A stretch of DNA of 64,000 bases from Eledone cirrhosa (taxonomy: Eukaryota), in assembly GCA_964016885.1 (NCBI GenBank), contig OZ024741.1, positions 285,696,001 to 285,760,000 on the forward strand, read 5' to 3'. The first letter of the stretch is position 1, and the number at the start of each line of letters is the position of its first letter. Both the position numbers and the translations under genes were made by a program. This document shows positions 1 to 64,000 of the stretch, piece after piece. The notes under the pieces are model-generated. The model was not told the DNA's origin, made no database searches, and worked only from the letters and a program-made list of their open reading frames with translations.

Positions 1-72
1 GAGAGATATGGGAGAGAGAAAAATAGTGAGGAGGTGACGTCAAATTTATTTATAAAACTGCTTATATATTGT

Positions 73-135
73 ATTTTATCTGAAGAAGGCATGCCATATT
101 TTTAATATGGTATCCCTGAAATATGTATAATGAAA
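73..135 (+). ncRNA. Minimal type-I hammerhead ribozyme in 5' pLTR of PLE1
   Basis: CTGAAGA (80-86), stem II AGG..CCATATT/AATATGG..CCT, GAAA (118-121), TATG-TA with GUA site. Confidence 0.8.
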
Positions 136-317
136 TAAATATGGTTTTATAAATATAGTTTCCATTTGTTTAATATCGTATATCTACTCCAAAACTTGTT
201 GAGTGCTTTATATCAGTTATAAAATATTTACTCGTTGTAACCCAACAATTTTAAATAAAACTTTTGCATATATTTTGCTCCAATACTGTTGAGCGCTTTA
301 TATTATAACTGAAAAAA

Positions 318-2530
318 ATGGAATTCTTTAAGATATCTTCTTCTCTAAAAGACATACCTCTACCTAAGAACAAAGACTTTATTAAACAATTAATAGAAAA
401 ATCAGACTCTTTTATAAGAAGAATCAGGTGGCGTGCCTTCCACTTTGATAAATCTAATCTAAATGAAAATGTCTCAGACTTAGATAAAGTTTTCAAATCT
501 AAAAAAAATCCACCCCCCAACAAACTTTTAATGGATTTTGAAAACGATATAATTTCTATCATACAAGGAGTCAAATTTAAGAGAAACTTCAAAGGCCAGG
601 AATATCTAAAAAGCATTAAGGATAATATTGAAAACTTAGAGAGAACAGAGAAGATCTTGGTGAAATCGGACAAAACCAACAACCTCTATGGAGTGCAAAA
701 AGACATGTATAATGGCCTTATACTGAAAGAACTAAGGAAAAAGTACAAAGTAGCAGATAAGGACGAACTGGAGAAAATGAATGCTGAGGCATCTTGTATA
801 ATGCATGAGTTGGAAATTGAGAACAAAACACAACCCTTCTTGCCTAGGAAACCCAAGATCAATATGAAATATCACAAAAGAAATTTTGAAAATGATTTGC
901 CAGTCAGATTAATTGCACCATCAAAATCTGACCTGGGTAAACTTAGCAAAAACATTCTAGACAGGGTGATACAGCAGGTTAAAAACTTACATGGTTTACC
1001 TAACTTAAACTTGTGGAAGGGAACTGGTGAGGTTATTGAGTGGTTTAAAGAAATTAAATATAACAAAAATAATAAATTTATTCAACTAGATATTGCTAAC
1101 TACTATTCATCTATTACCCCTAATCTACTAAATAAGGCACTAAATTACGCATTCAAACATACAGACCTAACTAGCAATGAAATGCACATTATATTATCGG
1201 CAAGGAAAACATTGATAGAATTTAATAACCAACTATAGACTAGGGCAGATAGAGATAATAATTTCGACATTACTATGGGATCATCTGACTCAGCTCAGGT
1301 AACGGACCTTGTGGGCCTATTTATAATTAATTCGCTACATAGAAAAATACCTGGTGTAACCGGAGGATTATATCGTGATGACATGCTTTTACTTATTGAA
1401 AATAATAACTCTGAACTAAATAGGAAAAGAAAACAAATTATACAATTTTTTAATTACCATAATCTAAAAATAGAAATAGAGAATAACCATAGAATAGTCA
1501 ATTTCCTAGATGTAACACTAAATCTCAACACATGTCTTCACTGTCCTTTTCACAAACTAAATGAAAACTTGAATTATGTCAGTTTTAACTCTAATCACCC
1601 CAGATCTGTTAAAAATACTATAGATATATACGTATCTCAAGAATTTCATCTAATAAAAATATTTTCGACGAAAAAGCGCAGTATTACAATGAAGCGTTAG
1701 CTAGAGCAGGATATAGTGATAAAATTATGTACATCGATAATAATAGGCAAACTAACCAATATAACAACAATTTTAATTACGGTAACAACTTTAACAACTA
1801 TAATAGAAAACATTACAATAATTCCAAAAGCCAGAAAAGAAATAGAACTAGAAATATAATATGGTTTGCACCCCCTTTCTCACTAAAGATTAAAACCCAC
1901 ATTGCTAAACTATTTTTTAATGCTCTTGACAAACGCTTCCCTAGAACACATAAATATCACTCAATTTTTAATAGACATACTATAAAATTAACTTACTCGT
2001 CCACCAAAAACTTAGCACAAAATATTAACAGAATAAATAATAGGAATCTAAAACCTAGCCAAAATACCGATAATAGCCTAAACAATATTCAACTAAACAA
2101 CTGTAACTGTAGAAATAAATCTAAATGTCCGTTAAATAACAATTGCTTAGTTAAAAATATAATATACAATTGTAATGTTAAAACTGACTTAAATTCTTTT
2201 AACTATGTTGGTTCCACCTCGACGGAATTTAAACTTCGCTATAATAATCATAAGAATTCTTTCACAGATCCAGGCAAAAAATCTTCAACATCACTATCAG
2301 GCTTACTCTGGCAACTTAAACATGATAACGTTGAATATTCGTTGTTTTGGAATATAGTCTCAAGAGGGATTCCTTTTAATTCCTCATCTGAGACATGTGA
2401 CCTCTGCGTGGAGGAGATATTCTTTATATTAAAATCTAAAAATTCCCTTAATCTAAGGAGCAATTTATTCAGTTGCTGCAGACATAGATTGAACTCAATG
2501 TTTAAATATAAATATAAATTTAAAATGTAG
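318..2530 (+). pseudogene. PLE reverse transcriptase + C-terminal GIY-YIG endonuclease, disrupted
   Basis: SDKTNNLY, RLIAPSK, LDIANYYSSI, MGSSDSAQ, GLYRDD, FLDVTL, CNC..CPL..C, IIY..YVGST, CDLC, CCRHR; TAG at 1236-1238 (likely a former Trp) and a frameshift near 1620. Confidence 0.93.
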
Positions 2531-3886
2531 TATATTTAGTTAAGATATTTATTTAATTAATTATGAAACATGACAATTAATCTTTCGATTCCTTCAACTT
2601 TTTCTTTTTTAAACCTTCTTCATAAATATATACTAATGATGTAATTAAACTACCCTTAAATGTTGATGCTCCCAATCTATTGAATAAATTTTACGCTAGA
2701 TAAACTTCTATACTAAATATAAGAGCATCTGTAGAACAACAGGGTCTCTTAAATCTTTTAAATGATTTCTGCTAAATAAGTCTTGTTGAATAATTTTGGT
2801 TTTTTGTTTGCTTTTGATTCTGATTGCTTCTAATGAACTTGGCAATGTATTGTCAGATAAATTGGAAGGGTTGATTTCTGTGGTTGATATGGGGGGCATA
2901 CTGTGTTTTTTAAAGCCCTAGACACTCTAGGGAGTGATGAAAGTATTCTTAGCGTTTTGATATATTGATATCTGTTGTCTATTCTATACATGAACGATAA
3001 TCATGTATGGTAGGGCAGGAATATTAATATTAATATATATTATATTTTTGTGTATGTGTATGTATGTATATATATATATATATATATATAGTAAAATCTT
3101 TTATAACGCAAGGGAAAATTTTTTCATGTGAAATGAGAAATTACAGAGCTGATCACGTATGCTCACGTGTATATCTATAGTGTCAACTAGAACTTGAGAT
3201 GACCTTCTCTTTTTCTTTTTCTTTCTTTTTCCGGAAAGTACATATATACTTATGTATTTTGAAGTTTTATCTCAGGTTTTTAATATATCGACCTAAGAAT
3301 TTTTAAACTAAACATATGGTCATTATTTTTCACACATTATATATCCATGTCTCATTCATGAATATTGATATCTACAGTATAATACCCAATTCATATAAAT
3401 TGATAATTCAAATTGATAGAACATAACGTAAAGTTGTAAATCTGTCATCTTTCTATCTAGATATAGCTTTCTTCTCCTCCCTCTATACATGATGTAATCT
3501 ATGTATCGCTGTTTTCTCTTTAGTTATTTTTTATTTTTCTCCGTCTCCTTAACACTATAACTAAATAAATAAATAAATAAATAATTACAGTACTCCCTCC
3601 CCCCTAAATCTCTCATTTTGCATGTTGAATTATTATTATTCATCTGTTACCTCAGCTGCCTCTCATTTTTCACCTCCTCACTATTTTTCTCTCTCCCATA
3701 TCTCTCTCTATCTCTCTCTCTGTTTTTCTTTACATACATTTACTCCTTCTCTCCGTCTTTCTTTTCTAACTGTGCTTAACACTAAATATTTACAAACATC
3801 TCACTACCAAACCAACTTTTTTAAATGGAAGTTGTTCAAAATTCTATGGTACGTCAAATTTATTTATAAAACTGCTTATATATTGT

Positions 3887-3950
3887 ATTTTATCTGAAGA
3901 AGGCATGCCATATTTTTAATATGGTATCCCTGAAATATGTATAATGAAAT
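3887..3950 (+). ncRNA. Hammerhead in 3' pLTR of PLE1
   Basis: Identical to 73-135; CTGAAGA 3894-3900, GAAA 3932-3935. Confidence 0.8.
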
Positions 3951-4078
3951 AAATATGGTTTTATAAATATAGTTTCCATTTGTTTAATATCGTATATCTA
4001 CTCCAAAACTTGTTGAGTGCTTTATATCAGTTATAAAATATTTACTCGTTGTAACCCAACAATTTTAAATAAAACTTT

Positions 4079-4081
<3 letters not shown>

Positions 4082-4138
<57 letters not shown>

Positions 4139-4188
4139 CGTGTGCGTGTGCGTGGGCGTGTGTGCGTGTGTGCGTGGGCGTGTGTGCG

Positions 4189-4280
<92 letters not shown>
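4082..4280. repeat. (TA)n-(TG)n microsatellite
   Basis: Direct reading. Confidence 0.98.
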
Positions 4281-4281
<1 letters not shown>

Positions 4282-4680
4282 TGGCTGCAAGCTCTGTAAC
4301 AGATCCTGAACAAGCAATGGCTGCCTTTGAAGGTTTGTTTTATGTGGGATGAGGCCTTTCACTCGACCAATCCCACTCTCTGAGCATCGAAAACACTACC
4401 CGAAAAGAGAACTGGTCAACATCATCGTATGATTGCGAAGCTGCAGGGTTTTTTTCTCAGTTTCCCTCTATTAGAGAGGTGTTGTTATAACAACTGGGGC
4501 CTTTCACTCCCAGATGGAAAACAAAAGTAATATTTGCATGGCCGTTGACTCTGCTGAGTTCCTCCGCCCTTTACCGGGTCTTGTATTTCATCCTGCAGGA
4601 TGTCCAATAATCATGCTCCTCAACAAGCAAGCTTGCTGGGGTTGCCGGTTCCGTCAAGAAGTAGGAATTTAAACGGGATC
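4280..4680 (-). mobile_element. Non-autonomous RTE-related repeat (same family as 26437-26976 and 44270-44835)
   Basis: Shared blocks such as ATCCCACTCTCTGAGC, CAACATCATCG, GGCCGTTGACTC..GAGTTC.TCCGCCCTTT. Confidence 0.65.
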
Positions 4681-4780
4681 AGTCAATGCAAGCTTTTGCT
4701 TTGGTAGTAGCCCTAAATCGTATTGAATTTCGTTGAGCATCCTAAACGAGGTATAGAATTATAGAGTTATAGAGTCATAT

Positions 4781-4813
<33 letters not shown>

Positions 4814-4818
4814 GGAAA

Positions 4819-4926
4819 AAGTATGACCCTGACGGCAGAGCTCAAGCCGTTTCGACGGCTATTGCTGGACTAAATTACAATTTTTAGCCTGGTGAATAAA
4901 TAGCCGAACTTTTCAAGGGGGTACTT
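4819..4926 (-). ncRNA. Hammerhead, U3-A8 core variant (UUGAAAA), full stem III, GUC site
   Basis: Minus strand: AAGTACCCCC-TTGAAAA-GTTCGGCTATT..AATAGCCGTC-GAAA-CGGC..GCCG-TC-AGGGTCATACTT. Confidence 0.75.
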
Positions 4927-5203
4927 CCTTATATAGTTCGGCTATTTATTCACCAGGCTAAAAATTCTAATTTAGTCCAAAATAGCCGTCGAAACGGCTT
5001 GAACTCTGCCGTCGGGGTCATACTTTTTCCTATTTCCCACTCTACTACTCTAAGTATTGAGTACTCTGGTGCGTTATGGTCCATTTGGTTCCTTACCACA
5101 ATTCCTTTGTTATTAAGCTCCTATCTCTGTAGTAGAGCACTTTCCGACTCTACCACGCCATATCCCGATTTTTCCACCCAACTCAAGTTTCTTCACCCGC
5201 ACG

Positions 5204-7331
5204 ATGCGAAAACACAACATCGACTTCTCCACCAAGAACATCCCAGTTCCAGCAAGACAACTTTACATTCGGATGCTCACGCAAAAAATCGATCTTTTTG
5301 CGAAAAAACTAAGATGGAGAACTTTGTTCTACGATAGATACCGCGACAATATGGACTTCGACACCAAGGAGGAGATTTGGATTCAATACCTACAAATCTC
5401 CCCCTCCGAACCCTATGCTGTTACCCTTCGAGAACGACCTTTTCCAGCTGGTCAAGAGCATTAAATTCAAACTGAGACACAACAGATTCCTACAACTCCG
5501 TAGTAAAATAACAGAGTATGAAAACACCAACGACATCATGGTGCACTCGGACAAAACTGGAAACCTCTACTTCGTTAACTCTGACAGATACCGCACACTG
5601 ATCAGGAGCAGCCTAAACTCCACCTATAAAAAGGCTAACCATTCAAATATCGTGGACATAAATCGAGATGGACAACAAATTACCTCCAGACTCGGGGTCG
5701 CCGACCGCACTGAATCCCTAGACCCACGTACTCCCTACTTCACACTGAAGGACCACAAATCCGACTTCGACCGCAAACCATCCATTAGGCTTATAAACCC
5801 AACGAAGTCGGACATAGGGAGAATAAGTAAAAAGATCCTAGACCGAGTTATACCAAAAGTTAAGCAAAACGTGAGACTTAGCTTATGGGTCAGCACCCAG
5901 GAAGTAATATCACGGTTCAGCAATATGGAGGACAAACGAGACAAAATTCATCCGGTTTGACATAGAGAGTTACTATGCATCTATTACCTTACCGCTCCTT
6001 ACGGCCGCCTTGGACTTTGCCGAAACACTCATGCCCATCACTGACCAGGAAAGAAATATCAATCTCCACGCCAGGAAGACAGTCCTACTTTTCGACAACT
6101 CCAAGTGGATAAAGAGAGCTCCAGACTCCCCCTTCTACGTCAGCCGAGGTCACAGATCTTATAGGATTATTCCTACTATTTAAACTCACCGAAATGTTTC
6201 CTGCATTTGGCGGTGGATTGTACCGGGATGTTGGGCTCCTTGCCCTCAAAGGGTACAACCCCAGTAGTACAGACCGGGTCCGTAAACAACTAATCAACTT
6301 CTTCCGGGACTGGGGATTTAAAATCACCCTACAAACGTCCCTAACCCGAGTCAATTTCCTGGACGTTACCCTTAACCTCGAAAATGCTCTGTACTACCCA
6401 TACAGGAAACCAAATGACAACCTGCACTACATCCACCGTCGCTCTAACCATCCTAGAAACATCACCAATAACCTGGTTAAAAACAGCTCCCTCCGCATAT
6501 CTCGTTTGTCCGCTAATGTGCAGATATTCGACGAACACGCGCCTCATTACAACCAGGCCCTCAAGCGGAGTGGCTTTCGGGAAGAAATATCCTTTTATCC
6601 AGCTTCCTTTAGCGGAACCAGCAGGCAACACCGCCGCTCACGCAACGTAACGTGGTTCAATCCTCCCCACAATGCCGAGGTGGCAGCACCTATCGGGAAA
6701 ATCTTCTTTAGACTCCTAAAAAAAAACTTCTCACTACAACACCGCTACCACAACATAATCAACAAAAACACCACCGAACTCTCCTACAGCACCAGACCTA
6801 ACTTCGCACAAAACATCGTCTCCTCAAACAACAAAAAACTCAACCCCTATGTAAGAAATAACCTAGACATCAGTGGACAGCCGACCAGGAGGTGTAACTG
6901 CCGTGATAGATCCACGTGCCCCCTCAACAACAAATGCCGAGAACGTAACGTGATCTACCAGTGCAACATGAGGACGGACAACTCCAACAAAGCTTATATA
7001 GGATTAACTGCGTGTGACTTCAAGACCTGGCTCTACCAACACCGACTCACTTTCCGAAACCCGGTCGGCGACATGCCACTACACTTTCGGGCCACATCTG
7101 GGACCTCCAAGATAACCATATAACCTACAATCTCACTTGGCGCTTACTGTCCAGAGCTAACTCTTACATGGGAGGGGCCGTCCGTGTCACTTATGCTCGG
7201 AGGAAACATTACAAATGCTGTTTTCGAAGGACCAACTCCTAAACTAGAAAGATGAACTGGTAACCGCATGCCAACACAGATTGCGTAGGACTTACCTCGC
7301 CCTCAAACCCTATAACGACCCGCGTGGGTAG
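5204..7331 (+). pseudogene. PLE RT + GIY-YIG, multiply frameshifted
   Basis: FSTKNIPVP, SDKTGNLY, LKDHK, RLINPTKS, GLYRDVG, FLDVTL, CNC..CPL..C, VIY..YIGLT, ACQHR. Confidence 0.9.
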
Positions 7332-8039
7332 ACAAGTGCTGATATGCTGATACTCCCCCCCCCCACACACACAATTGCCGAATACGTTAGGGGAACCCCA
7401 GCTTACAAAGGTAAATGTATCTCTTTTCTTTTTCTCTTTGTCTCCTTCTTCCCCCTGTCTCATCCTATCACTTCCTTCCACCTCCTATTTTCTTCCTCGT
7501 CTGCTTTCCCCTTTCGCCTACCCCGATGCAGCCCATCGGGACTTGTAGCAACAGTTCCCCCACCCCTGTTATTTTAAGATAGAATTGGCCGAATACCAAT
7601 TTTACTAACTACTTATACCAGATGTGTAAAAAAAAACCTTTAAGTTTGTATCTGTTTTGTAATTTCTATAAGTTTTTTCTAATTTCAACTTAATAACCTG
7701 TAATTGTAAGATAGCATTGTGATTTCTTTATTCATTTCTCACTAGCTAATTTTATATATATATATATATATATTTTTTTTTATTTCTCGTATCTTTTATT
7801 GTCTTCTACTCTCTTTCGATTTACCTATTCTATAACCTCCCTCCCCAACTTCATACACTATCCTTAGAATCTGATGTACACATATCACTTTCAACGCTTG
7901 ACCGCTCCACTCACTTCCCTATTGTTCTACAGGCAAGTTCAGCCACCCCTACCTCCCACCAAATGCCATGATAGACTTATTTGTGTTTACAACAAATTTT
8001 ACCCAATCCTCTTGACAACTACAATCTTCCCATATAAGG

Positions 8040-8146
8040 AAGTATCCCCTTGAAAAGTTCGGCTATTTATTCACCAGGCTAAAAATTCTAATTTAGTCCT
8101 GAAATAGCCGTCGAAACGGCTTGAGCTCTGCCGTGGGGGTCATACT
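8040..8146 (+). ncRNA. Hammerhead (UUGAAAA variant) in 3' pLTR of PLE2; cleavage triplet reads GUG
   Basis: TTGAAAA 8050-8056, GAAA 8113-8116, stem I AAGTATCCCC/GGGG..ATACTT. Confidence 0.7.
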
Positions 8147-8301
8147 TTTTTCTATTTCCCACTCTACTGCCCTAAGTATTGAGTACTCTAGTGTGTTATG
8201 GTCCATTTGGTTCTTTACCACAATTCCTTTGTTATAAATATATATATATATATATGTGTGTGTGTATATATGTATATAGACAGACATATATATATATATA
8301 T

Positions 8302-8887
8302 GAAAAGTGTAATTTTCTACACAAAACGAAGGTTATAGAGAAAATTGAGGTTGGTAACGGCACATGGAATATATAAGAGACAGAATACTTTTTTGTGAAA
8401 AAACATATAATTTTATAAGGTAAGGAAATAATAAAGGGTATAAAAAATGACCGGTTTCGATGGGTTTGCAAAAGCCATCTTTTCAAATGTTGATTAATAT
8501 TAAGAAAAATTAATAATACGAAGAGTTAAAATTTGAGATTTGAAAATTCAAGTATAAAATTCATTGTGGGATTTCATAGTAGTTTTCATCTAGGTAGCAA
8601 CAACAAGTTGACTGCTGTGTCCCTTTCTTGTTGTTGCTACCTAGATGAAAACTACTATGAAATCCCACAATGAATTTTATACTTGAATTTTCAAATCTCA
8701 AATTTTAACTCTTCGTATTATTAATTTTTCTTAATATTAATCAACATTTGAAAAGATGGCTTTTGCAGACCCATCGAAACCAGTCATTTTTTATACCCTT
8801 TATTATTTCCTTACCTTATAAAATTATATGTTTTTTCACAAAAAAGTATTCTGTCTCTTATATATTCCATGTGCCATTACCAACCTC

Positions 8888-8893
<6 letters not shown>
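8302..8893. mobile_element. Fold-back solo-pLTR element (about 267-bp inverted arms) with hammerheads on both strands
   Basis: 8341-8607 inverted against 8627-8893; TTGAAAA-GATGG..CCATC-GAAA-CC(A/G)G-TC at 8748-8785 (+) and 8449-8486 (-); (TA)n flanks. Confidence 0.88.
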
Positions 8894-8932
<39 letters not shown>

Positions 8933-8940
8933 ATATATAA

Positions 8941-9255
8941 GGCCTAGAAGCTGCTAAATGTTCGGCCGCCTTCCTGTCTCTCCTTTTTATCTCCATGGAT
9001 TTAGTCTATTATATTCCTTTGTTAAATTTCGAATACCTGATGATGTCACAGAATTCAAACTAAACCCGGTCACTGAAATGATCATAGTATAATAAACCTT
9101 TTAAGGAACTACACCAGTTCAGCCTCCTGTTATTTTATAATATTAACTCCGTACTCGCACCACCAGCAACACAAACGAAGACGGGTGAGTTGCATTACGT
9201 CGAGTGCTCTCCCTAATATTACATCAAGGTTGACAATACGGAATGACCAGTTCTA
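8941..9255 (+). mobile_element. PLE 3'-end fragment with hammerhead (9033-9090)
   Basis: ATAC-CTGATGA..GAAA-TGATCA-TA-GTAT; palindromic stem III. Confidence 0.65.
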
Positions 9256-9314
9256 TTTCATATAGATTATATTTTTGTTTTTAAAATCCAACGCCAATAA
9301 ATACACCAGGATTT

Positions 9315-9374
9315 TTTCATTCTGATGATTGAAAGCAATTTTTTTTGCTTTTAAGAAACCATTGGTAAATGAAA
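9315..9374 (+). ncRNA. Hammerhead in 5' pLTR of PLE3
   Basis: TTTCATT-CTGATGA-TTGAAAGCAA..TTGCTTTTAA-GAAA-CCATTGG-TA-AATGAAA; all three stems pair. Confidence 0.88.
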
Positions 9375-9587
9375 TAATTGCCTTATGTCGTTTATTACAT
9401 AACTATTAAGCTCTGTTACCTACATAGAGCACTCTTTTTTCCTGGACTTTTCCGACGAAATTACTTCATTTATACAGCTCCAACCGGGATTTATTGAAGT
9501 ATATTCTATATTACATATACGATTGGCACTTTCCAGCCCGATTAGTTGAGCACTCTACAGTTTTCAGGAATTTAACCAACATACACC

Positions 9588-11723
9588 ATGGACCTTTATG
9601 AATTGGATTATTCAATAAAAAATATACCTACTCCTCCCAACACAACTTATACCAAAATGCTTATAGATAAAATCCAACAAGTCGTTAAACGAATGAGATG
9701 GAAGGCAATGGTTTACGATGGACTATTCAGTGCTGATACTAATGATTGTTTTGACATAAAATCCCGTAAATATCCACCTAGAATTAAAAACATGGCCAAC
9801 TTCGAATTAGACCTTGTTAATTTAATTAGTGATATCAAATTTAGTAAGTACAATAATCATTTTCAAACTAAACTGTCTAACGATATTTTTAATTTTAAAA
9901 ATTCTACAAACACCTTTGTTCTTTCTGATAAAACTAAAAATCGCTTTGAAGTTAATAGTATTTTGTATAACCAACTTTTAACTAATAGTATCACCAACAA
10001 ATATCAATTAACTAATAATAATACCTACAATACTATTAATAAAGAAGCTAAAGGTCTAGCTAGTTCTTTAAAAATAGACAACCGGATTGAAAGCCTAGGT
10101 AAGCGTAAAGCATATATTACCCTTAAAGACCATAAATTAGACTTTACTAATCGACCTAGTTGTAGACTGATTAACCCGGCTAAATCCGAAGTTGGCCATG
10201 CAAGTAAAATAATCTTAAGAAAATAATTCTCCAAATTAGAACTAAGACTGACCTATCACAGTGGTTAAATACTTCCTCTTTTATTTCTTGGTTTAATAAT
10301 ATACAAGGTAAAAATAAGTATAGATTTACCCAATTTCATATTGTTGATTTTTACCCTCTATTACTGTTTCCTTATTAACTAATGCCTTAGAGTTTGCAAG
10401 ACTCTTCATTAATATTTCTAAATTAGAAGAAGACATTATCTTTCATGCTAGAAAAACTTTACTCTTTACTAATGAAAGTATTTGGGTTAAAAAGTCAAAC
10501 ACTGAAAACTCTTTTGATGTTGCAATAGGTTCATATGACAGTGCGGATGTGTGTGACTTAGTAGGATTATTCCTTCTCCACACCCTCAAAGAGAAATTTC
10601 CTTCCCAAAATATCGGTTTATACCGTGATGACGGATTGGCAGTTTCTCATACCACCAACGGCCATAACCGTGATAAATTCCGTAAAAATTTAATCAATAC
10701 TTTTGCTAATCTTAACCTTAAAATTACTATAGATACGAACCATACCAATGCTAACTTTCTTGACATTAATCTTGATCTACTTACCGCCTCTTTTAAACCT
10801 TATCATAAACCTAATGAAAATCTTAGATATATACACAAAGAGTCTTGCTATCCCCCTATAGTTTTAATAAATCTTATTCCCAACATTAGCCGTAGGATTT
10901 CTACCTTATCTACATCTCTAGACATTTTTAATAAAGCCGCCCCTTATTATAATAAAGCCCTTAATAACAGCGGTTTTACAGAACAAATTTATTATTTACC
11001 TACTCCCCCCCCCTAAAACTAACCACAATAATAGGAAAAGGAAAATTATTTAGTTTACACCCCCCCACCTTCTCTCTAACTGTCAAAACTAGTGTAGGAA
11101 GGAAATTCCTTGACCACTTAGATAAACATTTTCCTCCTAATCATAGACATTATGAGTTATTTAATAGAAATGTAGTTAAGATCAGTTACTCTTGTTGCCC
11201 ATCAATGAAGTCTAAGATCACTAATTCAAATCGTACGAGAACAAATCCAAGATGCAGTTGCAGGAAGCCGGATGAATGCCAATTACAGGGCAAATGTAAC
11301 ACCAAATCTGTTGTTTATGAGGACAAAGTGAGACCTTTAATCAACAACCAGCCAGCCAGGAGTGAGCGATATGTTGGCATGACCCAGGACAGGTTTAAAA
11401 CCAGGTTTTATGCACATGTCGTTTCTTTTAAGCACTCCGATGAACGAACAGCAGCGGCCCTCGCAATTAAGGTGTGGGAATTCAAGGATAAAAACATCCC
11501 GTACTCTATCGATTGCTCTATTTTAGACCATTCGAGGGAGTACCAAAGTGGCACAAAGAATTGTTCTTTGTGTACCACGGAAAAATATAGGATTTTGCTA
11601 AACTTGAAAGCCACTTCTGCTTGCCTGAACTCAAAGACCGAGATCTTCAGATGTTGTCCTCATCTGAAATCACATCTGATCTGTAACTGGATTGACATTC
11701 CTATGATAACTCAACCACCTTGA
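9588..11723 (+). pseudogene. PLE RT + GIY-YIG, disrupted
   Basis: YSIKNIPTP, RMRWKA, SDKT, LKDHK, RLINPAKS, GLYRDDGL, FLDINL, CSC..C..C, VVY..YVGMT, CSLC. Confidence 0.92.
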
Positions 11724-11949
11724 ACTCCTCTCCTGCTCTTTACTTCCACTACGGTTTTTTTACCTGCTGAATCCATGTTCTGTACTCTCGTATTCTCTTT
11801 CTCCCTTATCTCCCCTTATATTTAAACCTTTTCCTATGTCATTTATTTTCCCCCTTTTTCCCCCCTACTTTATTGCCTTACCCTTCACATACCAAATTTT
11901 TTTATTTTTAGATATTTATTTTTTTTTGTGTGTTGCGTATATGTATGTA

Positions 11950-12010
<61 letters not shown>

Positions 12011-12156
12011 GTATATATATATGTGTATGTATATGTGTGTGTATATGTATATTATGTATATGTGTATGTATATATGTGTGTGTATGTATGTTTATATCTA
12101 TCTGTATGTATAGGTATATGTATATATAATTGTATATTATATATTTCTGTTGTGTT

Positions 12157-12241
<85 letters not shown>

Positions 12242-12339
12242 GTGTATATATAGATTTAATATGTGTGTATGGGCGTGTGTATATTTGTGCGTGTATATGT
12301 ATTTTTTTATATAATGGTTTTGTGTGTATATATATAATA

Positions 12340-12470
12340 GGCGAAGGCGTGTGGCGGAGTGGTTAGAGAATTGGATTCACAATCGTAAGGTTGTGAGTTC
12401 GATTCCTGGACGAGGCGATGCGTTATGTCCTTGAGCAAGACACTTTATTTCACGTTGTTCCTTCTACCTG
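12340..12470 (+). mobile_element. tRNA-derived SINE with CORE-like body
   Basis: A box TGGCGGAGTGG, B box GTTCGATTCC, then GTCCTTGAGCAAGACACTT. Confidence 0.75.
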
Positions 12471-13123
12471 GAGTTGCGACCGATAGATAGTATTAGCAAT
12501 TGGAAAGACCAACGGAAACATTGTTCCTCGGTCCGATTTGACGAAAGTCGATCGTTCCTTTAATATATAATAGCCTCAGAAACGGCTTGAGCTCTGCCCT
12601 GGGGTCAGACATTTTCCTATGTGTGTGTATATATATATACGTAATTGTATGTGTGTGTGTATTTCAGTGGTTGTGTTTTTGTGTGTGTGTGTGTATGTAT
12701 ATATATGTATATATATGTATGTATATATATATATATATATATGTATGGGTGTATGTATATGCATAATTACATACAGTGATTTAATGCTTATTTTCATTGA
12801 TCTTTTGCTCCAGGAACTTGTTGAGTGCTCTAAATCTGCTCTAAACATTTATACCCTTTGCTAAATATATTTTTTTATTTATTATTTGTCGTATTCCCAA
12901 CTTTTTATTTTCATTTTTATTTTTATTTTTATATTTATATATACAATATTTTTAATATATACAATATTTAGGTTTTTTTATATATATATAATATTTATGT
13001 TCTTTCTCATATATATATATATATATATATAGTTATATATATATGTGTGTGTGTATGTATGTAAGCTTACGTATGTGTATGTATATGTGTGTGTAAGTAT
13101 ATATGTGTATATATGTATATGTG

Positions 13124-13167
<44 letters not shown>

Positions 13168-13474
13168 TATACACATATACACATATATACCTACACACAC
13201 ATACGTAAGCATACATACATACACACACACATATGTGATATGTATGTGTATGTATGTATGGATATGTATGTATGTATGTATATATATATATATATAAAGA
13301 ATGAATAATAACAGGTAGACATCATAAAAAGGTAATTTATTCCGTGTGCTTACAAATGTTTCCACGGTGGTACTGCAGCCTAGTTATGCTATGTGCAAAT
13401 TTACAAGTATTTGCAGAACAAATATCCAATGATCAAATCAGTTCCCCGGAGTATTTGCAGAACTCAAATATCCA

Positions 13475-14526
13475 TGATCAAATCACTTCCCCGGAGTATT
13501 TCTCTCAGAATCTCTCGCCTATCGTCTAACTCTGATATTTTTAGTGAACACGCTGAATACTACAATAATGCTTTAAGGAATGCCAACCACCGGGATACAA
13601 TGGAATACATTGATAGGAATTTCCATAACACACATAGCTCTACAAGAAATCAAGGAATACGTAACCGGGGGACTAAAATACAAGCGCATACACACAGTAC
13701 TACCAGACATACTAATAATAGAAAATCACCACCAAATAAATCACGTTGTAGAAAGTATATCTGGTACAATCCTATTTTTAATGCCTCGATTAGTACAGAA
13801 CTATCTCTTTCATTCTTTAAGTTAATCAACAAACATTTCCCTAGTTCCCATAAATACAGCAAAATTCTGAACTCTAAAACTATTAGACTATCATACTCCA
13901 CGGCACCAAACCTTGAAGCATACATAAAAAAACTTAACTTAAGGCAATTAAACAACTCTACAAAACAAAACATTTTAGTAACAGACGGGCAAAACGCAAT
14001 ATCTGCGCCCCAACCACTAAATGGGAGACGGGTATTGCGCAATCCACCTGTACCGCTATCACAACCTATCCATGGTATACCCGCTACCCACAACAAAGAA
14101 TGTAACTGCCATCTACCTGAAAGATGTCCATTGAAGAATGAATGCCTAAAGTCCAACATTGTTTACCAATGCACGGTTGAATCGAACGACCAGAAATGGT
14201 ATTATATCGGATCTACCACCAGCTCGTTTAAATCCCGCTGGTACCGTCATCGATTCTCAATCAAACATCCTAATCACCGTTTTGTGACCACGCTCGCCAA
14301 CAAGACCTGGCAACTCCGTGAACACAACCAACAGTTCACCTTAAAATGGGATATACTTTCCAGCGCAAGTGCATATCGGAGTGGATTGAAGTACTACAGG
14401 TTATGTAACCTTGAGCTCTTTTACATATTAAAATCCCAAAACAAACTACTTAACGATAGAATTGAACGATCATTATACTGCAACCACAAACTAAAAGCTA
14501 AATTCTCTCACTATAAAATAACTTAA
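13475..14526 (+). pseudogene. C-terminal PLE RT thumb + GIY-YIG endonuclease
   Basis: RISRLSSN, IWYNPIF, LSYSTAPN, CNC..CPL..C, IVY..YIGST, YCNH; the ORF-track start at 13393 lies in the inverted pLTR and is artefactual. Confidence 0.88.
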
Positions 14527-15038
14527 CATTCGAACCTGTAACTTTAACACCGCTTTCTAGCTAACCACCTTCTCTCCCCCCCCCCCACACTACAAGACAA
14601 TACACTGCTTATCACTATAAATGGTAACTCAGTGCAATTCCTAGATTACTACTACAAACCCAAAGTTCACTCACCACATAAACTTCGTCTGTCCCCTCTC
14701 TACCTCTCTCTCTACATCAATTACACTCTCTCTCTACATCAATTACACTCTCTCTCTCTCTCTCGCCTTTGGCCTACCTCCCTCTCCACATCTATGAACC
14801 AGCCCTCTGGGGCAATAAATAATTCCGACCTTAACTATCAACGCATCTCTCCAAAAGTAATCAGTATAATAAAACCCCTACCATAACATTTTGATTAAGA
14901 TATCTACAAACCACTCTCTCCTACTTCTCCAACCCCTGCATATCTTTCTCTCTCTCTCCCCTACTTTTCTCTCTTCCTTTTCTACTCTATCTTCCCCAAC
15001 AACCCCACTTAAGGGTATTTACATTGTACATTTTAACA

Positions 15039-15160
15039 TTCTGCTCTGAGGATACAGTGGTCACAGCATTGGATATTTGAGTTCTGCAAATACTTGTAAA
15101 TTTGCACATAGCATAACTAGGCTGCAGTACCACCGTGGAAACATTTGTAAGCACACGGAA
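15039..15160 (+). ncRNA. Hammerhead with long stem II insert (PLE4 pLTR)
   Basis: TGCT-CTGAGGA-TACAGTGGT..ACCACCGTG-GAAA-CATTTG-TA-AGCA. Confidence 0.78.
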
Positions 15161-15348
15161 TAAATTACCTTTTTATGATGTCTACCTGTTATTATTCATT
15201 CTTTATATGCACTCCGGAATACAGAAGGATCAGGAACTAAGTTTCTTCAACAATTCTTCCATAACTCGTAGAGTAACCTCTTACCGTACGTCAACCATAT
15301 CCAGCGTAGTAATTAACCATTACTACATCTTGGATAATCCTATACCTA

Positions 15349-15380
<32 letters not shown>

Positions 15381-15868
15381 ATATATGTATATATGTGTGT
15401 GTGTGTGTATGTATATGTGTATGCGTATGTATGTGTTTATGTATTTATATATGTATATTTATGTGTGAGAGTGTGTGTATGTATTCATTTTTACGTATGT
15501 ATGTGTACGTGCATTTGTGTGTATTGGTTACCACGTGTGTTTGTTCATTTATTTGTTGCCTGTATCGCTGTCAACACTATAATAATCTTTATATTCATTT
15601 TTATTTTTTTTATTATTATATATTTTTTCTTATATTTATTTGTGTGTGTGAGTATGTAGGTATGTGTATATATTTCTATATTTGTGCATGCGTATGTATG
15701 CGTGTATATATGTGTGTATGTATGTGTATGTACGTACATGTGTATATACGTATGATTGTGTGTATGTATGTATGTATGTGTATTTATATATGTATGTATA
15801 TGTATGTATATATATATATGTATGTGTGTATATATATGTATGTGTGTGTATGTATGTATATATATGTT

Positions 15869-15910
<42 letters not shown>

Positions 15911-16213
15911 TGTATATGTGTGTGTGTGTTTGTGTATTTGTATGTATGTGTATCTATGAATATGTTGATATTTATGTGTGTATGTGTGTATGTATGTGTG
16001 TATGTGTGTATGTATGTATATATATACACACATGTATGTGTATGTGTGTGTATATGTGTGTGTGTATGTATATATATGTGTGTATGTATATAATTGTGTG
16101 TGTGTTTGCATGTGTGTTTTTATTTTTCCTTTCCTTCTTCCTTTTCCAGCCTCACTTTCATATAGATTATATTTTTGTTTTTAAAATCAACGCCAATAAA
16201 TACACCAGGATAT

Positions 16214-16274
16214 TTTCATTCTGATGATTGAAAGCAACATTTTTTTGCTTTTAAGAAACAACTGGTAAATGAAA
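16214..16274 (+). ncRNA. Hammerhead in 3' pLTR of PLE3
   Basis: CTGATGA 16221-16227, GAAA 16255-16258, GTA 16265-16267. Confidence 0.82.
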
Positions 16275-16299
16275 TAATTGCCTTATGTTGTTTATTACA

Positions 16300-16345
<46 letters not shown>

Positions 16346-16363
16346 TATATATATAATATATAA

Positions 16364-16407
<44 letters not shown>

Positions 16408-16425
16408 TATATATATAATATATAA

Positions 16426-16482
<57 letters not shown>

Positions 16483-16712
16483 AATAAATATATATAATAT
16501 ATATATATATAATATATATATATAATATATAAATATATATAATATATATATATATAATATATATATATAATATATAAATATATATAATATATATATATAT
16601 ATATATAATATATAAATTTATATAATATATATATATATATATATAATATACATATATATATATATATAATATATATATATAATATACATATATATATATA
16701 TATATAATATAT

Positions 16713-16744
<32 letters not shown>

Positions 16745-16820
16745 ATATATATATATATATATAATATATATATATAATATATATATATATATAATATACA
16801 TATATATATAATATACATAT

Positions 16821-16852
<32 letters not shown>

Positions 16853-16985
16853 ATATATATATATATATATAATATATATAAAATATATATATATATATAT
16901 AATATATATAAAATATATATATATATATAAAATATATATATATATATAAAATATATATATATATATATATATATAATATACATAT

Positions 16986-17017
<32 letters not shown>

Positions 17018-17040
17018 ATATATATATATATAATATATAT

Positions 17041-17235
17041 ACAATATTAAATAAATGGAAACTATATTTATAAAACCATATTTATTTCATTATATATATT
17101 TCGGGGATATCATATTAACAATATGCTATGCCTTCCTCAGACAAAATACAATATAAACAGTTTTATAGATAAATAGATTCGACATACCGTTATAACACCG
17201 ACTTCCATTTGAAGAGGTTTAAGCTGCCAGCTTAA
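17041..17235 (-). mobile_element. Solo pLTR fragment of PLE1 family with hammerhead (core 17134-17140)
   Basis: Reverse complement matches 40-180; CTGAGGA-AGGCAT..ATCCCC-GAAA-TATA-TA. Confidence 0.8.
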
Positions 17236-17278
17236 ATATATATAATATATATATATATAATATATATATATAATATAT

Positions 17279-17335
<57 letters not shown>

Positions 17336-17479
17336 ATATATATATATATATATAATATATATATATATATATAATATATATATATATATAATATATATAT
17401 ATATATAATATATATATAATATATATATATATATAATATATATATAATATATATATATATATAATATATATATATATAT

Positions 17480-17556
<77 letters not shown>

Positions 17557-17946
17557 ATATANNNNNNNNNNNNNNNNNNNNNNNNNNNNNNNNNNNNNNN
17601 NNNNNNNNNNNNNNNNNNNNNNNNNNNNNNNNNNNNNNNNNNNNNNNNNNNNNNNNNNNNNNNNNNNNNNNNNNNNNNNNNNNNNNNNNNNNNNNNNNNN
17701 NNNNNNNNNNNNNNNNNNNNNNNNNNNNNNNNNNNNNNNNNNNNNNNNNNNNNNNNNNNNNTAACTTTCCATATAATATATATATATATATATATAATAT
17801 ATATATATATATAAATATAATATACATATATATATATATATAATATACATATATATATAAATATAATATACATATATATATAAATATAATAACATATAAA
17901 TATAATATAATAACATATATATAATATAATATATATATATATATAA

Positions 17947-18009
<63 letters not shown>

Positions 18010-18162
18010 TAATATATATATATAATATATATATATATATATAATATATATATATATATAATATATATAATATATATATATATATAATATATATATATAT
18101 ATATAATATATATATATATATATAAAATATATATATATAATATATATATATATATAAAATAT

Positions 18163-18197
<35 letters not shown>

Positions 18198-18207
18198 AAT
18201 ATATATA

Positions 18208-18241
<34 letters not shown>

Positions 18242-18267
18242 ACATATATATATATAATATATATATA

Positions 18268-18337
<70 letters not shown>

Positions 18338-18414
18338 ATATATATATATAAAATATATATAATATATATAATATAATATATATAATAATATAATATATAT
18401 AATATATATATATA

Positions 18415-18480
<66 letters not shown>

Positions 18481-18706
18481 TATAATATATATAATATATA
18501 TAATATGTATAATATATATAATATATATATATATAATATATATATAATATATATATATATATAATATATATATATATATAATATATATATATATAATTAT
18601 ATATATAATATAATATATATATATATATATAATTAAATATAATATATATATATATATATAAATAATATATACATAATATATATATATATATTATATATAT
18701 ATATAT

Positions 18707-19237
18707 ATTTCGTTTCTGAATTTGTTTAGCAAGATTCTTTATCTGAAATCGTGTGTTGAAACCGATATTGTTATACTTTGGAGGGTCATGTTGCCAATAA
18801 GAAACACACGCACCAGTTGCTTTCACTTCAATTTAATTTAATATATATTTATAAATTTACAAATTTATAAATTTCTGGTTGGTTGGTTGGTTCCACAACC
18901 AGATAGTTGTTTATATATATATAGTCATAGTTCTTTCGTCACACACTCTGTGACCTCTTCAGTGACTGGGGATTTCTTTCTTCGTTTTTTTTTTACACAC
19001 ACACACACACACAGAAACGAAGAAAGAAATCCCCAGTCACTGAAGAGGTCACAGAGTGTGTGACGAAAGAACTATGACTATATATATATAAACAACTATC
19101 TGGTTGTGGAACCAACCAACCAACCAGAAATTTATAAATTTGTAAATTATAAATATATATTAAATTAAATTGAAGTGAAAGCAACTGGTGCGTGTGTTTC
19201 TTATTGGCAACATGACCCTCCCAAAGTATAACAATAT
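18707..19237. mobile_element. Fold-back pLTR element related to PLE5, hammerheads at 18923-18967 (-) and 19035-19079 (+)
   Basis: Arms 18765-18988 and 19015-19237; AGTCA-CTGAAGA-GGTCACA..TGTGAC-GAAA-GAAC-TA-TGACT; terminus shared with 54392. Confidence 0.88.
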
Positions 19238-19304
19238 ATATATATATTATATATATATATATATAATATATATATATATATAATATATATATATATAATA
19301 TATT

Positions 19305-19338
<34 letters not shown>

Positions 19339-19344
19339 ATATAT

Positions 19345-19391
<47 letters not shown>

Positions 19392-19727
19392 TATATATAA
19401 TATATTATATATATATTTATATAATATATATATATATATAATATATATATATATATATTATATATATATAAATAATATATATATATATAATATATATATA
19501 TAATATATATATATATAATATATATATATATAATATATATATACATAATATATATTATATAATATATATTATATTTATATATATATATATAATATATATA
19601 TATATAATATATATATATATAATATATATATATTATATACATATATATATATAATATATATAATATATATATATAACATATATATATATAATATATATAA
19701 TATATAATATATATATATATATAATAT

Positions 19728-19832
<105 letters not shown>

Positions 19833-19861
19833 ATATATATTATATATAATATATATATATA

Positions 19862-19931
<70 letters not shown>

Positions 19932-20014
19932 ATATATATATAATCATATATATATATATATATATATATAATAATATATATATATATACTATATATATAT
20001 ATATATAATATATA

Positions 20015-20070
<56 letters not shown>

Positions 20071-20121
20071 TATATATATATATAATATAATATATATATA
20101 TATATAATATATATATATATA

Positions 20122-20176
<55 letters not shown>

Positions 20177-20218
20177 TATATATAATATATATATATATAT
20201 AATATATCTATAATATAT

Positions 20219-20263
<45 letters not shown>

Positions 20264-20292
20264 TATATATATATAATATATATATAATATAT

Positions 20293-20611
<319 letters not shown>

Positions 20612-23600
20612 TATTGACTAATCCTTAGTAAAATTCCGCCTAGGCTTTTGATAAGATGTACAATAGAACATTAATTTCACAGTAACATTTTAAGTACAAA
20701 TATCTTTTTAGGCCGTAGGTTACATTACTAGAATTAATTGACAAGTTTAAGACAGAATAAAATTAAGTTTTAAATGTAAAAGGTTTGTTGGATACATACG
20801 AATAGTTTTTATATTCATAGATATTTAGGAAGAGGATATATAAAATTTCTGAATCTGTTGTCTCGGATGATGAAACAATAATTTCACAGTATATTTTGCT
20901 TGTAGCTATTCAGGAACAAATAATATTTTAGGCTATATTTTGGAGAAATCAATTAACAAGTTTATAGATACAATACTAATAAGATTTTAATTTTAAATCT
21001 AGAAGCCTGCATCCCATCCTCCCTACACACACTAGTAACATCGTATCCATATCCACTCTGCAAAGTCTAGGAGATCGCATCCCGAATGATCTTTTGCCAC
21101 TATATCATGATCCTCATCACACACATACATGGCATGTAATTTCTAGCATGGTAACTATTGCACGCAAACAATACGATATCGAACAATCCCCTATACTTAT
21201 TAAACTCTTCAATCTTAATCATCCTTCTATATATTTCTTACTCTACAATAATGTATTCTGACCTTTGACAATATATTACAGCGTGTTTCATTCTCTAGGA
21301 GCGCAAATCTTCGGACTTTGCCTCATGACTCCATTCTGTATAATTTCTAGGATATCCAAAGTGATGTGTTTAACCATTAGCAACAACCTTTCCAGCGCTT
21401 TCAGGCTCCTTCTTTTTGTTAATGACCACCTGGCCCGAATGCTTGCAGCGGATAGGACACAGCTAAAACACTCTGTGGTGGTATTTAACTGAGCGAAATA
21501 TAAAAACCACCACCCAAGTATGCCAACTATTGTAACTTATTGATATATTACTGAAGCCAAATATCTGAAATTCCCCTAAATTACATAAACAAATATGATT
21601 GTTTTATCCTATTAAAGAAAGGAAAGAAATGATATCTTTAGCAGCTTGTAAGATTGAATTCTATAAATGGGTGTCCCCTCAAGTTCTGAAGTTTGTTCCT
21701 TATATAACCACGGTGACTAAATATAAAATAACAAAGAAGTCGCAAAAATCAATATAAAATACATGCATCTATAGAAATGTACATACATACACATATTATC
21801 GCTGGCATAGGACCAACCAATCGTGCAGAATTCCACTACACCACACAATAATATATTCATTTTGTACAAATCTAAAACACGCAAAATTTGGAAATATATA
21901 TAAATGACTCGACATTTATATGTGAAAAAATGAATAGAGTGAAAATATAGAAAGCACAAAAAAATTTCTATATAGATTCTCAGGCATTGCATTTCTTAAC
22001 CTTTCCAGTAACCATGTTGTGACTTGCTTGATATATTTTTGTTCTATTTAAGGGTTTCTTTTTCCCTATTGAAATCCGATTGTCTTGAATCACTTCTAAT
22101 TAAACATACTTCTAAAATCAAAACTCAAAATGAACAGCCAAACTTCTCTTCTCACGTCGTTCAATACTTATGAAAAGAAATATAAAATGTAAGAGAGAAT
22201 ATACAGAAATAGAAAGTTTTAAAAGAATTTTATTCAAATGATTTTATAATGGAAATGTTACCCTTGAGGGCTGAAAAACAAAAATAGTAAATGTAATATT
22301 TTTCTATTTTATTCTAAAGATAATGATATTGGAAATTCAAAAATAATGTGTTTTAGTTAAAGACAATATAACACCGAAAGAAAGTTCAAATGCTGTAAAT
22401 ATTTCTCTGAAATGCAGTGAAAATATTTTGATGTAGGACGACGTACCAGCCTAATGCCAACTGGACTGTAACTGACATATAGATGACCGATGGTGGATTA
22501 GGAATTGCGTATTTACTCGAACATGTAACCTAATTGATTCATGCGCACTATCTCACACCTCATCAGCTTGTACATCTAACTATTTTAGATAGACTAATAT
22601 AATACCACCAACTAAAAATTGAATAATGTGTAGCAGTTGAAGTTAAGCTGTTGGAGCATAGTCTTATCTCCTTAGGCATAGAGTTAAACAATATCATTTA
22701 TATCCTCCCCCAATAAATAATTGATATTATACTTAACGGGTGAGAAGTATTATCGTAATGACTGATTCGGGGCACGAAAATAAGGGGAGACATTTCTGTC
22801 GTATGAAATAACTAAAATCGATTAGATATAAAATATAGTAGAAAGTGATCTTGATCATTGTTTAATTCGTAACAAAATTAGACGTTTCCGTCTCTGTAGG
22901 CCTTATAAGAGGGATATAGTCTACAGTAAGCCCAGACCTTAGGAAGATTAGAGGAGTGTAATAAATATGTTATGAGTGAATATAGAACAATAATTTTACG
23001 CATTTGTTCAATTGAATAGTACTAACAGACAATCCGGATTCCATAGTTAGTTTAAAATGCGATTTCTTACTAAAAGGCTTTACTATTTTCTACTTGTTAA
23101 TCGAACAGCTTCTCTATCCAGTCTTTCACTGATCGTGTTGTAAAAAGTGCAGTCTTGTCAGAATTCCATTCATCTAACGATGGGTGATGTATTATATTTA
23201 ACGAAGAAATTCAAACGTTTTTTCATATTACATCGAAAAGCCCGATTTCTAATAATAATAGATGATATAAAAAACATGCTGAAACTTATATTTCATCACC
23301 ATTAAGATGACACCACCCTTCATCAACTCCACATAATCATGACACATGTTCAATATTAAAAGTACAAAACAGATTACATTATCTGCGTCACACTATTAAC
23401 ATTCCTGGTTATTCCACTTATGCAATCCACATCAAAGTTATCTTCTTCTTCTTCGCCCAATTATTCCCGAGAGTGTCATGGGGGCAGAGTCCTCAAAGAC
23501 TCCTTCCAGCGTGTCCTGTCAGAAGGAACTGCAAGAGCAGCTAAGCTCTTGGAGGTGGAGGCTAGATGATACATCAAAGTCAGTTATGAAAATGTTTGGT

Positions 23601-26436
23601 TGCGATCGGTCGTACATGACAATGGCATAAGATAAATAAATAAAATGAAGATGAATTGTTTCTTATTAATTTCATTGCTAAAGGTTCCCTATTAAAGCCT
23701 TCTTGTTTTATCGTTCCTATAAATATCAAACACAGATCTAATAATTGATTGTGTCTGAGATAAGTTTTGCTGAAAATATTCTGGTCAATTATTGTTATAA
23801 TATTGGTTTAATAAATCGAACTCAGCGCATAATATTGATTTATAATACAGACACTGAAACTAAAATATTAGTGATGGCTACCGTCACTTTTGTCGACCAC
23901 AACATTTCACTTGGACTTTATTAATAATCATAATCAAATACAGAAAGGAATTGTGTGCGGCATTCTATCAAATTTGTTAATATTCTGCCCTGTGTTTTGT
24001 AGCAATAAACGCAATGTAAGCACGAACTAAGAGTTGTGGATTCGCAAAAATCGTAGAGAGTTCGATGAAAATACTATAGTGGTATCTGGCTCTGTAAATT
24101 CTGATTTCAAAACCGCCAATTTCAACGTTGTCTTTCAACCTCCCGTATTCGATAAAATCAAGTACCCGTCAAGTAACAACTATTTTAATAAAATGGAGTT
24201 CCCTTAGTTCACATTTTACCTAAAGGATGACTTGGCAATATACTTATCCACCAGATTGATCTGTTTATGTAGAGCAAATAATACAATCCAGATTCCCTAC
24301 TGCTTTGTCAAATAAATTAATAGGTTTCTCTATTTATCATCATATATGATTTAACGTAGTTACACGAATGGTCACCTCAATGATTGCAAAACATCAAAAT
24401 AATCTGGCGGGTACGTTTATAAGTAGCTACGTGTTGCCTTTATTAGAATGAAGTGTACAAAACGCTTCTCTAATCAGAACTAATTCGTAAATAAAAAAAT
24501 AACTGGGATTTATTTATAAAAAGAAACAGCAAATCCCCAATCGCATGAAAAACATTTGGTGGGTAAATGCATTGGAAAAGAAAATGATGCTTAGAATGAA
24601 ACCTCCAGCTGATGGTTTAATCAAACAAGGGAGAATCATAGCTTGGAGATATTAGTAAGCTTATTATCTTAACTGCAGTGTTCTTCTCATTTGTAGAATA
24701 GAACGAGAAAATTAGTTTATAATCTGGTGTCATCCCCAGAATGTGAATTCTTTAAATAAATCCCATTTCAATTACAGAGTTTTATCAAGTCAATGTGATT
24801 GCTTTTCACAACTAAATACTTAGGTCTTCAGCGAAGCGTCAATTCAATTAACAATCCTTATCATGACAATTTACTCGAAAATGCTCTCAGCTGAAACCTT
24901 TTTGTTTCATTCAAAACATTAATTGGAAAATTCAGCATAGCAATATACAGAAGTATAGAAGCCATGTCGTTGAGTTTTATTTTTATGGATCTTAAAATGT
25001 GATATAAAAGTAAAATGGAACCATTTGATTGAAATTGTGGGTTATCATTATCTAATTATAATCGGCACGGGTGCTTTAGGAACTATCTCAAGATATATGT
25101 ACAGAGACAAATAATAACACACACACACAACTTGAATCATTATATATAGTTAACTTTGAGGTTAACTTTGCCTTTCATCCTTACGGGGTCGATAAAATAA
25201 AGTACCAGTAATGCACTGGGTAATTGCGCCAAAAGTAGAAACAATTATATTAGAGTATCGTGTTAGATATAAAAGAAAGTGAAGGAGGATAAGAAAAGTT
25301 ATTACATAACTACATGCATAATTTGGTAGTATTGATATTTTTCACAATCCTTATCTAACGCTCTTTAAACAGATATCTGCCGATTTTTTCACGCCTTGTA
25401 AATCAACTACTTCCTTGTTGTGGTCTATAACATTCACCACCCCTATAATGATAACAAAAAGTATGTATGTATGTATGTATGTATGTATGTATGTATGTAT
25501 GTATGTATGTATGTATGTAGATATAAATCCAGGTGGAGTCATAGGGGTGCCTTAATTACATACGACGGGTGCTTGTCATTTTGAACATGGCAAAGCCCAC
25601 TCCTCTCCTGGTCTGTACACAAACCATTTTTTTCCATTGAAAGAGAGAGAGGGGGTGAGATAAAGGGGAGAAAGATGGTGAGCAAGAGGAAGAGAGAGAG
25701 AGAGGGGAAATATCGATCCCAGTTCTAGACTGGTACATTTTCATCGCCCTCAAACGAATGAAATCTAAAGTTGACCTCGACGGGATTTGAGTTCACAGAG
25801 CAAAGATCCGGAACGAATACCACAAAGTATTCTAACCGAAGTTCTAAAAACTCTGTCAATTCACCACCATTGTGTATGTGTAGGTGAGTGTATAATAGAA
25901 ATTAACGTTTGTCATTTTGAACTATCAAATTTCTAATGGTTTATCATAACTTTTCGAAATCTATCTCGTGAAGTGAATGTCCCACTCTCTTGAAACTACC
26001 TAAATGATTGTCACCCATGTAACTTCAATTACTATCGAACGTAGTACTAAAACTACCAACAGATATATATATGTGTGTAGTCAGCAGAGCGTTTGAATAC
26101 AAAGAATGCTATTTGTAGAAAATACGCAACACAAAGTTTTAAATTTAACGGGAATGCCATAGAAATTTACCTGACAATATACAATTTAGTTGATTACGAA
26201 TTTCATGAAACTAATGGAAATCAGATAAACCTTCTTCAAATCTACATCGGAAAGCTAATATAATATGGGAAAATTAAAGTTATCTCATGTTGTAAAAGGT
26301 AGAAGCCATCTTTGATGAAATTATTAACTGCCGACTGATTTACCTTAGGTGGTACCACTTTTATTTGATTGGAATTTCCTATTCAGATTCATGTATGCTC
26401 GCTTATATGCACACACACATTTATACATACATACAT

Positions 26437-26976
26437 AATGATGGCTGCCCGCTCGTTATCGAGTATGGCCATTCCACGATATACCATTATTAATAATTAT
26501 TAATTAATTCTATCGTGCAATGCCTGTGCGTGAAGATATTTTTTAAAGCGAGGAAAGACTATGCACTGAGCTAATCCCACTCTCTGAGCGACAGTAGCTA
26601 TAACCCGAAAAGAAGAAAAGATCAACATCATCGGTAACTACTGTGCCGCAGGTTTTATATCGGAGTTATCCCAGTTTCCTGAGTTGCCTTCTCCTAGATG
26701 ATTGCCCTGGCAAAGGCTAGGGGTCCTTCACTCCCAGTGGTTTAACCGCGCGGTAGATGTGTATATACATATTTACACACTTTCGGATGGCCGTTGACTC
26801 TTATGAGTTCTTCCGCCCTTTGTCGGGTCACTTTTGAGTGCTACTGGTATCATATAACCCAGTACAACCTGTCGCATGGTCGGGTCGTCGGTGACAAAAC
26901 CGGCAATCTTACCAAGTTTACTTGTGATATTGGAGGGTGATTTTGGACACCCTGCAGGACAAAAAACAAAACCTGA
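26437..26976 (-). mobile_element. Non-autonomous RTE-derived element with inverted 5' 150 bp
   Basis: 26826-26976 matches 44270-44418 in + orientation, while 26437-26825 matches the rest of that element in - orientation. Confidence 0.75.
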
Positions 26977-28269
26977 CATACATAAATACATACATACATT
27001 TGTGCACATAGATAAATTTAGTACAACAATATATACACAGGCATATATATATTTACACATCCATACACATACATATGTATATATATATATGTGTATATAT
27101 ATATATATGTGCATGTGTTGCTGTATTTATACGTATGTATATATGTTTGTATGTGTGTGTGCATTGGGGGGATTTCTTCTGTATTATGAAGACTCTAGTC
27201 TATAAATTACAGCAATAATATATTTACTGTGATATCGTTACACGAAGTCACACAGAGATAAGAATATTTTGTAAACTTACAATGAATTCATTGTGCTCTG
27301 TTTACAATCATATCTTATGATTATAAACGAAAACATGATTGTACACGAAATAAAGCAAACACAGATCATAATATTACATTCAAACCTACCTACCACGCCA
27401 GTCATAATTTATATAGAAACACGCCATTCAAAGCTATAAACCAGCCCTCCTCCCGTTACGACAATAATCAACCTGCTCCAGTTACTGGTACGTTGATGAA
27501 TGTCGTCAATCTAAACCCGTGGGATTACGTAGTTCCAATATGTTAAAAGGAAAACAAGAATTGAAGAATATAGTTAAAGATTATAGCATTGAAATATAAT
27601 ATTAAGCATTTTGGCATGGATAAATATTGGTCTTATGAGGAAATATGTAGGCGAGTGGCCAAAATGTTAAGGTCTTGGACTTAGGATAATAATGTCGAAG
27701 ATTAGATACCTGGACTAGGTTATGTGTTGTGCTCTTGAGCAAAAAAAGAACTAATTTCAGGCTGCTCCTCTATATTCAGCTGAAAATGATTACCGGCAGT
27801 AGTAGAGGGTCACTAAACACCACAGAAATAAGATACTCAACGGTCAGATGATCCTCCGGCTTTGAGACAGGCATTATGATGAATTAGTTTGAGTAAAATT
27901 AGGAAACGGTAATATTTATGGGATTTTTTGTGTGAATCGAAAAGAAAGAGACAGAACACTAAAAAAAGACGAACACTTTGGTGAGGTGAAAGTCAATTAA
28001 ATCGACCCTAGGGCCTTACTTCATTTTATCGATCCCCTCAAGTATGAAAGGCAAAGCTAACCTCGGCGGGATTTGAACTTAAAACGTAAAGACCTGTAAT
28101 CCTATGCTGTAAAGCCAATCCACCAACCTAAATCCACCACCCTAAATAATAATAATATTAATAATATGGCTGGGACTAAACAACAGCATGGACGCCTATA
28201 ACGAAGCTCCCGCAAGATATGATATAAATCGGACACCATCGAAGAAACAATAGTCTATATGGCTAGAAA

Positions 28270-28620
28270 ACGAAGAAGATTTTAAACCAACGAGCCCTGC
28301 CAAAAAATATATTTTCTTTATGCATTGTACCAATCATATAAAATCTGGAAATAGAAATAAACCGAATGTACTTAAGGAAAACTGAAACAATCCCTATAAT
28401 AATAGATGCACTGGGGATGATTCAAACACATTAACAGGTACATGACCTAAATCTCAGAACTTACAAATATATACACTATAGAGGAATTAGCACTGCTAGA
28501 TACTGCATACATATTACGAAGGGTACTATGAATATAATAGAAATAGCAACACCATATACAACACTACATATACACAAAGTATACTAAGCGGTGCTCAGTA
28601 TTGCAGGGACGACACGTAAT
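28270..28620 (+). mobile_element. Decayed 3' end of an RLE-type (R4/Dong-like) LINE
   Basis: Translates across frames to LEIEINRM..IPIIIDALGMI..ELALLDTAYILRRVL*. Confidence 0.6.
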
Positions 28621-28639
28621 ATAAATAAAACTAATAATA

Positions 28640-28860
28640 ATGGTTTCTGATGTACACACAAGACCAGCAATTTTTGGGGGGAGGGGAAAATCGATTAAAT
28701 CGGCCCTAGTGCATTACTGATACTTTATTTTATCGACCCCGTAAGGATGAAAGGCAAAGCTAACCTCGGTAGAATTTGAACGCAGAACGTAAAGGGCCGT
28801 AACTGTATGCTGCGAAGCATGGTATCCGACGCTCTACCGATACTGCCAATCCACCACCCC
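28640..28860 (-). mobile_element. tRNA-derived SINE family 2 (GCCTTTCATCCTTACGGGGTCGATAAAAT core) with TSD
   Basis: Flanked by AATAAAACTAATAATAA direct repeats; further copies near 24030, 25155, 25730, 27985, 29860 and 31210. Confidence 0.8.
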
Positions 28861-30244
28861 AATAAAACTAATAATAATAATTGTTTCTACGTTTGGCACA
28901 AGGCCAGTGCATTACTGGTACTTTATTTTATCGACCCCGTAAGGATGAAAGGCAAAGTTAACCTCGGCGAGATTTGAACTGAGGTTAACTTTGCCTTTCA
29001 TCTTTACGGGATCGATAAAATAAAGTACCAGTAATGCACTGGGTAATTGCTGGCCTTCTGCCAAACGTAGAAACAATTGTTATTATTAGTTTTATTGGGG
29101 TGGTGGATAATAATAATAATAAACTGAATATTAAGTCGTAAATGTCGCAATGTGTCAAAAGTTCATGTTTTAAAATTAAATCAAATAGTTCTTCCATATG
29201 AACATTTTGAAAACAAAACACGCTTTTTTATTTCGTATTAAATATAGAATAATAGAATGACACACGTAAAATCGTTTCACTATTATTTCTATTGTAGTGG
29301 ATGAAAATCTAATGGAAATATTACCGAAAGCTAAACAAACTACTTTTTCAGTATAGATACGCATCAGAGCTCCGCTAAGAAGGAATGAAACGGAAGAAAT
29401 AAACAATAACCCTAAAAGCACGGCAGGAAAATAATCAAACTAAAATCACTTATTACGTATAAAGACAGTTAATTTTGATGTTTGAGAAGTTTTATTTGGC
29501 GATTTCAGACACATGATTTTTTTAATGGATATATCAGTTAGTGAAATATCCTGTTGAATATATCTAAATATCTTCCGAAGAGAGACACGGAAGAGACTAA
29601 ATCGATAGAATATCGAAATAACAGTCGTATGTTTAGTTGTTTGCATTCTGTCAAATGTGATATTGTGATTATTGATGACAAATAATTCTCATCGCCTGGG
29701 TTGGATTAGTTTCAATAATGCAACATAGAATAAAATTGTTTACCGTTGTAAGAAACAGCAGTAGCTGCACTAAATAAATAACGAATGTTCGTGTAACCCA
29801 CTGTGCTGCGGTCAATGTCTGACATTCTACTAATGTCTTTTATTATTGTTCAATCAAGCGAGGTGGATTGGAAGAATCACTAGACCGTCAGATAAAATAC
29901 TTTGCGTTATTTGTTCAGATTGTTTATATTCTGAATTCAAATACTGCAGAGGCTAATTTTGTCTTTCATCTTTCCGGGGTCGATGTACCAGTAAAATATT
30001 GGTTCGTTAAAATAGACTTTTCCATTCCTATACATTGCGTTCGTTGTGCCACTGTTACAAAGAATTAGCGCCCTCTCAGAAAAAGAGGAATAAAATCCAT
30101 GGCCATTGCAAATCTTTCGAGACCTATGTGTCTGTATGCCAAGAATTGTATTTTTGTGTATTTATTTTTAACTCTTACCGAGAGAATCGCCTTTAATACC
30201 ATTTTACTGACAACAGATTCATTAACATCGAGTGTTATTACTAA

Positions 30245-30430
30245 GGGCGGGAGATTGGCAGTATCGGTAGAAGGTCGGACGCCATGCTTTCCAGCATAGT
30301 TACGTCCCTTTACGATCTGAGTTCAAATCCCGCCGAGGTTGACTTAGCCTTTCATCCTTACGGGGTCGATAAAATAAAGTACCAGTAATGCACTGGGTCA
30401 TTGCTGGCCTTGTGCCTAAAGTAGAAACAG
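30245..30430 (+). mobile_element. SINE family 2, full length, with TSD GTTATTACTAA
   Basis: TGGCAGTATCGG A box, GTTCAAATCC B box, core, TSD. Confidence 0.85.
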
Positions 30431-32477
30431 TTATTACTAAAATAGATATCTGTAACGTTTTGACTTGAGTCAGTCGACTCACATAAATTAGTGAATATAA
30501 CGAGTAGCCTTTGTTATACCAGTAATTGGACGACAAATAAACTAATTTATGGTTTGAGAAACACATTGGAATTAATTTGCCAGTTATTTGAGTACTCAAA
30601 CACTGAAGTAAAATAATAGTGCACATATACATAGCATATTACTTGATCAGGCGAGTTCGACGATGAGTTACAATACTAAACGCCGGATTTTCTACTTGTT
30701 ACTGCAACTGAACTTATTGACAACTTAAAAAACACTCCTACTTTTAGATAAACAAATATAAAACATGAATTGAATTTAAACTTGATATTCATAAACTCGA
30801 AAACAGATACAGCATCTATCTCAACATTTTGCTCAAGCAAACAAGTTAATACATGTCGAGTTAACGAAGAGAATCTCTACATGCAGGGAATATTTGCGAT
30901 ATTTCCTCAAAGCTGCAAAATGTTTTAAAACTGAAAAAGAAAAAAAAAATCACTTTTGCAATCAATTTTAGTTGAGTATGTATAAAGAATAAAAACATGA
31001 ATACCACTGGATGGAACGCTTTTGGTCGTATCTCTACTTGATCGATGCCAGCTAGGTCTGAGCAGCAGCAGCTCCAACGGTGAATATTCGTATCATTTCA
31101 AGGAGAAATAACAGGTACGTTCTGCGATCGATTTAGTTGACTTATCTCCCTTTCACCAAATTACTGACATTGTACCAAAATTAGAAATCAATAACGGTGT
31201 ACATTTTGTTTCAAATCCAGTCGAGGTCGATAAAATAAAGTCCCAGTCATGTACTGGGGCGATATAATCGACTTCCACCTTTTCCTAAATTGCTGTCCTT
31301 TGCCGGTGTTACAATGGATAATTTAACAGAGTAGTATTAACAATATATATGTAAATAAAGAAAATGTATTTGTTGTCCTTGTTTAAGTAAAGGTTTGCTC
31401 TGATCGAACAGTTCCTCTGCTAAAAGGAGTTTATGTCGCGATCATACATTTTCAAACAATATTCAATGTGTTAATTCCATTTTTATAGACGGCAGGTTTT
31501 GGCGTGGGTGAAATTGAGCTGCTATCTTTTATTAGAACACTGTACAAAATTCGTTTCTTCAAGGTTTGTGAGGTACAAATGAAATATAATTTGCAAATTA
31601 TAATTTTGCCGTGCACTAATCTGACAGAAGACACACTTCACCCAGTGAAACAGACGACATGTATAATCAGGCCGATTGTAGCTCTTTACACAATTTTCTA
31701 ACAGCTTTTGTTACAACTATTTAAGTCAGGCGAATCCAACAGCATTGAGAGATTACAGCTTTCTGAATAGACGATTTCATTCAAATAAATTTTTAAAAGA
31801 ATATATTGGATAATGTAGATTCTGATATAGAAAAATAATAGGCTCGACAGAAACACCTTTATTTTCATGGGATCTTTCCTTAGGTGCTAATCTTTTGACA
31901 AAGAGCAAAAAACAGTGACAATGACAGAATTTGTACAACATATCCATCCGCAGTTTTGTAACGTTTATGAAGACCGAAAAATGATGTTAAAGACGCGAAT
32001 GAAATAATGTTTTTCAATTTAATTCAATATACATTCTCGTGCAACATTCTAACAAACCAGACCTCCATACATGAGTTTAAAGAAAGATGTTTTTGTTCTA
32101 ACATAGACACACCGAACTTTCGCAGACCATAGTGTTAATTATAACAGTGGCATGGTATGTCTCAGTGGTAGCAGGGACGAAATGTTCAATTCTCATCTGA
32201 ATACACAGTAATTTGTAAATCACTGAATAGATCATATCTCTGCTGATAATGTTTTACCGAGCGGAAATAAAGTATCTTCGAAAGTGAATACATTAATGAA
32301 ATAATTAGCATTGTTGTCTCTCTACACGATAAATTTCACGCAGAATGTCTCAGACGTATTCGAAATGAACTACAACGCATAGTAATAGCAATGATTTATA
32401 TTTATTTCAGTAACATCATTGACCCATAGAACTATCTTCTCCGAACAGCAAACAATTTCTCCTTTAACCTTTATATG

Positions 32478-32511
<34 letters not shown>

Positions 32512-32536
32512 AAGAGAGAAAGAGAGAGAGAGATGG

Positions 32537-32638
<102 letters not shown>

Positions 32639-32689
32639 GAGAGAGATATTACTTAACAGACGCTGTTCTTCGACTTGCATTTGATAGGT

Positions 32690-33461
32690 TTGATGCCGAG
32701 TGCTGCATGGCTGGAATGACAATCAGTGCTGCGAAAACTTAGACACTTGTTCTCGCAAGGAAACCTGTGCAGTGCTCTCTACGTGTGAATGGAGTTGCAC
32801 TGAAGCAGGTATAGAAGTTCAAGTATCTAGGGTCCTTGAGAATGAGTGATGGAAGTCAGGAGGCAGAATGAAGTGCAAGAATTGCAATGCGCCAGCTTCA
32901 GCACTGAGCAATCAGAAAAAGGGCGGTAGGCGTAAAAGCCAAACTCGCTATCTTCATTTCAGTATTCCAGCCAACCCTTACCTATGGTCGTGGACCCTGT
33001 GTAATGACCGAAGGAATACGATCGCGAAAACAAAGGGCTCAAATGGGATTCCTCCGAATGGTCCTTGGAGTAACGTTGCTTGACAAAGTGCTTAACTTGG
33101 AGACGGACATGAGAGAGTCACTCCAGGTACAGCCATTACTTCTTTGAATTGAAAGATCAGTCCCGATACTATGGTCATTTCGTTAGAATGTTTCAGAAAA
33201 GAATCGCTGGACAGATTTTACGGGCAAAACCAACCGGCAAGTGTCCCAGATCTAGACTTCGAGCAAGATGGTTGAATAACATCTATGAGCATGGCTGGTC
33301 AGGCTTGGGGATCCAGCCGGATCAGTTGGAGACAGCTGCTTCTGACATGACTCGCTGGGAGCAGTGTTTGAGGACTCTGCACCCACGACCCTCCCAGGAA
33401 TAAGTGGGTGAAAAAGAAGAAGAAGAAGAAGAAGAAGAAGAAGAAGAAGAAGAAGAAGAAG
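32690..33461 (+). mobile_element. 3' fragment of RTE-clade LINE with (GAA)n tail
   Basis: GMTISAAKT..VNGVALKQV.KFKYLG; YYGHFVRM..GKCPRSRLRARW; (GAA)n at 33413-33461. Confidence 0.8.
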
Positions 33462-34434
33462 ATATATATTACCTGAATCTATGTTTATAATCACTAAAAA
33501 AGAACCCTTAATATGTAATCATAGAGGTACATATAATACAGTATATAGTATGAAATACATGGCAAACTGCAGTACATCTTCTAAGCTACTCGGAGTATCC
33601 CGAAGTTGTTTTTACTTTATTTTTCAGCCTTCAGAAAGTCACCGGCGTTGATACTTTTGTTGTTCGTTTGTTGTCTGTGTTTAAGTGAAGGCTTGCTCTG
33701 ATCGAACTGTCCCTGTTCTAAAAGGAGTTTCTGTTGCTATTTTAGTGAGTTGTTCCCAGGGTTACTTACTCCAGTAAGCACCATCGGATCCCAACTACTA
33801 AATTTAATAGAAATAAGGGATAGGAAAATGTTCATACAAATTCATTTCGTGTGAGAATTATCTCTCACTACATTTGAAGTAATAACTGTAGCATAATAAA
33901 TTTCTAAAAACGAGTATCAAAATGAATTGCGTTTATTGTAGTCCGTGAATTACAAATGTGTTAAACAAATGTGTCTCGTGTCATGACAAGGTATAATCCT
34001 GAATTATAAGATATGGTTGAAAAAAGGTTAGCAGGCTTGCGCTCGATGTGACCAGTTTGAGGGTTGATTGGCAAAAGAGAGTAAGTGAGCAAGAGAGATC
34101 GAGTGACGTCACCACACTCCCTTATATACTGGCCATGGGGAAGTAACTCCAATTAGTTTTTTCTCCCCGTGCAAGGTGGTGCTAGTCGCTACACTATCTT
34201 ACATTTTCAACCATTGATGAATGTGTTATTTCCTTATTTATAGACGGCAGGTGGCGTGTTTGAAACTTCCTTCTTAAAAAATCATCCCTCAGGTTGTATG
34301 TAAAAACATACGTACACACGCGACTGTTTACATCGACATTAGTCCAGAACTACAGTCTCTTCACTCATACACACTCACACACGAACACACACACACATAA
34401 ACACACACACACATAAACACACACACACACAAAC

Positions 34435-34468
<34 letters not shown>

Positions 34469-35509
34469 ATATATATACATGTCTGAGTGCGTGTACGTTA
34501 GTATGTGTGTGAGGAAGATTATATTAGTGTGCTTGTCACAGAGAGTCTATTGGATGAGAGAATATATCAATATTGCTTATTTTATCTTAATCTTTGTAAA
34601 GCAATTTTTGCATTCTGAATCAGTTGTTTATTATCTCGAATTGAGTCGTGATCGAGCTGAAATATGATCAAATAAATTTCTGCTATTATTGGGGCTCTTA
34701 TTAGTAATAAGGTGAGTGACAAAAAACTGTTTCTTCTGGTCGATTGGAAGATTAAAATGGCGGCATTCATAGTTTTCAGCTTTATTTTTCGATCAACAAG
34801 ACTGATATATAGCTACTGCGAGATAATGACTTTGTTATTAAACAGTATGAGTCCAGTAAATATATCTCTGATCTACTTGTTTCTATTCAATCGACTGTTG
34901 TACCAGTACAATATATTGCCTGGTGCCCTATAAATATAATAATCTATAAATATATTAATGATGATGTGATTATTACGATTCAGAATGCTTTTTCTCGACG
35001 ACTGTATTACTGCCTAAGTGAAATATTGTTTTATTAGCTTCTGATATATTGAAACAGATATAACGTACTAATACAAAACATCAGTTCCCTGTCTTACAAA
35101 TTTCAATGTAAAATTTATTTATTTACTCCACTATTTTATTGCAAACTCATTTGGTATCACGTTGTAGAATTCCACTCCGTAGCTAAAAAAATATTATCTT
35201 CTGTTATAAAAGACTTATTTTTGTATTTATGATGAACAGTCGAATATAGTTGATCATATGAATGAATAGAGTAGAGAATTGCTTGTTAATTTAAAGACAA
35301 GACAGACAGAAAGAGAGAAATGACGTGACCAACTATCGGCGAAATGAATCTTGTATAACTTAAATAAACTCCCACAACTCATCTTAGTTTTAAACAACAT
35401 CCTATACTGATATCGAGATTGCGCTCTCACTAACGCTACTGTCTGTAAAAGTACAAAGCCAAAAGCGCTTGCTTACAATATACATGTATATACATGTGAA
35501 TGGATGTAC

Positions 35510-35541
<32 letters not shown>

Positions 35542-35570
35542 GTGGTTACACAACAGTTAGTTCACCATAC

Positions 35571-35608
35571 CGAGAACAATTGTTTCACGTTCGCGGATCT
35601 TCAGCTCG
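35571..35608 (-). ncRNA. Very small hammerhead motif in a TA-flanked insert
   Basis: CGAG-CTGAAGA-TCCGCGAACGT-GAAA-CAATTG-TT-CTCG. Confidence 0.6.
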
Positions 35609-35618
35609 TAATCTATAC

Positions 35619-35692
<74 letters not shown>

Positions 35693-35976
35693 TGTATATA
35701 TATATGTATATATGATAATAAGGGCGCTGCGGAGTTGCAAATGGGTTACATATGAAAAAAGTTTGTCCTTCATCAGTGATCTTCCAACCATCAGAGGCAT
35801 TTCATCGCTTTAAAGACCATATACCTCCGGTTGGTGCGAGCAACGGCTAAAACAAGTCGTTGGGACACGTAAATAAAGGGGACGCGAGGGTAAACAAACA
35901 AAATGGTGAAGCAACAGAAAGTGAGGAAGAGTTCCATATTTCTATGAATTTAAGTTCGGTGAAATCGTGAACGAGA

Positions 35977-36168
<192 letters not shown>

Positions 36169-36767
36169 ATAGAGTATATGTGTATATGTGTTGTCTCTCC
36201 CTACATCAACAAAATGTTGACATGGTGATATATCTTAGTTGTGACTAGTACACTTTGGTGTAATAATGGCACAGCCATCCGACATGCTGCAGAAGTGCGC
36301 TCGTGACTATGAAGCGATGCTGAAGTTTCCGGAAGAATCTGATTGATTAGTTATTTCCATTACACGATTGGTAAGGCATAAAATTGGCGTTTGAATGGAT
36401 GATCAGGATTTAGTATAATGGCAGTGCAGCCTGATCCCATATTTCGGTTGTCATGACCTATCGTTGATGTGCTATATCTAGCTCTTTCATCAACTTCCTT
36501 ATTCTCCATATGACGCTAACCAAGCACATGTAGTTGACATTCATTCCATCGTGGTATCATTCGCTGATATGGCTACGTTTTATTATTCAGTCATTCAACA
36601 GATCTCCGAATGGACCAATTATATTTGGTGGTATTATTTCAACTGCTGACGAGGACATGGGTCTTGAGGCCCATTAGTTATACCTCGCTTATTTTAACCA
36701 TGGAAGTTTGTGGGCTTTTCTCTGAGATTCGAAACAGCTGTTTAGGAATTAGTATTGTAATAACAAT

Positions 36768-36943
36768 TGGCAGTATCGGTAGAGGGTCGGACGCCATGCT
36801 TTCAAGCATAGTTACGTCCCTTTACGATCTGAGTTCAAATCCCGCCGAGGTTGACTTTGCCTTTCATCCTTACGGGGTCGATAAAATAAAGTACCAGTAA
36901 TGCACTGGGTAATTGTTGGCCTTGTGCCTAAAGTAGCAACAAC
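36768..36943 (+). mobile_element. SINE family 2 with TSD ATTGTAATAACAA
   Basis: Near-identical to 30255-30430; TSD present. Confidence 0.85.
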
Positions 36944-37151
36944 AATTGTAATAACAAGTAATATAAGTAATATTTTTTTTATATCCGGATTGGTTTTGTA
37001 GCTTGTCATACGTATTACATGATATAATTATATTGTTTATTGTAAGGCCACTGGTTCACTGCCCTTAAACACGCTGTGACTTCTCTCTCCCACGTTTAGC
37101 TGGACAGTCAATTTTAAAATTCTCTTAGTGTTGTCTGAAATGTATAGCCTT

Positions 37152-37245
37152 ACACACGCTGATGAACCGAGGCTAACCCATTTCTTTCAACAAATTATTG
37201 GTGAAACATATCTTTGGATTAGTGTCCTTGGATTTGTACGTGTGT
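37152..37245 (+). ncRNA. Degenerate hammerhead in PLE 3' remnant
   Basis: ACACACG-CTGATGA-ACCGA..TTGGT-GAAA-CA..TG-TC; the stem I partner CGTGTGT is displaced by about 12 nt. Confidence 0.5.
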
Positions 37246-37581
37246 TATATAGATATAGAGGTATTTATTTACGCTTTAATTTATATTTTTAATTATCGTG
37301 TCTATAGTCTGCCTTTCATAGGTTATAGATTCCATACACTGGTGGTTTTTTCCCTGTATTATTGATAACGTACCGTATATCTCTCTCTGGTGTGTTACCT
37401 TTTCAACATATTGTATTTTAAAGAGCTCAGGATCTCTTCTCCTTTGAGCACATTATTTACAGGGAATAGCGAGGGCCTATGCCTCCGTTAATTTATCGTG
37501 GTATATATATATATATATATATGTGTGTATATATATATACTAAGTGTTATAACGATCAAATTTTAGTTTAGAACATTTATT

Positions 37582-37628
37582 TGCTGACAATTGTTTCTTC
37601 CAGAGGGAAGTCTGGAATCATCGGAGCA
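37582..37628 (-). ncRNA. Hammerhead, CCGAUGA core variant
   Basis: TGCT-CCGATGA-TTCCAGA..TCTGGAA-GAAA-CAATTG-TC-AGCA. Confidence 0.72.
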
Positions 37629-37911
37629 TAGGGAATGTTAAAACATGTAACTAAAATCCTAATCATTTAGAACATTTAGGGTACATAATTGTTTTTAGTA
37701 TCAAAGGCATCACGTGGAGAGTCAGGAGTTTTGCTTGAAAGAACACAATTACAGGCACCACTGGTTGAGAGTGTCAGATGTATAAGCGCAAAGCACAAGC
37801 AAAAGAAATTCGGGGAAAAAATACCGGTAACCGGCTAGTACTTAGTACTTGCGTCCATATTTATAGTTGTATCAAACTTATATAATAACTTTTACATATA
37901 TATATATATAT

Positions 37912-38354
37912 GTAAAAGTTCTATTTAAATTGTTGGGATACAACAAGCAAATATTTTTATAACTGATATAAAGCACTCAACAAATATTTGGAGTAAAAAT
38001 ACGATATTAACAAATGGAAACTATATTTATAAAACCATATTTATTTCATTATACATATTTCAAGGACACCAAGTTAAATTATGGTGTGCTTCATCAGATA
38101 AAATATAATATAGATCACTTTTATAAATAAATATTGACATAACCTTTAATTATAATTAAAGCTACAACTCCACTATCCAGGAGCTTCCAACAGCAATGGT
38201 TGCATTCTTTAAGGGTATGTCAATATTTATTTATAAAACTGATCTATATCATATTTTATCTGATGAAGCACACCATGATTTAACTTGGTCTCCTTGAAAT
38301 ATGTATAATGAAATAAATATGGTTTTATAAATATAGTTTCCATTTGTTAATATC

Positions 38355-38357
<3 letters not shown>
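37912..38357. mobile_element. Fold-back pLTR of PLE1-related family; hammerhead cores at 38091-38097 (-) and 38260-38266 (+)
   Basis: Inverted arms about 37998-38149 and 38208-38357; homologous to 40-270. Confidence 0.85.
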
Positions 38358-38428
<71 letters not shown>

Positions 38429-38431
<3 letters not shown>

Positions 38432-38705
38432 GGAGGTGAGTTTTATTGTAGTACAATAAAGCAATGCAGACATCGGATAAGTAGCACTCTACAGTTTGTT
38501 GGACTGGAGTATAAATAGTATATAAGATCAAAAGATGGTTAAAAGAGTTCCATGTATTTTATTATGCGCATTTCAAAAACAAATATCATCATGCAATAAC
38601 ATTTGCGTTTTCGTCAGACGAAAACGCAAATGTTATTGCATGATGATATTTGTTTTTGAAATGCGCATAATAAAATACATGGAACTCTTTTAACCACCTT
38701 TTGAT

Positions 38706-38710
<5 letters not shown>
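38429..38710. mobile_element. Fold-back pLTR whose inversion axis lies in the hammerhead core
   Basis: Palindrome 38520-38710 centred on TCGTC-A-GACGA (38616); same family as 45441-46670. Confidence 0.82.
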
Positions 38711-38779
<69 letters not shown>

Positions 38780-38789
38780 GATATGTATA

Positions 38790-39815
<1,026 letters not shown>

Positions 39816-40684
39816 ATATATATATATATATATATATGTAGGAGGTGAGTTTTATATATATATATGTAGGAGGTGAGTTTTATATATATATATATATACA
39901 AAGTCATTTATGGAATGTTTCATAAAAATATAGTAATGATAAATCGAAAGCAACAATCAATACCCATGAATAGAGTTTCAAATGTATATTTTGAATATAA
40001 CTTAAAATTTGGCGCCTGTTGATTCATAATTTGTTGAGGATTTGGAATGGTCGTAAGTCATTAAAAATGCATGAATTGATCACTGATCTAGCTAGATTAA
40101 CCTTGATTGCCAAGCAAACCTGCACTGAATACACAATTCGAGATAAATAAGAAAATATTGCCATAATATAGAAGCAGTTTTAATGGATGGTCACGAAATA
40201 TTCGATCGAATTTGAAATATAGAAGAATCGGTAAGAAATTCAATAGCAACTGTTATATATCCATAGAATATTTCCTCGTTTTACTTATCTGTGTTTCGAC
40301 GGTTTTACAGTATACAAACTAGCAATCAAAGCTTTGCATCTGTGTGTATTCGTCGTTTTAACAACATTTTTCATCTCAGTCTGCAGATCAATGACTCTCT
40401 CTCAATCAATTTGTTTATGTATTTATTCAAAATTCCAGTTCTAAAGAAAGATTCTTTAACACATGGTGCCTTTTTAAAAGTATCTGAACATATACTGGGG
40501 AAAGTTTACTTCCTTGGTGGGGGTCTCTTTCTATTCATCTTTGAATTAGGTCCCTTGCTCCTTGAGCCCAGCCCCCTCCCACTGATCAAAGCGCACCTAA
40601 AATACAATGTAATACTCATACAAACCGATATCTAACTTTTCTTACCCTGTGTAAATATGCATATGTCTGTGTAAAGTCTGTCTT

Positions 40685-40925
40685 GAGTCGGGAGGCTCAT
40701 CAAGCCACTGATTATCCCGGTGTTCGTCACATGAAGCGACTGAGAGTACAAAACTCCGCGCTGGATAGGACGCCAGATCATCGTACTAGATATTGCTGGT
40801 ACTCATTTCAGCTGAGTATACTGGAGCAATTGGAATTGAAGTGTTTTGCTCAAGAACACAACACAGAACACAGTCAGGAATTGAATTCACGCCATTATGA
40901 TGATAAGTCCAATATTCTTACCACA
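40685..40925 (-). mobile_element. Old CORE-like tRNA SINE
   Basis: ACTGGAGCAA..GAAGTGTTTTGCTCAAGAACACAAC, similar to 20500-20545; related copies at 27650 (+) and 61200-61420 (-). Confidence 0.6.
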
Positions 40926-41458
40926 AGTTGTAATCAACTATTAATTTTCCTAGCAATTATACCTCTCCATCCTTAAAAGTATGATTTCTAATGCTACATT
41001 TGATAGCTTAGTATAAAATATTTGATGTTTGGGAGGATAACGATAAGGTCTTTGCTGGTGTTGGTATACAATGGAATTGCTGAAGTAACAACAACAGCAA
41101 CAATAACAAACAATATATTTGGATGATACCAGTGATATTATTGAAGCAACGTGCTAAACGTTTCATATGTACTATAATTTGAATCAGAATTCAATGTGGA
41201 AATATTCTTAAACTAGTGTCTTGATATGCGACTTTGTGTTAAAAATGAAACTACTACTGCGTGGAAAAAACATTTTATTCATATAAAATAGAGAATAGCT
41301 ATTATGTTTAGTTCATATATAACATATATTTCTTCGCATCACAATTTTCTCCCTCAGTCTATGACCTAGTCTTTGACACGGCTCTACAGTAACCTTTACA
41401 GTAACCTTACAGTAATTATAAATTTAGATTATTTTGTTTTAAGTTTAAGCAATATAAT

Positions 41459-41648
41459 TGTTTCTACTTTTTTGGCACAAGGCCAGCAATTACCCAGTAC
41501 ATTACTGGTACTTTATTTCATCAACCCCGTAAGGATGAAAGGCAAAGTTAACCTCGGCGGGATTTGAACTCAGAATGGCAAGGGCCGTAACTCTATGCGT
41601 CAAATCATTGCGTCCGACACTCTACTGACACTGCCAATCCACCGCCCC
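41459..41648 (-). mobile_element. SINE family 2 with TSD TTTAAGCAATATAAT
   Basis: Core and TSD seen. Confidence 0.85.
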
Positions 41649-42606
41649 TTTAAGCAATATAATGCCTTAGTGTTGGTTGCATTAAAATCTTTTGAAAATG
41701 CTTATTTGCCGTTGATACCATTTCAGATGTTATAGTTACCAGGTAGTCATTAGACCTTATTTCAAACCTAGACGGTGCTATTTTTATAATGACTGTTGAA
41801 CTATGAAAACAATTATTAGTCAATTGAAAATCGATTCATAATGTAAGAAAGTCGGAATGAATTACTTGTCATTTGAATGTTCCGGAATTTCATTTAAATT
41901 TCTTTTATTTGCATAAATTCAGGTTGTTAAGTTGTTCTTACACTGATGCTGATGCAATTACAATATAAAGTTGTGTCCTCTGCTCCCGTTCAGAGGACAT
42001 ATTGAATTATATTCTGCTTTTCATAATTAACTTTGAAATAAATTTTTCTAAAATATCTATTCGCTTTTGGTGTTCACCTTTGATGATAATGTCAGAAGAT
42101 TAGCAACGTCTAAGTCGAAGAGGTTAGAGCACAATATAATAGGGACAATAATTTTGAATCAACGACATTGAATATTGCATCGAAAGACTCGATTTTTTCA
42201 AACTTTTCTTGACATAATAGTCTCATATTTGAGCCTGCTATTTTAGACAAACAATTTTTTCGGAAATTCATTTTAAATTTAGGATTTAGAAAAACATCAA
42301 ATAAAAATTTTGTCTTTTAATACAAAATATGGAGAGGATACGCTGATATATTATACAATATGCTGGAACGAGATAAGTCAAGGTGAAAAACAAGAATGTA
42401 TATTATTCAGACAAATGGGATGGCTTTACATAGTTTAGCTGTTTCCTAGACGTAGATTGAATAAGCAATTTATAAAATAATAGAATATGTCATTATAATC
42501 CCTATATACGTAATTCTTTTAACCCTACGTCAACTATGAACTTGCAGACCAGTGATAAAAGGCTTTCAGGTCGTGAACAACGTATTGTTTTTAGACATGA
42601 AATTAT

Positions 42607-42788
42607 TGTTTCTACTTTAGGCACAAGGCCAGCAATTACCCAGTGCATTACTGGTACTTTATTTTATCGACCCCGTAAGGATGAAAGGCAAAGTCAAATT
42701 CGGTGGGATTTGAATTCAGATCGTAAAGGGACGTAACTATGCTGGAAAACATGGCGTCCGACCCTCTACCGATACTGCCAATCCACCA
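42607..42788 (-). mobile_element. SINE family 2 with 18-bp TSD TTTTAGACATGAAATTAT
   Basis: TSD at 42589-42606 and 42789-42806. Confidence 0.88.
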
Positions 42789-44269
42789 TTTTAGACATGA
42801 AATTATCTTGATTGATATGGCCTATTTTATTAGAAAGCAAATTGCGGAAGGCGAGTAATAAGCCTTGTAATTATTATAGGTTCTCTGACGCGTTAGAGCC
42901 CTTCTTCTAGAAATACGTGAAATAGACGTAGAAAATTGTTGGAAAAGTGTACCAAGCACAGGACAAACACAAGCATACATATTATTCTCGTACATGAAAT
43001 CACACGTATTTACTATATATATATATTGTGTGTGTGTGTGTGAGATTAAGAAAAACGCCATGACGTTTCGTTTACTTATAATGAAGTTTTCATTGAACAT
43101 TGACTTGTAATGCGCGTTTCGCAGATGATTGGCTCAAATTCATTTATGAAAGCTATGCACCCAACTGTTTATCCCGAACGGGCACAGCTACCCGGTAACA
43201 CTCCAGGCCAGGGATTACTGGAAATTATCCATGGGTCCTGAACCGAAGGTCCTCCAGAAGAAGTGGCTAGCTGATTTTCGTTGATGCGCAGAGTTTCTTC
43301 ATGATCGTCGTCGCTTTTATCCGCTACTGAACTTCTATAGAAATCCCAGTTGGAGTTTTTCACCGATCGTACTGCCCGATTGGTAGAGGGTTATGGGCTC
43401 TTGAAGACATTTCAGTTTCCAAGCGCTCCCCCTCAAACTCTGCCTTGACCCAAGAAGGAGATGAACTGGGGAAACATGTATCTAGTGAACGATAACTTGT
43501 TCAGCGTTAAGGAAAATATGAAGATGTAGCCCCAACGCATGTTTGTGCATCGGCAATCATGGCATTCCCAGTCCTCGGTGGGTGTTGGTACCAAATGGAC
43601 CACCTAATCATTAGCACACGTCCCTGCCAAAAACAAGAAAATAGTAAACTCTCCAGAGCTGACAGACGTGGACCAGGGGAAGTCACAGGGTCAATCAGTA
43701 GTATACATGCTTCTTAAGCTATCGATATATTCTTCAATTAATTAGTTTCTTTTGGTTTTGGGATATTTACCTGATCAGATGATTAGGTATACACTAAGGT
43801 GTCCTTTAGATCTAAAATTTCATCGATTCCTTTCTAAAAGTACATGAAACCTATACCAAATTATCGATGAAAATGTTTATCAAATTCATGGGAAATTGAG
43901 TAGCTTAAATGTACTCCTGCAAACTTTAAATGTTATATGATATAATATGTTTCTCTCATAGGTAGCTTGCCATCCAATGACAGATAAATAGAAGACTTTC
44001 GAAAAAAAAAGGTATTCCTCAAGGGACATAATAAAAGCCCCTATTTCTATAACGTCTCTCTGTGGGTAAACATGTCAATGCATACGTAGGAATGATTATT
44101 TTTGGACAGAGATAAGCTCAAACCCTTTCACTAATAAATCAGTCAATATACGCTATATATATCACGCCACCAAACCATTTCCGAAAGTTGTCAGTAAGTA
44201 TAATGCTACTAATGTTAGTGTTAGTGTATCTACTATGAAGACAATATATATATATATATATATATGTCA

Positions 44270-44835
44270 GGTCACCAGTTGGTGCTACTGGTAACATGTA
44301 TCCCAGTACAACCTGTCTCATGGTCGGGTCGTTGGCGACTAAACTGGCAACCCCACCAAGGTTTCTTGGTGAGGAGGGTGACTTTGGACATCCAGCAGGA
44401 CTAAAAACAAAACCTGTCAAAGGGCAAAGGAGCTCTTAAGAGTCAATGGCCATCCAAAATCACCTGGAGAGATGACCCCTTAGCCTTTGTCAAGGCTGAA
44501 TTCTAGGAGAAGGAAAACTCTGATATAACACCTGCAACCCTGATGGTATCCAATGATGTTGACTTGTTCTTCTTTTTGGTAAATATCATCTTGGTTAAGA
44601 GAGTGGGACTGGCTTTGTGCAGTACCTTTGCTCACTATAAAAGCTTCACGGCACAGGCATTGGTACCATGGGCCCAGCACTATGTGTCAATAATTGTCAC
44701 AAGTGTAGTGTTTGTACCAGAGTTTTCAAGTCGCTGGCTGGACTAAAAAGTCACACTCGTTCAGCGCATCGGTAGGGGTTCTCCTACATGGATATCAAGT
44801 AGTGGCCGTACTCGAAAACGAGTTGGCAGCCACCA
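44270..44835 (+). mobile_element. Internally deleted non-autonomous RTE (5' UTR joined to C-terminal zinc finger and 3' UTR)
   Basis: 3' part encodes HKCSVCTRVFKSLAGLKSHTRSAHR* (C2H2 typical of RTE C-termini); (TA)n flanks. Confidence 0.72.
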
Positions 44836-45440
44836 TATATATATATATATATATATATAAGAAAGACGTAAAATAAGAAAATTATAAAAATTAAATTACT
44901 TACTAAAATTTCACTCCAACTAATTAGTTTCTGAAAGGGAATAAACATGGTTTCCGAATGGAACACATGGAGAATGCCTTTCGTCATCAGGAAGTCAATT
45001 CTCAGCTAAGTTCCCAGGCGATGCGTGGACACAGGGAACTTATACAAAAATAATTCAGTGGATGGAAAAAAGCAAGCGTGGACTAAATTCAAAGACATTG
45101 AAAAAATCACTGCCTACTTGGTCGGTGGCAAATTCAAAAGAATCAATCACGTGACATCGAGGTTAATCAGTGAGGAGCGGGTGTTAAGAAGTCAGTAGCC
45201 GAACTATTACTATGAACTATAGTAGCAGTTTTGGCAAATTTTTGCTCAACAAAATAATTTGGAGATAATTATAAAGAATTAGTATATCTACCAACATGTA
45301 TATACAGATGCATACCTATGCTAGCAAATATAGGTTTTGTCTTAGTAACTTTGTGGTTCAATGCAAGTGGATGCAGAACAATTATATGAAAGACGTAAAA
45401 TAAGAAAATTATAAAAATTAACTTACTTACTATATATATT

Positions 45441-46665
45441 TGTAGGAGGTGAGTTTTATTGTAGCACAATAAAGCAATGCAAATATCGGATAAGTAGCAC
45501 TCCACAGTTTATAGGACTGGAGTATAAATAATATAAGATCAAAAGATGGTTAAAAGAGTCCCAAGTATTTTATTACGCGCATTTCAAAAACAAATATCAT
45601 CATGGGATGATAAAGGCTTTTATATCTATTACTAATATACCCATCTTTCTACCTTATTTCAGTATATTATATCATAAAATTTACTCATTCTATGTCGTTA
45701 GAGGTCCCTTATCTTTCTTCTTTTATCCTTTTTCTCATTTTCCCCCCTTTTTTTTTAAATTTCTAATCTTTAATCTGTAACTTTTACTCCCCAGTTACTT
45801 CTCAATTCATATTATTACTCACTACTGCATTTTCCATTTTTCCAATTTTCCTCATATTATTGGCCATAGAAACTATATTTTATAATATATAATAATATAA
45901 CATTAGAACATTTTTGTTAACATATATACCTTTTGACGTTAGATATTTTTTCTTCCTTAAATTCTCTTTTTTCTTCTCTCCTTCCGTGCTCGTTTTAAAC
46001 CTATTATTTACTTTTACATATTACAATACATAAAAACAAACTTAAACCCTAACTAATTTATCTAAGTTCATAATTCTTTTATTCTTCTCCTTCTTTCACA
46101 TTAATATCATTAATATTTTAATTTTAATAATACATATTAATAAATTATTTTTTTCGCACATATTATTAAACCCTTCAATATATTAATACTATTCTTACTA
46201 TTCTTAATTCCTTTTTCATAAACATCAACATCCATAAACCTCATTAACTTTTAATTTCAAAATTCTTTTTAAATTATCTATTATCTTCCAAAGGTTTTTT
46301 AATTTATCTCTGTGAGACAATGTTTTCTCAGTTGTAAAGGCTATTTCTCTCTCTCTCTATCACTCATTTCTCCTCCTCTCTCATCCTTCCTTCTTATACT
46401 CCTCCCGCACCATCCTTTATTTTCTTTCTTCCTCTTCCTTACCTTTTCCTAGCCCACCCCCTCCTTTTTTTTCCCAATCTCTTATATCCATCTTACTTTA
46501 TTTTTCATATGTTGATTTAAAACTTCACTGCTCACAAGTGTTTTTTAAGCTTCATATGTTTCACTATTTTATCTGATGAGAACGCAAATATCATCCCATG
46601 ATGATATTTGTTTTTGAAATGCGCATAATAAAATACTTGGAACTCTTTTAACCATCTTTTGATCT

Positions 46666-46670
<5 letters not shown>
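45441..46670 (+). mobile_element. 5'-truncated PLE: inverted pLTR + pyrimidine-rich 3' UTR + pLTR with hammerhead (46565-46635)
   Basis: TATTTTAT-CTGATGA-GAACGCAAATATCATC..GATGATATTTGTTTTT-GAAA-TGCGCA-TA-ATAAAATA; 45530-45612 is inverted relative to 46589-46670. Confidence 0.85.
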
Positions 46671-46730
<60 letters not shown>

Positions 46731-46742
46731 TATAAATATATA

Positions 46743-47064
46743 TAGGAAAAGAATCAGGACGCCGACGGCTGAGCTCCGGCTGTTTCAACAGCTAGATCTC
46801 GCTGTTGAAAGGTCCTGACTCTTTCCCTATTACCCATTCTACTACCCTAAGTATCGAGAATTATTGTGCGTTATAGTCCACCTGGTATCTTACCACAACT
46901 TCTTTGTTATATATATATATATATATTAAAATAACAGATTAAAGTTTAAGCAAAACTTTAATCTGTTATTTTAATAAATATTTGCTCTACGGTTCTTATA
47001 TATTTGATATATATTTATCCTTATCGAGCCCTCTTTGGATTTTAGTCTTCCAATTTATTATTAT

Positions 47065-47070
<6 letters not shown>
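46743..47070. mobile_element. Two tiny fold-back pLTR tails (PLE2-like 46743-46910; family of 51392-52447 at 46925-47070)
   Basis: Homology to 5030-5112 and to 52416-52447/51395-51468; short internal inversions. Confidence 0.65.
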
Positions 47071-47161
<91 letters not shown>

Positions 47162-47246
47162 AACGTTTTTCGAAATATTTCCTTTTGACCGAGTCATTAT
47201 GTCAGTCTATTTGTATATTTTGTTAACGTCTCCCTTGTCTAGTGTT

Positions 47247-47289
<43 letters not shown>

Positions 47290-47763
47290 ATATATATTTT
47301 TTCTATCACTTTACTGCTATCCTCTTTCTCTCTACCCCTTCTCTCTCCTTTACCTCTTGCTTTCATTGACCCCCTCTGCTGGTCACACACTCCGTCAGCT
47401 GGCCTCTTCTTCACACTTTCACTCACTCACTCTCTGCTACTCCCCCTCTCTCACTTCCTCCCGTCTGACCTGTGTGAAATCCTTTTCTCTCTCACCTTTC
47501 GCGTGGTTCGGAAGTGTCTGCCTCTTCTCGTCGATTGATTTGTTCGGACTTACGTCTACAAGATTCATTGACTTGTCTCTCTTTTCCTCTCTTTACGTTG
47601 CATTACTACCATGTTTTTTGTTTACTTTCCTCTTCCAATTCGCTCTGTCCCGATAACTTATTTTAGTTATCGCTCGAACTGATTTTGAGGTATCTGGTCT
47701 TTAATGAGAAGAAATACCAATGATAATCAGCAGACCACTGATGATGGACAGTCCCGTTTCTAT

Positions 47764-48368
47764 ATAAAATTAAAAAAGTGAAGAATAACATGGTTAGTAG
47801 TACAAAAAAGGGATTTATTTACAGTCTGACAATTGTTTCACTGAATAAGTTGTCTAAAAATTGCTGAACACTAGAAGCAGTGCCACTCAATTTAAATACG
47901 ATTTTAGCTTAATCAGATCATCGGAGAAAACTAGAATATATATTCGTTATATTTACAAGTTCAAATTACAGCATCATCATTATTTATATTATTAATGATG
48001 GTGTAATTTGAATTTGTAAATTTAACGGATATATATTCTAGTTTTCTCCGATGATCTGATTAAGCTAACATCGTTTTTAAAATTGAGTGGCACTGCTTTT
48101 AATGTTCAGTAATTTTTAGACAACTTAATCAGTGAAACAATTGTCAGACTGTAAATAAATCCCTTTTTTTGTACTGTTGACTATGTTATTCTTCACTTTT
48201 TTAATGTTATTACTCCAAGATAAACTTACATAGGAATACAAGTGAAATCATCAACTCACCACCTACGTAAACCTCTTATTGAGTCAAACAACGCCGTGCA
48301 CTAAAACTATCCATAACAAGAGTATTCACAACCTCTAACTGGATTACCTATAACGATATTTTGTTACC

Positions 48369-48371
<3 letters not shown>
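47764..48371. mobile_element. Fold-back pLTR with CCGAUGA hammerheads at 47825-47927 (-) and 48045-48148 (+)
   Basis: Arms about 47764-47978 and 47994-48210; TCT-CCGATGA-TCTGATTAAG..CTTAATCAGT-GAAA-CAATTG-TC-AGA. Confidence 0.82.
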
Positions 48372-48437
<66 letters not shown>

Positions 48438-50019
48438 TATAAATATGTGAAATGGTGTGTTGAACTATATTGTTATATTTGGGAATGGTCATGTTGCCAA
48501 TATTGACAATAAGAGAACACACGCATCATATGATTTTCACTTTATCGCTATTTCTATTGTTCGTTATTCATTCGTGTGTCCTATATATATGTATGTGTGT
48601 GTATGTGTGTCTGTGTGCGTGCGGTAGAATGTTTCTTTAAGCTGGTACAAATAACACTGGGCTGATGGGAAACTATTTCATAATAGAGATATGTCCCAAT
48701 TTGTTTTGATTCAACCACGTAATGGACTGAAATTGAACGCTAGCTTATAGAAACACTTTATTATAGGCAAAGCCAAGATCTTGTACAGGTACAAACTACA
48801 TTTCCTATTAAAAATGTTAGAGATTTTCTAATACGGAAGACGACACAGAATAATGACCGAAAATAACAGAAAAAAATCTGAACGGGTAAATCAGACATTT
48901 AGCTCTTCTTTAGGCTGTAGAAATTGTATGAATAACAAACATCTGTGTACCTTCTGTAAAAACAACAAAAAAATGAAAATAAAAAAAGCTATGAAAACTG
49001 TCTACGTTTATTAACATTTCGAGAGTGTCTGAATGATTTAACGGATGTTTATTCAGTGAAAGCCAAACGTTCTCTGAGTTGCCAAAGTTGTAGTTTCAAT
49101 TTATTTATTTATTCATTTATTTTGCTCAAAACTTAAAGTAAGTTATCTCTTTCTTAAGTATAAATCATTCGTGCAGAAGGCATCCCAGAGATGTTTCCCT
49201 ATATCATTATTATAGTTTGTCTATTAAGCACATATATTCGCTAACATTGTATATATTATCATATACACTCAAATGTTTGATAATTCTAATAAGTGTAAAC
49301 ATCCTTATAACAGGCCTAGTGTTCCTCACGGAAAACTATTTCTATTCTTTGTATCGATTGTAAGTTTTTTTATGAATCTGAATTGTCTCTTTCATATTAG
49401 AAACGTCTTGGAATTTAAATAGCTGAAACATAATTTGAACTTCTATTGTATACTTGTTTTACTGTAATCAGCTCACACAGAGGTCGCTGCGTCAAATGGT
49501 ACTTATAAATTGAAGTCAAGTAATCTGAAATACTTTTCGTATGTCACAGATACTTTAAAAATATAAACATGGCTTGGATTGGAAATGTTGTAAGCTATAA
49601 ATTTCCCCAGAGACTTAATGAACGTTTCAAGCCCCAAATGTAATTGTTCTGCAGAACTGAACTCGTAATAAATGCCACAGTTGGATAAAAACTGTGTGTT
49701 GCATAGATATGGGAAAGTATATCATATCAGAGAAACTGTGATACTTCATATACGAATCGTTCAATTTAGCTATAACATTCAGATAAAGGTCATTGCTGCT
49801 ACATCGGTAAGTTGGAGAGTAGCCAATTTAATAAAACTAATCGTGATGTATAGAAGTCTCTTGAGTAAAATTCAAGTTATTACACGTTTAAAAAATTCAA
49901 GTTCATTAAGAATGTATTGGTATGTATTGAAATATACAGAGACAAAAATGTTCGCATATAACGACAAGTGTCATACCTGAATTTAAATCAGTTTATTTTT
50001 AACCTTAGATAGATAGAGA

Positions 50020-51092
50020 CAGACGAGGCATGACAGAAGGAACTATATATATATTTCTAGGGCGGGTAAAATTCCCGAGATCCATGGACGAGTTCTCTCC
50101 AGCGGTCTTTGTCCCTCATTATCGTTGCCATGTACTGCGTCTCCAACATACCAGTGTCTGTCCTTAGGGCATCAACATACGTTAACCTTGGTATTCCTCT
50201 TCCAGTGTGTCCATGTAGGGGCACCCACAGGAGCACTGAGTGCAATGTCAACTCTGGATGTTGGTGAGCATGTCCAGCTAACTTCAGTCTCCTCTGTGTC
50301 ACTTTTGAGCTGACTTTTGGGAGGCTCCCATACAGCTCTGAGTTTTTCATCCTCAGTGTATACTAATTAATGTTCAGAGCCATCCTCAGCATTCTCGTGT
50401 AGCACCCATCCACCATCTGAGTGAGTTTCTTGGTCAGTGTCCAAGTCTCAGACCCGTACAGCAGCACAGACTCCACTACAGCAGTGAAGAGGCGGATTTT
50501 CAGGTCTTTATGAAGGTCCAACTTCCACACCGATCTCAAGCTGTGGCATCCAGGCTTATGGAATCCTCAAGAAGATAGTGGACTTGATATCACTGCTCTA
50601 CACCAACAACAAAACCCAAGTCATTACACCTGATGGGATGACAGAGTTCTTTGAGATACTGGCTGGAGTGCTCCATGGCAATACATTGGCTCCCTACCTT
50701 ATCATCGTAGTGGACTATTGTATGCGCCTTGCACTGGAGAAACACCAGGACTCTGGCTTTACTGTAGCACCGGCACAGAGCAGGAGAGTTAAGGCGAAAA
50801 AGATATCGGATGCTGAATTTGCCGACGGCATAATTTTGGTGACAAATACAGTGAAGGAGGCAGAGGATTTGATGCAGGAGGTTGAGACTGTGTCGATGAG
50901 TGTGGGGCTGAGAATGAATAAGACTAAAACAAAATATCTGGTAGAAAATGTTGAGAAGCAAGAGGGGATCACTAATGTAGGCGGCGAGCCGCTAGAATTG
51001 GTTGAGGACTTCCTGTATTTGGGAGCAAAGATTGTGAATACGGAAGATGATGTGGTTGAGAGGAAGAGCAAAGCCTGGGCAGCGTGCCCCAG
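50020..51092 (-). mobile_element. RTE-clade LINE, 5'-truncated, with inverted 5' segment (50550-51092)
   Basis: + strand RT motifs GVLHGNTLAPYL, EFADGIILV, FLYLGA end at AWAAC; the - strand resumes CHSLRSVW..VESVLLYGSETW..RRLKLAGH. Confidence 0.85.
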
Positions 51093-51094
51093 AT

Positions 51095-51140
<46 letters not shown>

Positions 51141-51157
51141 TTATATATATATATATG

Positions 51158-51342
51158 CGAGAGAAACTACAAACCATCCATCTCAATTCTACTTTTGAAA
51201 AGCATAAGAAATCTGAAACCGGTAAAGGAAACAAATAAATATTCTTAAAAAATCCACCTGCATTTTCGAGTTCATCTTTTTTCCTTGTAATTTCACTCGT
51301 GTAGGACATATCGTATTTCTTCATAAAAAAAACCCTCATATT

Positions 51343-51345
<3 letters not shown>
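51158..51345 (+). mobile_element. Solo pLTR with degenerate UUGAAAA hammerhead (51191-51227); same family as 60918-61150
   Basis: CTT-TTGAAAA..GAAA-CCGG-TA-AAG; downstream CACTCGTGTAGGACA shared. Confidence 0.65.
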
Positions 51346-51390
<45 letters not shown>

Positions 51391-51391
51391 T

Positions 51392-52445
51392 AGTAATAAT
51401 AATATAATTGAAGACTAAAATCCAAAGAGGGCTCGATAAGGAAAATATATATCAAATATATAAGAACCGTCTTGATGTGGGAGCTAAGTATATGTTTTGT
51501 TTATTCCTTTACTTATTTGCATAGGTAAGTATATATTACCCGTATGTTTTGTGAAGGTATGTATACCTTCTCGTACGTATATTTGACTGGTATGGCGTAT
51601 CATTTTTACATATTCTGGTATTTAGGGCTTGGCTATGTGTATACGGGAGTTTTGCGTCTGCGTGAGTATGCAGGTTCGTACGTATGATGGGTGTGTGTAT
51701 ATATGTACTTCTTGTTTTAGTTGACTTACGTCTCCGAACATTCGTGTATTTATATGTAGGTATGTGTGTGCGCTTGTTATATACGTATTTATTTACTTAT
51801 GTACGTTTATATAATTATTTATTTATTTGTACACAAGCATACACACACACACACACATATTTATATGTGCGTGGTTTTGTATACCTATGGTAAGGTTTTG
51901 CGTATGCTTGTGTATGTACGTATCTGTTTGCTGTATGTATTTATTTGTTTCTATTACTTCTGTATTGTATTTATTTACTTTGTTCTTAACTCTGTAGCGG
52001 AGATTCATTTGGTCTCCTAGTTAGAATTTTAGTCTACGACTTCTGCTATACCATTTACGTGGTTTTGTCTTTGCGTACTATTGTTCTCCACGCACCACAT
52101 ATGACTTATTATCTTCGTTTTTTCATTCATTGCCAGAGAACGTCTCTATGCACCACCTAAGAGAACATTAGTCTACGACCTATTTTATACCATAAACGTG
52201 GTTCTGTCTTTGCGCGTAATGGTTTTTCACCGCTCCTATTAATGACGTATTATTCGTATTTTCTCGTTCTTTGCCAGCGAACGTTTCCACGAACCAAAGT
52301 ATCGTCTTCCTGTCTTCCTCCGGTTGCAACGTTTTTTGAAATACCCAGTTCTGCGTTTACAGATTGACTGTGTTAGTTTCAGAAGATCCCGTTAAGGGTG
52401 AAAGCAGCGATTCTTTGCTTAAACTTTAATCTGTTATTTTAATAA

Positions 52446-52447
<2 letters not shown>
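51392..52447 (+). mobile_element. 5'-truncated PLE-like remnant with inverted tail, internal tandem duplication and hammerhead-like motif at 52375-52425
   Basis: AGTTT-CAGAAGA-TCCC..GGGT-GAAA-GCAG..TTGC-TT-AAACT; 52029-52156 similar to 52168-52296. Confidence 0.6.
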
Positions 52448-52476
<29 letters not shown>

Positions 52477-52480
52477 AATA

Positions 52481-52557
<77 letters not shown>

Positions 52558-52904
52558 ATACTTTGGGAGGGTCATGTTGCCAATAAGAAACACACGCAAC
52601 AATATCGGTTTCAACACACGATTTCAGATAAAGAATCTTGCTAAACAAATTCAGAAATGAAATATATATATATATTGTTAATCGGCTCAGTATTTATTTG
52701 TACTTTATACTTAGAGCTTAATGGTTACAGGGTTCTAATTCTCATATATATATTTCTGCTCCCTTACAAGTTGAGCTATTAAGTTGTGCGTGTTGGACTG
52801 TTATTTCTGTTCAATACGCTCTTACCCCGTTTGACTGGCGAAGCACGAGGTGATGAATTCATCTTTCTGTGTTGGCAAATAGTGTTTGTGGCATTTAATC
52901 GCAA

Positions 52905-52984
52905 TCTCTCGCTGATGAAGCCCAGGATTATCTGTTACAAACACACTCAGGGCGAAACAGATTAGGCATAATCTGTCCGAGAGA
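52905..52984 (+). ncRNA. Well-formed type-I hammerhead in a PLE 3' remnant
   Basis: TCTCTCG-CTGATGA-AGCCC..GGGC-GAAA-CAGATTA..TAATCTG-TC-CGAGAGA. Confidence 0.9.
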
Positions 52985-53134
52985 TATAATGGTTATTGAG
53001 GCGGTTTGTATTATTATGATAATATATTTTTATTTTCATTTTGTCATTCTGTCTGTTTCTTGGTTAAATATTTCAAGCATATGTGGTTTTTCAACCCTTG
53101 TAATTTTAGACACACGGTTTACTGTGTTTCTTAC

Positions 53135-53304
<170 letters not shown>

Positions 53305-53691
53305 TATTTGGTCCTAAGTAACAATTTTCTTAAAAAGATGAGCGTTACATTTTATTCAGGTCTCTATTTTCAACTCTTACCGGCGAAAATTTATTTTGAC
53401 GTGAATCCAATACAAGGAGATATTAGCGGCAGCAGTGAATAGACAAACAGTCTGAAAACAAGATTCATACATCACATATTATCACATCGTCACTTAATAT
53501 CAGAGAGTAACATCTAATAGTCCATCACTGCACATGGCTGTTTTATTTTATCGACGTTGGCGTGATGAAAGTCTCGGTCGATCTACGCTGTATTACAAAC
53601 CAAACGGTTTCCGCCATACATAGTCGTCGCTTCTGATCATAAAACACAAACATACTTATATCTATGTATGCATGTGTCTCTCTATTTATCC

Positions 53692-53763
<72 letters not shown>

Positions 53764-53789
53764 ACATACATATATATATGTATGTATAC

Positions 53790-53864
<75 letters not shown>

Positions 53865-54244
53865 AAAGTAAGTCCATATAATCATTTGATAAAATATATA
53901 CACTATTTCTTCTCCCAATCAGCATAATTAACCACACAAAAATTAAACGAGGCTATAAGTTTAAAATGTACCTATGAAGAAACAATAGATAAATAAATGA
54001 TAGCTATTTTATCCGCGATCACCAGCCTCAGAAGATTTACCTAGTATTTCTAATAGCCCGTAGAAATTGATTAGACATATAGCCAACCATACACAATTAG
54101 GTACAAAATCAAAGTTAGAAGAAAAAATGTACATAAACATACCAATAATTGGTATGTTTATGTACCAATTAACCGGATAGTACTTAGTACTACCCTACAT
54201 ATTTATAGTTATATCAAACATATATAAATATGGATATAAATATT

Positions 54245-54357
54245 TGTTTCTACTTTAGGCACAAGGCCAGCAAATTACCCAGTTCATTACTGGTACTTTA
54301 TTTTATCGACCACGTAAGGATGAAAGGCAAAGTCAACCTCGGCGGGATTTGAACTCA
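54245..54357 (-). mobile_element. 5'-truncated SINE family 2 with TSD AATATGGATATAAATATT
   Basis: Core and TSD seen. Confidence 0.8.
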
Positions 54358-54391
54358 ATATGGATATAAATATTACTATATATATATATAT

Positions 54392-56956
54392 ATTGTTATA
54401 CTTGGGGAGGGTCATATTGTAATAATAATATTGCCAGAAATAAAAACAGAACACACTCACTGTTTGGTTGGTTTTCGCTTCTGTATCTTTTATATCTCCA
54501 TAGTTAATTTATTCGGCCTTTAATGTTTATCATTGATTGAACAACATTCAAAAATACAGATATAAATACATATATATAGTCTAACAAAGTTCTTTCGTTA
54601 CACATCTGCAACATCATCAGTGGTACTATTATGTTTCCTCCTGCTGTATTGTATGTCTACGCCATTTTATTTTATCTGTTTATGCGTTTGCGTTTGCGCG
54701 TGTGTGCATCGTGGTTGGTTTGTGTGTTCGCGCTTGGGTGACTGTGTTTTGGTTCTTGTATTCTATCTTAGTTTATTAGTGTGTGTTTATATGTGTTTGT
54801 TGTTATTGTGCTTGTGTGTATATTTATTTATTTATTTATTTATATTTCTCTTAAGTCAGTATGGTTTGTTTGGGACTGGTTGTTGTTATTCCATTGATTT
54901 TTTCTGTTTTAGCTTTGGGTTTCTAAGCTCTATTTCTCTGATTTGCCTACCTGTTGGGTCATTTCTATGTTTAGATATTATTTTAATTTCTATGTTGTCT
55001 ATGTTACCGTCATGTTGTTGTCTGGCGTGTTCGTATAGTACTGAACCCTATTTTTGTCCTTATAATTCCCCCCAGTGTTGATCTATTCTTTCTCCTATGC
55101 TTCGAGCTGTCTCACCTATGTATGTTGTTGTCATGTTTCTGCAAGTACCCTCTGTACATCTTATGCTATAGACTACATTTCTAGTTTTACAGTTTATCCG
55201 GGGGTTTACTTTACATATAACACATTTCTTATAACAACATTCCCTATCTTATGTTTAGTCCTATCTAAGTTATTCCGTGATTTGCTCCTGTATAATAGGC
55301 AAATTCCTTTCATGTCCAGTTCTATGAGGGTCTTATACTTCTCCGTGGTTCCTTTGTATATTCTGTCTCTTTGGTTGTAGCCAGAGAACTGCATGCGATT
55401 GATGAAGTGTTGGATGTGTCTTTCCATTTCTGTTGGATCGCATATGCGGGAGACGTTCTTCATCACTCTACCAAGTCTGCGATCAGAATATTAAACTTTA
55501 GCACTACTGGATATTGCTGTGTTTTTGAGTATCAGGTATTTGGAGGCCATGGGTTTAGTGTAGTGTGAGTGGAGAATTTGGGCCCTCTCGTCTATAGTGT
55601 TAATCCAGAGTTCCGTGTCTGTTACAGGTAGTCTATTGTTAAGGTGTTTGGAAGAGTAGTCAATAGTTACAGTTATACTCTGGTGTTTGGAGTTAGCTAT
55701 CTGCTGGATGCTTTCCATTGTGCTACATTCTAAATCATGTTCGTTAGTACTCTCTTGTGGGAGTGTCTTTATTACTATATTAATATAGTCTACGTAACGA
55801 GAGCACTTATGAGGTTTATGGAGCTCTCTTCAAGATCTTTGAGTCTCCTTTCCCACCATACCATAAAAAGGTTGGCAACATCACCAGCTATGCTGACGCC
55901 AATGGCTGTGCCCTCATTTTGGGTGTAGATCTTTTCATCGAATTTGAATATATGGCCCTTTAGGATAGTTTTAATACTAGCCTTTATTGCATGCGCGACC
56001 ATGTTTCTCACCTAATCATTGGTTTGGGGTGTCCGTATGGCTTTTGTCCACCCAATCCACCTTCCCATTGGAGTCCTTTTAGTCATTGAGGTTATGGTGT
56101 GTGTGGGGGTGGGGGTCTACCTCTTATGGGTCTACTGGGGCAGAAATGGCTGTCTGGGTACTCGGTGTCATAAGTAAGTCTAAGTAGGAGGCCCAGTTCA
56201 TCTGTGTCGACGTCGCTGATTATTTCTACACATTTTTCCACAGCAAAATCAATGTTAATGGATGGGTACATTGATACCACGTCCATACTGCCTACTATGC
56301 AGTTAGATAGGGTTTTGTTTTTGTTGCACTCATTGATTCTGCTGAGGAGGTCCTCTCTACTGTCACATATATCTGGAGACATCTTAAGTATGGGGCGTAT
56401 AACCATTGAGAGGAAGTAGGAGATCCTGTAGTTACTAGCGATATTGGATCCGTATACAGGTCTTGTTGGAGGTCCTGTTGTCGGGTCGTCGACTGTAGTA
56501 TGGTCCTTGCGGAGCCCATAGAAGGGTGGTATGTCGTTGTTAGACGCTTGGAAGTTGTTGGCAGTGCGTCTGCATAGCTTTAGGATGTCAGTGCACACCG
56601 TCATGTCAGCGTTGAGGATCTTCTCTCTCCCCTCATGTGTTTGTTGTGTAATTTCGCTCGTGTTGGTGATGTGGGGTTGCATAGACTTGATGTAGTTCGG
56701 CATTCTGTCTATCGACATATTACCAGATTTATCTGTGGGTAGAGACAATACCTCACCATCCCTTGTGCGTTGCTCGAGGATAACTAAGCCTTCTACAGGT
56801 TCCATTCCAAGCTGTTGAACCTCTGGTCTGCTTTTTCCCTTAGTATATCGGTCTACTATTCGTCTAATTTTATTTCTAGCTATGGTGAACTGTGCCTCTG
56901 TCTCGTCATCTATTTGCTCTGGTATACAAACCCTATTATTAAAAAATAACTTAGCT
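54392..56956 (-). mobile_element. Penelope-like element 5 (non-Naiad; Neptune/Nematis-like), decayed RT + GIY-YIG, with pLTR hammerhead at 54577-54628
   Basis: PTDKSG, PFYGLRKDH, PPTRPV, SMDVVSMYPSI, QNEGTAIG..ANLFMVWW, FSGY, NVVYSI.C..YIGETARS; CTGATGA-TGTTGCA..TGTAAC-GAAA-GAAC. Confidence 0.85.
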
Positions 56957-57439
56957 ATATATATATATATATATGTATGCACGTATATATATATGCATTG
57001 TCTTTAATGGGAAATATAAAATTTTATTGTATAAAAATTACTAACTGAAACATATTTCAGGTAATATTTTTTTTGAAAATCATTATTTGACTTTAAGAAT
57101 TGACTTCTCTTAATTAATTTGGGGTGGGTAAGTAACGATGAAGTATCTAATTCCTGTTTTTGAGATAAGAAACAATAGAAATTGATAGAAAATACAATAG
57201 ATATATTTGAATGAAATGGAAATAAAAGGAAAAAAGAATCGGGCCTTTGATATTATAGATCAAATGAGAGGAACTCTATTAATTAGTGTTTGAGATAAAA
57301 CTTCAATTTAATTAATTCAGAAAAATATAAATATATTTAAATAATAAAAACCTGAGCGACAAGTAACATCTAATTTATCTCATATATTATCAGATAGTAT
57401 ATATTAGGTGGATGAAAGAATGGTATTTAACTAATGTAT

Positions 57440-57680
57440 TGGTACGCGATGGGGCCCACCCACAACCCCGGCGGATGGAGAAGGCGTTTCCCCGGAGGAC
57501 GGCAAGGGATACGCGCTGGAAAAGCCACTCCAACTCACGGGGCTCACACCTGCGGCTGGCCAGCTCAGCGCCTATGGTGGTGAGTATGGAGGTAGCCCTG
57601 GGGCCGAGGACACCAGAAGTTTCAACTGCCAGGGGAACAACCGCAAACCTGTCGGAGAGCAACCGGTAGAGATTTTCAAA
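57440..57680 (-). mobile_element. 3' fragment of CRE-clade (RLE) non-LTR retrotransposon
   Basis: FAVVPLAVETSGVLGPRA..LFQRVSLAVLRGNA. Confidence 0.75.
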
Positions 57681-57759
57681 TATACGAAACCACACACACA
57701 CACACACACACACACACAAGTACGCATGCACTTACACACATTCTACATCTCTCTCTCTC

Positions 57760-57806
<47 letters not shown>

Positions 57807-57867
57807 AACACACAAACACACATACATATATGCAGACATATATGTATGCATATATATATATATATAT

Positions 57868-58030
57868 AAATACATAATCGGAGAAAGCTAATAGCGATAC
57901 GCCGGCCAAATCCCAACTCACTCAAAAAAACATTAGGAAATACCTGAGTATATTCCCAATTAAACGTTCCGGGTGCTAACTAATTGTATTGTGTGGAAAA
58001 TTGACTGTATCATTTCATGTGAGATATATC
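57868..58030 (+). repeat. Unclassified repeat of about 165 bp, second copy at 62086-62245
   Basis: Shared GAGAAAGCT, CTCACTCAA.AAACATTAGGA, GGGTGCTAACTA, TGTGGAAA. Confidence 0.6.
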
Positions 58031-58050
58031 AAATATTATATATATATATA

Positions 58051-60219
58051 TTGGAATAAATGCTCTGAAATAGCGATATATATGTGAATATAGACATAGA
58101 ATATTCGAAAATATTCTGTATGTTTATAATAAACATTTTGAAGACCTAATCGCTATAGAATAGAATACGTCACGTATTACAATTAGATTCTCGATAAAAG
58201 CAAGGGAAGTAATCTACGCGTTTCATTCTTGTTAGAAATCATCAGGACTACATATCCAGTGCTTTTATCGAGAATGACACAGCTAGAGACTTATAGAATA
58301 CTTAGCTGTGTACAGGAACTGGTTTGAAAGAGCGGTTGCCGGTCCGGCAGAAATTAGAAATTGGAATAAATGCTCTGAAATAGCGATATATATGTGAATA
58401 TAGACATAGAATATTCGAAAATATTCTGTATGTTTATAATAAACATTTTGAAGACCTAATCGCTATAGAATAGAATACGTCACGTATTACAATTAGATTC
58501 TCGATAAAAGCAAGGGAAGTAATCTACGCGTTTCATTCTTGTTAGAAATCATCAGGACTACATATCCAGTGCTTTTATCGAGAATGACACAGCTAGAGAC
58601 TTATAGAATACTTAGCTGTGTACAGGAACTGGTTTGAAAGAGCGGTTGCCGGTCCGGCAGAAATTAGAAATTGGAATAAATGCTCTGAAATAGCGATATA
58701 TATGTGAATATAGACATAGAATATTCGAAAATATTCTGTATGTTTATAATAAACATTTTGAAGACCTAATCGCTATAGAATAGAATACGTCACGTATTAC
58801 AATTAGATTCTCGATAAAAGCAAGGGAAGTAATCTACGCGTTTCATTCTTGTTAGAAATCATCAGGACTACATATCCAGTGCTTTTATCGAGAATGACAC
58901 AGCTAGAGACTTATAGAATACTTAGCTGTGTACAGGAACTGGTTTGAAAGAGCGGTTGCCGGTCCGGCAGAAATTAGAAATTGGAATAAATGCTCTGAAA
59001 TAGCGATATATATGTGAATATAGACATAGAATATTCGAAAATATTCTGTATGTTTATAATAAACATTTTGAAGACCTAATCGCTATAGAATAGAATACGT
59101 CACGTATTACAATTAGATTCTCGATAAAAGCAAGGGAAGTAATCTACGCGTTTCATTCTTGTTAGAAATCATCAGGACTACATATCCAGTGCTTTTATCG
59201 AGAATGACACAGCTAGAGACTTATAGAATACTTAGCTGTGTACAGGAACTGGTTTGAAAGAGCGGTTGCCGGTCCGGCAGAAATTAGAAATTGGAATAAA
59301 TGCTCTGAAATAGCGATATATATGTGAATATAGACATAGAATATTCGAAAATATTCTGTATGTTTATAATAAACATTTTGAAGACCTAATCGCTATAGAA
59401 TAGAATACGTCACGTATTACAATTAGATTCTCGATAAAAGCAAGGGAAGTAATCTACGCGTTTCATTCTTGTTAGAAATCATCAGGACTACATATCCAGT
59501 GCTTTTATCGAGAATGACACAGCTAGAGACTTATAGAATACTTAGCTGGTACAGGAACTGGTTTGAAAGAGCGGTTGCCGGTCCGGCAGAAATTAGAAAT
59601 TGGAATAAATGCTCTGAAATAGCGATATATATGTGAATATAGACATAGAATATTCGAAAATATTCTGTATGTTTATAATAAACATTTTGAAGACCTAATC
59701 GCTATAGAATAGAATACGTCACGTATTACAATTAGATTCTCGATAAAAGCAAGGGAAGTAATCTACGCGTTTCATTCTTGTTAGAAATCATCAGGACTAC
59801 ATATCCAGTGCTTTTATCGAGAATGACACAGCTAGAGACTTATAGAATACTTAGCTGTGTACAGGAACTGGTTTGAAAGAGCGGTTGCCGGTCCGGCAGA
59901 AATTAGAAATTGGAATAAATGCTCTGAAATAGCGATATATATGTGAATATAGACATAGAATATTCGAAAATATTCTGTATGTTTATAATAAACATTTTGA
60001 AGACCTAATCGCTATAGAATAGAATACGTCACGTATTACAATTAGATTCTCGATAAAAGCAAGGGAAGTAATCTACGCGTTTCATTCTTGTTAGAAATCA
60101 TCAGGACTACATATCCAGTGCTTTTATCGAGAATGACACAGCTAGAGACTTATAGAATACTTAGCTGTGTACAGGAACTGGTTTGAAAGAGCGGTTGCCG
60201 GTCCGGCAGAAATTAGAAA
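58051..60219 (-). mobile_element. Retrozyme-like tandem array: 7 near-identical 310-bp monomers, each with a minimal hammerhead
   Basis: Units start at 58051, 58361, 58671, 58981, 59291, 59600 and 59910; HHRs at 58209-58251 through 60068-60110. Confidence 0.88.
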
Positions 60220-60660
60220 TTCTTTAATTTTTTCTTTCTAAAAATATTTTTTCTTTCTAATTTATCGTTACATTTTTATAAATATATCGAGATTGATACT
60301 TTTCTTTTAATTATTACACTCCCTTACCTCTTTTACTTCCGCATCTAAGTGTACGAGTGTGCAGGCGTTTTATGCGCGCACCTTCATATTCATATATTTA
60401 TGATGTAACTATTCTGTCTGTAGATTACAGACATATAGATACATTTGCCCTAAATTTTAGAATTTCGCACACTTTCTCACTATACGTATACATGTGTGCA
60501 TATACATATATGCACATCTGTGAGCGTATATACATACATATACACACACCTAACTATATTTCTTGATAGATTTTTATATATTTCAATTTCTATTTCATTT
60601 GTCTATATCTTTTTTTGATTTTCTTGATGAGTTTTTCTAAGTATTTACTCATGTTTTATA

Positions 60661-60736
60661 TTGCCTCGTCTGACGAACGAATGAAGTCGTTTATTTCGTA
60701 TTCGCCTCATTCGGGAAACCTCTGGTAATGAGGTAA
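60661..60736 (+). ncRNA. Hammerhead at end of PLE 3' remnant (60220-60760)
   Basis: TTGCCTCGT-CTGACGA-ACGAATGA..TCATTCGG-GAAA-CCTCTGG-TA-ATGAGGTAA. Confidence 0.85.
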
Positions 60737-60755
60737 TTATATTGTATTGGTTTTT

Positions 60756-60923
<168 letters not shown>

Positions 60924-61057
60924 GTGAGGTTTTTTTTACAAAATGAAAAATAACCAAGGTGTCCTACACGAGTGAAAGTATAAAGAAAAAGAGATGAAAT
61001 CGAAAATGCAACTGGAGTCTTATTTTTTTTTTTAAATATATATATATTTATTTGGTT

Positions 61058-61095
61058 CCTTTACCGGTTTCGCAGTTCTTCTGCTTTTCAAAAGG
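61058..61095 (-). ncRNA. Minimal hammerhead, UUGAAAA variant
   Basis: CCTT-TTGAAAA-GCAG..CTGC-GAAA-CCGG-TA-AAGG. Confidence 0.78.
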
Positions 61096-61152
61096 TGAGT
61101 GGAGATGGAGGGTCTGTGGTTTTTCTCACATCTCTGTGGTTTTTCTCACATA

Positions 61153-61183
<31 letters not shown>

Positions 61184-61637
61184 GACCGCCGTCGTTTCCG
61201 ACGACATCTGCTCAAGTTGATACATGATTCCATCAACGGAACGTCCTACTTGTGAAGTTAACGTGTAGGGTCTAAGATTTCTACAGACACGTGCAAATTG
61301 AAGGTAGTACTCAGTGGAATTCAGCCTGATACAACGTGCCACAAGACTGGGACTTTTTCAGCTGACTCGATTGGAGCAATGTGAAATATATTGTCTTGCT
61401 CTAAGAAACAAGACACAGCACCGTCGACCATACTATCCGGAGCAAATTATAATTAGCGGAAGAGGTCAAGTTTTACAAGAAGTGGAGCTTACTTCATCTC
61501 TGGTTCTCATTTTACATTTTTTATTCTTATTTCCTCCCTTCCTTTTTCATCCTCTTTCTTCCTACCTGATTCGTCCATCTGCATTTACGACTCTACCACA
61601 AAATGACCATTTATATATGTAGAAATATATATATATA

Positions 61638-61686
61638 GATTCCTGATGATTTCTAATGAATGAAACAGTACTAGTCCTGTAGAATC
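61638..61686 (+). ncRNA. Hammerhead whose core and stem II resemble the retrozyme HHR
   Basis: GATTC-CTGATGA-TTTCTAATGAAT-GAAA-CAG..CTG-TA-GAATC. Confidence 0.85.
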
Positions 61687-61769
61687 TCATCTATATTAAA
61701 ACTTTTATACTCTGCTATGTATTGAGTACCTTACTTACTGTGGTTACCTCCGATTCAACCCGGAATAAC

Positions 61770-61829
<60 letters not shown>

Positions 61830-61892
61830 CGGAATGAATTCTGTGAGAGAACATCGTTTTTTTCTCCCTGATATCAAGAATCTGAAGACAAT

Positions 61893-61980
61893 TCATTTTC
61901 ACCTGATGAGGTCAGTGATAATCGATCATGGCTTCACAATCGATCTATCTCTTATTGAAACATGTGTCGTGATTAAATGA
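61893..61980 (+). ncRNA. Hammerhead in TA-flanked solo pLTR
   Basis: TCATTTTCAC-CTGATGA..GAAA-CATGTG-TC-GTGATTAAATGA. Confidence 0.75.
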
Positions 61981-62013
61981 TTGGAATTTTACCTTGCCTT
62001 CGGATTTTCATTT

Positions 62014-62088
<75 letters not shown>

Positions 62089-62334
62089 ATACAATAACAG
62101 AGAAAGCTTTAAGCTAAACCCTGACTGGCTACCATCTCACTCAACAAACATTAGGATATACGTTAATATAATCCCAATTTTGTGTTTGGGGTGCTAACTA
62201 TATGTATTTTGTGGAAAGCCAGTTGTATTATTTTATATGAGATATATATAGATATATATATATATAGAGAGAGTTTTATAATGTATACATATAGATATAT
62301 ATATATACAAAAGAGTTTTATAATGTATACAAAG

Positions 62335-62432
62335 TATATAAAGTATTACCGGTTTCGATGTATTAGTAAAATCCATCTTATCAAATGTCGAGTATTTTAC
62401 TAATACATCGAAACCGGTAATACTTTTTATAC
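62335..62432. mobile_element. Small fold-back pLTR with UUGAUAA hammerhead on minus strand
   Basis: Palindrome; minus strand TTGATAA-GATG..CATC-GAAA-CCGG-TA. Confidence 0.65.
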
Positions 62433-62677
62433 ATCATATACATTCTGGATGCAGTCCCGCGCTCCTTACATTATTATAGTTTACATTATAAAACTATTTT
62501 TAAAAGAATTGTCCCTCTTATTTTTTCCATAATGTCACTTTGACGAACCAAAGAAAGGAAAAATAAGATAAACAGACCCTAAAATATATTTTCCATGCCA
62601 TTTCCAACTTCACCTTTTCTCTGTAACCACTGTTTTGTATAGAACATTACTTCCCCTTTCAAGTATATTTATATATA

Positions 62678-62772
<95 letters not shown>

Positions 62773-63833
62773 AGAGAGAATGAGAGCGAGAGAGAGCGAG
62801 AGAGAGAGGGCGGAGAGAGAGAGGGAGAGGGGGAGAGAGCTAGTTAGATAGGTAGGTAGATTCATCCATGTCCCAGCATGGCTACAGACTGTTGGCTGGA
62901 AAAGGTAAATAAGTGAATATTTCTATGTATGTATAACGAGTTTTCACACAGTTCCTTCGCTAACTGATTCGGTATTAATCATATCAATATTACTTCCATA
63001 CGATGCTGCTACGTACCTTCGTAGGTGTGAAACGAACGTCAAACTAGCAGTTTCATCTGCTTGTAGAGTCTAAGATTCCACACAAATTCAAGCATTCTAA
63101 TTGTTGCCGAACACCAATATTTATTTTATTATTTTGATCTTTCACTTTTTGACGATATAAACGGTGTGGTTCAGATGAGGTTATTGAAACAATCAAAATA
63201 AACATAGAAACAAAAGTTACATATTTAACAACATACTAACGGTATTATTATCTTATGAAACTAAACAATGCTGTATCGTTACTTACACAAACATACATAA
63301 AACCTTCAGTTATTATTATACATAGTATAAGCGAACCATTAAATAATCTGTGTTGATGGTGGTTATTGTGATATATAAAATAATAACATTCATTAATGAA
63401 TAATTATAGCATTGCAACGACTTTTGTTAGAAATTGGCTTCAGTGTCAGTCAACCAAACAATAGGATTTCAAATATTAATTATACATACTATAATTACTT
63501 GGGAATTTTACTATGAATTTTTACTACTGTATTTCTGGTTGCAAATTTGTCTGGCTATGTTATTAGTTGTATGATTATATAAGCCCATAAATTGATTGTT
63601 GTTTCATAGTGAATTATAATGTGCATAATTATATTTCTACAGCATTAATTGAAATGGTTAAGTAGTGAAACATGAGAATTTTCGCAAATACTCTTGAAAT
63701 TGGCTAATTTATTAACAAAAAAAGTATGAAGTCCCATGGGAGGAGAAAGTATATTCCATTTCTAATTTGCAACTGTATATTTTCATACGCATACTCCCAT
63801 ATGTGAATGTATGTATATATATACCCCCCCCCC

Positions 63834-63869
<36 letters not shown>

Positions 63870-64000
63870 CGGACGTATATATACGAGAATGAAGAAGGAA
63901 CGTCAAAGGGGTTAATACAAAATAGTTGTCAGTAACCATATATATTTAAAAAAAAAATACATATATATATATATATATATATGTATAAATATATATTTAT

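What the first reader, a model, noticed from the sequence alone, without database searches (positions are those of the whole stretch)
58051..60219. 310-nt hammerhead-bearing, viroid-like tandem repeat: candidate circular-RNA retrozyme family
Seen: seven almost identical non-coding 310-bp units (one has a 1-nt deletion). On the minus strand each unit has a minimal type-I hammerhead, GUAGUC-CUGAUGA-UUUCU(AACA)AGAAU-GAAA-CGCG-UA/GAUUAC, with the predicted cut between 58215 and 58214. Stem III is the palindrome ACGCGU. The rest of the monomer is densely self-complementary: a perfect 16-bp helix extending stem I (58187-58202/58260-58275), a UUCG-capped hairpin (58089-58128) inside 58070-58077/58149-58156, and further hairpins at 58164-58178, 58277-58311 and 58337-58349. 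Known: metazoan non-LTR retrozymes are tandem repeats of roughly 170-400 nt whose minimal HHRs cleave as dimers and yield circRNAs. Inference: array transcripts self-process into 310-nt monomers or circles, which are rolling-circle reverse transcribed by a PLE RT. I do not recognise this family as described.
Basis: partly seen in the sequence, partly recalled or inferred. Interest (0 to 1): 0.9.

Follow-up and report, generated by a model that had tools for sequence, protein, structure and literature searches.

The report
Ribozyme circles copied by Penelope enzymes
This is one of roughly 2,000 young, scattered insertions of a 310-base non-coding repeat carrying a predicted self-cutting ribozyme, and their shape (two back-to-back arrays with fixed outer ends, nearly always one sequence variant per insertion) suggests that each was likely copied from a single RNA circle by a Penelope-like jumping gene's enzyme.

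Summary
Observation confirmed: seven 310-bp units, each with a type I hammerhead on the minus strand.

It is a new family of animal non-LTR retrozymes, a known kind: 15,956 units, about 2,000 insertions. The added value is the insertion anatomy:
- Most insertions are back-to-back double arrays in (TA)n.
- 130 of 134 whole double arrays end at monomer position ~165 on one side and ~139 on the other, never the same on both. This is the Penelope-like (PLE) 'tail' signature.
- 102 of 104 insertions carry one haplotype in all units; both arms agree in 63 of 68 (chance 0.10).
- Inner ends are random, not piled at the ribozyme cut.

This fits two target strands each priming rolling-circle copying of one circular monomer. 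Inherited variants keep base pairs and are A>G-rich on the ribozyme strand. Older sister subfamilies show compensatory changes, including core C3-G8 to U3-A8.

Not shown: cleavage, expression, circles, or which PLE is the partner (three families tested, none homologous). One ribozyme-less tandem derivative and in vitro literature argue that the ribozyme may be dispensable for insertion.

The parts
58050..60221 (-). Retrozyme array, 7.0 units of 310 bp (six whole cut-to-cut monomers). Single-armed insertion whose 3' (tail) end is at 58050 and whose 5' end (monomer position 163) is at 60221. No inverted arm and no target-site duplication seen by eye.
58209..58251 (-). Type I hammerhead, first copy: stem I 6 bp, core C3-A9, U.U at 10.1/11.1, stem II 4 bp with loop AACA, GAAA, palindromic stem III, GUA triplet. 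Six more copies end at 58561, 58871, 59181, 59491, 59800 and 60110.
58214..58215 (-). Predicted self-cleavage site (monomer position 310|1)
   Evidence: position inferred from hammerhead numbering
58187..58275 (-). Rod carrying the ribozyme: 16-bp helix 58187-58202/58260-58275 plus a 3-bp helix extending stem I; conserved by compensatory change in sister subfamilies
58290..58466 (-). Module shared with sister subfamilies (monomer 59-235, 75-80% identical): two hairpins in a closing helix, both array-end sites and about 70 nt downstream. Inferred binding and start region for the reverse transcriptase.
58050..58075 (-). 'Tail' (monomer 140-165): the stretch between the two fixed array ends
58037..58049 (.). 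(TA)n target run abutting the tail end
38891..39709 (-). Second, older insertion of the family (312-bp units, 95.5% identical), long arm, tail-less end in (TA)n. Stem I keeps pairing through two changes.
39704..39813 (+). Inverted short arm of the second insertion (monomer 55-164), ending with the tail in (TA)n

Best explanation
This is a young, non-coding retrozyme family whose tandem transcripts are predicted to cut themselves into 310-nt monomers that likely close into circles, and each genomic insertion was likely written from one such circle by a Penelope-like element (PLE) protein. Shown by the sequence: dispersed insertions in (TA)n; two back-to-back arms; one outer end at monomer ~165 and the other at ~139; random inner ends joined by 0-6 nt microhomology or short inserts; one haplotype per insertion; structure-preserving inheritance on the ribozyme strand. 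Inferred: two neighbouring hammerheads pair through the palindromic stem III and cut, and a host ligase closes the monomer. A PLE protein binds module 59-235 and nicks both strands of a (TA)n target. Each 3' end primes at one of two start sites 26-35 nt apart. Each reverse transcriptase rolls round the circle for about 1.3-1.6 kb on average and stops at random, and the two cDNAs are then joined end to end.
For: Dispersal: 15,956 units, control 0, about 2,070 insertions. End rule: 130 of 134 whole double arrays have one tail end and one tail-less end, none has two alike, and 4 have another far end. For loci picked by one end only: 47 of 50 whole ones picked by the tail, and 14 of 20 picked by the tail-less end, are such double arrays; the rest are single arms. 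Two adjacent internal start sites, cutting and extension of both strands, and AT-rich targets are the in vitro behaviour of a PLE (PMC11167929). An inverted 5'-truncated copy with a tail at one end is the PLE genomic hallmark (PMC8557442). A Hydra-type PLE family in this genome shows two fixed ends of its own and opposed copies at several loci. Monomer bottleneck: 42 haplotypes in 104 insertions, fixed in every unit in 102 of 104; both arms alike in 63 of 68, chance 0.10. Haplotypes seen only once are fixed across up to 22 units. Inner ends are uniform (chi-square p 0.48; 5 of 180 near the cut against 4.1 expected), and no unit-specific indel lies at the cut junction. Selection on RNA structure: inherited variants keep:break pairs 13:7, unit-specific ones 9:43, p 3e-4. 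Across 22 copies of three subfamilies, 21 of 30 pairs change on both sides, and 0 of 500 shuffles reach the covariation score. The core 3-8 pair is U-A in 52, C-G in 3 and mismatched in 4 of 59 sister copies. Strand bias: A>G makes up 21 of 63 inherited changes against 10 of 108 unit-specific ones, p 1.5e-4.
Against: No cleavage, RNA or circle was observed. No autonomous PLE with a homologous terminal repeat was found among three families and 816 kb of fetched sequence. In vitro, PLE insertion did not need ribozyme cleavage (PMC11167929), and only 1 of 9 Xenopus retrozyme dimers cleaved (bioRxiv 2026.07.22.740005). One 163-bp sister derivative without a ribozyme is also tandem and tail-ended. 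L079 has the same two-haplotype order in both arms, which fits a linear mosaic template or a nested insertion better than one circle. Absence of inherited changes in the 12 core bases (0 of 44 substitutions, against 3 of 108 unit-specific) is not significant by itself (about 1.7 expected). Identical arms could come from a clonal RNA pool rather than one molecule. The window's own array is single-armed. The covariation controls do not correct for relatedness.
Confidence: 0.72

Rival explanations
1. Same PLE-driven insertion, but the template is an uncut linear multimer transcript of a parent array. The ribozyme is slow or serves another step, and no circle is copied.
For: Unprocessed RNA was the dominant PLE substrate in vitro. 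8 of 9 Xenopus dimers did not cleave. U.U at the base of stem II. Mixed arrays L079, L058 and L253. Ribozyme-less 163-bp tandem.
Against: A mutation arises in one unit, so linear copying should pass on mosaics. Instead 102 of 104 insertions are fixed for one of 42 haplotypes, and only 6 minority occurrences of known variants were seen. The ribozyme fold is kept by compensatory change over three subfamilies. No array among those mapped runs on into a parent's flank or inverted junction as a regular feature.
Confidence: 0.17
2. The template is the cut linear monomer, and the enzyme jumps from its 5' end back onto a 3' end again and again.
For: Gives the same monomer bottleneck. End-to-end jumping is known for other retroelement enzymes (recalled, no call).
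Against: Arms should often stop at the cut and junctions should be ragged. Only 5 of 180 inner ends lie within 3 nt of the cut (4.1 expected), and none of the 15 unit-specific indels among 796 units is at the junction.
Confidence: 0.05
3. The arrays are truncated insertions of an autonomous PLE whose terminal repeat is tandemly repeated, not a separate non-autonomous family.
For: All PLE end marks are present. An earlier scan note (e1-7908855) reached this verdict for a look-alike in another genome.
Against: In the mapped loci the unit runs only into itself, into the inverted arm or into target DNA, including arrays of up to 30 units. PLE-protein hits near module copies are partial fragments and none joins a module as its terminal repeat. 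No ORF of 130 aa or more overlaps the array.
Confidence: 0.04
4. Satellite DNA spread and homogenised at the DNA level (unequal crossover, extrachromosomal circles), with the ribozyme a relic.
For: Some local block duplication exists (two variants in 6 of 29 units of L071). The 2026 preprint proposes local amplification by unequal crossover.
Against: It cannot give fixed 139/165 ends, one of each per insertion, (TA)n targeting (114 of 130 with 6 nt or more of TA on both sides), strand-biased A>G inheritance, or pair-keeping variants.
Confidence: 0.02

Closest known systems
Animal non-LTR retrozymes (Cervera and de la Pena 2020, PMC7229834: coral, mussel, axolotl)
   Same: Non-coding tandem units of 150-450 bp, one type I hammerhead each, low GC, highly self-paired, many copies, PLEs in the same genome. 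Axolotl HHR_Amex2 also has U.U at the base of stem II; HHR_Amex1 also has a one-pair stem III with a palindromic tetraloop; both cut better as dimers.
   Different: No sequence relation was tested or found. The main text has no mention of 'inverted', 'tail' or 'microsatellite' (supplement not readable), so the double-array anatomy and fixed ends are not described there. Cleavage and circles were shown there, not here.
Retrozymes as non-autonomous PLE derivatives (Li, Clavereau, Pollet, bioRxiv 10.64898/2026.07.22.740005)
   Same: Same conclusion that PLEs are the partners.
   Different: Their evidence is co-occurrence and terminal-repeat homology, and they invoke local tandem amplification. 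They do not use insertion ends. Here the evidence is insertion anatomy and haplotypes, and terminal-repeat homology was not found.
Endonuclease-positive Penelope-like elements (Poseidon PAc, PMC11167929; Naiad/Hydra, PMC8557442; Adineta Penelope, PMC3846280)
   Same: Inverted 5'-truncated copy, tail at one end, AT-rich or (TA)n targets, two adjacent internal start sites, need for RNA downstream of the start sites.
   Different: No ORF. Both arms are multimers of one short unit (both exceed one full extra round in 77 of 130). The tail is 26-35 nt.
Hammerhead viroids and viroid-like satellite RNAs (recalled, plus review passages PMC7761336)
   Same: Size, rod-like folding, hammerhead processing of multimers.
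   Different: Ribozyme on one strand only; thousands of DNA copies made by reverse transcription; no evidence of RNA-to-RNA replication.

Membership tests
Animal non-LTR retrozyme | Tandem units of about 150-450 bp, each with a type I hammerhead | tested here: met
   310 bp, 7 of 7 units carry it
Animal non-LTR retrozyme | Non-coding, GC below 50% | tested here: met
   No ORF of 130 aa or more over the array; GC 106 of 310 nt
Animal non-LTR retrozyme | No LTR, primer-binding site or polypurine tract | tested here: inconclusive
   No LTR-plus-internal layout in the mapped loci; primer-binding site and polypurine tract not searched
Animal non-LTR retrozyme | Many dispersed copies, PLEs in the same genome | tested here: met
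   15,956 units; three PLE families with 150 of 150 scored hits each
Animal non-LTR retrozyme | Highly self-paired monomer | tested here: met
   z -4.3 circular, -4.4 linear
Animal non-LTR retrozyme | Target-site duplication longer than 4 bp when present | tested here: inconclusive
   One clear 14-bp duplication (L034); the others are hidden in TA repeats
Animal non-LTR retrozyme | Self-cleavage of transcripts | not testable with these tools
   Needs in vitro transcription
Animal non-LTR retrozyme | Accumulation as circular RNA | not testable with these tools
   Needs northern blot, RNase R or raw RNA reads
Canonical metazoan type I hammerhead | Conserved core; helix I 6 bp, II 4 bp, III 1-2 bp with palindromic loop | tested here: met
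   definition in PMC4209133
Canonical metazoan type I hammerhead | G10.1-C11.1 pair | tested here: not met
   U.U here; A-U in 11 of 42 haplotypes; U.U has a precedent in HHR_Amex2
Canonical metazoan type I hammerhead | Loop 1-loop 2 tertiary contact | tested here: inconclusive
   A U follows stem I and loop 2 ends in A (G in common haplotypes); only compared by eye with the abstract of PMC2632901
Rfam hammerhead families | Gathering score | tested here: not met
   19.2 bits against 52, Hammerhead_HH9
PLE 'minimal' hammerhead | Helix III absent | tested here: not met
   Palindromic helix III present; definitions
PLE-type insertion | Inverted 5'-truncated copy at the 5' end | tested here: met
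   47 of 50 whole loci picked by the tail end
PLE-type insertion | Tail at only one end | tested here: met
   130 of 134 whole double arrays
PLE-type insertion | AT-rich or microsatellite target | tested here: met
   114 of 130 with 6 nt or more of TA on both sides; one side was selected for in most loci
Non-autonomous derivative of a named PLE | Homology to the terminal repeat of an autonomous PLE | tested here: inconclusive
   None in 70 loci of three families or in 816 kb of fetched sequence; the genome holds many more PLE families
Viroid / viroid-like RNA | Ribozymes in both polarities and no DNA phase | tested here: not met
   Minus strand only; genomic DNA copies

The most novel reading that the evidence does not exclude
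Each insertion records one RNA circle being rolled by both active sites of a Penelope-like dimer, one start site per cut DNA strand. A-to-I edits made on the folded circle are written into the germline, so a viroid-like lineage evolves largely at the RNA level while living in DNA. The ~2,000 insertions would be a natural read-out of the unresolved PLE cycle and of heritable RNA editing.
Probability: 0.35. Interest if true: 0.85.

Novelty: new member of a known kind. Interest (0 to 1): 0.62.

Why it matters
How animal retrozymes move is open. The founding paper proposes PLEs and circular templates from co-occurrence, and the 2026 preprint adds terminal-repeat homology but leaves the life cycle untested and invokes local DNA amplification.

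This family is young enough (unit-specific changes 6e-4 per base) that insertion anatomy still shows the mechanism: PLE start sites, one per strand, and a monomer-length template.

It gives a 310-nt substrate with mapped start sites for testing three things: rolling-circle reverse transcription by a PLE protein, how PLE inverted repeats and one-sided tails arise, and whether RNA editing feeds back into the genome.

Tried and rejected
DNA search of the own genome with the whole unit returned nothing, because very common words are skipped; patterns were used instead.

Expression: no RNA holder listed, which says nothing either way. Four runs of unknown kind were laid on one unit. X2 holds 597 contigs at very high summed depth. 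X1, X3 and X6 (three other organism codes) each hold one 340-nt cyclic contig, identical to the unit, at depth 10-15. A tandem DNA repeat also assembles as a cycle, and trace carry-over of a 16,000-copy repeat would look like this, so it is not used as evidence for circles or for transfer.

Partner search:
- A loose-end motif had no match.
- Two patterns excluding the main family returned only sister subfamilies in the 60 loci read.
- A module profile found no PLE terminal repeat.
- Clustering 194 other hammerhead hits gave no partner.

Pfam and PDB searches did not recognise the window's PLE proteins; they were assigned by motifs described in PMC8557442 and an Atlas lead.

Lock-step copying by a rigid dimer is rejected: only 10 of 130 arm pairs are within 60 nt in length, and rho is 0.20 in young insertions. 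Fold-back copying of the first cDNA is disfavoured because the second arm has its own fixed end.

Editing was not separated from selection for G.U pairs: A>G against C>T gives p 0.065.

The host was not identified; 'octopus' in my paper searches was a guess from recalled repeat look-alikes, tested by no call. Scan notes held nothing for this genome or sequence.

Full report
OBSERVATION. The window holds 7.0 copies of a 310-bp unit at 58050-60221, identical except for one 1-nt deletion. Each unit carries a minus-strand type I hammerhead whose predicted cut is 58215|58214. The monomer folds far better than shuffles (z -4.4), though the plus strand does too. Stem II is 4 bp over a U.U pair, and stem III is one pair closing a palindromic loop, so it would need a neighbouring copy to form. 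This is the canonical animal layout (PMC4209133 passages) with precedents in axolotl (PMC7229834). Rfam support is weak (19.2 bits, gathering 52). Monomer numbering below starts after the cut, on the ribozyme strand.

COPY NUMBER. The genome is 3.0 Gb. An exact 31-mer of the ribozyme occurs 4,587 times and a less variable 26-mer 15,956 times, with reversed controls at 0. That is about 4.9 Mb and, from mean insertion size, about 2,070 insertions. A second, 95.5%-identical insertion lies in the same window at 38891-39813.

INSERTION ANATOMY. I mapped 152 stretches (150 fetched from contigs C1 and C2, plus the two window arrays).
- Shape: most insertions are two arrays back to back, ribozyme strands pointing outwards. 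Of 134 double arrays seen whole, 130 end at about 165 (163-173) on one side and about 139 on the other. Four have some other far end, and none has two alike. Six more were cut by the edge of the stretch. There are 13 whole single arms, the window's among them, and 3 cut ones.
- Selection bias: some early loci were fetched because both ends were already listed, so the cleaner sets are those picked by one end. Of 53 picked by the tail, 47 were double arrays with a tail-less far end, 3 single, 3 cut. Of 20 picked by the tail-less end, 14 were double with a tail at the far end and 6 single. Of 11 mapped pieces from the ribozyme pattern, 7 were double with one end of each kind, 1 single, 3 cut.
- Ends: the tail-less end falls in an AT run and can be placed at about 130-139, so the tail is 26-35 nt. 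Both flanks start with 6 nt or more of TA in 114 of 130. One non-TA locus shows a 14-bp duplication (L034). Genome-wide, 1,143 and 131 tail ends abut TA directly.
- Inner ends are uniform round the unit (p 0.48; 5 of 180 within 3 nt of the cut, 4.1 expected). Of 90 junctions resolved, 60 are direct, with microhomology of 2 nt or more in 36 (null 20%), and 30 have inserted or unassigned bases.
- Arm lengths average 1.3-1.6 kb in young insertions and are only weakly correlated.

WHY THIS POINTS TO A PLE. A purified PLE cuts and extends both strands of AT-rich DNA and starts at two adjacent internal RNA sites that define the genomic tail. It also needs RNA downstream of them (PMC11167929, main text). 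Inverted 5'-truncated copies with a tail at one end and (TA)n targets are PLE hallmarks (PMC8557442 and PMC3846280 passages). The genome is rich in PLEs with long open frames. The family at window 38-4083 has the RW(K/R) and DKT motifs of the Hydra clade and shows two fixed ends of its own, 87 nt apart, with opposed copies at several loci. No partner with a homologous terminal repeat was found, so the enzyme's identity is open.

WHY A MONOMER TEMPLATE. Among 104 insertions with two or more whole units (796 units) there are 42 haplotypes. In 102 the defining variants are in every unit. Both arms agree in 63 of 68, against a chance level of 0.10; three of the five exceptions are single-unit arms differing by one base. 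Haplotypes seen only once are fixed across up to 22 units. A new variant must therefore pass through a one-unit bottleneck before being multiplied into both inverted arms. A circle does this. Jumping on a cut linear monomer would too, but predicts stops and scars at the cut, which are not seen. The data cannot tell one molecule from a clonal pool. The exceptions are L058 and L253, where an A>G change appears part-way along the arms, and L079, where both arms begin with two units of one haplotype and continue with another.

SELECTION AND STRAND. Inherited variants keep:break predicted pairs 13:7, unit-specific ones 9:43 (p 3e-4). In the ribozyme they fall at N7, in loop 2, at 10.1 (U.U to A-U, 11 haplotypes) and as pair-keeping stem I changes. 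None of 44 is in the 12 core bases, against 3 of 108 unit-specific ones, which alone is not significant. On a spanning tree rooted in the oldest haplotype, A>G is 21 of 63 changes against 10 of 108 unit-specific (p 1.5e-4; against T>C p 0.002; against C>T p 0.065), recurring at 20, 276, 259 and 118, each after a U. Either A-to-I editing of the template or tolerance of G.U pairs explains this. Both mean that the ribozyme-strand RNA is the template. PMC7229834 raised editing only as a possible source of circle heterogeneity.

SISTER SUBFAMILIES. Older relatives of about 320 nt and somewhat longer share positions 59-235 at 75-80% and the same end sites (1,713 hits for one 17-mer). Their core 3-8 pair is U-A in 52 of 59 parsed copies, C-G in 3 and mismatched in 4; U3-A8 is a known natural variant. 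Over 22 aligned copies, 21 of 30 pairs of rod, stem I, stem II and core change on both sides. None of 500 shuffles reaches the covariation score, and slid controls pair 39-48% of cells against 88%; relatedness is not corrected. The module's hairpins also covary (4 of 20 pairs). Against the need for a ribozyme: one 163-bp derivative lacks it yet is tandem and tail-ended.

MECHANISM (0.72). Tandem transcript; dimeric hammerhead cleavage and host ligation (inferred from PMC7229834); PLE protein bound at module 59-235; nicks on both strands of (TA)n; one start site per strand; rolling-circle synthesis with random stops; microhomology joining of the two cDNAs. Rivals: uncut linear multimer template 0.17, jumping on linear monomers 0.05, truncated autonomous PLE 0.04, DNA-level satellite 0.02.

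NOVELTY. The kind is known. I found no description of double arrays, fixed tail ends or single-haplotype arms for retrozymes in eight searches of the held library or by term search in the two key papers. Their supplements were not seen (bioRxiv supplements closed) and most subscription papers are not held, so this is a limited negative.

What I saw of each paper: PMC7229834 parts 2-4 of 6; bioRxiv 2026.07.22.740005 parts 1-3 of 5; PMC11167929 parts 1-2 of 4; passages of PMC8557442, PMC3846280, PMC4209133, PMC7761336 and PMC13282606; abstract of PMC2632901. An unchecked scan note reports similar PLE-type ends on a tRNA-like tandem repeat in another genome, so the anatomy may be general for PLE parasites.

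VERDICT. New member of a known kind, with unusually clear genomic evidence on an open mechanism. Interest 0.62.

Noticed in passing
window 38-4083 (+): Near full-length Hydra-type PLE: broken reverse transcriptase plus endonuclease frames at 309-2530, terminal repeats with hammerheads at 72-137 and 3886-3951, ending in (TA)n. The family has many copies 91-98% identical, some with ~750-aa open frames, and two fixed ends 87 nt apart.
   Followed up: partly
window 5313-7123, 9576-11723, 13384-14526 (+), 56092-57003 (-): Further PLE-like coding fragments of other families; used only as queries.
   Followed up: partly
window 9315-9374, 16214-16274, 17083-17148, 18923-19079, 38042-38315, 44913-44995, 46565-46635, 52904-52985, 60660-60737, 61637-61687: Ten more places with type I hammerhead motifs, two of them inverted pairs; they belong to several recurring families in the fetched loci. 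The one at 61637 shares stem II letters with the array's ribozyme.
   Followed up: partly
window 38526-38710 and 38420-38445 / 39825-39893: A near-perfect palindrome of about 170 bp next to the second array, and a ~28-bp TA-led sequence repeated on both sides of the whole composite, possibly a target duplication of nested insertions.
   Followed up: no
L271:2317-2953: Ribozyme-less 163-bp derivative of a sister subfamily: four tandem units ending in the tail and (TA)n. One position alternates between units, as if a dimeric template had been copied round.
   Followed up: partly
L175:3059-4357, L085, L093, L132, L151: Another abundant hammerhead-bearing tandem family of about 425 nt, with opposed copies and a similar two-hairpin-then-AT-run end region: a second retrozyme family in this genome.
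   Followed up: partly
G000, hits: A PLE family with dozens of equal-scoring copies, open frames up to ~900 aa and many inverted pairs, so probably very young; its 3' end shows no homology to the module.
   Followed up: partly
L058, L253, L079: Arrays that switch haplotype part-way: A>G switches in L058 and L253; the same two-then-other order in both arms of L079. Unexplained.
   Followed up: partly
L071: Array of 30 or more units with two variants shared by 6 of 29 units: local duplication after insertion or an assembly effect.
   Followed up: no
runs X1, X3, X6 on window 58061-58370: Three runs under other organism codes each hold one exact cyclic contig of the unit at depth 10-15; kind of run unknown; trace carry-over is the simplest reading.
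   Followed up: no
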